A DNA stretch of 29,078 nucleotides from a virus (Duplodnaviria; Caudoviricetes). The stretch spans positions 1 to 29,078 of the IMG/VR virus record IMGVR_UViG_3300037419_000157; one strand, 5' to 3'. This document shows positions 1-29,078 of this stretch, piece after piece. The notes under the pieces were generated by a model. That model saw nothing but the letters and a program-made list of their open reading frames with translations. It made no database searches and was not told where the DNA came from. Each line of letters starts with the position of its first letter. Within the stretch, counting starts at the first letter, position 1. Both the position numbers and the translations under genes were made by a program.

Positions 1-501
1 TCGCCGTATTTCAGAAACTTCCGTCCGTTCCCACTAGGCATGATGAACCTAGTGAAGAAGGACAAAGCCGGTAAAATCATCGATTGCGAGACGTTGTATC
101 TTGAAAGACAGCCCAACCGCCTTACACAACAGGGCCTGATTAAGTCGATGATCTATATCTCTCCTGTTAATGCAGCGATGTCTCGTCCGCCGTCACCGGT
201 CAACTACGGCTTCGATATATGGTCTGAGGATTTCCATGACTGTATCATGGGGATTTATCCTTCCATCGATACCTGTCTCAGCAAGCTTCGTGATACGAAT
301 TTCTGTAACGAGGCGGCAGCCTTTGATCGGTATTTCGCCATCGTTAAGGGACCGATTGGGATGCTATTTCTGTCGTATAAGGGAGACATTGTGGGTCTTC
401 TGGATAACAACAATCTGTCGTCGGTTACTATCGACAGTGACTTCAAATATACCAGAGAGGCAGTATCCGACCTGAAGGTCTTTAATACTATCAAGGGCTG
501 A
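1..501 (+). CDS. Conserved phage protein of the amidoligase/ATP-grasp cluster, probably 5'-truncated by the window
   Basis: Frame 1 is open from base 1 (SPYFRNFRPFPLGMMN...), so the ATG at 40 is probably internal. The PLGMMN...YLERQPNRLTQQGL pattern resembles hypothetical proteins next to phage amidoligases. Confidence 0.6.
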   Translation, partial: SPYFRNFRPFPLGMMNLVKKDKAGKIIDCETLYLERQPNRLTQQGLIKSMIYISPVNAAMSRPPSPVNYGFDIWSEDFHDCIMGIYPSIDTCLSKLRDTNFCNEAAAFDRYFAIVKGPIGMLFLSYKGDIVGLLDNNNLSSVTIDSDFKYTREAVSDLKVFNTIKG

Positions 502-518
502 TTGGCACCCGGTGCCAA
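502..518. promoter_or_regulatory. Perfect 17-bp palindrome TTGGCACC-C-GGTGCCAA (operator or RNA hairpin)
   Basis: 8-bp arms around a 1-nt centre, in the short intergenic gap before the amidoligase RBS. Confidence 0.4.
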
Positions 519-540
519 AGATTAGGAAAAGGAAAGAACA

Positions 541-1653
541 GTGAGTCGCGATATCTTCGTTCCCCGTTCCGCTCAAGAAATTCCGGGACTTAACATAGCA
601 TTCATGCTCGGACTGAAGGACAAGGCCCTTCAGAAAGGGGAGGTAGGCATCGAAATTGAAATCGAAGGGAAGAACCTTCCCGGTGTGACGATGACAGGTC
701 CGCCTGAGCCGTGGATGTATAAAGCCGATCATTCTCTACGCGGAGAGGAAAATGGAGAATACGTCCTATCAAGGGCAATCGATCTTTCGGAAGTCCCTCA
801 GGCGTTGAATAAACTGTGGGACTGTTTTGAGACGGTTAAGACGAAGTTCGATGACTCCAACCGGACTTCAGTCCATATCCATCTTAATTGTCAGAGATGG
901 CATATGAACCGGCTGGCCTCATTCGCAGCACTTCACTTCATTCTAGAGGATGTACTGACTGAGTGGTGCGGGGAGCATCGTGTCGGGAATCTATTCTGTC
1001 TCCGTGCGAAGGACGCTGAGGCTATCATTACGTGGTTGAAGAAGTTCATCCAGTATGACGGCATGAGAGAACTTCCCGATGGATTGCATTACTCTGGATT
1101 TAATGTCCAATCGCTCCCGAAGTTCGGTTCGGTGGAAATTCGAACTCTTCGTGGGGTGTCAAATCCGAACGTCATTCAAGACTGGATTAAGATTTACGAG
1201 CGACTTTATAACCTATCGAAAGATTTCAAGGACCCAACTGAAATCTGCGACTGGTTCTCGGCAGAAGGTCCAACGGCGTTCTTCGAGCGGGTTCTTGGCC
1301 CGGTAGCAGGACTTGTGAGAAACGGTGTCGCTATGACGACCGAGGAAATCGCAGACAGTATGTATGCAGGAGTCCGTCGTGCTCAGGATATCTGTTTCTG
1401 TCGGGATTGGTCGCTATTCAAGACCCTTGATGTTTCCGACAACCCATTCGGTCTCAGTAAGAAGAAGCTAATTGAGAAGGCTTTGGCTGCAAGCGGTTTC
1501 GCTGAAATCGAAGATTCGTCGACAGGACTCGAACAACCGATTTATGACGGGTATGATGAGCTTCAGCCCACTGATTTCCCTCCTAGTTCTTCTGAAAATT
1601 TGAATTCGTATTGGACTTCCTTTATCGGTTCCGGAGGAAGTTCATGGAACTAG
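541..1653 (+). CDS. Putative amidoligase (COOH-NH2 ligase, phiEco32-like amidoligase type 2)
   Basis: GIEIEIE, DHSLR..NGEYV, SVHIHLN and SVEIRTL motifs of the glutamine-synthetase-like amidoligase fold. GTG start after AAGGAAAG. Acidic C-terminal tail. Confidence 0.85.
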   Translation: MSRDIFVPRSAQEIPGLNIAFMLGLKDKALQKGEVGIEIEIEGKNLPGVTMTGPPEPWMYKADHSLRGEENGEYVLSRAIDLSEVPQALNKLWDCFETVKTKFDDSNRTSVHIHLNCQRWHMNRLASFAALHFILEDVLTEWCGEHRVGNLFCLRAKDAEAIITWLKKFIQYDGMRELPDGLHYSGFNVQSLPKFGSVEIRTLRGVSNPNVIQDWIKIYERLYNLSKDFKDPTEICDWFSAEGPTAFFERVLGPVAGLVRNGVAMTTEEIADSMYAGVRRAQDICFCRDWSLFKTLDVSDNPFGLSKKKLIEKALAASGFAEIEDSSTGLEQPIYDGYDELQPTDFPPSSSENLNSYWTSFIGSGGSSWN

Positions 1654-1676
1654 GAACCAAATAGATGGAGTGTGAA

Positions 1677-2615
1677 ATGACACAGAATAGGTTTTGGGTA
1701 TTTCCGTATGCACAGGGTTCAGAAGGCGCGAAGCTTCTTGCCGAAGAACTTTCTTGCAAACGTATCCTTCGTGAAGGCTCGACATTCAAGAAGAAGCCGG
1801 AGGATGTCGTAATCAACTGGGGTGCTTCGGACTGTCCGGCGAAGTATGACGCCCTTAACAAGAACATCAAGGGCATCCTGAATAAGAAGACGTTCTTCGA
1901 GCGTCTGGCGGGAACCGGCCTGACTCCGGCATTCGCTACGAATAAGCTGGATGCAGCTGACAATCTCGGGTTCCCGATTTTCTGCCGGACGAAGCTGGAA
2001 GGCAAGGACGGTGAAGGTATCGTTATCGCCGAGAAGTTCAGTCAGCTTGTTGAGGCGAAACTCTATACGCAGTACGAGGACAAGACGTCCGAATATCGTA
2101 TCCATGTCGGTCGTGGTCCGACGGGATACACCGTCATCGGTGCCCAGAAGAAGGTAAAGAAGACAGTTCCAGACGGTCCAAATGTATCGCCTGACTCCCG
2201 AATTATGACGGGCGACGGTGTCGGGTTCGTCTGGACGATTAACGGTCAAGCGGCCCACATTCCGACACCGGTATTGGATGTTGTAAAGAAGGCGTTCGAG
2301 AAGTTCCCCGAACTCGACTTCGCGGCGTTCGACGTCATCTTCAACAATTCTACCGGCAAGGCTTACGTCCTTGAAGCGAATTCCGCGCCGATGGGAACAA
2401 CGGAGACAATGAAGCGTTATGCAAAGTTCTTCCGATCACTATATCCAAATGCTGTCTCTGGCGGCTCGGAGGGAGCAGGAGCAGCGACGACAGCAAGTCC
2501 GACTGTTCAGGCACCTACGACAAATCCAACCCCTTCAAACTTCCCTGCAATCACAGTAGAGCAGGTGAAGGCTGCTACGGTGATTATCGATGCGTTCATC
2601 CAGCAGCACGGCTAA
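1677..2615 (+). CDS. ATP-grasp peptide ligase (phiEco32/YheC-D-like)
   Basis: VINWG, NKKTFF, GxDGEGI, EYRIHV, FAAFDVI and YVLEANSAP motifs. ATG at 1677 follows GGAG (the ORF track starts at 1665). Ala/Thr/Pro linker near the C-terminus. Confidence 0.85.
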   Translation: MTQNRFWVFPYAQGSEGAKLLAEELSCKRILREGSTFKKKPEDVVINWGASDCPAKYDALNKNIKGILNKKTFFERLAGTGLTPAFATNKLDAADNLGFPIFCRTKLEGKDGEGIVIAEKFSQLVEAKLYTQYEDKTSEYRIHVGRGPTGYTVIGAQKKVKKTVPDGPNVSPDSRIMTGDGVGFVWTINGQAAHIPTPVLDVVKKAFEKFPELDFAAFDVIFNNSTGKAYVLEANSAPMGTTETMKRYAKFFRSLYPNAVSGGSEGAGAATTASPTVQAPTTNPTPSNFPAITVEQVKAATVIIDAFIQQHG

Positions 2616-2778
2616 GGTCGTAGTTTCTGGTATGTCAGGGGTCGAGGCAGACAGGGTTCTGTCTCGACTTCTACATATGCAGAAAGTCGGTCTTCTCTCG
2701 AAGGAGATTGTCGTTGAAAGAACAGATACCAGCGCTGCTGATGAAAGCGTTCGATTACATACCTATGGAGGTCTTTGA
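2590..2778 (+). CDS. Small hypothetical protein
   Basis: Fills the gap between neighbours and overlaps the next ORF at TTGATG. The start could be 2590 or 2632. Confidence 0.45.
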   Translation: MRSSSSTAKVVVSGMSGVEADRVLSRLLHMQKVGLLSKEIVVERTDTSAADESVRLHTYGGL

Positions 2779-3065
2779 TGCAAACCCTCAGGATGGAAGT
2801 AGAGACTTGCCCCTGTCCTATATGTCGATCAGACATGGCGTACATATATCCGTGCGAAAGCCCAGTAGAACTAGCGGTAACAATGGTGATTTCGGATGTT
2901 CCATGTCCGCCTTACGTCAAGGAGATGAATAGTGGCCCCAAGAAATCCGTCGGAACTGCAACGACAGGAGGACATGAAGACAGAACTTCAAGACCTTCGC
3001 CAGAGGATAAAGAATCCTCTCCGTTCGAAGTCGATAAAGGAAAAGCTTCTCCGGGAAATTCGTGA
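2775..3065 (+). CDS. Hypothetical Cys-rich protein (CPCPIC...C...C)
   Basis: GGAGG RBS precedes TTG-ATG. The C-terminal part overlaps 2932..3117. Confidence 0.5.
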   Translation: MMQTLRMEVETCPCPICRSDMAYIYPCESPVELAVTMVISDVPCPPYVKEMNSGPKKSVGTATTGGHEDRTSRPSPEDKESSPFEVDKGKASPGNS

Positions 3066-3117
3066 GCTAGAGCGACAGCTCGATCTAGAACACGTCTCTT
3101 ATAACAAAGGAATATGA
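2932..3117 (+). CDS. Small coiled-coil hypothetical protein
   Basis: AAGGAG RBS before a GTG start. Charged helical sequence. Stops 1 nt before the next ATG. Confidence 0.6.
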   Translation: MAPRNPSELQRQEDMKTELQDLRQRIKNPLRSKSIKEKLLREIRELERQLDLEHVSYNKGI

Positions 3118-3118
3118 T

Positions 3119-3466
3119 ATGTTTAGATTGAATGAAACCTATTACCTTAAGGATGGTAAGGAAGCCCGTGTAATTTGCGTAGATTCTCCGGTGATATATA
3201 ACGGAAAGAAGTGTCCTGTTATAGCCATTGTCCCGTTAGATGGAGCAACTAATCTGATAATGACTGGCATGACGCATGTCCCTTATGCCTATTCCGAAGA
3301 CGGAAAATACGTTGGAGCAGGCAATGATAAATGGGACTTAATTCCAAACGAGCCGACTCTTGAGGAAGCAGAACTCATTCGGCAGATCGGCAATATCTGC
3401 GAAGGTTCTGTAAGTAGCCGCGAAGAGGCAATGCTGAAGGTCATTCGACAGCTAAGGAAGAAGTAA
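3119..3466 (+). CDS. Conserved phage hypothetical protein
   Basis: DGKEARVICVD...PVIA...Y..DG.Y...DL pattern recurrent in phage proteins. AAGGA RBS. Confidence 0.7.
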   Translation: MFRLNETYYLKDGKEARVICVDSPVIYNGKKCPVIAIVPLDGATNLIMTGMTHVPYAYSEDGKYVGAGNDKWDLIPNEPTLEEAELIRQIGNICEGSVSSREEAMLKVIRQLRKK

Positions 3467-3612
3467 TGGGACACAAGGCATCGCCACGTAGAACCGGTGA
3501 AATGAAGAAGCAGATCGTCCGATGGCCTTTCGCATGGACGATGAAGGCTCCTAAGAAGTCCAAGTCAAGCCAGAAGCAGAAGGTGGTAGTTCATACTCCA
3601 CCTGCTTGGTAG
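3466..3612 (+). CDS. 48-aa basic hypothetical protein (not in the ORF track)
   Basis: TAATG coupling to the upstream stop. Translates MGHKASPRRTGEMKKQIVRWPFAWTMKAPKKSKSSQKQKVVVHTPPAW. Confidence 0.5.
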   Translation: MGHKASPRRTGEMKKQIVRWPFAWTMKAPKKSKSSQKQKVVVHTPPAW

Positions 3613-3618
3613 GTGCTT

Positions 3619-3738
3619 ATGAAAAGCAAGGAAACCTTCTCAGAAAAGCTTAGGCGTTGGACCAAGGAAGCTGTCACTCAATCTGATAAGGATTGGTATT
3701 CCCAGCAAGCAGATTTGTGGGATCAGCATTACAAGTAA
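3619..3738 (+). CDS. 39-aa hypothetical protein (not in the ORF track)
   Basis: AGGTG RBS then ATG. Translates MKSKETFSEKLRRWTKEAVTQSDKDWYSQQADLWDQHYK. Confidence 0.5.
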   Translation: MKSKETFSEKLRRWTKEAVTQSDKDWYSQQADLWDQHYK

Positions 3739-3799
3739 GTTAGTAACCATCCGGGCGGGATGCGTATGAAGGCCCGCCATAGCAAGAAGGAGTCACGAT

Positions 3800-4021
3800 A
3801 TGCGTTGTCATATCTGTGATCGGCTCTTGGACGAGCCGAAAATCGACCCAGACATCGGTGAATTCGACCCCTGTGACGTCTGTATGGCGGTCATTCAGGA
3901 CACGTTGAACGGTTACACCGAAAAGCCCATGGCCGCCGAGGATGACCTCGGTATCGACCCGCTATGGGATGAACTCTTCCCCCCCACCGTAGACCCCTTT
4001 GAGACCGAAGAAAATACTTGA
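3800..4021 (+). CDS. Small zinc-finger protein with acidic tail
   Basis: CHIC...CDVC motifs. Strong AAGGAG RBS. Lies directly upstream of the primase. Confidence 0.75.
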   Translation: MRCHICDRLLDEPKIDPDIGEFDPCDVCMAVIQDTLNGYTEKPMAAEDDLGIDPLWDELFPPTVDPFETEENT

Positions 4022-4045
4022 CAATCTTGAGAAAGAGGGTATAAT
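4018..4045 (+). promoter_or_regulatory. Consensus sigma70 promoter
   Basis: TTGACA (4018-4023), 16-nt spacer, TATAAT (4040-4045), upstream of the primase-helicase. Confidence 0.85.
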
Positions 4046-4096
4046 ATCCTTATAGGTTGCAAGCGGTAAACTATATACCCCCCTGAAGGAGACTAG

Positions 4097-5758
4097 TTGA
4101 ACAGCCAATTCGTTAAGCATGGACCTTGCGAGGTATGCGGGTCCTCAGACGCCGTGGGGTGGTATTCAGACGGTCATGGAGTATGCTTCTCCTGCAACCG
4201 CTACTACCCCACCTATGATCCTAAAATAGAAGAGACAAGGTTATTGTCCGAAACACAACCACTTCAGAAAACAATCACTCCACTTACTAATGTCTTCCGA
4301 GCGCTGCCTAAGCGCGGTCTTCCAGAAGACGCAGTCCGTAAGTATGGAATTGATGTCTGTGTCGATCCAGATACAGACATCGCTCACCGCTATCCGTTCT
4401 TCCGTGACGGACAGCATGTCGCCAACCAAGTCCGAAAGAGAAGCCAGAAAGGTTTTTATTGGGAAGGAGACCCAAGAGGTGCAGAACTATTTGGCCAGCA
4501 TCTTTTTCCGAAGGGAGGACGGGCAATCACTGTCTGTGAGGGTGCCTTGGACGCCCCCTCCGCGTGGGTTCTTCTTGGTAGTCGTTATCCTGTCGTCTCT
4601 GTCATTTCTGCTGCCGGGGCATTCGAGCAATGCAAGGCACAGTACGAGTATCTCGACAGCTTTGAAGAAATAGTCCTTTGCTTCGATAACGACGAAGGGA
4701 AGAGGCGTCCGGACGGGACGGTTTATTATCCCGGTCAGGAAGCAGCTAAGAAAGTAGCGGAGTTATTCGCTCCCGGTAAGGCTCGTATCCTTACACTCCA
4801 AGAAGGGAAGGACCCGAATGAGTATCGGCAGAAGGGCATCGATTCGAAGATATTCGTCAACGAATGGTATCGGGCACCGAAATTCAAGCCAGACGGCCTT
4901 ATACCCGGCACGGACATGTGGGATCGAATTGTCAATCGGCCCTCACACTTCCAGACACCGTATCCGTTTTCCGGACTTAATAAGCTTACTTATGGAATTC
5001 GACTCTCTGAATTCGTTGTTATCAATGCACAAACAGGCGTCGGTAAGACTTCTCTTCTGAAGGAAATCGAGTATGCTATCCTCACTAATCCCGAAGTTTG
5101 TGAAAAGGGATACGGAGTTGGCTTTCTCCATCTGGAAGAGCTGGACTCTGACTTGGCCTTGGGTCTCATGTCAATTCATGCGAACAAGCGATTTGGTCTT
5201 CCCGACACTGAAGCAAGTAAAGAGGAACTACTCAAAGCTTACAATGACGTCGTCAACACGCCGCGTGTCATTATTTACGACCACTTCGGTTCAAACGAAA
5301 TCGACGCCATCGTGGCTAAGGTTCGTCACATGGCGGCTCTTGGATGTAAGTATATCGTTCTCGACCACTTGAGTATCGTCGTATCTGACCAATCCGGTGA
5401 CGAAAGGAAACAGCTTGATGAGATATCTACCAAGCTTAAAACCCTTTGTATGGAAGCCAACATCGCGCTTGTCGCTGTCATACATCAGAACCGACAGGGA
5501 CAAATTCGTGGCACTGCGGGTGTCGAACAGTTGGCGAATATTGTTCTACGCTTGGAGCGCGATCTCTGCGCCGCAGACGCGTGGCGTAGAAATGTCACTA
5601 AGGTATGGGTCGAGAAAAATAGGTTTTGTGGCCGAACGGGTCCTGCTTCGTGGTTGTTCTACGACGACATCACGGGCAGGATGCAAGAACTCGACGAAGT
5701 CGCGGTCACGAAGTATGAAGAAGGGTTGACGATCAATGACTCAGACATCCCATTTTAA
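4097..5758 (+). CDS. DNA primase-helicase (T7 gp4-like)
   Basis: Zn finger CEVC..CFSC. TOPRIM motifs VCEGALDA, CFDND and KDPNE. SF4 helicase motifs QTGVGKTS, IVLDHL, IRG and KNRF. TTG start after AAGGAG. Confidence 0.95.
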   Translation: MNSQFVKHGPCEVCGSSDAVGWYSDGHGVCFSCNRYYPTYDPKIEETRLLSETQPLQKTITPLTNVFRALPKRGLPEDAVRKYGIDVCVDPDTDIAHRYPFFRDGQHVANQVRKRSQKGFYWEGDPRGAELFGQHLFPKGGRAITVCEGALDAPSAWVLLGSRYPVVSVISAAGAFEQCKAQYEYLDSFEEIVLCFDNDEGKRRPDGTVYYPGQEAAKKVAELFAPGKARILTLQEGKDPNEYRQKGIDSKIFVNEWYRAPKFKPDGLIPGTDMWDRIVNRPSHFQTPYPFSGLNKLTYGIRLSEFVVINAQTGVGKTSLLKEIEYAILTNPEVCEKGYGVGFLHLEELDSDLALGLMSIHANKRFGLPDTEASKEELLKAYNDVVNTPRVIIYDHFGSNEIDAIVAKVRHMAALGCKYIVLDHLSIVVSDQSGDERKQLDEISTKLKTLCMEANIALVAVIHQNRQGQIRGTAGVEQLANIVLRLERDLCAADAWRRNVTKVWVEKNRFCGRTGPASWLFYDDITGRMQELDEVAVTKYEEGLTINDSDIPF

Positions 5759-5951
5759 AGAGTGGTCCGGCGGCCTTAATAAACATGAATATGAGTTTCT
5801 GACAGATACTTGGGACGGGCCTAAGGGCGCAGCATATAATGCTTGCTATGAATTCTGTCGCGATTTTGGTTGGTGCGATCAAGAAGGAAATCCCACTTCT
5901 GCCGGACATCGAGCCATTCAGGAATATGAAATGGAGAAATGGAACATTTAA
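5736..5951 (+). CDS. Hypothetical protein
   Basis: Overlaps the primase end and is coupled by TAATG to the next ORF. Confidence 0.55.
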   Translation: MTQTSHFKEWSGGLNKHEYEFLTDTWDGPKGAAYNACYEFCRDFGWCDQEGNPTSAGHRAIQEYEMEKWNI

Positions 5952-6142
5952 TGAATATCCCTCTAGCTAAGGCGCTGGCAATTATCGACCAGCACAGAGG
6001 AGAAATCCTCAAAGAGAGAAAGCAGCATTTGAAGGGAACCGACGGATACACTTCTCTTAGTCGGAGACTTGACTTGCTCAACCGACTGAAGAAGGAGTTT
6101 TCCAATCTACCTGACACCGACCAAATCCCACTGGGCCTGTGA
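5951..6142 (+). CDS. Hypothetical helical protein
   Basis: TAATG coupling suggests a start at 5951 (the track gives 5939). Overlaps the polymerase 5' end. Confidence 0.55.
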   Translation: MNIPLAKALAIIDQHRGEILKERKQHLKGTDGYTSLSRRLDLLNRLKKEFSNLPDTDQIPLGL

Positions 6143-7988
6143 TATCGAAGCAGACAACCTGCTCGATAAGGCTACGAGGATATGGTGTGTCTGCGTAGAA
6201 AACGTCCTGACAGGAGAGAAACATGAGTTCGCGAATGCGAAGGACTTTAAAAATTGGTTGCCAAGTGGCTGCATTCTTGTCGGGCATAACTTCATTGCTT
6301 ATGATCTGGTTATGCTCAATCGCCATTGGAAGACCTCTATTGGTGTCGGCTCAGTGGTTGATACATTTGTTCTTAGTCAGCTTTACAATCCAAGTTATTC
6401 AGGCGGGCATTCTCTTGAAGCTTGGGGTGAGCGACTAGGTCATCCGAAAACAGAACACGAGGACTTCTCATGTCTTACTCGCGAAATGTTAGAATACTGC
6501 GCCAACGATACCTCGCTGACGGCAATCTTGTTTTGCCGCCTATCTCAGCGTATGCGACAGTATTCGTTTACGGAGCATGGCGCAGAGATAGAGCATCTTG
6601 CTTGGAACATCGTCCAGAACAAACAGAGGCGTAACGGTTTCCCGTTCGACTACAAGCGGGCACACGAACTCTACACGACACTCCGTGAGCGTGAGGAAAA
6701 ATTAAGGAAGGAAATTCATGAGTTATGGCCACCTAGACTCATCCCGGTTGGAGAGTATAAATCGGGTCTTAAGCGCGATGGAAGCCACAATGCTCAGTAT
6801 CTCCGACATAAGGAACAGTTCCCGAAACTCGAATGGCTGGACGACGGAAGATATCGGGCGTATGATTGGGTTGAGTTTAACCTTGGAAGTCCGAAGCAAA
6901 GAATTGAGAAACTTCTTGAGCTAGGATGGGAGCCAACTCAGTTCACTAAGCGGACACCACAAGGAGGCGGAGGCAATCCGAAGGTCGATGAAGACAGTCT
7001 TATCGCATTCGCAGAGAGTTCGGGTAAGGCAGAAATCGCTGCTCTCGCGAAATGGATCGTTATTAACTCACGAGCAAATATGGTTGCCACATGGATGGAT
7101 GCCTACAGACCCGACACTAAGGCAATACATGGTCGGCTCTTTATTGCGAGTACCCTCCGCTATCGGCATTCCCACCCTAATTCAGCTAACATCCCTGCGG
7201 TCAGAACAGAGAAAGACGAGAATGGCGAAGATCAAATCCTTCGCGGCGAAGACGGCGCGTGGACTTATGAATGTCGTGATCTGTGGACTTGTGGTGATCC
7301 TTCTCGTTGGTCTCTCGTGGGAATTGATGGAACTGGAATCCAGAATCGATGCCTTATTCACCATCTCATCTCGACTGTAGGTGAGGATGAAGTCCGTGAG
7401 TTCAAAGAATTAGCACTTCGTGGAGATATCCACAAGCATAACATCCGTGTCCTAGGACTTGCTAACAAAGCTGCGGCTAAGAAGTTCTACTACACGTTGA
7501 TGATGGGCGGACAGGGCAGGCGTCTGGCAGCAGACCAAGCCCAGTTCGGAACCAAGATGACGCCCGAAGAAGGGACTAGGCTCCGCGAGGAAATGATCGC
7601 GAGTATGCCCGGCTTCGGTAGTCTCATCGCGAGGCTGGAAGAACAGCTTCGGAAGACAGGACGCATCACGCTCTGTGATGGAACACCCATACTCGTCCCC
7701 TCCCCCCACATGGCTATCCCCTACCTTCTTCAAGGGGATGAAAGCCGACTGATGAAGAAGGCTATGATCCTTGTCGATCTGGAAATCCGGAAAGCCGGGT
7801 TGCAGAAAGACGTACTGAAGGTAGCCGATATCCATGATGAGTGGCAGTTTGTAGTAAGGAACGAAGTCGTTGAGCAATTCATTCGCCTATCTCTCCCTTG
7901 TTTCCCTCGTGCTGGTGAGAGTTTCGGCTACAAGATACTTATCGAGGGTGACGCAAAGGTAGGTAAGACATGGGCAGAAACCCATTAA
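6105..7988 (+). CDS. Family A DNA polymerase with 3'-5' exonuclease (T7 gp5-like, divergent active site)
   Basis: ExoI CDIEAD (about 6138-6155) lies in frame upstream of the track's 6258 start. ExoII GHNFIAYD, ExoIII YCAND, FNLGSPKQ, motif A GIDGTGIQNR, motif B AKKFYYTLMMG, motif C IHDE and C-terminal GKTWAETH. The start at ATC 6105 is inferred. Confidence 0.92.
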   Translation: MYLTPTKSHWACDIEADNLLDKATRIWCVCVENVLTGEKHEFANAKDFKNWLPSGCILVGHNFIAYDLVMLNRHWKTSIGVGSVVDTFVLSQLYNPSYSGGHSLEAWGERLGHPKTEHEDFSCLTREMLEYCANDTSLTAILFCRLSQRMRQYSFTEHGAEIEHLAWNIVQNKQRRNGFPFDYKRAHELYTTLREREEKLRKEIHELWPPRLIPVGEYKSGLKRDGSHNAQYLRHKEQFPKLEWLDDGRYRAYDWVEFNLGSPKQRIEKLLELGWEPTQFTKRTPQGGGGNPKVDEDSLIAFAESSGKAEIAALAKWIVINSRANMVATWMDAYRPDTKAIHGRLFIASTLRYRHSHPNSANIPAVRTEKDENGEDQILRGEDGAWTYECRDLWTCGDPSRWSLVGIDGTGIQNRCLIHHLISTVGEDEVREFKELALRGDIHKHNIRVLGLANKAAAKKFYYTLMMGGQGRRLAADQAQFGTKMTPEEGTRLREEMIASMPGFGSLIARLEEQLRKTGRITLCDGTPILVPSPHMAIPYLLQGDESRLMKKAMILVDLEIRKAGLQKDVLKVADIHDEWQFVVRNEVVEQFIRLSLPCFPRAGESFGYKILIEGDAKVGKTWAETH

Positions 7989-7995
7989 ATAGTAC

Positions 7996-8023
7996 TTGAC
8001 ATCCTGTTAATATATGGTATAAT
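7996..8023 (+). promoter_or_regulatory. Consensus sigma70 promoter with extended -10
   Basis: TTGACA (7996-8001), 16-nt spacer ending TGG, TATAAT (8018-8023), upstream of the SSB gene. Confidence 0.85.
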
Positions 8024-8056
8024 ACTTCTATACCTTGTAGGTATTGTTAGGAGAAT

Positions 8057-8635
8057 GTGTTGAATAAAGCAGTTGAATTTACTATCCGTGGTACCATCGA
8101 TTGGTGCAAACTTCTCGGAGAAGCCCGACCTTATACCGGCGACCCGAAGTTCAATAAGGGTCCGACTTGGTCGGTTGAAATCAACCCTAACGAGGAGTCG
8201 CGGAAGAAGCTAGCCGAGTACGGTCTTGACGAAAAGCTCAAGATGGACAAGGCTAAGAAGAAGGACGGGACACCTACTAAGAACCCCCGTTCGTACGACT
8301 ATCTACGTCTCACTATCCTTGAGAATCTTCCGAGCGGCAAGAAGATGAAGCAGCCGGAGGTTAAGGACGCCAGTGGCGCTCTATGGAACCAAGAGACAGA
8401 AATCGGTAACGGTTCCGTTGCAGACATCCTAGTTCGTTATGTCGATTACGGCACGACGAAGGGTCTGTACTTCAAGAAGATGCGTGTACTCAAACTTGTT
8501 CCATACGAGGGCGGCACGGACTTCGAGCCGCTGTCTGAAGACGACGAATTCTTCGCTAGCTCTGAGAATGATGTCGATAACGAGCCGGGTTCCGGCGAGT
8601 TGATGACCAACGGTCTAGACGACATTCCTGAGTAA
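8057..8635 (+). CDS. Single-stranded DNA-binding protein (T7 gp2.5-like)
   Basis: IGNGSVA...MRVLKLVPY OB-fold signature, acidic tail, and position after the polymerase. Start is GTG 8057 or TTG 8060. Confidence 0.8.
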   Translation: MLNKAVEFTIRGTIDWCKLLGEARPYTGDPKFNKGPTWSVEINPNEESRKKLAEYGLDEKLKMDKAKKKDGTPTKNPRSYDYLRLTILENLPSGKKMKQPEVKDASGALWNQETEIGNGSVADILVRYVDYGTTKGLYFKKMRVLKLVPYEGGTDFEPLSEDDEFFASSENDVDNEPGSGELMTNGLDDIPE

Positions 8636-8716
8636 CACAGGTGGTCTGGCATGTGCCGTGACATGCTCGTTGTGGTCCCGAGACGTAAATCGGGACAGCA
8701 TATTAGAAAGAGGCAT

Positions 8717-9049
8717 ATGAACGACAACAACGCGATGCCAAAAGGCGTCCATGAACTCCCTCGCAGCTATGACATCTACGCCACCCTTAAGCAGGAGCGT
8801 CAGTACCAGACTGCGAAGTGGGGCAATGAAGCTGACGACACGATGAATACCCCGAATGATTTCGTTAGCTATATCAGTAATTACTCGACTAAGTGGTTTC
8901 CGGGCGGGTTTGCTCCATATGATACCAAGACTGTCGATGAGTTCCGTATCTCGATGCTTAAGACGGCTGCTCTAGCTATTGCAGCAGTTGAGTCGATTGA
9001 CCGTCAGCGCGAAGAGGCGGGTCACACATTCTATGAGGTCTGTAATTAA
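8717..9049 (+). CDS. MazG-like all-alpha protein (possibly catalytically degenerate)
   Basis: ERQYQTAKWG...MLKTAALAIAAVESIDR resembles phage MazG-like proteins, but the EE metal motif is not evident. ATG 8717 follows GAGG. Confidence 0.5.
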   Translation: MNDNNAMPKGVHELPRSYDIYATLKQERQYQTAKWGNEADDTMNTPNDFVSYISNYSTKWFPGGFAPYDTKTVDEFRISMLKTAALAIAAVESIDRQREEAGHTFYEVCN

Positions 9050-9303
9050 TGTTTGGATGGTTTTTGAAATCTCAGCCACTGTTTTCTGTCAAGGTTACCA
9101 AGACTGAACAGCACCCTCTTGGCCTAGACGATCACGAGTTTGGTGAGTCGGTTGACGGAACCGCTCGTATTCGTCAGATGAAGAATGGGAAGTTTCGCCT
9201 TCTCGTAAATCAGAACGAGGTAGTCGGTACTTATTCTCGGAAGCGTGACGCCATTCGTGGCGCTATGCGGAAGGGTCTGACTGTTCTAGGAGAAGCCAAT
9301 TGA
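9049..9303 (+). CDS. Hypothetical protein
   Basis: TAATG-coupled ORF with a basic C-terminal half. Confidence 0.65.
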   Translation: MFGWFLKSQPLFSVKVTKTEQHPLGLDDHEFGESVDGTARIRQMKNGKFRLLVNQNEVVGTYSRKRDAIRGAMRKGLTVLGEAN

Positions 9304-9572
9304 CTGCAATTGTAACTGTAGAAGCCAAGGATGAAATTCTTATGGTTAGCTCCAATGGCTTCACCAAGGAGTTTAACGAAGACGGAACGCTGAAGTCTTC
9401 TCATTCTAACTCTTCGTTGGTTCGTCTTGAACCCGGCCAGAAGGGCACATATTCTGTCTACAAGGGTGCCAGCCTTAGCGTCCGGGTGGCTAGTAAATAT
9501 GACCTGAAGCCCCGCAAGGAAGCTTCTAACTCTGACGATGAAGTTGGCATTGAAGAGGCGCTTGATTTCTAA
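9300..9572 (+). CDS. Hypothetical beta-rich protein with acidic tail
   Basis: AGGAG RBS, TTG start, coupled at both ends. Confidence 0.65.
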   Translation: MTAIVTVEAKDEILMVSSNGFTKEFNEDGTLKSSHSNSSLVRLEPGQKGTYSVYKGASLSVRVASKYDLKPRKEASNSDDEVGIEEALDF

Positions 9573-10429
9573 TGGACCCTAGTACTCTCCCTGAGGACAT
9601 CTATCGTGTCCTAGACGAGAGGAACGATCACGAAGTCTCCGAAGAAAACGTCGAATGGGCGGGGGAGGTCTTCATGGACCTCCTCCGTACTCGATTGAAA
9701 AAGAAAGAGCAGAAGGTAGGGGAGAAGTCCCTTAGGTTCTCGGCACTCGGAAAACAGGATAGGCAGATATGGTATGCCGCCAACAAACCGGAATGTGCAG
9801 AACCGCTTCAGCCGAAACAGAATTTTAAGTTCCTATACGGCGACGTCCTTGAAGTCCTTCTGCTTTTCCTAGCTAAGGAAGCAGGACATGAAGTCACTCA
9901 CGAACAATACGAAGTCGAAGCAGACGGAGTCAAAGGGCATATGGATGCCTGTATCGACGGCGTACCTGTGGATTGCAAGTCTGCTTCTTCTTTCGGCTTC
10001 GACAAGTTTCAGTCAGGGTCGTTTATATTCGATGACCCATTCGGCTATATCAAGCAACTGTCTGGTTACGCCCATTCGATAGAAAAGACTGATCGTGCTG
10101 GCTTTCTAGTTGCTGACAAAGTCCATGGAGATATCTGTTTTGCAGAAATCGACAATTACACTATTAAGGCAAATCCTCCGAAGCCCAGAGTACAAGAACT
10201 TCGAGAGGTGGTCGCATCGGCAGTTCCTCCAGCTCGCTGCTACAGAGATGTTCCTGAAGGGAAATCTGGAAATAGAAAGCTTTCTCTCGGATGTTCATAC
10301 TGCGCTTTCAAAGAAGACTGCTGGAAAGATGCCAATGGCGGAAGAGGGCTAAGGAAGTTCATCTACGCGAAGGGTCCTGTATGGCTCACGAAGGTGGTGA
10401 AGGAGCCTAAGGTTGACGAAAGCGCGTGA
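9572..10429 (+). CDS. Cas4-like PD-(D/E)XK exonuclease
   Basis: LRFSALG..RQIWY, GHMD...VDCKSAS, QLSGY and CSYCAFKEDC motifs. Confidence 0.85.
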   Translation: MDPSTLPEDIYRVLDERNDHEVSEENVEWAGEVFMDLLRTRLKKKEQKVGEKSLRFSALGKQDRQIWYAANKPECAEPLQPKQNFKFLYGDVLEVLLLFLAKEAGHEVTHEQYEVEADGVKGHMDACIDGVPVDCKSASSFGFDKFQSGSFIFDDPFGYIKQLSGYAHSIEKTDRAGFLVADKVHGDICFAEIDNYTIKANPPKPRVQELREVVASAVPPARCYRDVPEGKSGNRKLSLGCSYCAFKEDCWKDANGGRGLRKFIYAKGPVWLTKVVKEPKVDESA

Positions 10430-10814
10430 ATACCATCTCCTTCGAAAGTACGGGATAACAGAAGAACAGTATGAAGAACTCCTCGCTGAACAAGAGGGCT
10501 GTTGCGCTGTTTGCAAGCAGCACCACACTTCGTTCCCCCGGAAGCTGGCGGTTGACCACAATCATCGAACGGGAGAAATCAGAGGGTTGCTCTGCACCTA
10601 TTGCAATCACAGGTTGGTGGGGAGGCATACTGACCCTGAATTACTACTTTCCGTTTCTGAATACTTAAGGAAAACTACGGGACTGTTTGTCCCCAAAAAG
10701 AAAAGAAGGCGGGTAGCTAAGTCTGCCAGAAAGCCTCGAAAGGAAAGAACATCTCGTGGTAAAACTGCCAGACCAAAACGTCCTAATTCTAGACATCGAG
10801 TGGAAGCCAACTAA
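10413..10814 (+). CDS. Recombination endonuclease VII-like nuclease
   Basis: YGIT.EQYEELL.EQEG.CAVC...LAVDHNH.TGEIRGLLCTYCN signature. Very basic tail. Confidence 0.88.
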   Translation: MTKAREYHLLRKYGITEEQYEELLAEQEGCCAVCKQHHTSFPRKLAVDHNHRTGEIRGLLCTYCNHRLVGRHTDPELLLSVSEYLRKTTGLFVPKKKRRRVAKSARKPRKERTSRGKTARPKRPNSRHRVEAN

Positions 10815-11478
10815 GGCTTATGTATGGGGGCCATTCAAACAATACATCTCTGATCCCGCGATAATTGAAGACGGCGGCTTACTCTGCGTCGGATTGAAAT
10901 GGTTAGGCAAGCCGGGCGTGATGGTGTTCTCCGAGTGGGAGCACGGTCATGAAGAGATGATTAAGCTCACTTACGAGCAAATGGAGAAGGCCGACGTCAT
11001 CGTCGGATTTAACTCCGATAAGTTCGATCTTCCGAAGCTCCTAGGCGAAGGCGTCCTTCACGGTATCTCTCCTGTCGCTCCTACGACTTCAATCGATCTC
11101 TACAAAGCAGTCAAGAAGTTCGGATTTTTTAGAAGCAGCTTAGGTCACGTTGCTCCCTTCCTCCGCATTGGAAAGAAGATCGAGCATGAGGGAATGGCTC
11201 TGTGGGTAAAGGTAATCAATGGCGACGAATCCGCTCAGCGAAGAATGGCAAGATATTGTGGACAAGACGTCCGACTTACTGAGCGACTATATCTCAAAAT
11301 TCGACCATATATCCGAAATCACCCTCACTTGGGTAAGACCGGACATGACCAATGCCCCTCATGCGGAGGCTCGCATTCTCACAGTCGAGGAACAGTCAGA
11401 ACCCGTGTCTTCAAGAAACAGCGGCTTCAGTGTCAAGATTGTGGGCATTGGTATTTTGGAAAGCAGTCAAAAATCTAA
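10756..11478 (+). CDS. RNase H-fold/DnaQ-like 3'-5' exonuclease with C-terminal Zn ribbon
   Basis: LDIE, VGFNSDKFD and YCGQDV motifs, plus CPSC...CQDC. Confidence 0.85.
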   Translation: MVKLPDQNVLILDIEWKPTKAYVWGPFKQYISDPAIIEDGGLLCVGLKWLGKPGVMVFSEWEHGHEEMIKLTYEQMEKADVIVGFNSDKFDLPKLLGEGVLHGISPVAPTTSIDLYKAVKKFGFFRSSLGHVAPFLRIGKKIEHEGMALWVKVINGDESAQRRMARYCGQDVRLTERLYLKIRPYIRNHPHLGKTGHDQCPSCGGSHSHSRGTVRTRVFKKQRLQCQDCGHWYFGKQSKI

Positions 11479-11939
11479 TGGACGAGCAGGTTTTCACACC
11501 CCTACTGGACAAGTGGGACAGAAGGTGGATGAAAGCAGCCCACGAGACAGCGAGCTGGTCAAAGGACCCCTCGACGAAGGTAGGGTGCGTAATCGTCGAA
11601 CCCGAAAGCCAAAGAAGGACGGGTGAGGGATTCAATGGCTTTCCGCGTTTTATGTCTGATGACCCTGCTCTCTACGCTGATCGCGAGACTAAGTATGCAC
11701 GGACACTTCACGCTGAACTGAACGCAGTTTTATTCGCCAAGAAGACAGAAGGATGTACAGCTTATGTCACACACCCACCTTGCACAGCTTGCAGTCTTGT
11801 TCTTATTCAGTCTGGTATTAGTCGTGTCGTGGCACTACGACCAAGCAATGATCTCCTCACTAGGTGGGAAGATTCAATCAAAAAGGCCAAAGGCTTCTTC
11901 GACGAAGCCGAAGTAGAATATGAGTTAGTGGATGGATGA
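11478..11939 (+). CDS. dCMP deaminase
   Basis: SKDPSTKVGC, GFNGFP, HAELNA and PCTAC motifs. Start reassigned to the TAATG-coupled ATG at 11478. Confidence 0.92.
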   Translation: MDEQVFTPLLDKWDRRWMKAAHETASWSKDPSTKVGCVIVEPESQRRTGEGFNGFPRFMSDDPALYADRETKYARTLHAELNAVLFAKKTEGCTAYVTHPPCTACSLVLIQSGISRVVALRPSNDLLTRWEDSIKKAKGFFDEAEVEYELVDG

Positions 11940-12087
11940 ACGTCTTAAAAGAGTAGCTGACTTCTTTGAAGGGTGGGAGCTTATCCAGCTACTGGATATC
12001 CCTGCCAATGATATCCTTGAGGCGTTTTGTGACGAGATTGAGGACAAGCTAGAAGCGCTAGAAGAGATTATGGAGTTTCATGACTAA
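11932..12087 (+). CDS. 51-aa acidic hypothetical protein (not in the ORF track)
   Basis: MDERLKRVADFFEGWELIQLLDIPANDILEAFCDEIEDKLEALEEIMEFHD exactly fills the gap and overlaps both neighbours. Confidence 0.7.
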   Translation: MDERLKRVADFFEGWELIQLLDIPANDILEAFCDEIEDKLEALEEIMEFHD

Positions 12088-12619
12088 GTGTCTGTATCTA
12101 ATAGGCTCGCTTAGAAACGAGCGAATACCTGAACTCGGTAAGAAAATAAGAAAGGATAACCCCGATTTTGAAGTTTTCGATGACTGGTATTCTGCGGGAC
12201 CTGAAGCAGACGATTGTTGGAAAGCCCATCAACAATCTAAGGGTCTCAATTACCGAGAAGCTCTTAACGGCTATGCGGCGAAGAACGTCTTTGACTTTGA
12301 CAAACGCAACTTGGACCGCAGTTCTCATGCTCTCCTTGTCCTCCCTGCTGGCCGTAGCGGGCACATGGAAATCATGTATGCTTGCTATGGTGTTGGGGCT
12401 AGGACTGCTATTCTTCTAGACGAGACTGACGACCGTTGGGACGTCATGTATCAATTCATCCCTTCTATTCTTCACTCAGAGAAAGAGATCAATAATTGGC
12501 TGACATCGATGCAACCCTCGAAGAAAGGGGAACGCGCTATGGTTCGTTCAAAGAGCATGCAAAGATCAGTCAGTCCATCGTTAGGGCTATGGCCGATTCT
12601 TCCAACTGGTCTAGACTAG
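12080..12619 (+). CDS. Nucleoside 2-deoxyribosyltransferase-like (N-glycosidase fold) protein
   Basis: LYLIGS, F.FD...LD.S and LPAGRSGHME..YA motifs, with the catalytic-position Glu present. Confidence 0.7.
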   Translation: MTKCLYLIGSLRNERIPELGKKIRKDNPDFEVFDDWYSAGPEADDCWKAHQQSKGLNYREALNGYAAKNVFDFDKRNLDRSSHALLVLPAGRSGHMEIMYACYGVGARTAILLDETDDRWDVMYQFIPSILHSEKEINNWLTSMQPSKKGERAMVRSKSMQRSVSPSLGLWPILPTGLD

Positions 12620-12801
12620 ACGATGACATGCGGGAGGCATTTCATATCATCGCCAATAAGATGGGACGAATACTTAATGGCGACCCTTGGTATCACGACA
12701 GTTGGCACGATATCGTGGGCTATGCAAAGCTTGTAGCCGACAGACTAGAACAAGAAGCCGGAGGAACTGGCCAAAATGATCGACACCGAGGTGATGGCTG
12801 A
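12496..12801 (+). CDS. DUF6378-like phage protein (putative nucleotide hydrolase-related)
   Basis: LEERG.RYG.F...K.GRILNGDP...DSWHDIVGYA pattern. TTG start. Confidence 0.7.
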   Translation: MADIDATLEERGTRYGSFKEHAKISQSIVRAMADSSNWSRLDDDMREAFHIIANKMGRILNGDPWYHDSWHDIVGYAKLVADRLEQEAGGTGQNDRHRGDG

Positions 12802-13069
12802 GGGGTGGGAAGATGATATCGACCTCCCCGAAGAGGCCGAAGACGATATCTTCACTGAGATATACGTCGAGACTGCGACTTCGCTGATTTACGAAGTCCA
12901 TATGTTCGATACCTTCTGTCTTGTCCGCCCTGCTTCTCCTAATATGTATGCGGGTGTCAGAAAGCTATCGCATCTAGCGTTCTCGAAGGAGTTCCATGAG
13001 TTCCTAGGAGACCCCGAAGAAGTCAGGAATTATCTCAGAAGCGCGAATATCGATTTCGTGGTTGAGTGA
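12776..13069 (+). CDS. Acidic hypothetical protein
   Basis: GGAGG RBS upstream. Fits the operon tiling. Confidence 0.65.
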   Translation: MIDTEVMAEGWEDDIDLPEEAEDDIFTEIYVETATSLIYEVHMFDTFCLVRPASPNMYAGVRKLSHLAFSKEFHEFLGDPEEVRNYLRSANIDFVVE

Positions 13070-13224
13070 TGAATATTCATTATTACGACGACAAGACTCG
13101 AAGGAAGATCAGAAGGTTAGAGAAAGAGAGGAAAGATGGAGACAAGAGAACAGATCGTAAGCAAGCTTATGGCAGAAAGCGAAAAGCTTCAGTACGACAA
13201 AGACGATCCTCAGAGGATTTATGA
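13069..13224 (+). CDS. 51-aa highly basic hypothetical protein (not in the ORF track)
   Basis: TGATG coupling. Translates MNIHYYDDKTRRKIRRLEKERKDGDKRTDRKQAYGRKRKASVRQRRSSEDL and overlaps the next gene by 89 nt. Confidence 0.35.
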   Translation: MNIHYYDDKTRRKIRRLEKERKDGDKRTDRKQAYGRKRKASVRQRRSSEDL

Positions 13225-13489
13225 CGCTTCAGAGAAAGCCACTCAATCTTTCGTTTCCCTCCTAGGGCTGATAGCTGAATTCAGGGATGAAATCCAGAAG
13301 CCTGTCGATGAAGACTCGGCTGACACCATGAAGCAGATTAGGCAAGACCTAGTCACGATGTATGCCGATACCCTAGTCAATCTACACAAGATAGGAGCGG
13401 TGTTCAGGATTTCCGGAGAGGCATTTGATCGGACAGTAGAATACCTAAGCGGGCCAGAAGAAGCACCGCTAGTTATGGCTGGACTATGA
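13136..13489 (+). CDS. Helical protein, weak MazG/PRA-PH-like resemblance
   Basis: LIAEF...LVTMYAD.LV.L...GAVF....EAFDR spacing recalls all-alpha NTP pyrophosphatases. Last gene of the + arm. Confidence 0.5.
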   Translation: METREQIVSKLMAESEKLQYDKDDPQRIYDASEKATQSFVSLLGLIAEFRDEIQKPVDEDSADTMKQIRQDLVTMYADTLVNLHKIGAVFRISGEAFDRTVEYLSGPEEAPLVMAGL

Positions 13490-13517
13490 GATATCTGAAG
13501 TCCAAAATCTAGATACT

Positions 13518-13559
13518 AAAAAGGCCCGTCAGGATGTTCTCCCGGCGGGCCTTCTTTTG
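13518..13559. terminator. Bidirectional rho-independent terminator
   Basis: AAAAAGGCCCGTCAGGA-tgttc-TCCCGGCGGGCCTTCTTTT: GC-rich stem flanked by A and T tracts between convergent arms. Confidence 0.85.
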
Positions 13560-13572
13560 TCTTCAAGACGAG

Positions 13573-14190
13573 TTATTTATCGCATAGTATTCCATCTGCG
13601 AATTCGAAGTGATAGCTGACTTCTACGCTCCCTCCGGTGACTAGTCCATGAGCGTATCCCCAGATATCCATGACCGGTCCACCTGAAATCCCCGGAGCCT
13701 GATAGCCTAGAAATTCTCTAGCGTGGGCTACGACCATCCCGTCGTCGAACTTGAAGTCCTTCCCGGTATACTTCTTCGTGGCAGTCAGGACGTTGTTACG
13801 GATTATTTCGTGGTTCTGTTCAAACCCTGATATTCCGTAGGCTAGATATTGCTCCCCGGTCTTGAATCTCTCGCAGGAAATATTGATGTAAGGGATGTCG
13901 ATAGGGAGAGTAGGGCCGGTTACTAGTACTAGATCATGTGGCTTATCCCTTTTATAGACCTTCAGCGGCGAGCCGCTTTCTACATCACGGCAGCCGGTGC
14001 CACCGTCCATGACGTGGTTGGCAGTAGCCATTATCTTGTCGCCAATTAGAAACCCTGAGCCAGTCCAGTGATCGCAACGGATTTGCCTGATTGCTGAGAT
14101 GTCTACAGCAGGAGGACGCGTAATGTCTGTGATGAAATCGGTAGGCGTTGGAGTGGAAACGAGAGTCAACGCAACAAGCAAATTAAGCAT
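13573..14190 (-). CDS. Trypsin-like serine protease with N-terminal signal peptide
   Basis: GSGF, ATANHV (His), HDL (Asp) and GISGGPV (Ser). The ATG at 14190 is 1 nt after the endolysin stop and gives MLNLLVALTLVS. Confidence 0.82.
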   Translation of the reverse strand: MLNLLVALTLVSTPTPTDFITDITRPPAVDISAIRQIRCDHWTGSGFLIGDKIMATANHVMDGGTGCRDVESGSPLKVYKRDKPHDLVLVTGPTLPIDIPYINISCERFKTGEQYLAYGISGFEQNHEIIRNNVLTATKKYTGKDFKFDDGMVVAHAREFLGYQAPGISGGPVMDIWGYAHGLVTGGSVEVSYHFEFADGILCDK

Positions 14191-14191
14191 C

Positions 14192-14821
14192 TTAACCGAT
14201 GTATCCTTCCTGTAGTCCTTTAGCGAGTTTACCATTTACTTTCACAAGACATTCAGCTCTAGTAACGAGGTTGTCATGATTGACGTCAAGTCCGGCATTC
14301 TGCCGAAATGTAGTGGGTGTCTTCGCCCTATCGAAAAGAACGAAGCTATCTGGTTGGTTAACCCCCTTGGGCCAAAGTATGGCCATATACAAGTCGCCAA
14401 GGTTGTGGAGGCGACCAGCGTAGGGCTTGAAGTACTCGTATACAAACCGCAGTTGATCCTCTGCGGTCATTGCACCAAGAGCCGCGACGCTTGTACCAAG
14501 ACTCTTCGCCGTCGCTGGCATGAATTGAATGAGGCCGGTTGCACCACTACCGGCAGCGTTCTTGATTGAAGGCGAGAATGTTTCACCGCTTTCCCACGCC
14601 ATACAGGCCATTAGGTCATTGGCATTACAGCCAAGCGAGTCGGCTATCCATAGAACTCGCGCCTTAAACGTAGGAGATACCTTTGCGCCCCACGCAATTT
14701 CGCGATCAGTTTCTTGCTGTTCTGTGGGTAAGTTTTGCTGGTTCGCTAATTCTTCTTGTAGTTCTTTTCGGGCTTGCTCTAGCCACTGAATGGCTGCATT
14801 GATGGAGTCTAGAATGGCCAT
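14192..14821 (-). CDS. Endolysin, lysozyme-like/lytic transglycosylase fold
   Basis: CMAWESG.TFSP, GATGLIQFMP.TA and YMAILWP motifs, with an EF-hand-like LDVNHDNLVTRAE at the C-terminus. Follows the holin. Confidence 0.85.
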   Translation of the reverse strand: MAILDSINAAIQWLEQARKELQEELANQQNLPTEQQETDREIAWGAKVSPTFKARVLWIADSLGCNANDLMACMAWESGETFSPSIKNAAGSGATGLIQFMPATAKSLGTSVAALGAMTAEDQLRFVYEYFKPYAGRLHNLGDLYMAILWPKGVNQPDSFVLFDRAKTPTTFRQNAGLDVNHDNLVTRAECLVKVNGKLAKGLQEGYIG

Positions 14822-15312
14822 GGAATACCCAAAACTTTCTTCTGAGGAATGGCTATGGGGGTCACAGTGGACGTCGCAGGAACTTGCCCTAATGGCTTGC
14901 TATCGGGGACTCCCTTTATCTTTTCCACGGCTCGCATCGTTCCAAAGCCAAGCATCCCAGTTACTAGAGCCATCAATTGACCGGTATCTAGTACGGGGAA
15001 GGTTCCGCTGTAATGGAAGATAACCTTAGCGATCCAGTCAGCGAAGGGCTCAACTACGAAGGAGTAGCCTAGACCGACAGCACCGATCCAGCCCACTGCT
15101 GGTCGCCAACCAGCGACGAACATATTCGCGCTCTTGGCTTCCTCGGTATTAGTCCCTATCTGTCCAAGCATCTCTGCATGGGCACGAGCGTTTTCTTGAT
15201 CTGCAAGAGTGGCAAGATCGAGTTGAAGCTTCGCCTTCATGGCAGGATCAGGGATAGCCTTGTCGACTACCTTTCCTACGATACCGATGATATCTAAAAG
15301 AGGGAAACCCAT
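14809..15312 (-). CDS. Holin (3TM, GTA-holin type)
   Basis: DKAIPDP, EAKS..FVAGWRPAVGW and GMLGFG.MR..EK.KGV signature. Confidence 0.85.
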   Translation of the reverse strand: MGFPLLDIIGIVGKVVDKAIPDPAMKAKLQLDLATLADQENARAHAEMLGQIGTNTEEAKSANMFVAGWRPAVGWIGAVGLGYSFVVEPFADWIAKVIFHYSGTFPVLDTGQLMALVTGMLGFGTMRAVEKIKGVPDSKPLGQVPATSTVTPIAIPQKKVLGIPWPF

Positions 15313-15524
15313 TACTTACCTCCAAAAAAATGGAACACTTGGGTGATAAACCCTACAATCCCTGTGCCAATCAGGGCTGACGCCAACCAGAATGCGCCAG
15401 CTCCCTTGTATCGGAGTTGGAGAAGCTGATCGAGCTTCCCGTCCATCTTATCGACTTTCTCTTCTAGAGCTGATAGTCTTACTTCCACAGCGGTGATACG
15501 CTCCACTTCTGTCATTCTACTCAT
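15312..15524 (-). CDS. Small coiled-coil plus single-TM membrane protein (lysis-associated)
   Basis: Heptad N-terminal half and hydrophobic C-terminal helix. ATGA and TAATG coupled. Confidence 0.7.
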   Translation of the reverse strand: MSRMTEVERITAVEVRLSALEEKVDKMDGKLDQLLQLRYKGAGAFWLASALIGTGIVGFITQVFHFFGGK

Positions 15525-18500
15525 TGGAAGTCCTTCAACGATACAGTATTCGTTTTACCGAAGTCTGAACCATCGATTGCGAAGTCAGACATTTTAACTG
15601 TCTGTCCACCCTTCTTCTTCGGGGTGTACGTCTGGACACCAACGCCGAGGGCGTTAGGAGCAGCGGTCAGCAGCCCCTTGGCTCCTAGGTCTTGGTATGC
15701 CTGATACGTATCCGATACGATCAGGGGAGCGAAGAGGTTGACAGCCTCGCTCTGTAAAGTCAGAGGATTACCGACAGGATCAGAGCCCTGAAGTAGTCTA
15801 GTGACTTCAGCCGCGTTTGGTGCCTCTTTGTTCTCGAAGAATCGGTAGACGATATCCTTCCTAGTCGTCGGCTTGTAGGCTCCCTGATCGACACCCGGCA
15901 GATGCTTCCTGATGAAGTCAGGCACCCATCCGATGTTACGGACAACGCCGTCGTTGATGCCCTTCTGCTGTCCAGTAAGAAACTGGGCATAGAAGCGGAC
16001 ATAAGGCTGGAAGCCACCGGTTACATCGAAGCGGGTGTTGCCGACCTTAATCTTAGCGAAGTCAGACGACCTCGGGTCCATCTCGACATCAGCACCGGCA
16101 GCACCGGCGAGTCCTAGGATTGACATCACCGTAGAGGCGTAGATCAGTCCTGACTTAGCAGCTTCTTTACGAACTTCCGGATGGAGGCCGACATAGAAGC
16201 CGGGATTAAGCAGTTGGATACGAGAAGCCATAAGCTTCGGTGAGAATAGGACGTTACTGAGAATTTCAGCATTCCTACTCATGATTCTAATCGTTCCACG
16301 ACCCGTTGCTGCATTAATGAATCGGGCAGCAGATTTCAGATAGTCGGGATCATCAATGAAGTCGATGCCGAGTTCGTCGCCTTTCCGGACGAAGTCGTCG
16401 AAGACGTCGGCACGGACCTTATTAAGGAAGGCGAGATAGGCTCTTTCGGAGTGACGGACGCCCGGAATCTTCTCAGCGAACTGAGATACAAAGGCTTCTT
16501 CACGCTGTAGAACTCCACCACTAGCCTTAGTAGTTTGTAGTCCAGCGCGGTTCATCAATTCATAGGTAGGACGATTGAAGATTTCATCCTGTATCTGTTG
16601 GAAGTGGCCTTCAGAGAAGAACGACTTGAACATCCCCGGCATCGCCTTCCAGAACTCTTTCCTTCCGACAAGGAACATTCCCTGACGAAACGGAGCCGAG
16701 AAGTCGAAGCTAGCCTTCAGTGTTCTAGGGATGCCGAGGATATTAGCCGCTAGGTTAGGAACCGATCCTTCGATGTAGTTTAGACGACCGCTTTCGTCTT
16801 CGAGCAGCGCCCGCCAAACCTTCATCTTCTGCGGCATCGCGGTAGCTAGAAGCTCTACCTCACGAGCCGTAGGTATTTCACCGTAGTCAGCACCTAGGAG
16901 TTTGTTAAGGGCCTGCTGAGCCTGAACGGTTTCATAACCTTCCAGAGCGGGAGAGTTCTTAACGATGTCGTACATCTTGTCGATCTCGTCCTGAGTGAAC
17001 TGATCTCTGATCGACTCGATCTTAGGACGTCCCATCGAACCCTTCAGGGCAGCGAGTTCGGAGTAGAACCCGGCTTCGCCGCCTTTCTTCTTTCTGGTGG
17101 CATAAACCTGTGCAAGACGACGAGCACGTTCCTTAGCTAGGATTTCCTCTGCCTCCCGACGGAGGGGAGTTGTCTGATCTAGAACGTCGCCGAGTTTATC
17201 GAGAACGAGTTTCTTATCGGTCTTAATGCTGCGGAGGTCTTCTCCCTCTTCGTGTCCTTCGGGGGATTTCACGGGAGGTTTGCGATTACGCATTTCTGGC
17301 GTCTGAGTGCCAAACGTTCCCGATGAAGCAGGCGGGTTAGTATCACGAGGATACAAGTCAGGGAATCTATCGGCGGTGTCGGCCTTAACTATAGCATCCT
17401 GCTGCTCCTTGGAAAGCTGCTTCCACTCCGGATCAGTGTATTCAAGGAGACTTTTAGTAGGATCAATCGAGACATCTTCATTTAGATTAGCCGGTTCATT
17501 GGGTTCTATGGACGCCCTAATCGGCTGTACTGAGTCTACGACATCCGGCTTATCCGCAACAGGCGGAGTAAGCTTAGCGATAGAAGTGTTCAGACTATCG
17601 ATGTTATCTTGAATTCTATCTTTCTGGGATCGATTCAACTTCTCATCGAAGTCTTCTAGAATGCCTTGGAGGTTATCACGAGCTGAAGTGATATACGGAA
17701 GATGCTGTTCTGTAACATGCCCGGTATCGATTCCACGATTAATTCTATCGGCGATATCGAGGTTCTCGTCGATGACACCGTCATTCATGGCATCTTCTTT
17801 AGCCTGACGGGCATCAGCGATATTTACTACAGGAGCAACATCGGCCAGTTCATCAGAAGGCATACGACCAGTAGCCTCGGGATCGTTCATGATCGAAGCA
17901 ATCTCGTCCGGATGAATTGGAGGAACGCCCTTCGTACGAACAGATGTATCGTAGTGGTCGAGGCCCTTGGCTAGATAGTCTCTTGTTTCACTCGGAAGAT
18001 GCTTCCACCAGTCACCGCTGTATTCAGCAACGAGACTGTCTACACGTCCCGACCCTGCGTTATAAGCGGCAAGAACCTTAGTGGCGTCACCTTCATACTT
18101 ATGGTTCAGAGCAGCGAGAAGCTGGCGACCGACACGGGCACGATCAGCCTCGGTCTTACCGTTCCAAGGACGGATACCGAAACCGGGGTCACGGGCGGTA
18201 TCGTCCATGACCTGCATCGGCCCCTTGGCTCCCTTAGGAGAAACCTTCGGATTGGCTTCTGTTCCACCGCCCTCTAGGTGTAAGACGGTGTCAAGCAAGT
18301 CACCGAAGTTCGGCATCTTGCCGCCAGCACTGATGCGGAGAGCAGAAGCAGCACTTTTGACGCCCTTTACGACAGCTTCACCGCCGCCCTGTAGTAGCGA
18401 GCCACCAGCGGCAGTCGTCAAGACTTCTGCTGGATCGACCCTATCACGAACGCCCTCGCGAACGTCATACAACTGTTCAGCTAGATCACTGGCACCAGAG

Positions 18501-18985
18501 ACTCCACCCATCGCAAGAATGCGAGCTAGAGCGGTAGAACCTAGACCCGGAACGGCGTAAGTTGGGTTTACATCGCCAACTATATTACCGACAACCTCAG
18601 CTGCCTTCGCAGTAACTTTCCCGCCAGTTGAACGGCGACGTTGCTCATCCGACATCCGGAGATCGCGAGAGGCATGAGACTCTTTAATTTCAGCAGCCCG
18701 CTGCGCTTGGTTCTGTCGGATAGTGGCTTCTACCTGAGCAGGAGACTGATTATGATCTGAACCATATTGACGGATAAGATCGTTCTCACGCTCTGCCTCG
18801 TTTCCTCTAGTAAGAGGATTATTAGCCAGGGCATCGACGATAGAATCTTTCAAAACTTCCCATGCAGAACGGGGCGGCGAAGCACTAATGCTTGCACCAC
18901 CGGAATGCTTATTAGCGAAGTCCTTCCAATACTTCTCATTAGGAATGCCGAAATCTGAAAGGTCTACGGTAGGTAGATCAGTCAT
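15521..18985 (-). CDS. Large internal virion/ejection protein with lytic transglycosylase domain
   Basis: HLEGGG..VSPKGAKGPMQVM..TA and LAAYNAG SLT motifs. 1154 aa. Last of three ejection-type genes. Confidence 0.82.
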   Translation of the reverse strand: MTDLPTVDLSDFGIPNEKYWKDFANKHSGGASISASPPRSAWEVLKDSIVDALANNPLTRGNEAERENDLIRQYGSDHNQSPAQVEATIRQNQAQRAAEIKESHASRDLRMSDEQRRRSTGGKVTAKAAEVVGNIVGDVNPTYAVPGLGSTALARILAMGGVSGASDLAEQLYDVREGVRDRVDPAEVLTTAAGGSLLQGGGEAVVKGVKSAASALRISAGGKMPNFGDLLDTVLHLEGGGTEANPKVSPKGAKGPMQVMDDTARDPGFGIRPWNGKTEADRARVGRQLLAALNHKYEGDATKVLAAYNAGSGRVDSLVAEYSGDWWKHLPSETRDYLAKGLDHYDTSVRTKGVPPIHPDEIASIMNDPEATGRMPSDELADVAPVVNIADARQAKEDAMNDGVIDENLDIADRINRGIDTGHVTEQHLPYITSARDNLQGILEDFDEKLNRSQKDRIQDNIDSLNTSIAKLTPPVADKPDVVDSVQPIRASIEPNEPANLNEDVSIDPTKSLLEYTDPEWKQLSKEQQDAIVKADTADRFPDLYPRDTNPPASSGTFGTQTPEMRNRKPPVKSPEGHEEGEDLRSIKTDKKLVLDKLGDVLDQTTPLRREAEEILAKERARRLAQVYATRKKKGGEAGFYSELAALKGSMGRPKIESIRDQFTQDEIDKMYDIVKNSPALEGYETVQAQQALNKLLGADYGEIPTAREVELLATAMPQKMKVWRALLEDESGRLNYIEGSVPNLAANILGIPRTLKASFDFSAPFRQGMFLVGRKEFWKAMPGMFKSFFSEGHFQQIQDEIFNRPTYELMNRAGLQTTKASGGVLQREEAFVSQFAEKIPGVRHSERAYLAFLNKVRADVFDDFVRKGDELGIDFIDDPDYLKSAARFINAATGRGTIRIMSRNAEILSNVLFSPKLMASRIQLLNPGFYVGLHPEVRKEAAKSGLIYASTVMSILGLAGAAGADVEMDPRSSDFAKIKVGNTRFDVTGGFQPYVRFYAQFLTGQQKGINDGVVRNIGWVPDFIRKHLPGVDQGAYKPTTRKDIVYRFFENKEAPNAAEVTRLLQGSDPVGNPLTLQSEAVNLFAPLIVSDTYQAYQDLGAKGLLTAAPNALGVGVQTYTPKKKGGQTVKMSDFAIDGSDFGKTNTVSLKDFQ

Positions 18986-19006
18986 TAGAAACGTCTCGTT
19001 TCGTTA

Positions 19007-20134
19007 TCACTTAACCTGAACCTCTCCTGCCGGAGTCCAGTTATCACTGCCGTTGTCATTCTTTCCTGTATGGATATAGAGATAATGCTTACCACCGTTA
19101 GTGACTAGAAGCTTCGTTCCGTCCTTACTGATTACTCCCGGTCCGTACTTAGTCATAAGTGAACGGGCCTGAGGTTTAGGAGCGGGATTCTCATGACGGG
19201 CATTACGCCCCTCTTCATTCGTTGCAGCCTGAGCTTCTGTCGCACGATTATGACGACCAGTCTCACCCAGTCGGACATCGGCTTGGTCAAGGCGACGATC
19301 ACTGCGCTTAAGGCTTTCCTGCTTGGCAACAGGGATTTCGCCATAGCGGATGGTATCGATATCGATTTGATTGGCATCAGTAGGAATACTATCGGCGATA
19401 TCAGAGAAGCCCTTACCGGTGGCATAGGTTTTTGCCCGTTGGATAATTCTAGCCTTAGTGGCATCATCCATCTTAGGAGTAATCGTTCCTAGGAGGCCAG
19501 CAACCCTGTCACGGACAGTCTCTTCAAGTTTTAGATCGAACACCTTATTCTGTCGATCTAGACTGCCCTGCTGACGCTTGTCATCGATCAACTTTTCCAT
19601 CAACGTCTCAGCCAGTTGTGGTTTGAACTGAGCGATACGACGGATGATTTGTGCCCGATTGGCCTCAATGCCACCCGGATTGTCTAGACTTTCGAGCATC
19701 GCGCTAGACAGATTACGCTCATCATTGCCTCTGCCAAGGGCATTTCCTAGGAAGAAATTAGCGATACCAGCTAGGGCCGATAACTTGTGGGCTTTCCAAG
19801 GATCGCCCTTGATATCGATAGGCGTATTGTCAGGTGCGATAGAATCAGCTATGTTCTTAGGACTTGTATCGTCATAAGGAGTATAGGCATTGTCCGGTTG
19901 TGCGGGTGCAGCCTGAGGAAGATCGGGCATCTGTGGAGCCTGTGCTGGCTCTTGTGGAGATGCGTAATCGGACATGTTAGAATACAGGTCGGCATTAGGC
20001 ATACCGGATAGCAGCGACGCCAACGGATCATTAAATAGCTGCACCGGCTGTGTCGGAGATGCAGGCTTATACCCGCCTTTCTGCTTAGCCATGTCCTGAG
20101 AGATTGAGTTCAGAAGGTCTTCGAAATAACTCAT
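19007..20134 (-). CDS. Internal virion/DNA ejection protein (P22 gp20 position)
   Basis: Pro/Gln-rich N-terminus, helical core, ETGRHNRATE motif. Assignment by synteny. Confidence 0.6.
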   Translation of the reverse strand: MSYFEDLLNSISQDMAKQKGGYKPASPTQPVQLFNDPLASLLSGMPNADLYSNMSDYASPQEPAQAPQMPDLPQAAPAQPDNAYTPYDDTSPKNIADSIAPDNTPIDIKGDPWKAHKLSALAGIANFFLGNALGRGNDERNLSSAMLESLDNPGGIEANRAQIIRRIAQFKPQLAETLMEKLIDDKRQQGSLDRQNKVFDLKLEETVRDRVAGLLGTITPKMDDATKARIIQRAKTYATGKGFSDIADSIPTDANQIDIDTIRYGEIPVAKQESLKRSDRRLDQADVRLGETGRHNRATEAQAATNEEGRNARHENPAPKPQARSLMTKYGPGVISKDGTKLLVTNGGKHYLYIHTGKNDNGSDNWTPAGEVQVK

Positions 20135-21301
20135 TTAGAACTTACCTCCACCGCTGGCATAAGCCGCTGAGGCGTTAGTCAAGTCTGGAATCAAGCCGTT
20201 CTTGGTATGGCCAGTGCTAGTACCGGTTCCAGTGCTAGAGCTAGAGCCCTGCGAAGAACCCTGACCGTAACCGAACGACGACGAAGAACCAGTACCCGCA
20301 CCCTGACTGACACCACCGGAACCCGAGAGAGCCGAAGCAGAACCGAGACCAAGCTTGGCGTAGTTGAAGAGATTATCCATGTAGTCCTTCAGGTACTGCT
20401 GACCGAGACCCTGCCCGTACTGAACAAGAGCCTTGCCGGTAGCACCGGAGTTAAAAGTCCCGTTACCTGCCGAAGCACCTGAAATCGCCTTCTGCCCTTG
20501 ATCTAGGATGAAGTTCATCCCTGCCGAATTAGCGAAGGTGTTAACGGCATTCGTCGGATTAGGAACAGGGTTGTTATATACCGGCGACGGAGGAGTATAG
20601 GCAGCAGGAGCTGTCGGAGTTACTGGAGTAGGCGTAGGACGAACCCTAGGATCACGTCGGGGATGACCAAACATCGTACCCATCATGGAGACATCGGGAA
20701 CGATATGTCCGTCTTGGTTAGGAACGAAAACCTCAGGACGCTTCTCGCCTACTAGATAAGGCTGTCCGGCATTAACGGGGCCACCTCCTGCACGAGCTTC
20801 CATATGGAACGGTGAAGTCTGTAGCCCGCCACCACCGCCACCTACTATCTTTGAAGAGCCGACAGGAGGAACAGGCGGGGGAGGAAGCGCTGTAGGAGGT
20901 GTAGCTACCGCAGCCGGAGGAGCACCGGCGGAATACTTGGCGAATAGCGCAGAGATTAGATCAGGCATAGCTCCTCTGCTGCGTCTGCCACCACCTCCGC
21001 CTCCGCCGACACCACCCGGAAGAACAGACGGAACCGGTGCTTGGTAAGAGAATGACGACTGCGGAAGGCCCAAAAGGGCTCCGATCATATTGCCGGCGTC
21101 AGAAACATACCCTAGCGACGGAGTTAGAGCTGCGCTAAGAGGGTCGTAGGCCCTGTTAGCAGAACCACTCTGGTTACTACTATTGCTCTGCGACGCATTG
21201 ACATTAGAGTTTTGTGCCGACTGCTGTGAGCTACTTTGACTGGTTGATTTCTGCTTCTGCTGCGAACCGCCTAGCAGAAAATCTCCAACACCACCACCCA
21301 T
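20135..21301 (-). CDS. DNA transfer/ejection protein (P22 gp7-like)
   Basis: G.NF.LDQGQKAI...AG.G...SGATGKAL..YGQGL is typical of gp7-like pilot proteins. Gly/Ser/Pro-rich. Confidence 0.7.
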   Translation of the reverse strand: MGGGVGDFLLGGSQQKQKSTSQSSSQQSAQNSNVNASQSNSSNQSGSANRAYDPLSAALTPSLGYVSDAGNMIGALLGLPQSSFSYQAPVPSVLPGGVGGGGGGGRRSRGAMPDLISALFAKYSAGAPPAAVATPPTALPPPPVPPVGSSKIVGGGGGGLQTSPFHMEARAGGGPVNAGQPYLVGEKRPEVFVPNQDGHIVPDVSMMGTMFGHPRRDPRVRPTPTPVTPTAPAAYTPPSPVYNNPVPNPTNAVNTFANSAGMNFILDQGQKAISGASAGNGTFNSGATGKALVQYGQGLGQQYLKDYMDNLFNYAKLGLGSASALSGSGGVSQGAGTGSSSSFGYGQGSSQGSSSSTGTGTSTGHTKNGLIPDLTNASAAYASGGGKF

Positions 21302-21723
21302 TAATTCGTTCCTTCTAAAAACTCATCCTTGGTTAGGACGAATAATTCATTTTCTATACCATTAGCAAATGTCATTTTCCCATGTGCTTTCATTCCAACT
21401 TGCCTACAGGCCCAGTTAGCTGCCTTCATTTCTTTTCTATCTGTCCTAACGAGTCCTCGAACCGTCTTAGCTCCGCAATGTTCAAACAGATATCGAACCA
21501 TCTTTTTTCCTAGATCGATTGCTTTCCGACCTCTAGCTGATTGATAATACCAATGAAGGGTATAAACACCTGGGTATTCATAGGTTGCTAATCCGACGTT
21601 GTCGTCTTCTACTAGCATCAGATGATTAGGATCATCCCACCAAACCTTCAGGACTTCAACCGGCACCATGTATCTGACACATTCTGATGCCTTGACTAGT
21701 AAATCCCAGTCGCGTTTCAGCAT
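21301..21723 (-). CDS. GNAT-fold virion assembly protein (P22 gp14-like)
   Basis: H......RGRKA...A.WAC..VG acetyltransferase-like pattern. Position before the ejection genes. Confidence 0.65.
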   Translation of the reverse strand: MLKRDWDLLVKASECVRYMVPVEVLKVWWDDPNHLMLVEDDNVGLATYEYPGVYTLHWYYQSARGRKAIDLGKKMVRYLFEHCGAKTVRGLVRTDRKEMKAANWACRQVGMKAHGKMTFANGIENELFVLTKDEFLEGTN

Positions 21724-22433
21724 TACGGAACTTCTCCGGGCGAGTATCCGCCGCCTCCACTCGGAGGGGCAACACCGCCACCAGTGTCTCCTGCACCCGC
21801 AGCGGGAGTGGTAATCTTACCGCAAAGATGGCGTCCAGCAGCAGCGTTAGCTAGACCGGTATTAGGATCGGTAGTTGCGTGGTAAGTAACTGAGCCGCCT
21901 GCTCTCGAAGTCTGATCGTAATAAATCGTGTAGGTCGTGCTGTAGGCCAGTCCTGTTAGCGTTCCGCTGTTTACAGATACACTAGAAGTGTCACTATACT
22001 TTCGGGTGTGGCTCGAAATCGAAATCGTCGCGTCAGCACCGGCGTCCGTAGCCGACAAGATATTACCCGGCGAAGTCCAAGAAGTCGAAATCGCGTCGTC
22101 ACGTTTGACAGTATTAGCTGTGCTGTTAGCAGTATTCGCTGTACTATTTGCCGTGTTTGCCGTGCTCTGTGCAGTCGCTGCATCGGCGGCGGCGTCATCA
22201 GCAGCAGCCTGAGCGGCATCAGCAGCGGCTTGAGCGGCTTCGATCTCCGCAATCCTATCTAGCATTTGAGTCTGAAGGTCTTGAATGTCAGCAAGAATAC
22301 CAGCAATGTCAGTAAACTGATCTTCAATCCCTTGGGCTACACGGTCCCACCAGATATGAAAAGCCTGCGTAGGAAATCCGTTCTTATCTACCAGCGGAAC
22401 GTTCTGTTGTAGGCGAGGAATCAATACAGTCAT
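21723..22433 (-). CDS. Tail needle/plug-like protein (P22 gp26 position) with coiled coil and distal beta domain
   Basis: PLVD..G.PT..F..WW N-terminus, Ala-rich and TANTANS heptads. Assignment by synteny. Confidence 0.6.
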   Translation of the reverse strand: MTVLIPRLQQNVPLVDKNGFPTQAFHIWWDRVAQGIEDQFTDIAGILADIQDLQTQMLDRIAEIEAAQAAADAAQAAADDAAADAATAQSTANTANSTANTANSTANTVKRDDAISTSWTSPGNILSATDAGADATISISSHTRKYSDTSSVSVNSGTLTGLAYSTTYTIYYDQTSRAGGSVTYHATTDPNTGLANAAAGRHLCGKITTPAAGAGDTGGGVAPPSGGGGYSPGEVP

Positions 22434-23782
22434 TACAGACCTGCGTAGCTTTCATTAGCGACTAGGTCTGAAACCCGGAAAGGAACAGGATCGGTCACTC
22501 GAATTTCTACTAAAATGCCGGGATTTCCAAATAGTCCTAGAGCTGCCCACATTACTCGTTTCTTGTAATGACCTAGCTCCCCGAGTGACTTCTGCTTCCA
22601 CGTCTTCCACTCAAATCCACCATCCTTAGACACTCGGAGTTCGACAGTAGGATCGGCGTAGTCCCCCGAAAGATACGTCGTTTGACCAGTGTTCGTCTTA
22701 AGGATTACTTGGTGAAGAGGAGTAGTTCCTGAAGTGATCGGCAGTCCAGCACGGAACCGACGCTCTAGGATGTCTCCGAAGTCTGAGTAGGTGTCAGACC
22801 ATTGAATGAGCTGTCCATCGACACTGCTACCGAAGACACCATTGGCATAGCAGCGAGGTATCCAGTTAGTCCTTCCGTAGGATTCAAATGTAGACCACGT
22901 AGAAGTACTCTTGTTGAATACATAGGTCTTGGTATCAAGCGTAACAGCTAGATACTCTGTTCCGTCTAGATAGAAGGTCCACAAGAACGCTGTCGAGCTA
23001 GCCGCTAGCTTCTCATCTAAACCCGGATCGGAAATGACAGTCTGGGGGTCATTGACACAGATTTGGTTGTGGTTGGTAATCCAAGCAAACGAAGTAGCAA
23101 ACTTAGTGGCACAGCCGGTATCGCGGATGCCGACCGAATAAGTCCTACCTACTAGCGGCTGATACGGAAGATCGGGATTGCTGGTATTAGCAGGCCAGAA
23201 CTCAACCGTTTCCGTACCGAACAAGTACAGAGTGTCTCCGATGAAGAGGCATTCCTTCAGCTTATCCGGGGAGTTCTCTGCCGTGGCGAAGCTCAGTGCA
23301 TCGATGGTGCTAGTGAGGACATCCGACCAAAAGAACTTACCAGTCCCCTTATCGATTACAATCAGTCTAGACGTACCGATGCACAGAGATAGAACATCAA
23401 AGCTTCCGGGAGTCGCTACGGTAGTTAAAGAGGCTCCATTATACTTATAGAGAGTGGTACCTTGAGTAGCGAACAGTAGATTCTCGAATCCAGCTAGGAC
23501 GGCAGGGCCTGTACCTGCAATCGCTCCAATCGAAACTCCGCTCTTGTATAACGCTCCTGCCGAGATACCGAACAGAGAGCCATCCAGAACGCCGTCGATT
23601 TGAAACAGCGTCTTCACTGGACCTGCTCCCATCGACGTCCCTGTCGCTTCAAGGCCGGGGCGAGACAGAAGTGCCGGTGACTCCTCAATCGGAGTCTTCT
23701 CGACAAACAAGTTCACAACCGGCAGTTCAGGGAAGTTACCCCTGTCTCGGTCGTACGTACTTGTGGCGTATTGAAGCTTCAT
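22433..23782 (-). CDS. Packaged DNA stabilization/tail hub protein (P22 gp10-like)
   Basis: L..RPGL, SFATAE.SPD, LFG.ETVEFW, SKDGG..W and G.Y..RV.W..LG motifs. Start at the TAATG-coupled ATG 23782. Confidence 0.85.
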   Translation of the reverse strand: MKLQYATSTYDRDRGNFPELPVVNLFVEKTPIEESPALLSRPGLEATGTSMGAGPVKTLFQIDGVLDGSLFGISAGALYKSGVSIGAIAGTGPAVLAGFENLLFATQGTTLYKYNGASLTTVATPGSFDVLSLCIGTSRLIVIDKGTGKFFWSDVLTSTIDALSFATAENSPDKLKECLFIGDTLYLFGTETVEFWPANTSNPDLPYQPLVGRTYSVGIRDTGCATKFATSFAWITNHNQICVNDPQTVISDPGLDEKLAASSTAFLWTFYLDGTEYLAVTLDTKTYVFNKSTSTWSTFESYGRTNWIPRCYANGVFGSSVDGQLIQWSDTYSDFGDILERRFRAGLPITSGTTPLHQVILKTNTGQTTYLSGDYADPTVELRVSKDGGFEWKTWKQKSLGELGHYKKRVMWAALGLFGNPGILVEIRVTDPVPFRVSDLVANESYAGL

Positions 23783-24543
23783 TATTTCCAGAATACAGGA
23801 CGACCGGAATCGAAGTCGTCTTGAGACCAATAGAAGTTACCGTAGGTGCTCGGTAGCCAGTACAACCCAGTCTCTGACGAGACCTCCTTAGTCTGGTGAT
23901 ACCTAGCTCTGAACTGAGTTCTCATCCTCTGAAGGACTTGAGTCATCTCGTTGCTGGTTTCTGCTCCAAACCTTGGATTAAGACGAAGGGCTAGCATCGT
24001 GCTAAGAAGGTCGTCGAACTCCTCAGGCAACGGGCTTTCATCGCTCTCATCAAGATCGGTAACACGAGCCCAGTTACCTTGATCTTGCCTGTAGAACCAC
24101 ATACGATTCAGACTGTTGGTATTCAGAGTTACCGAAGACGTGCTTTCGATATGCGTACCATTAGCGTTAACCGTAAGGTTATTAGTCGAAAGGTTGCCTG
24201 AGATATCTACTACTCCAAACCTCGCTCCGTCATCAGGACTGGGATTAAGATAGATGGTATAAGAAGAAGCGAGGTTGAGAATGAGGCGAGAGTTAGCCGG
24301 GACGTACTTAGACGCTATATAACTAGACTGATCGAGTCCTTGACCGTAGGTATTCATGCTTCCAGCTTTTCCGAAGTTAACCGGAAGAAGCTGCTCGCCT
24401 AGTTCGTTGCCGAATAGACTCTTGATGATGGTGTTAATTCTACGGACACCAACTTCTAGTTGAGCTGCATCCGGAACATCATCCAGTCCGATGATTCCAG
24501 CTTCGCCATAGGCATCAATTACGATCTGTCTAATAGTAGTCAT
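23782..24543 (-). CDS. Head-tail adaptor (P22 gp4-like) with inserted beta domain
   Basis: TTIRQIV.DA...G...G.RR.N N-terminus and P.EFDD.L...LALRL.PRFG C-terminus. Confidence 0.72.
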   Translation of the reverse strand: MTTIRQIVIDAYGEAGIIGLDDVPDAAQLEVGVRRINTIIKSLFGNELGEQLLPVNFGKAGSMNTYGQGLDQSSYIASKYVPANSRLILNLASSYTIYLNPSPDDGARFGVVDISGNLSTNNLTVNANGTHIESTSSVTLNTNSLNRMWFYRQDQGNWARVTDLDESDESPLPEEFDDLLSTMLALRLNPRFGAETSNEMTQVLQRMRTQFRARYHQTKEVSSETGLYWLPSTYGNFYWSQDDFDSGRPVFWK

Positions 24544-27521
24544 TAAGCCGTGACCGCCTTATGGACAATGAAGTTAATTACCGGAGACTCTGTCGCGGTT
24601 CCACTAACTGCTGAGACTGATAGGTTGAAGGAACCAGCAGCAACTGCGGTGACAAGGACGTTATACAGATTAGCCCCAGATTTTTGTGAGACTTCAATGA
24701 CGTCCGTTGCGGCAACTGACGAATTAGTGACAGTGAAAGTATTGTATGTCGAAGAACCCGCCGCTGAAACAAGTGTAATTGCACCACATATCTTATTGAT
24801 AGTAACACCGGTCGTTCTACTAGTAATCTGAGTAACTGTTCCACCGGCACCTGTGGCGTAGCCAATCCCCGCTGATGCAGAACTGGAAGTAATGGCGCCA
24901 GTGGCGGCGACACTCGATGGAGTAATGGCACCGAGAGTGAAAGTAAGGTTACCGCTTGCCAGAGAAGCCGAGACACCATTGGCAGTCGTGACACCAATTA
25001 CTGCATCAGCCCAAACCGGATTGGCAGCAGCTCCCTGCGTCTTCAGGAACTGTCCCGACGTACCGGTTGCGAGAACAGACCAGCCCGACGCGCCACGATA
25101 GAGGATTTGCCCTTGGGTCGCTCCGATCCAGTCAAGGACTTGAGAAGCTGTGACCTCTTCCGGATCGCCAGCGCCCGCAGTATTGCGTCCGACAACTCTC
25201 TGGGTAGCAGATACATCCTGCATCTTCGCGTAGGTGACGGCGTTAGCCGCAATCGTGGTAGCCAGCGAACCAGCAGACTTGGTTATGTCGCCTGTGAATG
25301 CGCCAAGCTGAAGCGTCGTGCCGGAGAACGAGTGATCGGCAGCTAGGGTAATTCCCTGAGCGTTAGCCAAAGAACCCGTAGGATTGCCTACTAGGCTGGA
25401 TGCCGCGACTTGCTGAAACTTAGCGTAAGTAACTGCATTAGCCGCAATCGTGGTAGCCAGCGAGGCACCCGCAGTCGTTACGTCACCCGTGAGAGCGGGA
25501 AACGACGCAGCCTGAAGGACACCAGACGAGTTAAAGGCAGTTACTGCACCGACTTTAAAGACACCAGTGTTAACAGTAAAGCCTGTTCCATCTGCTGTAT
25601 TGAACACGACAGAGTGAGCGGCATTTCGATGTACAATCGAATCAGCCGAAAGATAACCCCCTCCACCGCCCGCTTGAAGCTGAAGACCTAGTGCCGTAGA
25701 ATTGTTCTGTCCATTCAAATTCAAGAATGAATAGGAAATTGCCGCGCCGGGAGTGAGATTGATAGTCGGATTGTCGGTATTATCACCAAGCTGAAGGGTT
25801 GTTCCATTGACAGTGACAGTACCGTCAATGGTTCTAGTCATCTGTTCAACGCCGTTAATAGTGACACTGCCATATTTAGTTGAGCCAGTTAAATCAAAAA
25901 CAGCTCCGCCTGACGTAGTGAAAAAGTTGCGTCCCTCGAACTTACCACGCGGATAGTTTGTAGCTGTGGCATTTCGCTGAGCGAAGCGGCAGTCACGGTA
26001 AATACACTGACCCGAAAAAGGTCCAGCTAGAGTAGGATGATCTTCACTGTCGAACGTACAGGCGTTGAACAGAACATTAAGGTCAGACTCTGACCCGCAA
26101 TCTACGGCGGAGTGACTTCCACCGGGATCATAAACAACCCCAGTTGGCGAGCGACTCAGTCCTTGTACGAACTTACAGTTGTGGAATTGCGTTGCCTTCC
26201 AGTGGTCGGTGTTACCACGAATGTGGACTACCGCACCAGTAAACTGGCAATCGTAGAATCTGTGACGATTTCCCGCAGCCCAAAGTGCCCAACCAGTCGT
26301 ACCGATAAATGTGCTGTCATGGGCTTCGACGTCTTCTACCTTGTAGGTACCTTCGACGGTTAGAAGCGCAACGCCGGTGTTGTTTTCAAATCGACAGTTG
26401 TAGTAGCGAACCTTTCGGATTTCGCCAACTTCAGCTTCCATGTCAACACCGGCTCCCGGCGCTGAAGTAACTGCACCGTTCTTCCCAGTGTGGGAGAAGT
26501 CGCAGTTGTAGGCATAGAAGCCGCTGCCTCCGACATTCGACCATCCCTGCCGACCATTATAAAGGCTACGGCAGTTGCGAAGAATGACAGGATAGTGTTT
26601 ACTCTCAGTTTCGGCGTCCGTTATGGCATTCCAGCTCATCCCGCCGTCTTGGCCAAAGTGGTGACAGTAGATATTCTCTATGATTACAGGAGACGTGTTA
26701 CTGTCGAGCGTGAAGCCGCTATATCCAATCTGATAGCCTGTGTCACCCCATTGACCACCAATAGTCTGACTATTGATGTTTCCATCTAGTTCTCCATTAG
26801 AAATTGCGACACCACCGGAACAATTCTTAACACGAATCATTCCGAAGAAAGGAGAAGCGGCATACGTAGCATCGTAAAAAGGCAACGTGGGATTGTATAC
26901 GTTACCACCGGCATCGAAAGAGCCGTATTTAATTCCAGACTTACACTTAATCTTTGCGCCATTCATTCGAATGACGACACCCTTTGTGCAACCGTTTAGA
27001 TCAAGAGGATAGGCCGCAACGGGGGCATATCTGTAGGTACCACCACCGGGAACGGAACCATTTAGAATCTGACTACCGACGATGTAAGTCGCGTTAGCCC
27101 TCAGCTCAATAATACCACCACCCTGTGCATTAAAGGCAGTAGACAAGGCTGCAAATGCAGCGGTGTCGTCAGTTACTCCATCTCCTACGGCATCGAACAT
27201 CTCGGGAGTAAGAGCGTCTGTTTGAGCGATAGGATCAAGGAAGTCAGTAGTGACTACCGAAACGAAGGGGTCTTCATCTTGAATCTCCCCTGAGTCAAGG
27301 ATGATATAAACACGAATGTCGCCGACGTAACTGTAGTACAGCGGAGGAATAGCAGCCCCCGCTGACAGGACATACGGATTGGCAACCGGAATTGTGAAAT
27401 CCGGATCGGCATAAAGATTGACTTTGGTCGTGGTACCTGACCGATAGACGTAAATCGATGCCCCGTCAGAGACACCATTAAGGTCAAGAACTCGATTAGG
27501 AATGTAAACTAGACGTGTCAT
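24543..27521 (-). CDS. Tailspike/tail fibre with parallel beta-helix (putative depolymerase)
   Basis: N-terminal anchor VYRSGTTTKVNLYAD, then FDAVGDGVTDDTAAF pectate-lyase-3-like entry motif, beta-helix repeats and Ala/Thr fibre repeats. Confidence 0.85.
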   Translation of the reverse strand: MTRLVYIPNRVLDLNGVSDGASIYVYRSGTTTKVNLYADPDFTIPVANPYVLSAGAAIPPLYYSYVGDIRVYIILDSGEIQDEDPFVSVVTTDFLDPIAQTDALTPEMFDAVGDGVTDDTAAFAALSTAFNAQGGGIIELRANATYIVGSQILNGSVPGGGTYRYAPVAAYPLDLNGCTKGVVIRMNGAKIKCKSGIKYGSFDAGGNVYNPTLPFYDATYAASPFFGMIRVKNCSGGVAISNGELDGNINSQTIGGQWGDTGYQIGYSGFTLDSNTSPVIIENIYCHHFGQDGGMSWNAITDAETESKHYPVILRNCRSLYNGRQGWSNVGGSGFYAYNCDFSHTGKNGAVTSAPGAGVDMEAEVGEIRKVRYYNCRFENNTGVALLTVEGTYKVEDVEAHDSTFIGTTGWALWAAGNRHRFYDCQFTGAVVHIRGNTDHWKATQFHNCKFVQGLSRSPTGVVYDPGGSHSAVDCGSESDLNVLFNACTFDSEDHPTLAGPFSGQCIYRDCRFAQRNATATNYPRGKFEGRNFFTTSGGAVFDLTGSTKYGSVTINGVEQMTRTIDGTVTVNGTTLQLGDNTDNPTINLTPGAAISYSFLNLNGQNNSTALGLQLQAGGGGGYLSADSIVHRNAAHSVVFNTADGTGFTVNTGVFKVGAVTAFNSSGVLQAASFPALTGDVTTAGASLATTIAANAVTYAKFQQVAASSLVGNPTGSLANAQGITLAADHSFSGTTLQLGAFTGDITKSAGSLATTIAANAVTYAKMQDVSATQRVVGRNTAGAGDPEEVTASQVLDWIGATQGQILYRGASGWSVLATGTSGQFLKTQGAAANPVWADAVIGVTTANGVSASLASGNLTFTLGAITPSSVAATGAITSSSASAGIGYATGAGGTVTQITSRTTGVTINKICGAITLVSAAGSSTYNTFTVTNSSVAATDVIEVSQKSGANLYNVLVTAVAAGSFNLSVSAVSGTATESPVINFIVHKAVTA
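25243..25463. repeat. 26-bp exact direct repeat inside the tailspike gene
   Basis: TTAGCCGCAATCGTGGTAGCCAGCGA at 25243-25268 and 25438-25463, within duplicated SLATTIAANAVTYAK. Confidence 0.85.
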
Positions 27522-27533
27522 CTTTATCCTTAA

Positions 27534-29078
27534 TTAAAAATTGCCGTAAGCAGCGCCGCCGCTGTTGAAGCCAACGAATACACGTCCTTGTGTATTTCTG
27601 TCACCAACAAGTGTCTGGATATAGAACGGGTTATTTACTGGAAATCTGCCCAACAGCTCAGGATTTGTTGCGAAGAAGTCCTTGCTGCGATAAATACCGG
27701 AAACGCCGTTGACCTTGCCGTTGAAGTAGACCGCCGGGAAAGTTGTCCCGCTGTAACCGACTCCGCAATCGACCTGATGAACGTTGTCGATCACACCTGA
27801 ACCAAGCGTCGTCCAGCTGCTGGTTGTGTCGTTGGCTAGATATTTGAGCTTGCTGTTGAAGTCCGGGAAGCCCTGCCCGCCGCAGTAAAGCAACTGACCC
27901 GCTTTGCCGTCGATATACTTGAGCTTGCACTCCCAGAACTGTGCGCTGTCTGCCCCCGTGCTGCCGTCGATCACTCCGGTTAACGTGCGGGTCCAGTTAG
28001 CCCCGTGGTCGGTTGTTCTGAAAACGCCTGCTGAAATGCTTTGGTTGCTGTTGTTAACGACTATCGAGGCCACACCGGGAGTCTGCTTGTCGCTCGCCGC
28101 TGGGTAGCGCCGCGTCCACAGCGAGTTAATCCAGTTGGTAATACCCCCGGATGATCCGCCCATGTTGATGTAGGACCAAGTTGCCCCGCCGTCAGCTGAT
28201 CGAACTGCCTTAGCGTTGTTACCGGGTATCCAAATGATCTTTGCGGTTGCGCCGGTTCCCCCAGTGCAAATGATTTGGCCACCGAATACCACACCGTCAG
28301 GATGCTGCGCGGCGAAGGTGTGCCATGTTTGACCACCGTCGGTCGAGTATCCGCTGATCTGCTGGTCGCTGCCGCAAATCGCTACAATGTAATTCGTGTC
28401 ATCAGGCGAATAATCGATACTGGTACAGTGGTTGATCTTTAGGTTGATCGCCCCACCATCCGGGAAGAACGGGATCGCCCGTGGAAAGTCGAAGTTTGTG
28501 ATCCGAACGAGGCCTTTGTCTGCAAACCCGAACAGGGGTTTTGCATTGCCGGGGATCGAGAGGCCGGCGAGAACGCCCAGCTCTTCGTTGCCGAGAGAGT
28601 CATCGTACCATGTCGTTGCGCCATAGACCGAGGGCGGGTTCCCGCGAGCCATGCCGGTTCCGTGAAAGATATAAAGATCGTTAGTCTGTCCGGGACGATA
28701 CTGAAGCTTTGCTGGAAAGAACCCTTGCGTGAACCCACCAAGCCACGGAACGTTAGTGGCGGTGTGATAAATGCCGTTAGCCGGGAAAGTATCGAGAATG
28801 GAGCCACCGCCAAGCCAGCTTGAGCCACCGTCGGTACTAATTCCGATAGGACCGTTGGCATCCATGACGACCAGCGAGTTTTCGTTCGCGGGATCGACGG
28901 CGAAGGTTCCTGCCTGAAAGCTCGATAGCGCCGCCAGCGAAATCTGCGTCCACGTCGTCCCTGATCCGCGAGCGATCTTGTAGAGGGTGTTTTGGTAAGT
29001 CATCACCCACAACACGCCGGTCGGGGTGACTTGCATCGCAACGGCGGAAATCGGACCGGGCGTAATCAGGGTGTAGGG
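27534..29078 (-). CDS. Asp-box (BNR) beta-propeller protein, GH74/sialidase-like, 5'-truncated by the window
   Basis: STDGGSSW, STDGGQTW, SADGGATW and TTDHGANW Asp-boxes, G.EE motif, and GRVFVG.N.GG ending. The frame is open to base 29078. Confidence 0.78.
   Translation of the reverse strand, partial: PYTLITPGPISAVAMQVTPTGVLWVMTYQNTLYKIARGSGTTWTQISLAALSSFQAGTFAVDPANENSLVVMDANGPIGISTDGGSSWLGGGSILDTFPANGIYHTATNVPWLGGFTQGFFPAKLQYRPGQTNDLYIFHGTGMARGNPPSVYGATTWYDDSLGNEELGVLAGLSIPGNAKPLFGFADKGLVRITNFDFPRAIPFFPDGGAINLKINHCTSIDYSPDDTNYIVAICGSDQQISGYSTDGGQTWHTFAAQHPDGVVFGGQIICTGGTGATAKIIWIPGNNAKAVRSADGGATWSYINMGGSSGGITNWINSLWTRRYPAASDKQTPGVASIVVNNSNQSISAGVFRTTDHGANWTRTLTGVIDGSTGADSAQFWECKLKYIDGKAGQLLYCGGQGFPDFNSKLKYLANDTTSSWTTLGSGVIDNVHQVDCGVGYSGTTFPAVYFNGKVNGVSGIYRSKDFFATNPELLGRFPVNNPFYIQTLVGDRNTQGRVFVGFNSGGAAYGNF

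Follow-up and report, generated by a model that had tools for sequence, protein, structure and literature searches.

Family A DNA polymerases have been described as sharing a universally conserved Glu-Tyr pair (PMC3715850, available in part), and the locus studied here raises the question of how to understand a phage polymerase in which both residues are replaced. Work on engineering sugar selectivity usually targets this pair. The locus lies in a stretch of 29,078 nucleotides (the window), which is a 29-kb fragment of a tailed-phage genome estimated to be about 59% complete, the genomes of its relatives measuring 46-53 kb. Its sequence is present in public soil and rhizosphere metagenome runs; no RNA datasets are among the public runs listed for the window, which has no bearing on expression. 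Genes of the amidoligase and ATP-grasp kinds are found in the left arm, together with a T7-like primase-helicase gene (4097..5758, + strand; phrog_239, DnaB_C and Toprim), the polymerase gene, an SSB-like gene, nuclease genes, a dCMP deaminase gene and a nucleoside-deoxyribosyltransferase-like gene; the lysis and virion genes are in the right arm, on the opposite strand. The SSB-like gene (8057..8635, + strand) specifies a putative gp2.5-like single-stranded DNA-binding protein with a weak match to phrog_112 (E 7e-4), and its cluster is represented in 152 of 166 loci. A perfect sigma-70 consensus (12/12, extended -10) is located at 7996-8023, just 3' of the polymerase stop and upstream of the SSB-like gene. 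The four GTDB matches that might have pointed to a host were rejected, since these MAG contigs look like binned phage and therefore give no host.

The polymerase gene (6105..7988, + strand; PF00476, phrog_17) encodes a predicted T7-like family A DNA polymerase of 627 aa with 3'-5' exonuclease and polymerase parts, the match to PF00476 scoring 51.4 bits against a cut-off of 34.3. Translation probably starts at an ATC codon that is 51 codons 5' of the first standard start codon, and a Shine-Dalgarno-like AAGGAG followed by this apparent start is found at 6092-6107. At the same place ATC is likewise found in the nearest complete relative (L002), and TTG, GTG, CTG or ATG in further relatives; gene callers cut the exonuclease short, as in the 576-aa protein P0001. 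Such weak starts may limit expression of the polymerase. The predicted model shows a confident T7-type fold (pLDDT 91.7), with T7 gp5 as the best solved match by sequence as well as by fold (TM 0.74-0.76, Foldseek E 5e-35), and a viral fold search with the polymerase returned nothing further. Among cultured phages none has a polymerase close to that of the window, the best match being 31%. Exo I (D13, E15), Exo II (D67) and Exo III (D135), encoded at 6141..6509 (+ strand), are kept in every row covering them, and Y463, the Tyr at position B3, is present in 118 of 119 homologues. T7-like PolA enzymes form cluster 5 (cd08643) of Czernecki et al. 2023 (PMC10201439, available in part). Judged by predicted fold, B3 Tyr and exonuclease, the window enzyme is a T7-like PolA, its likeness to cluster 5 following from the T7-like character of its nearest solved and cultured relatives.

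The alignment to T7 gp5 is gap-free across motifs A, B and 6, and relates D408 to D475, Q413 to E480, K455 to R518, K459 to K522, Y463 to Y526, M467 to Y530, P539 to N611, Q543 to Q615, L351 to G428, R352 to R429 and E546 to G618. T7 E480 and Y526 correspond to Pol I E710 and F762, respectively (bioRxiv 10.64898/2026.05.20.726624, available in part). A preliminary description of this DNA had read motifs A, B, 6 and 2 by eye, and all of its readings match within one open frame, 6105-7988. The remaining Pol I numbers, such as R754 and Y766, are conventional ones or those of that description. Fixation was counted in 119 homologues with 62-83% identity to the window enzyme. In all of these, Gln replaces the steric-gate Glu of motif A (Q413, 7341..7343; T7 E480, Pol I E710), Met replaces the Tyr of motif B (M467, 7503..7505; T7 Y530) and Lys replaces the Arg of motif B (K455, 7467..7469; T7 R518), and in 118 of them Pro replaces the Asn of motif 6 (P539, 7719..7721; T7 N611), all positions being on the + strand. 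The four substitutions originally proposed by eye, E>Q, R>K, Y>M and N>P, were thereby confirmed, and they are neither an error nor peculiar to this one sequence. The catalytic residues are intact, as had been noted for the Asps and the motif B Lys: D408 of motif A (7326..7328, + strand), D578 and E579 of motif C (7836..7841, + strand), K459, H443 and Q543 are each present in 119/119 homologues. In the TGR motif, which here reads L351-R352 (7155..7160, + strand), the Arg is kept, and the position of the Gly (L351 in 116/119) is variable family-wide, also in enzymes with Glu at the gate. The enzyme thus has the Asp residues of motifs A and C, the motif B Lys, the TGR Arg and the motif 6 Gln of family A, but Gln and Met in place of two residues that are described as universal, the Glu of motif A and the Tyr of motif B. 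This rule of universality has exceptions, because many cultured members also lack the two residues.

The strict partner of Q413 turned out to be E546 (7740..7742, + strand; 119/119), a new Glu in motif 6 that is located 3 residues past Q543 at the position of T7 G618 and for which the aligned rows contain no exception. Of 328 rows, some of them near-copies or from loci that had been selected on motif A, 326 cover both sites, and these were either Gln/Glu at 413/546 (219 rows, Q/E) or Glu/Gly (107 rows, E/G). To avoid selecting on the motif, we used a polymerase of the Glu type, a sister of the window enzyme, as the query, and its 120 best relatives were divided into 17 Q/E and 103 E/G. Of 77 loci retrieved with patterns that avoid motifs A and 6, the 75 that have both sites comprised 9 Q/E and 66 E/G, loci found with a Gln-containing pattern being left out of the unbiased counts. 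The best 150 representatives at 50% identity, 142 of which were alignable, comprised 83 Q/E, 3 H/E and 56 E/G, so that all 86 representatives without the motif A Glu have E546 and all 56 that keep it have Gly; the pattern was unchanged with a stricter filter (139 rows). In the polymerases compared, a motif A Gln is thus always paired with the new motif 6 Glu. The rows P0353, P0377 and P0343 have His at the gate position, Asn in motif B and the motif 6 Glu.

Of 378 columns scanned, only column 546 separates the Gln and Glu types fully, the scores for columns 467 and 539 being 0.98 and 0.88. The covariation originally proposed was that between E710 and Y766. This held in so far as loss of the Tyr is common and nearly coupled to the swap, but not as a strict rule: DSS3_VP1, which is of the Gln type, retains the motif B Tyr, and 6 of the 103 Glu-type sisters have Phe instead. 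Gln-type enzymes other than that of the window have Leu, Phe, Met or Tyr at position 467, and the motif 6 Asn is present in 56/56 Glu-type representatives and variable in the Gln type. The preliminary description had further treated the loss of R754 and of the TGR sequence as coordinated with that of the gate; these are separate events, given that position 455 is divided into 138 Lys and 65 Arg and that the TGR Gly varies in Glu-type enzymes. In a sister sequence, P0203, Gln, Leu and Glu occur together with the same Arg-to-Lys change in motif B and an adjacent Lys, apparently a parallel change. Five relatives (P0105, P0114, L178, L180 and L188) are longer by 200-250 residues or have a match that is interrupted, which may reflect inteins or introns.

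Trees built without the motif columns, by quick searches under a simpler model, indicated that the gate state changed 9 times over 158 rows, 7 of these changes being forced by well-supported branches, and in tree contrasts all 7 independent pairs agreed with Q/E versus E/G (p=0.0156). A quick tree of 42 rows under a mixture model gave 6 changes, 3 of them forced. In AU tests, which used the same simpler model and a quick search on a group named after the first tree had been seen, a single clade of all Gln forms was rejected (p-AU 0.00086), the p-AU for the main clade with one sister group being 0.0136. The counts of switches are compatible with either direction, gain or loss. In the 203 main-clade rows covering the sites, position 413 is always Gln and position 546 always Glu, position 455 being Lys in 138 and Arg in 65; the more distant clade members keep the motif B Arg and have Leu for Met467 and Gly or Ala for Pro539. 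Since 413 and 546 are fixed where 455 varies and the distant members differ, the Arg-to-Lys change, Met and Pro are later layers. The Arg-to-Lys change arose later within one subclade, and the window enzyme is the most derived form among those compared.

The alteration of several normally invariant residues could also mean that the polymerase is decayed or inactive, or that the sequence is an artefact. We regard this as practically negligible: the frame is open, the catalytic residues are invariant, each of 5/5 relatives has one PolA match per genome, and a contig from a public soil run, possibly the window's own source, is identical to positions 6941-8100 with zero differences. Between the window and L002, dN/dS for the polymerase is 0.134/0.83, or approximately 0.16. 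As the changes are clade-wide and independently recurrent and this ratio is low, the gene is not decaying but under purifying selection, in keeping with the original view that the changes are compensatory.

What the swap does to the pocket can be considered in the light of solved enzymes, in which the gate Glu forms bonds with the Tyr of motif B, the Gln of motif 6 and the Arg of the TGR motif (PMC6158600, available in part), the four residues forming an electrostatic cluster (review PMC10520511, available in part). We consider it probable that the swap represents a compensated redesign, in which the new Glu replaces the lost negative charge and the enzyme still uses dNTPs in a rebuilt pocket. 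It is likely to be a second working design of the pocket, because the change always comes with the new Glu, including in long-cultured phages such as SIO1. The Gln, which has the same size as Glu, would still fill the space below the 2' carbon of the sugar. E546 is on a long helix, 534-563 in the predicted secondary structure, and on the same helix face as Q543 it could restore the acidic partner of the Arg352-Gln543 network; helix spacing and covariation suggest that residues 413 and 546 are near each other. Once position 413 has no carboxylate, the hydroxyl of the motif B Tyr and the Asn of motif 6 would be released, and both residues could drift, the Tyr to Phe, Leu or Met and the Asn to Ser, Ala, Gly or Pro. 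The R455K change would have followed later, as a separate step in one subclade.

Published mutants of Klenow provide a measure of what the gate Gln does by itself. Klenow E710Q is a mutator with poor closure on the correct dTTP (K2 0.52 versus 6.1), and its closure on rUTP is no better than that of the wild type (K2 0.056 versus 0.083; PMC3715850, available in part). These data point to poor handling of the correct dNTP and not to better handling of rNTPs, and the closure defect is of a kind that a nearby carboxylate could repair. They also bear on the unlikely alternative that the Gln-type pocket is functional but looser, with more errors or ribonucleotide insertion that is tolerated through proofreading or favoured when dNTPs are scarce. 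For such looseness speak the mutator phenotypes of both E710Q and Y766A (PMC3715850), the lowered fidelity of N845A (review PMC10520511; both sources available in part), the stacking of five changes in the window enzyme and the lack of a ribonucleotide reductase in its subclade. However, the mutator mutants do not have the compensating Glu, E710Q shows no preference for rUTP, most Gln-type genomes keep the reductase, and SIO1-like isolates obtained twelve years apart are reported to be more than 96% identical, with no hint of hypermutation (PMC6775973, available in part). The compensated redesign leads to the prediction that the known E-to-Q mutator should be rescued when the motif 6 Gly is replaced by Glu, and the cultured carriers SIO1, ICBM1, CVT22 and DSS3_VP1 make this prediction testable.

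The preliminary description had suggested that the polymerase might be adapted to a modified nucleotide pool. For the swap itself this was not supported, as the swap occurs together with ThyX and in phages that were routinely sequenced or restriction-mapped, and no gene family follows it. Indeed, ORF clustering over 166 loci revealed no gene families confined to Gln-type genomes, and the Gln-type L166 and the Glu-type L123 and L129 have most of their gene order in common, with ThyX and reductase. ThyX is present in SIO1, ICBM1, CRP-4, CRP-9, two Gln-type sister genomes and the main-clade locus L080. Counted by group, it is present in 4/4 cobavirus-type records, 2/2 Gln-type sisters and 8/9 Glu-type genomes; it was not found in 5 further Gln-type cultured phages, 10 complete main-clade genomes lack both ThyA and ThyX, and ThyA was found in 0/13 records. 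ICBM1 and ICBM2, two strictly lytic phages with genes for ThyX and reductase, were sequenced from NexteraXT libraries (PMC6775973, available in part), and CVT22 DNA was restriction-mapped and directly sequenced (PMC4505115). The genomes of SIO1, ICBM1 and CVT22 are therefore likely to consist of ordinary DNA. In DSS3_VP1, dU replaces all T according to LC-MS, and Nextera failed (PMC8323127, available in part). The swap thus works in a phage with dU DNA and, as we infer, also in phages with thymine DNA, and because it occurs in likely ordinary-DNA phages as well as in this dU phage, it is no marker of a modified pool. It can be explained without modified nucleotides, and a gate Gln alone flags neither modified DNA nor a dead enzyme.

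That the swap itself arose to accommodate a modified base, 2-aminoadenine for instance, is very improbable. DpoZ does lose the motif B Tyr (to Phe), the DpoZ of phiVC8 has a motif 6 Gly (literature available in part), and PF18909 and HD-type hydrolases occur in some relatives of the window. PurZ, however, was detected in 0/20 records, of which 10 are complete (control 14/14; the window itself being about 59% complete), PF18909 and the HD-type hydrolases are found in Glu-type genomes too, and CVT22 DNA could be cut by the restriction enzymes used for mapping (PMC4505115). No modification enzymes were found in 40 of the 68 listed ORFs of three more complete genomes or in 74 selected ORFs. Avoidance of palindromes was rejected as a test for modified DNA, since six-base palindromes are depleted alike in Gln-type genomes (ratios 0.57-0.83), Glu-type loci (0.65-0.90) and the dU phage (0.63). 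Not a single GTAC occurs in G001 or G006, each of about 50 kb, whereas the window does contain it, which suggests host-specific restriction avoidance in these two genomes. One replication arm is combined with two virion modules (G001 and G004 versus G002 and G003), one having a P22-like portal and coat and the other being a set in common with the Glu-type L025. Positions 1-2615 of the window and 1-5504 of L002 carry a cluster for an amidotransferase, a COOH-NH2 ligase, an amidoligase and an ATP-grasp protein of the phiEco32/CVT22 kind, and this kind of cluster is common to Gln- and Glu-type genomes.

The subclade with Lys455 differs in gene content from its relatives. When only loci with at least 9.5 kb downstream were counted, Lys455 loci had a reductase in 0/11, the hydrolase-like gene in 11/11 and the dCMP deaminase in 10/11 cases, whereas Arg455 main-clade loci had the reductase in 29/29 and the other two genes in 0/29. 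The reductase that is missing in the subclade is of class II in its relatives, and two complete Lys455 genomes are devoid of reductase, ThyA and ThyX. In the window, the dCMP deaminase gene (11352..11939, + strand; PF00383, phrog_174, alignment) probably has its true start inside the ORF, and the next gene (12080..12619, + strand; phrog_12607, Atlas features 0.98 and 0.95) encodes a protein resembling a nucleoside deoxyribosyltransferase or dNMP N-hydrolase. An acidic 97-aa protein (12776..13069, + strand) is confined to the Lys455 subclade according to ORF clustering and locus comparison; it was considered as a uracil-glycosylase inhibitor and rejected, with no usable Atlas match and a model pLDDT of 0.51. 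An eroded relative of a PRA-PH/MazG-like protein is encoded at 13136-13489, the acidic motifs of which are kept in L096 and Leu467 members and lost in Met467 members, and a small ORF at 8651-9049 matches phrog_2831 (unknown function) and is found in 3 loci of the subclade. As the subclade represents one evolutionary event, no causal link is shown between K455 and this gene set.

This gene content raises the alternative that in the window subclade the genome is replicated with uracil or some other substitute for thymine, the dCMP deaminase supplying dUMP, the hydrolase-like protein removing dTMP, and K455, M467 and P539 accompanying the altered pool. The reversed distribution of the three genes between Lys455 and Arg455 loci and the two complete genomes without reductase, ThyA and ThyX are in line with this idea, as is DSS3_VP1, a dU phage that has a Gln-type PolA and a similar deaminase (E of approximately 1e-36) and no ThyX. 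The combination known from dU phages, a cytidine-nucleotide deaminase without a thymidylate synthase, was found, the absence being that from the complete relatives G001 and G006; the polymerase locus of G006 has no deaminase. As to removal of dTTP or dTMP, DSS3_VP1_050, the HD phosphatase of the dU phage, is unmatched in the loci, and a gene whose product resembles a dNMP hydrolase is present. Against the idea it also counts that the association stems from a single event and is unreplicated, and that a uracil-glycosylase inhibitor was not identified. Moreover, dCMP deaminase also feeds host thymidylate synthesis, and family A enzymes accept dUTP without such changes. Finally, the subclade is plentiful in routine metagenomes, the library methods of which are not on record, and dU DNA failed in Nextera (PMC8323127, available in part). 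We therefore regard replication with such a replacement as rather unlikely. It is equally doubtful that the soil subclade, as the one furthest along the path of the relocated Glu, dropped the reductase and gained the deaminase and a dNMP hydrolase on its way to a uracil or other thymine-replacement genome; if true, an abundant group of podophages with non-canonical DNA would have been overlooked.

Taken together, the swap is a genuine and widespread variant of the insertion pocket of PolA that has apparently not been reported before: the Glu-Tyr pair has been replaced in 86 of the nearest 142 representatives that could be aligned, through repeated independent switches and with one strict partner. 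We found no description of it in the literature covered, which excluded most subscription papers, and the figure logos or supplements of PMC10201439 may show it; the available sections of the papers on cobavirus and Zobellviridae carriers (PMC6775973, PMC4505115) and of PMC13697223 and PMC8528129 do not mention such a change. Among known enzymes, Klenow E710Q, Y766A and Y766F (PMC3715850, available in part) are altered at the same positions, but as single changes without a compensating Glu, E710Q being a slow mutator. The DpoZ enzymes of the phiVC8-like and Wayne-like groups resemble the window enzyme in having lost the motif B Tyr hydroxyl, and in phiVC8 also in a changed motif 6, but they have Phe at the Tyr site and are accompanied by PurZ, and no change of the steric gate is described for them in the available parts of PMC8599892 and PMC10201439. 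As PurZ is missing here and the DpoZ changes differ, the window enzyme is not a DpoZ. With T7 gp5 it has in common the fold, the exonuclease and polymerase layout, the B3 Tyr and the catalytic Asp, Lys, His, Arg and Gln, and primase-helicase and SSB-like genes are neighbours of the polymerase gene as in T7; it differs in E480Q with G618E, Y530M, N611P and R518K at an identity of about 25%, and no phage RNA polymerase, a feature of T7, was found among the ORFs that were scanned. Motif A bears some resemblance to that of single-subunit RNA polymerases, but a relation to these was rejected, since intermediates link it stepwise to the motif of T7 DNA polymerase.

The swap has parallels among cultured phages. 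Motifs were read from 19 cultured phage polymerases, taken from the top matches and not at random, and 13 have Gln with the motif 6 Glu, 6 having Glu with Gly (Slicky01, Aeromonas 1233, HTVC103P, HTVC115P, jiawei and CHOED). One of the 13, DSS3_VP1 (Naomviridae), is like the window in its motif A Gln, motif 6 Glu, dCMP deaminase and lack of ThyX, but it is a siphovirus of 75 kb with a reductase and an HD phosphatase, and its polymerase keeps the motif B Tyr and the motif 6 Asn and has Phe at B3. CVT22 resembles the window phage in that its two arms are convergent and in its genes of the amidoligase, ATP-grasp and amidotransferase kinds, the likeness of the window to Zobellviridae being one to the gene order and gene content of CVT22 only. 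Like the window enzyme, the PolA enzymes of the cobavirus/Zobellviridae phages SIO1, ICBM1, ICBM2, CRP-4, CRP-5, CVT22 and Vibrio 1.208.B, and likewise those of CRP-7, CRP-9, CRP-13, Kolga and VPMCC6, combine the motif A Gln with the motif 6 Glu and have no motif B Tyr; they differ from it in their identity of about 30%, in keeping the motif B Arg in the alignment, and in having Leu or Phe where the window enzyme has Met.
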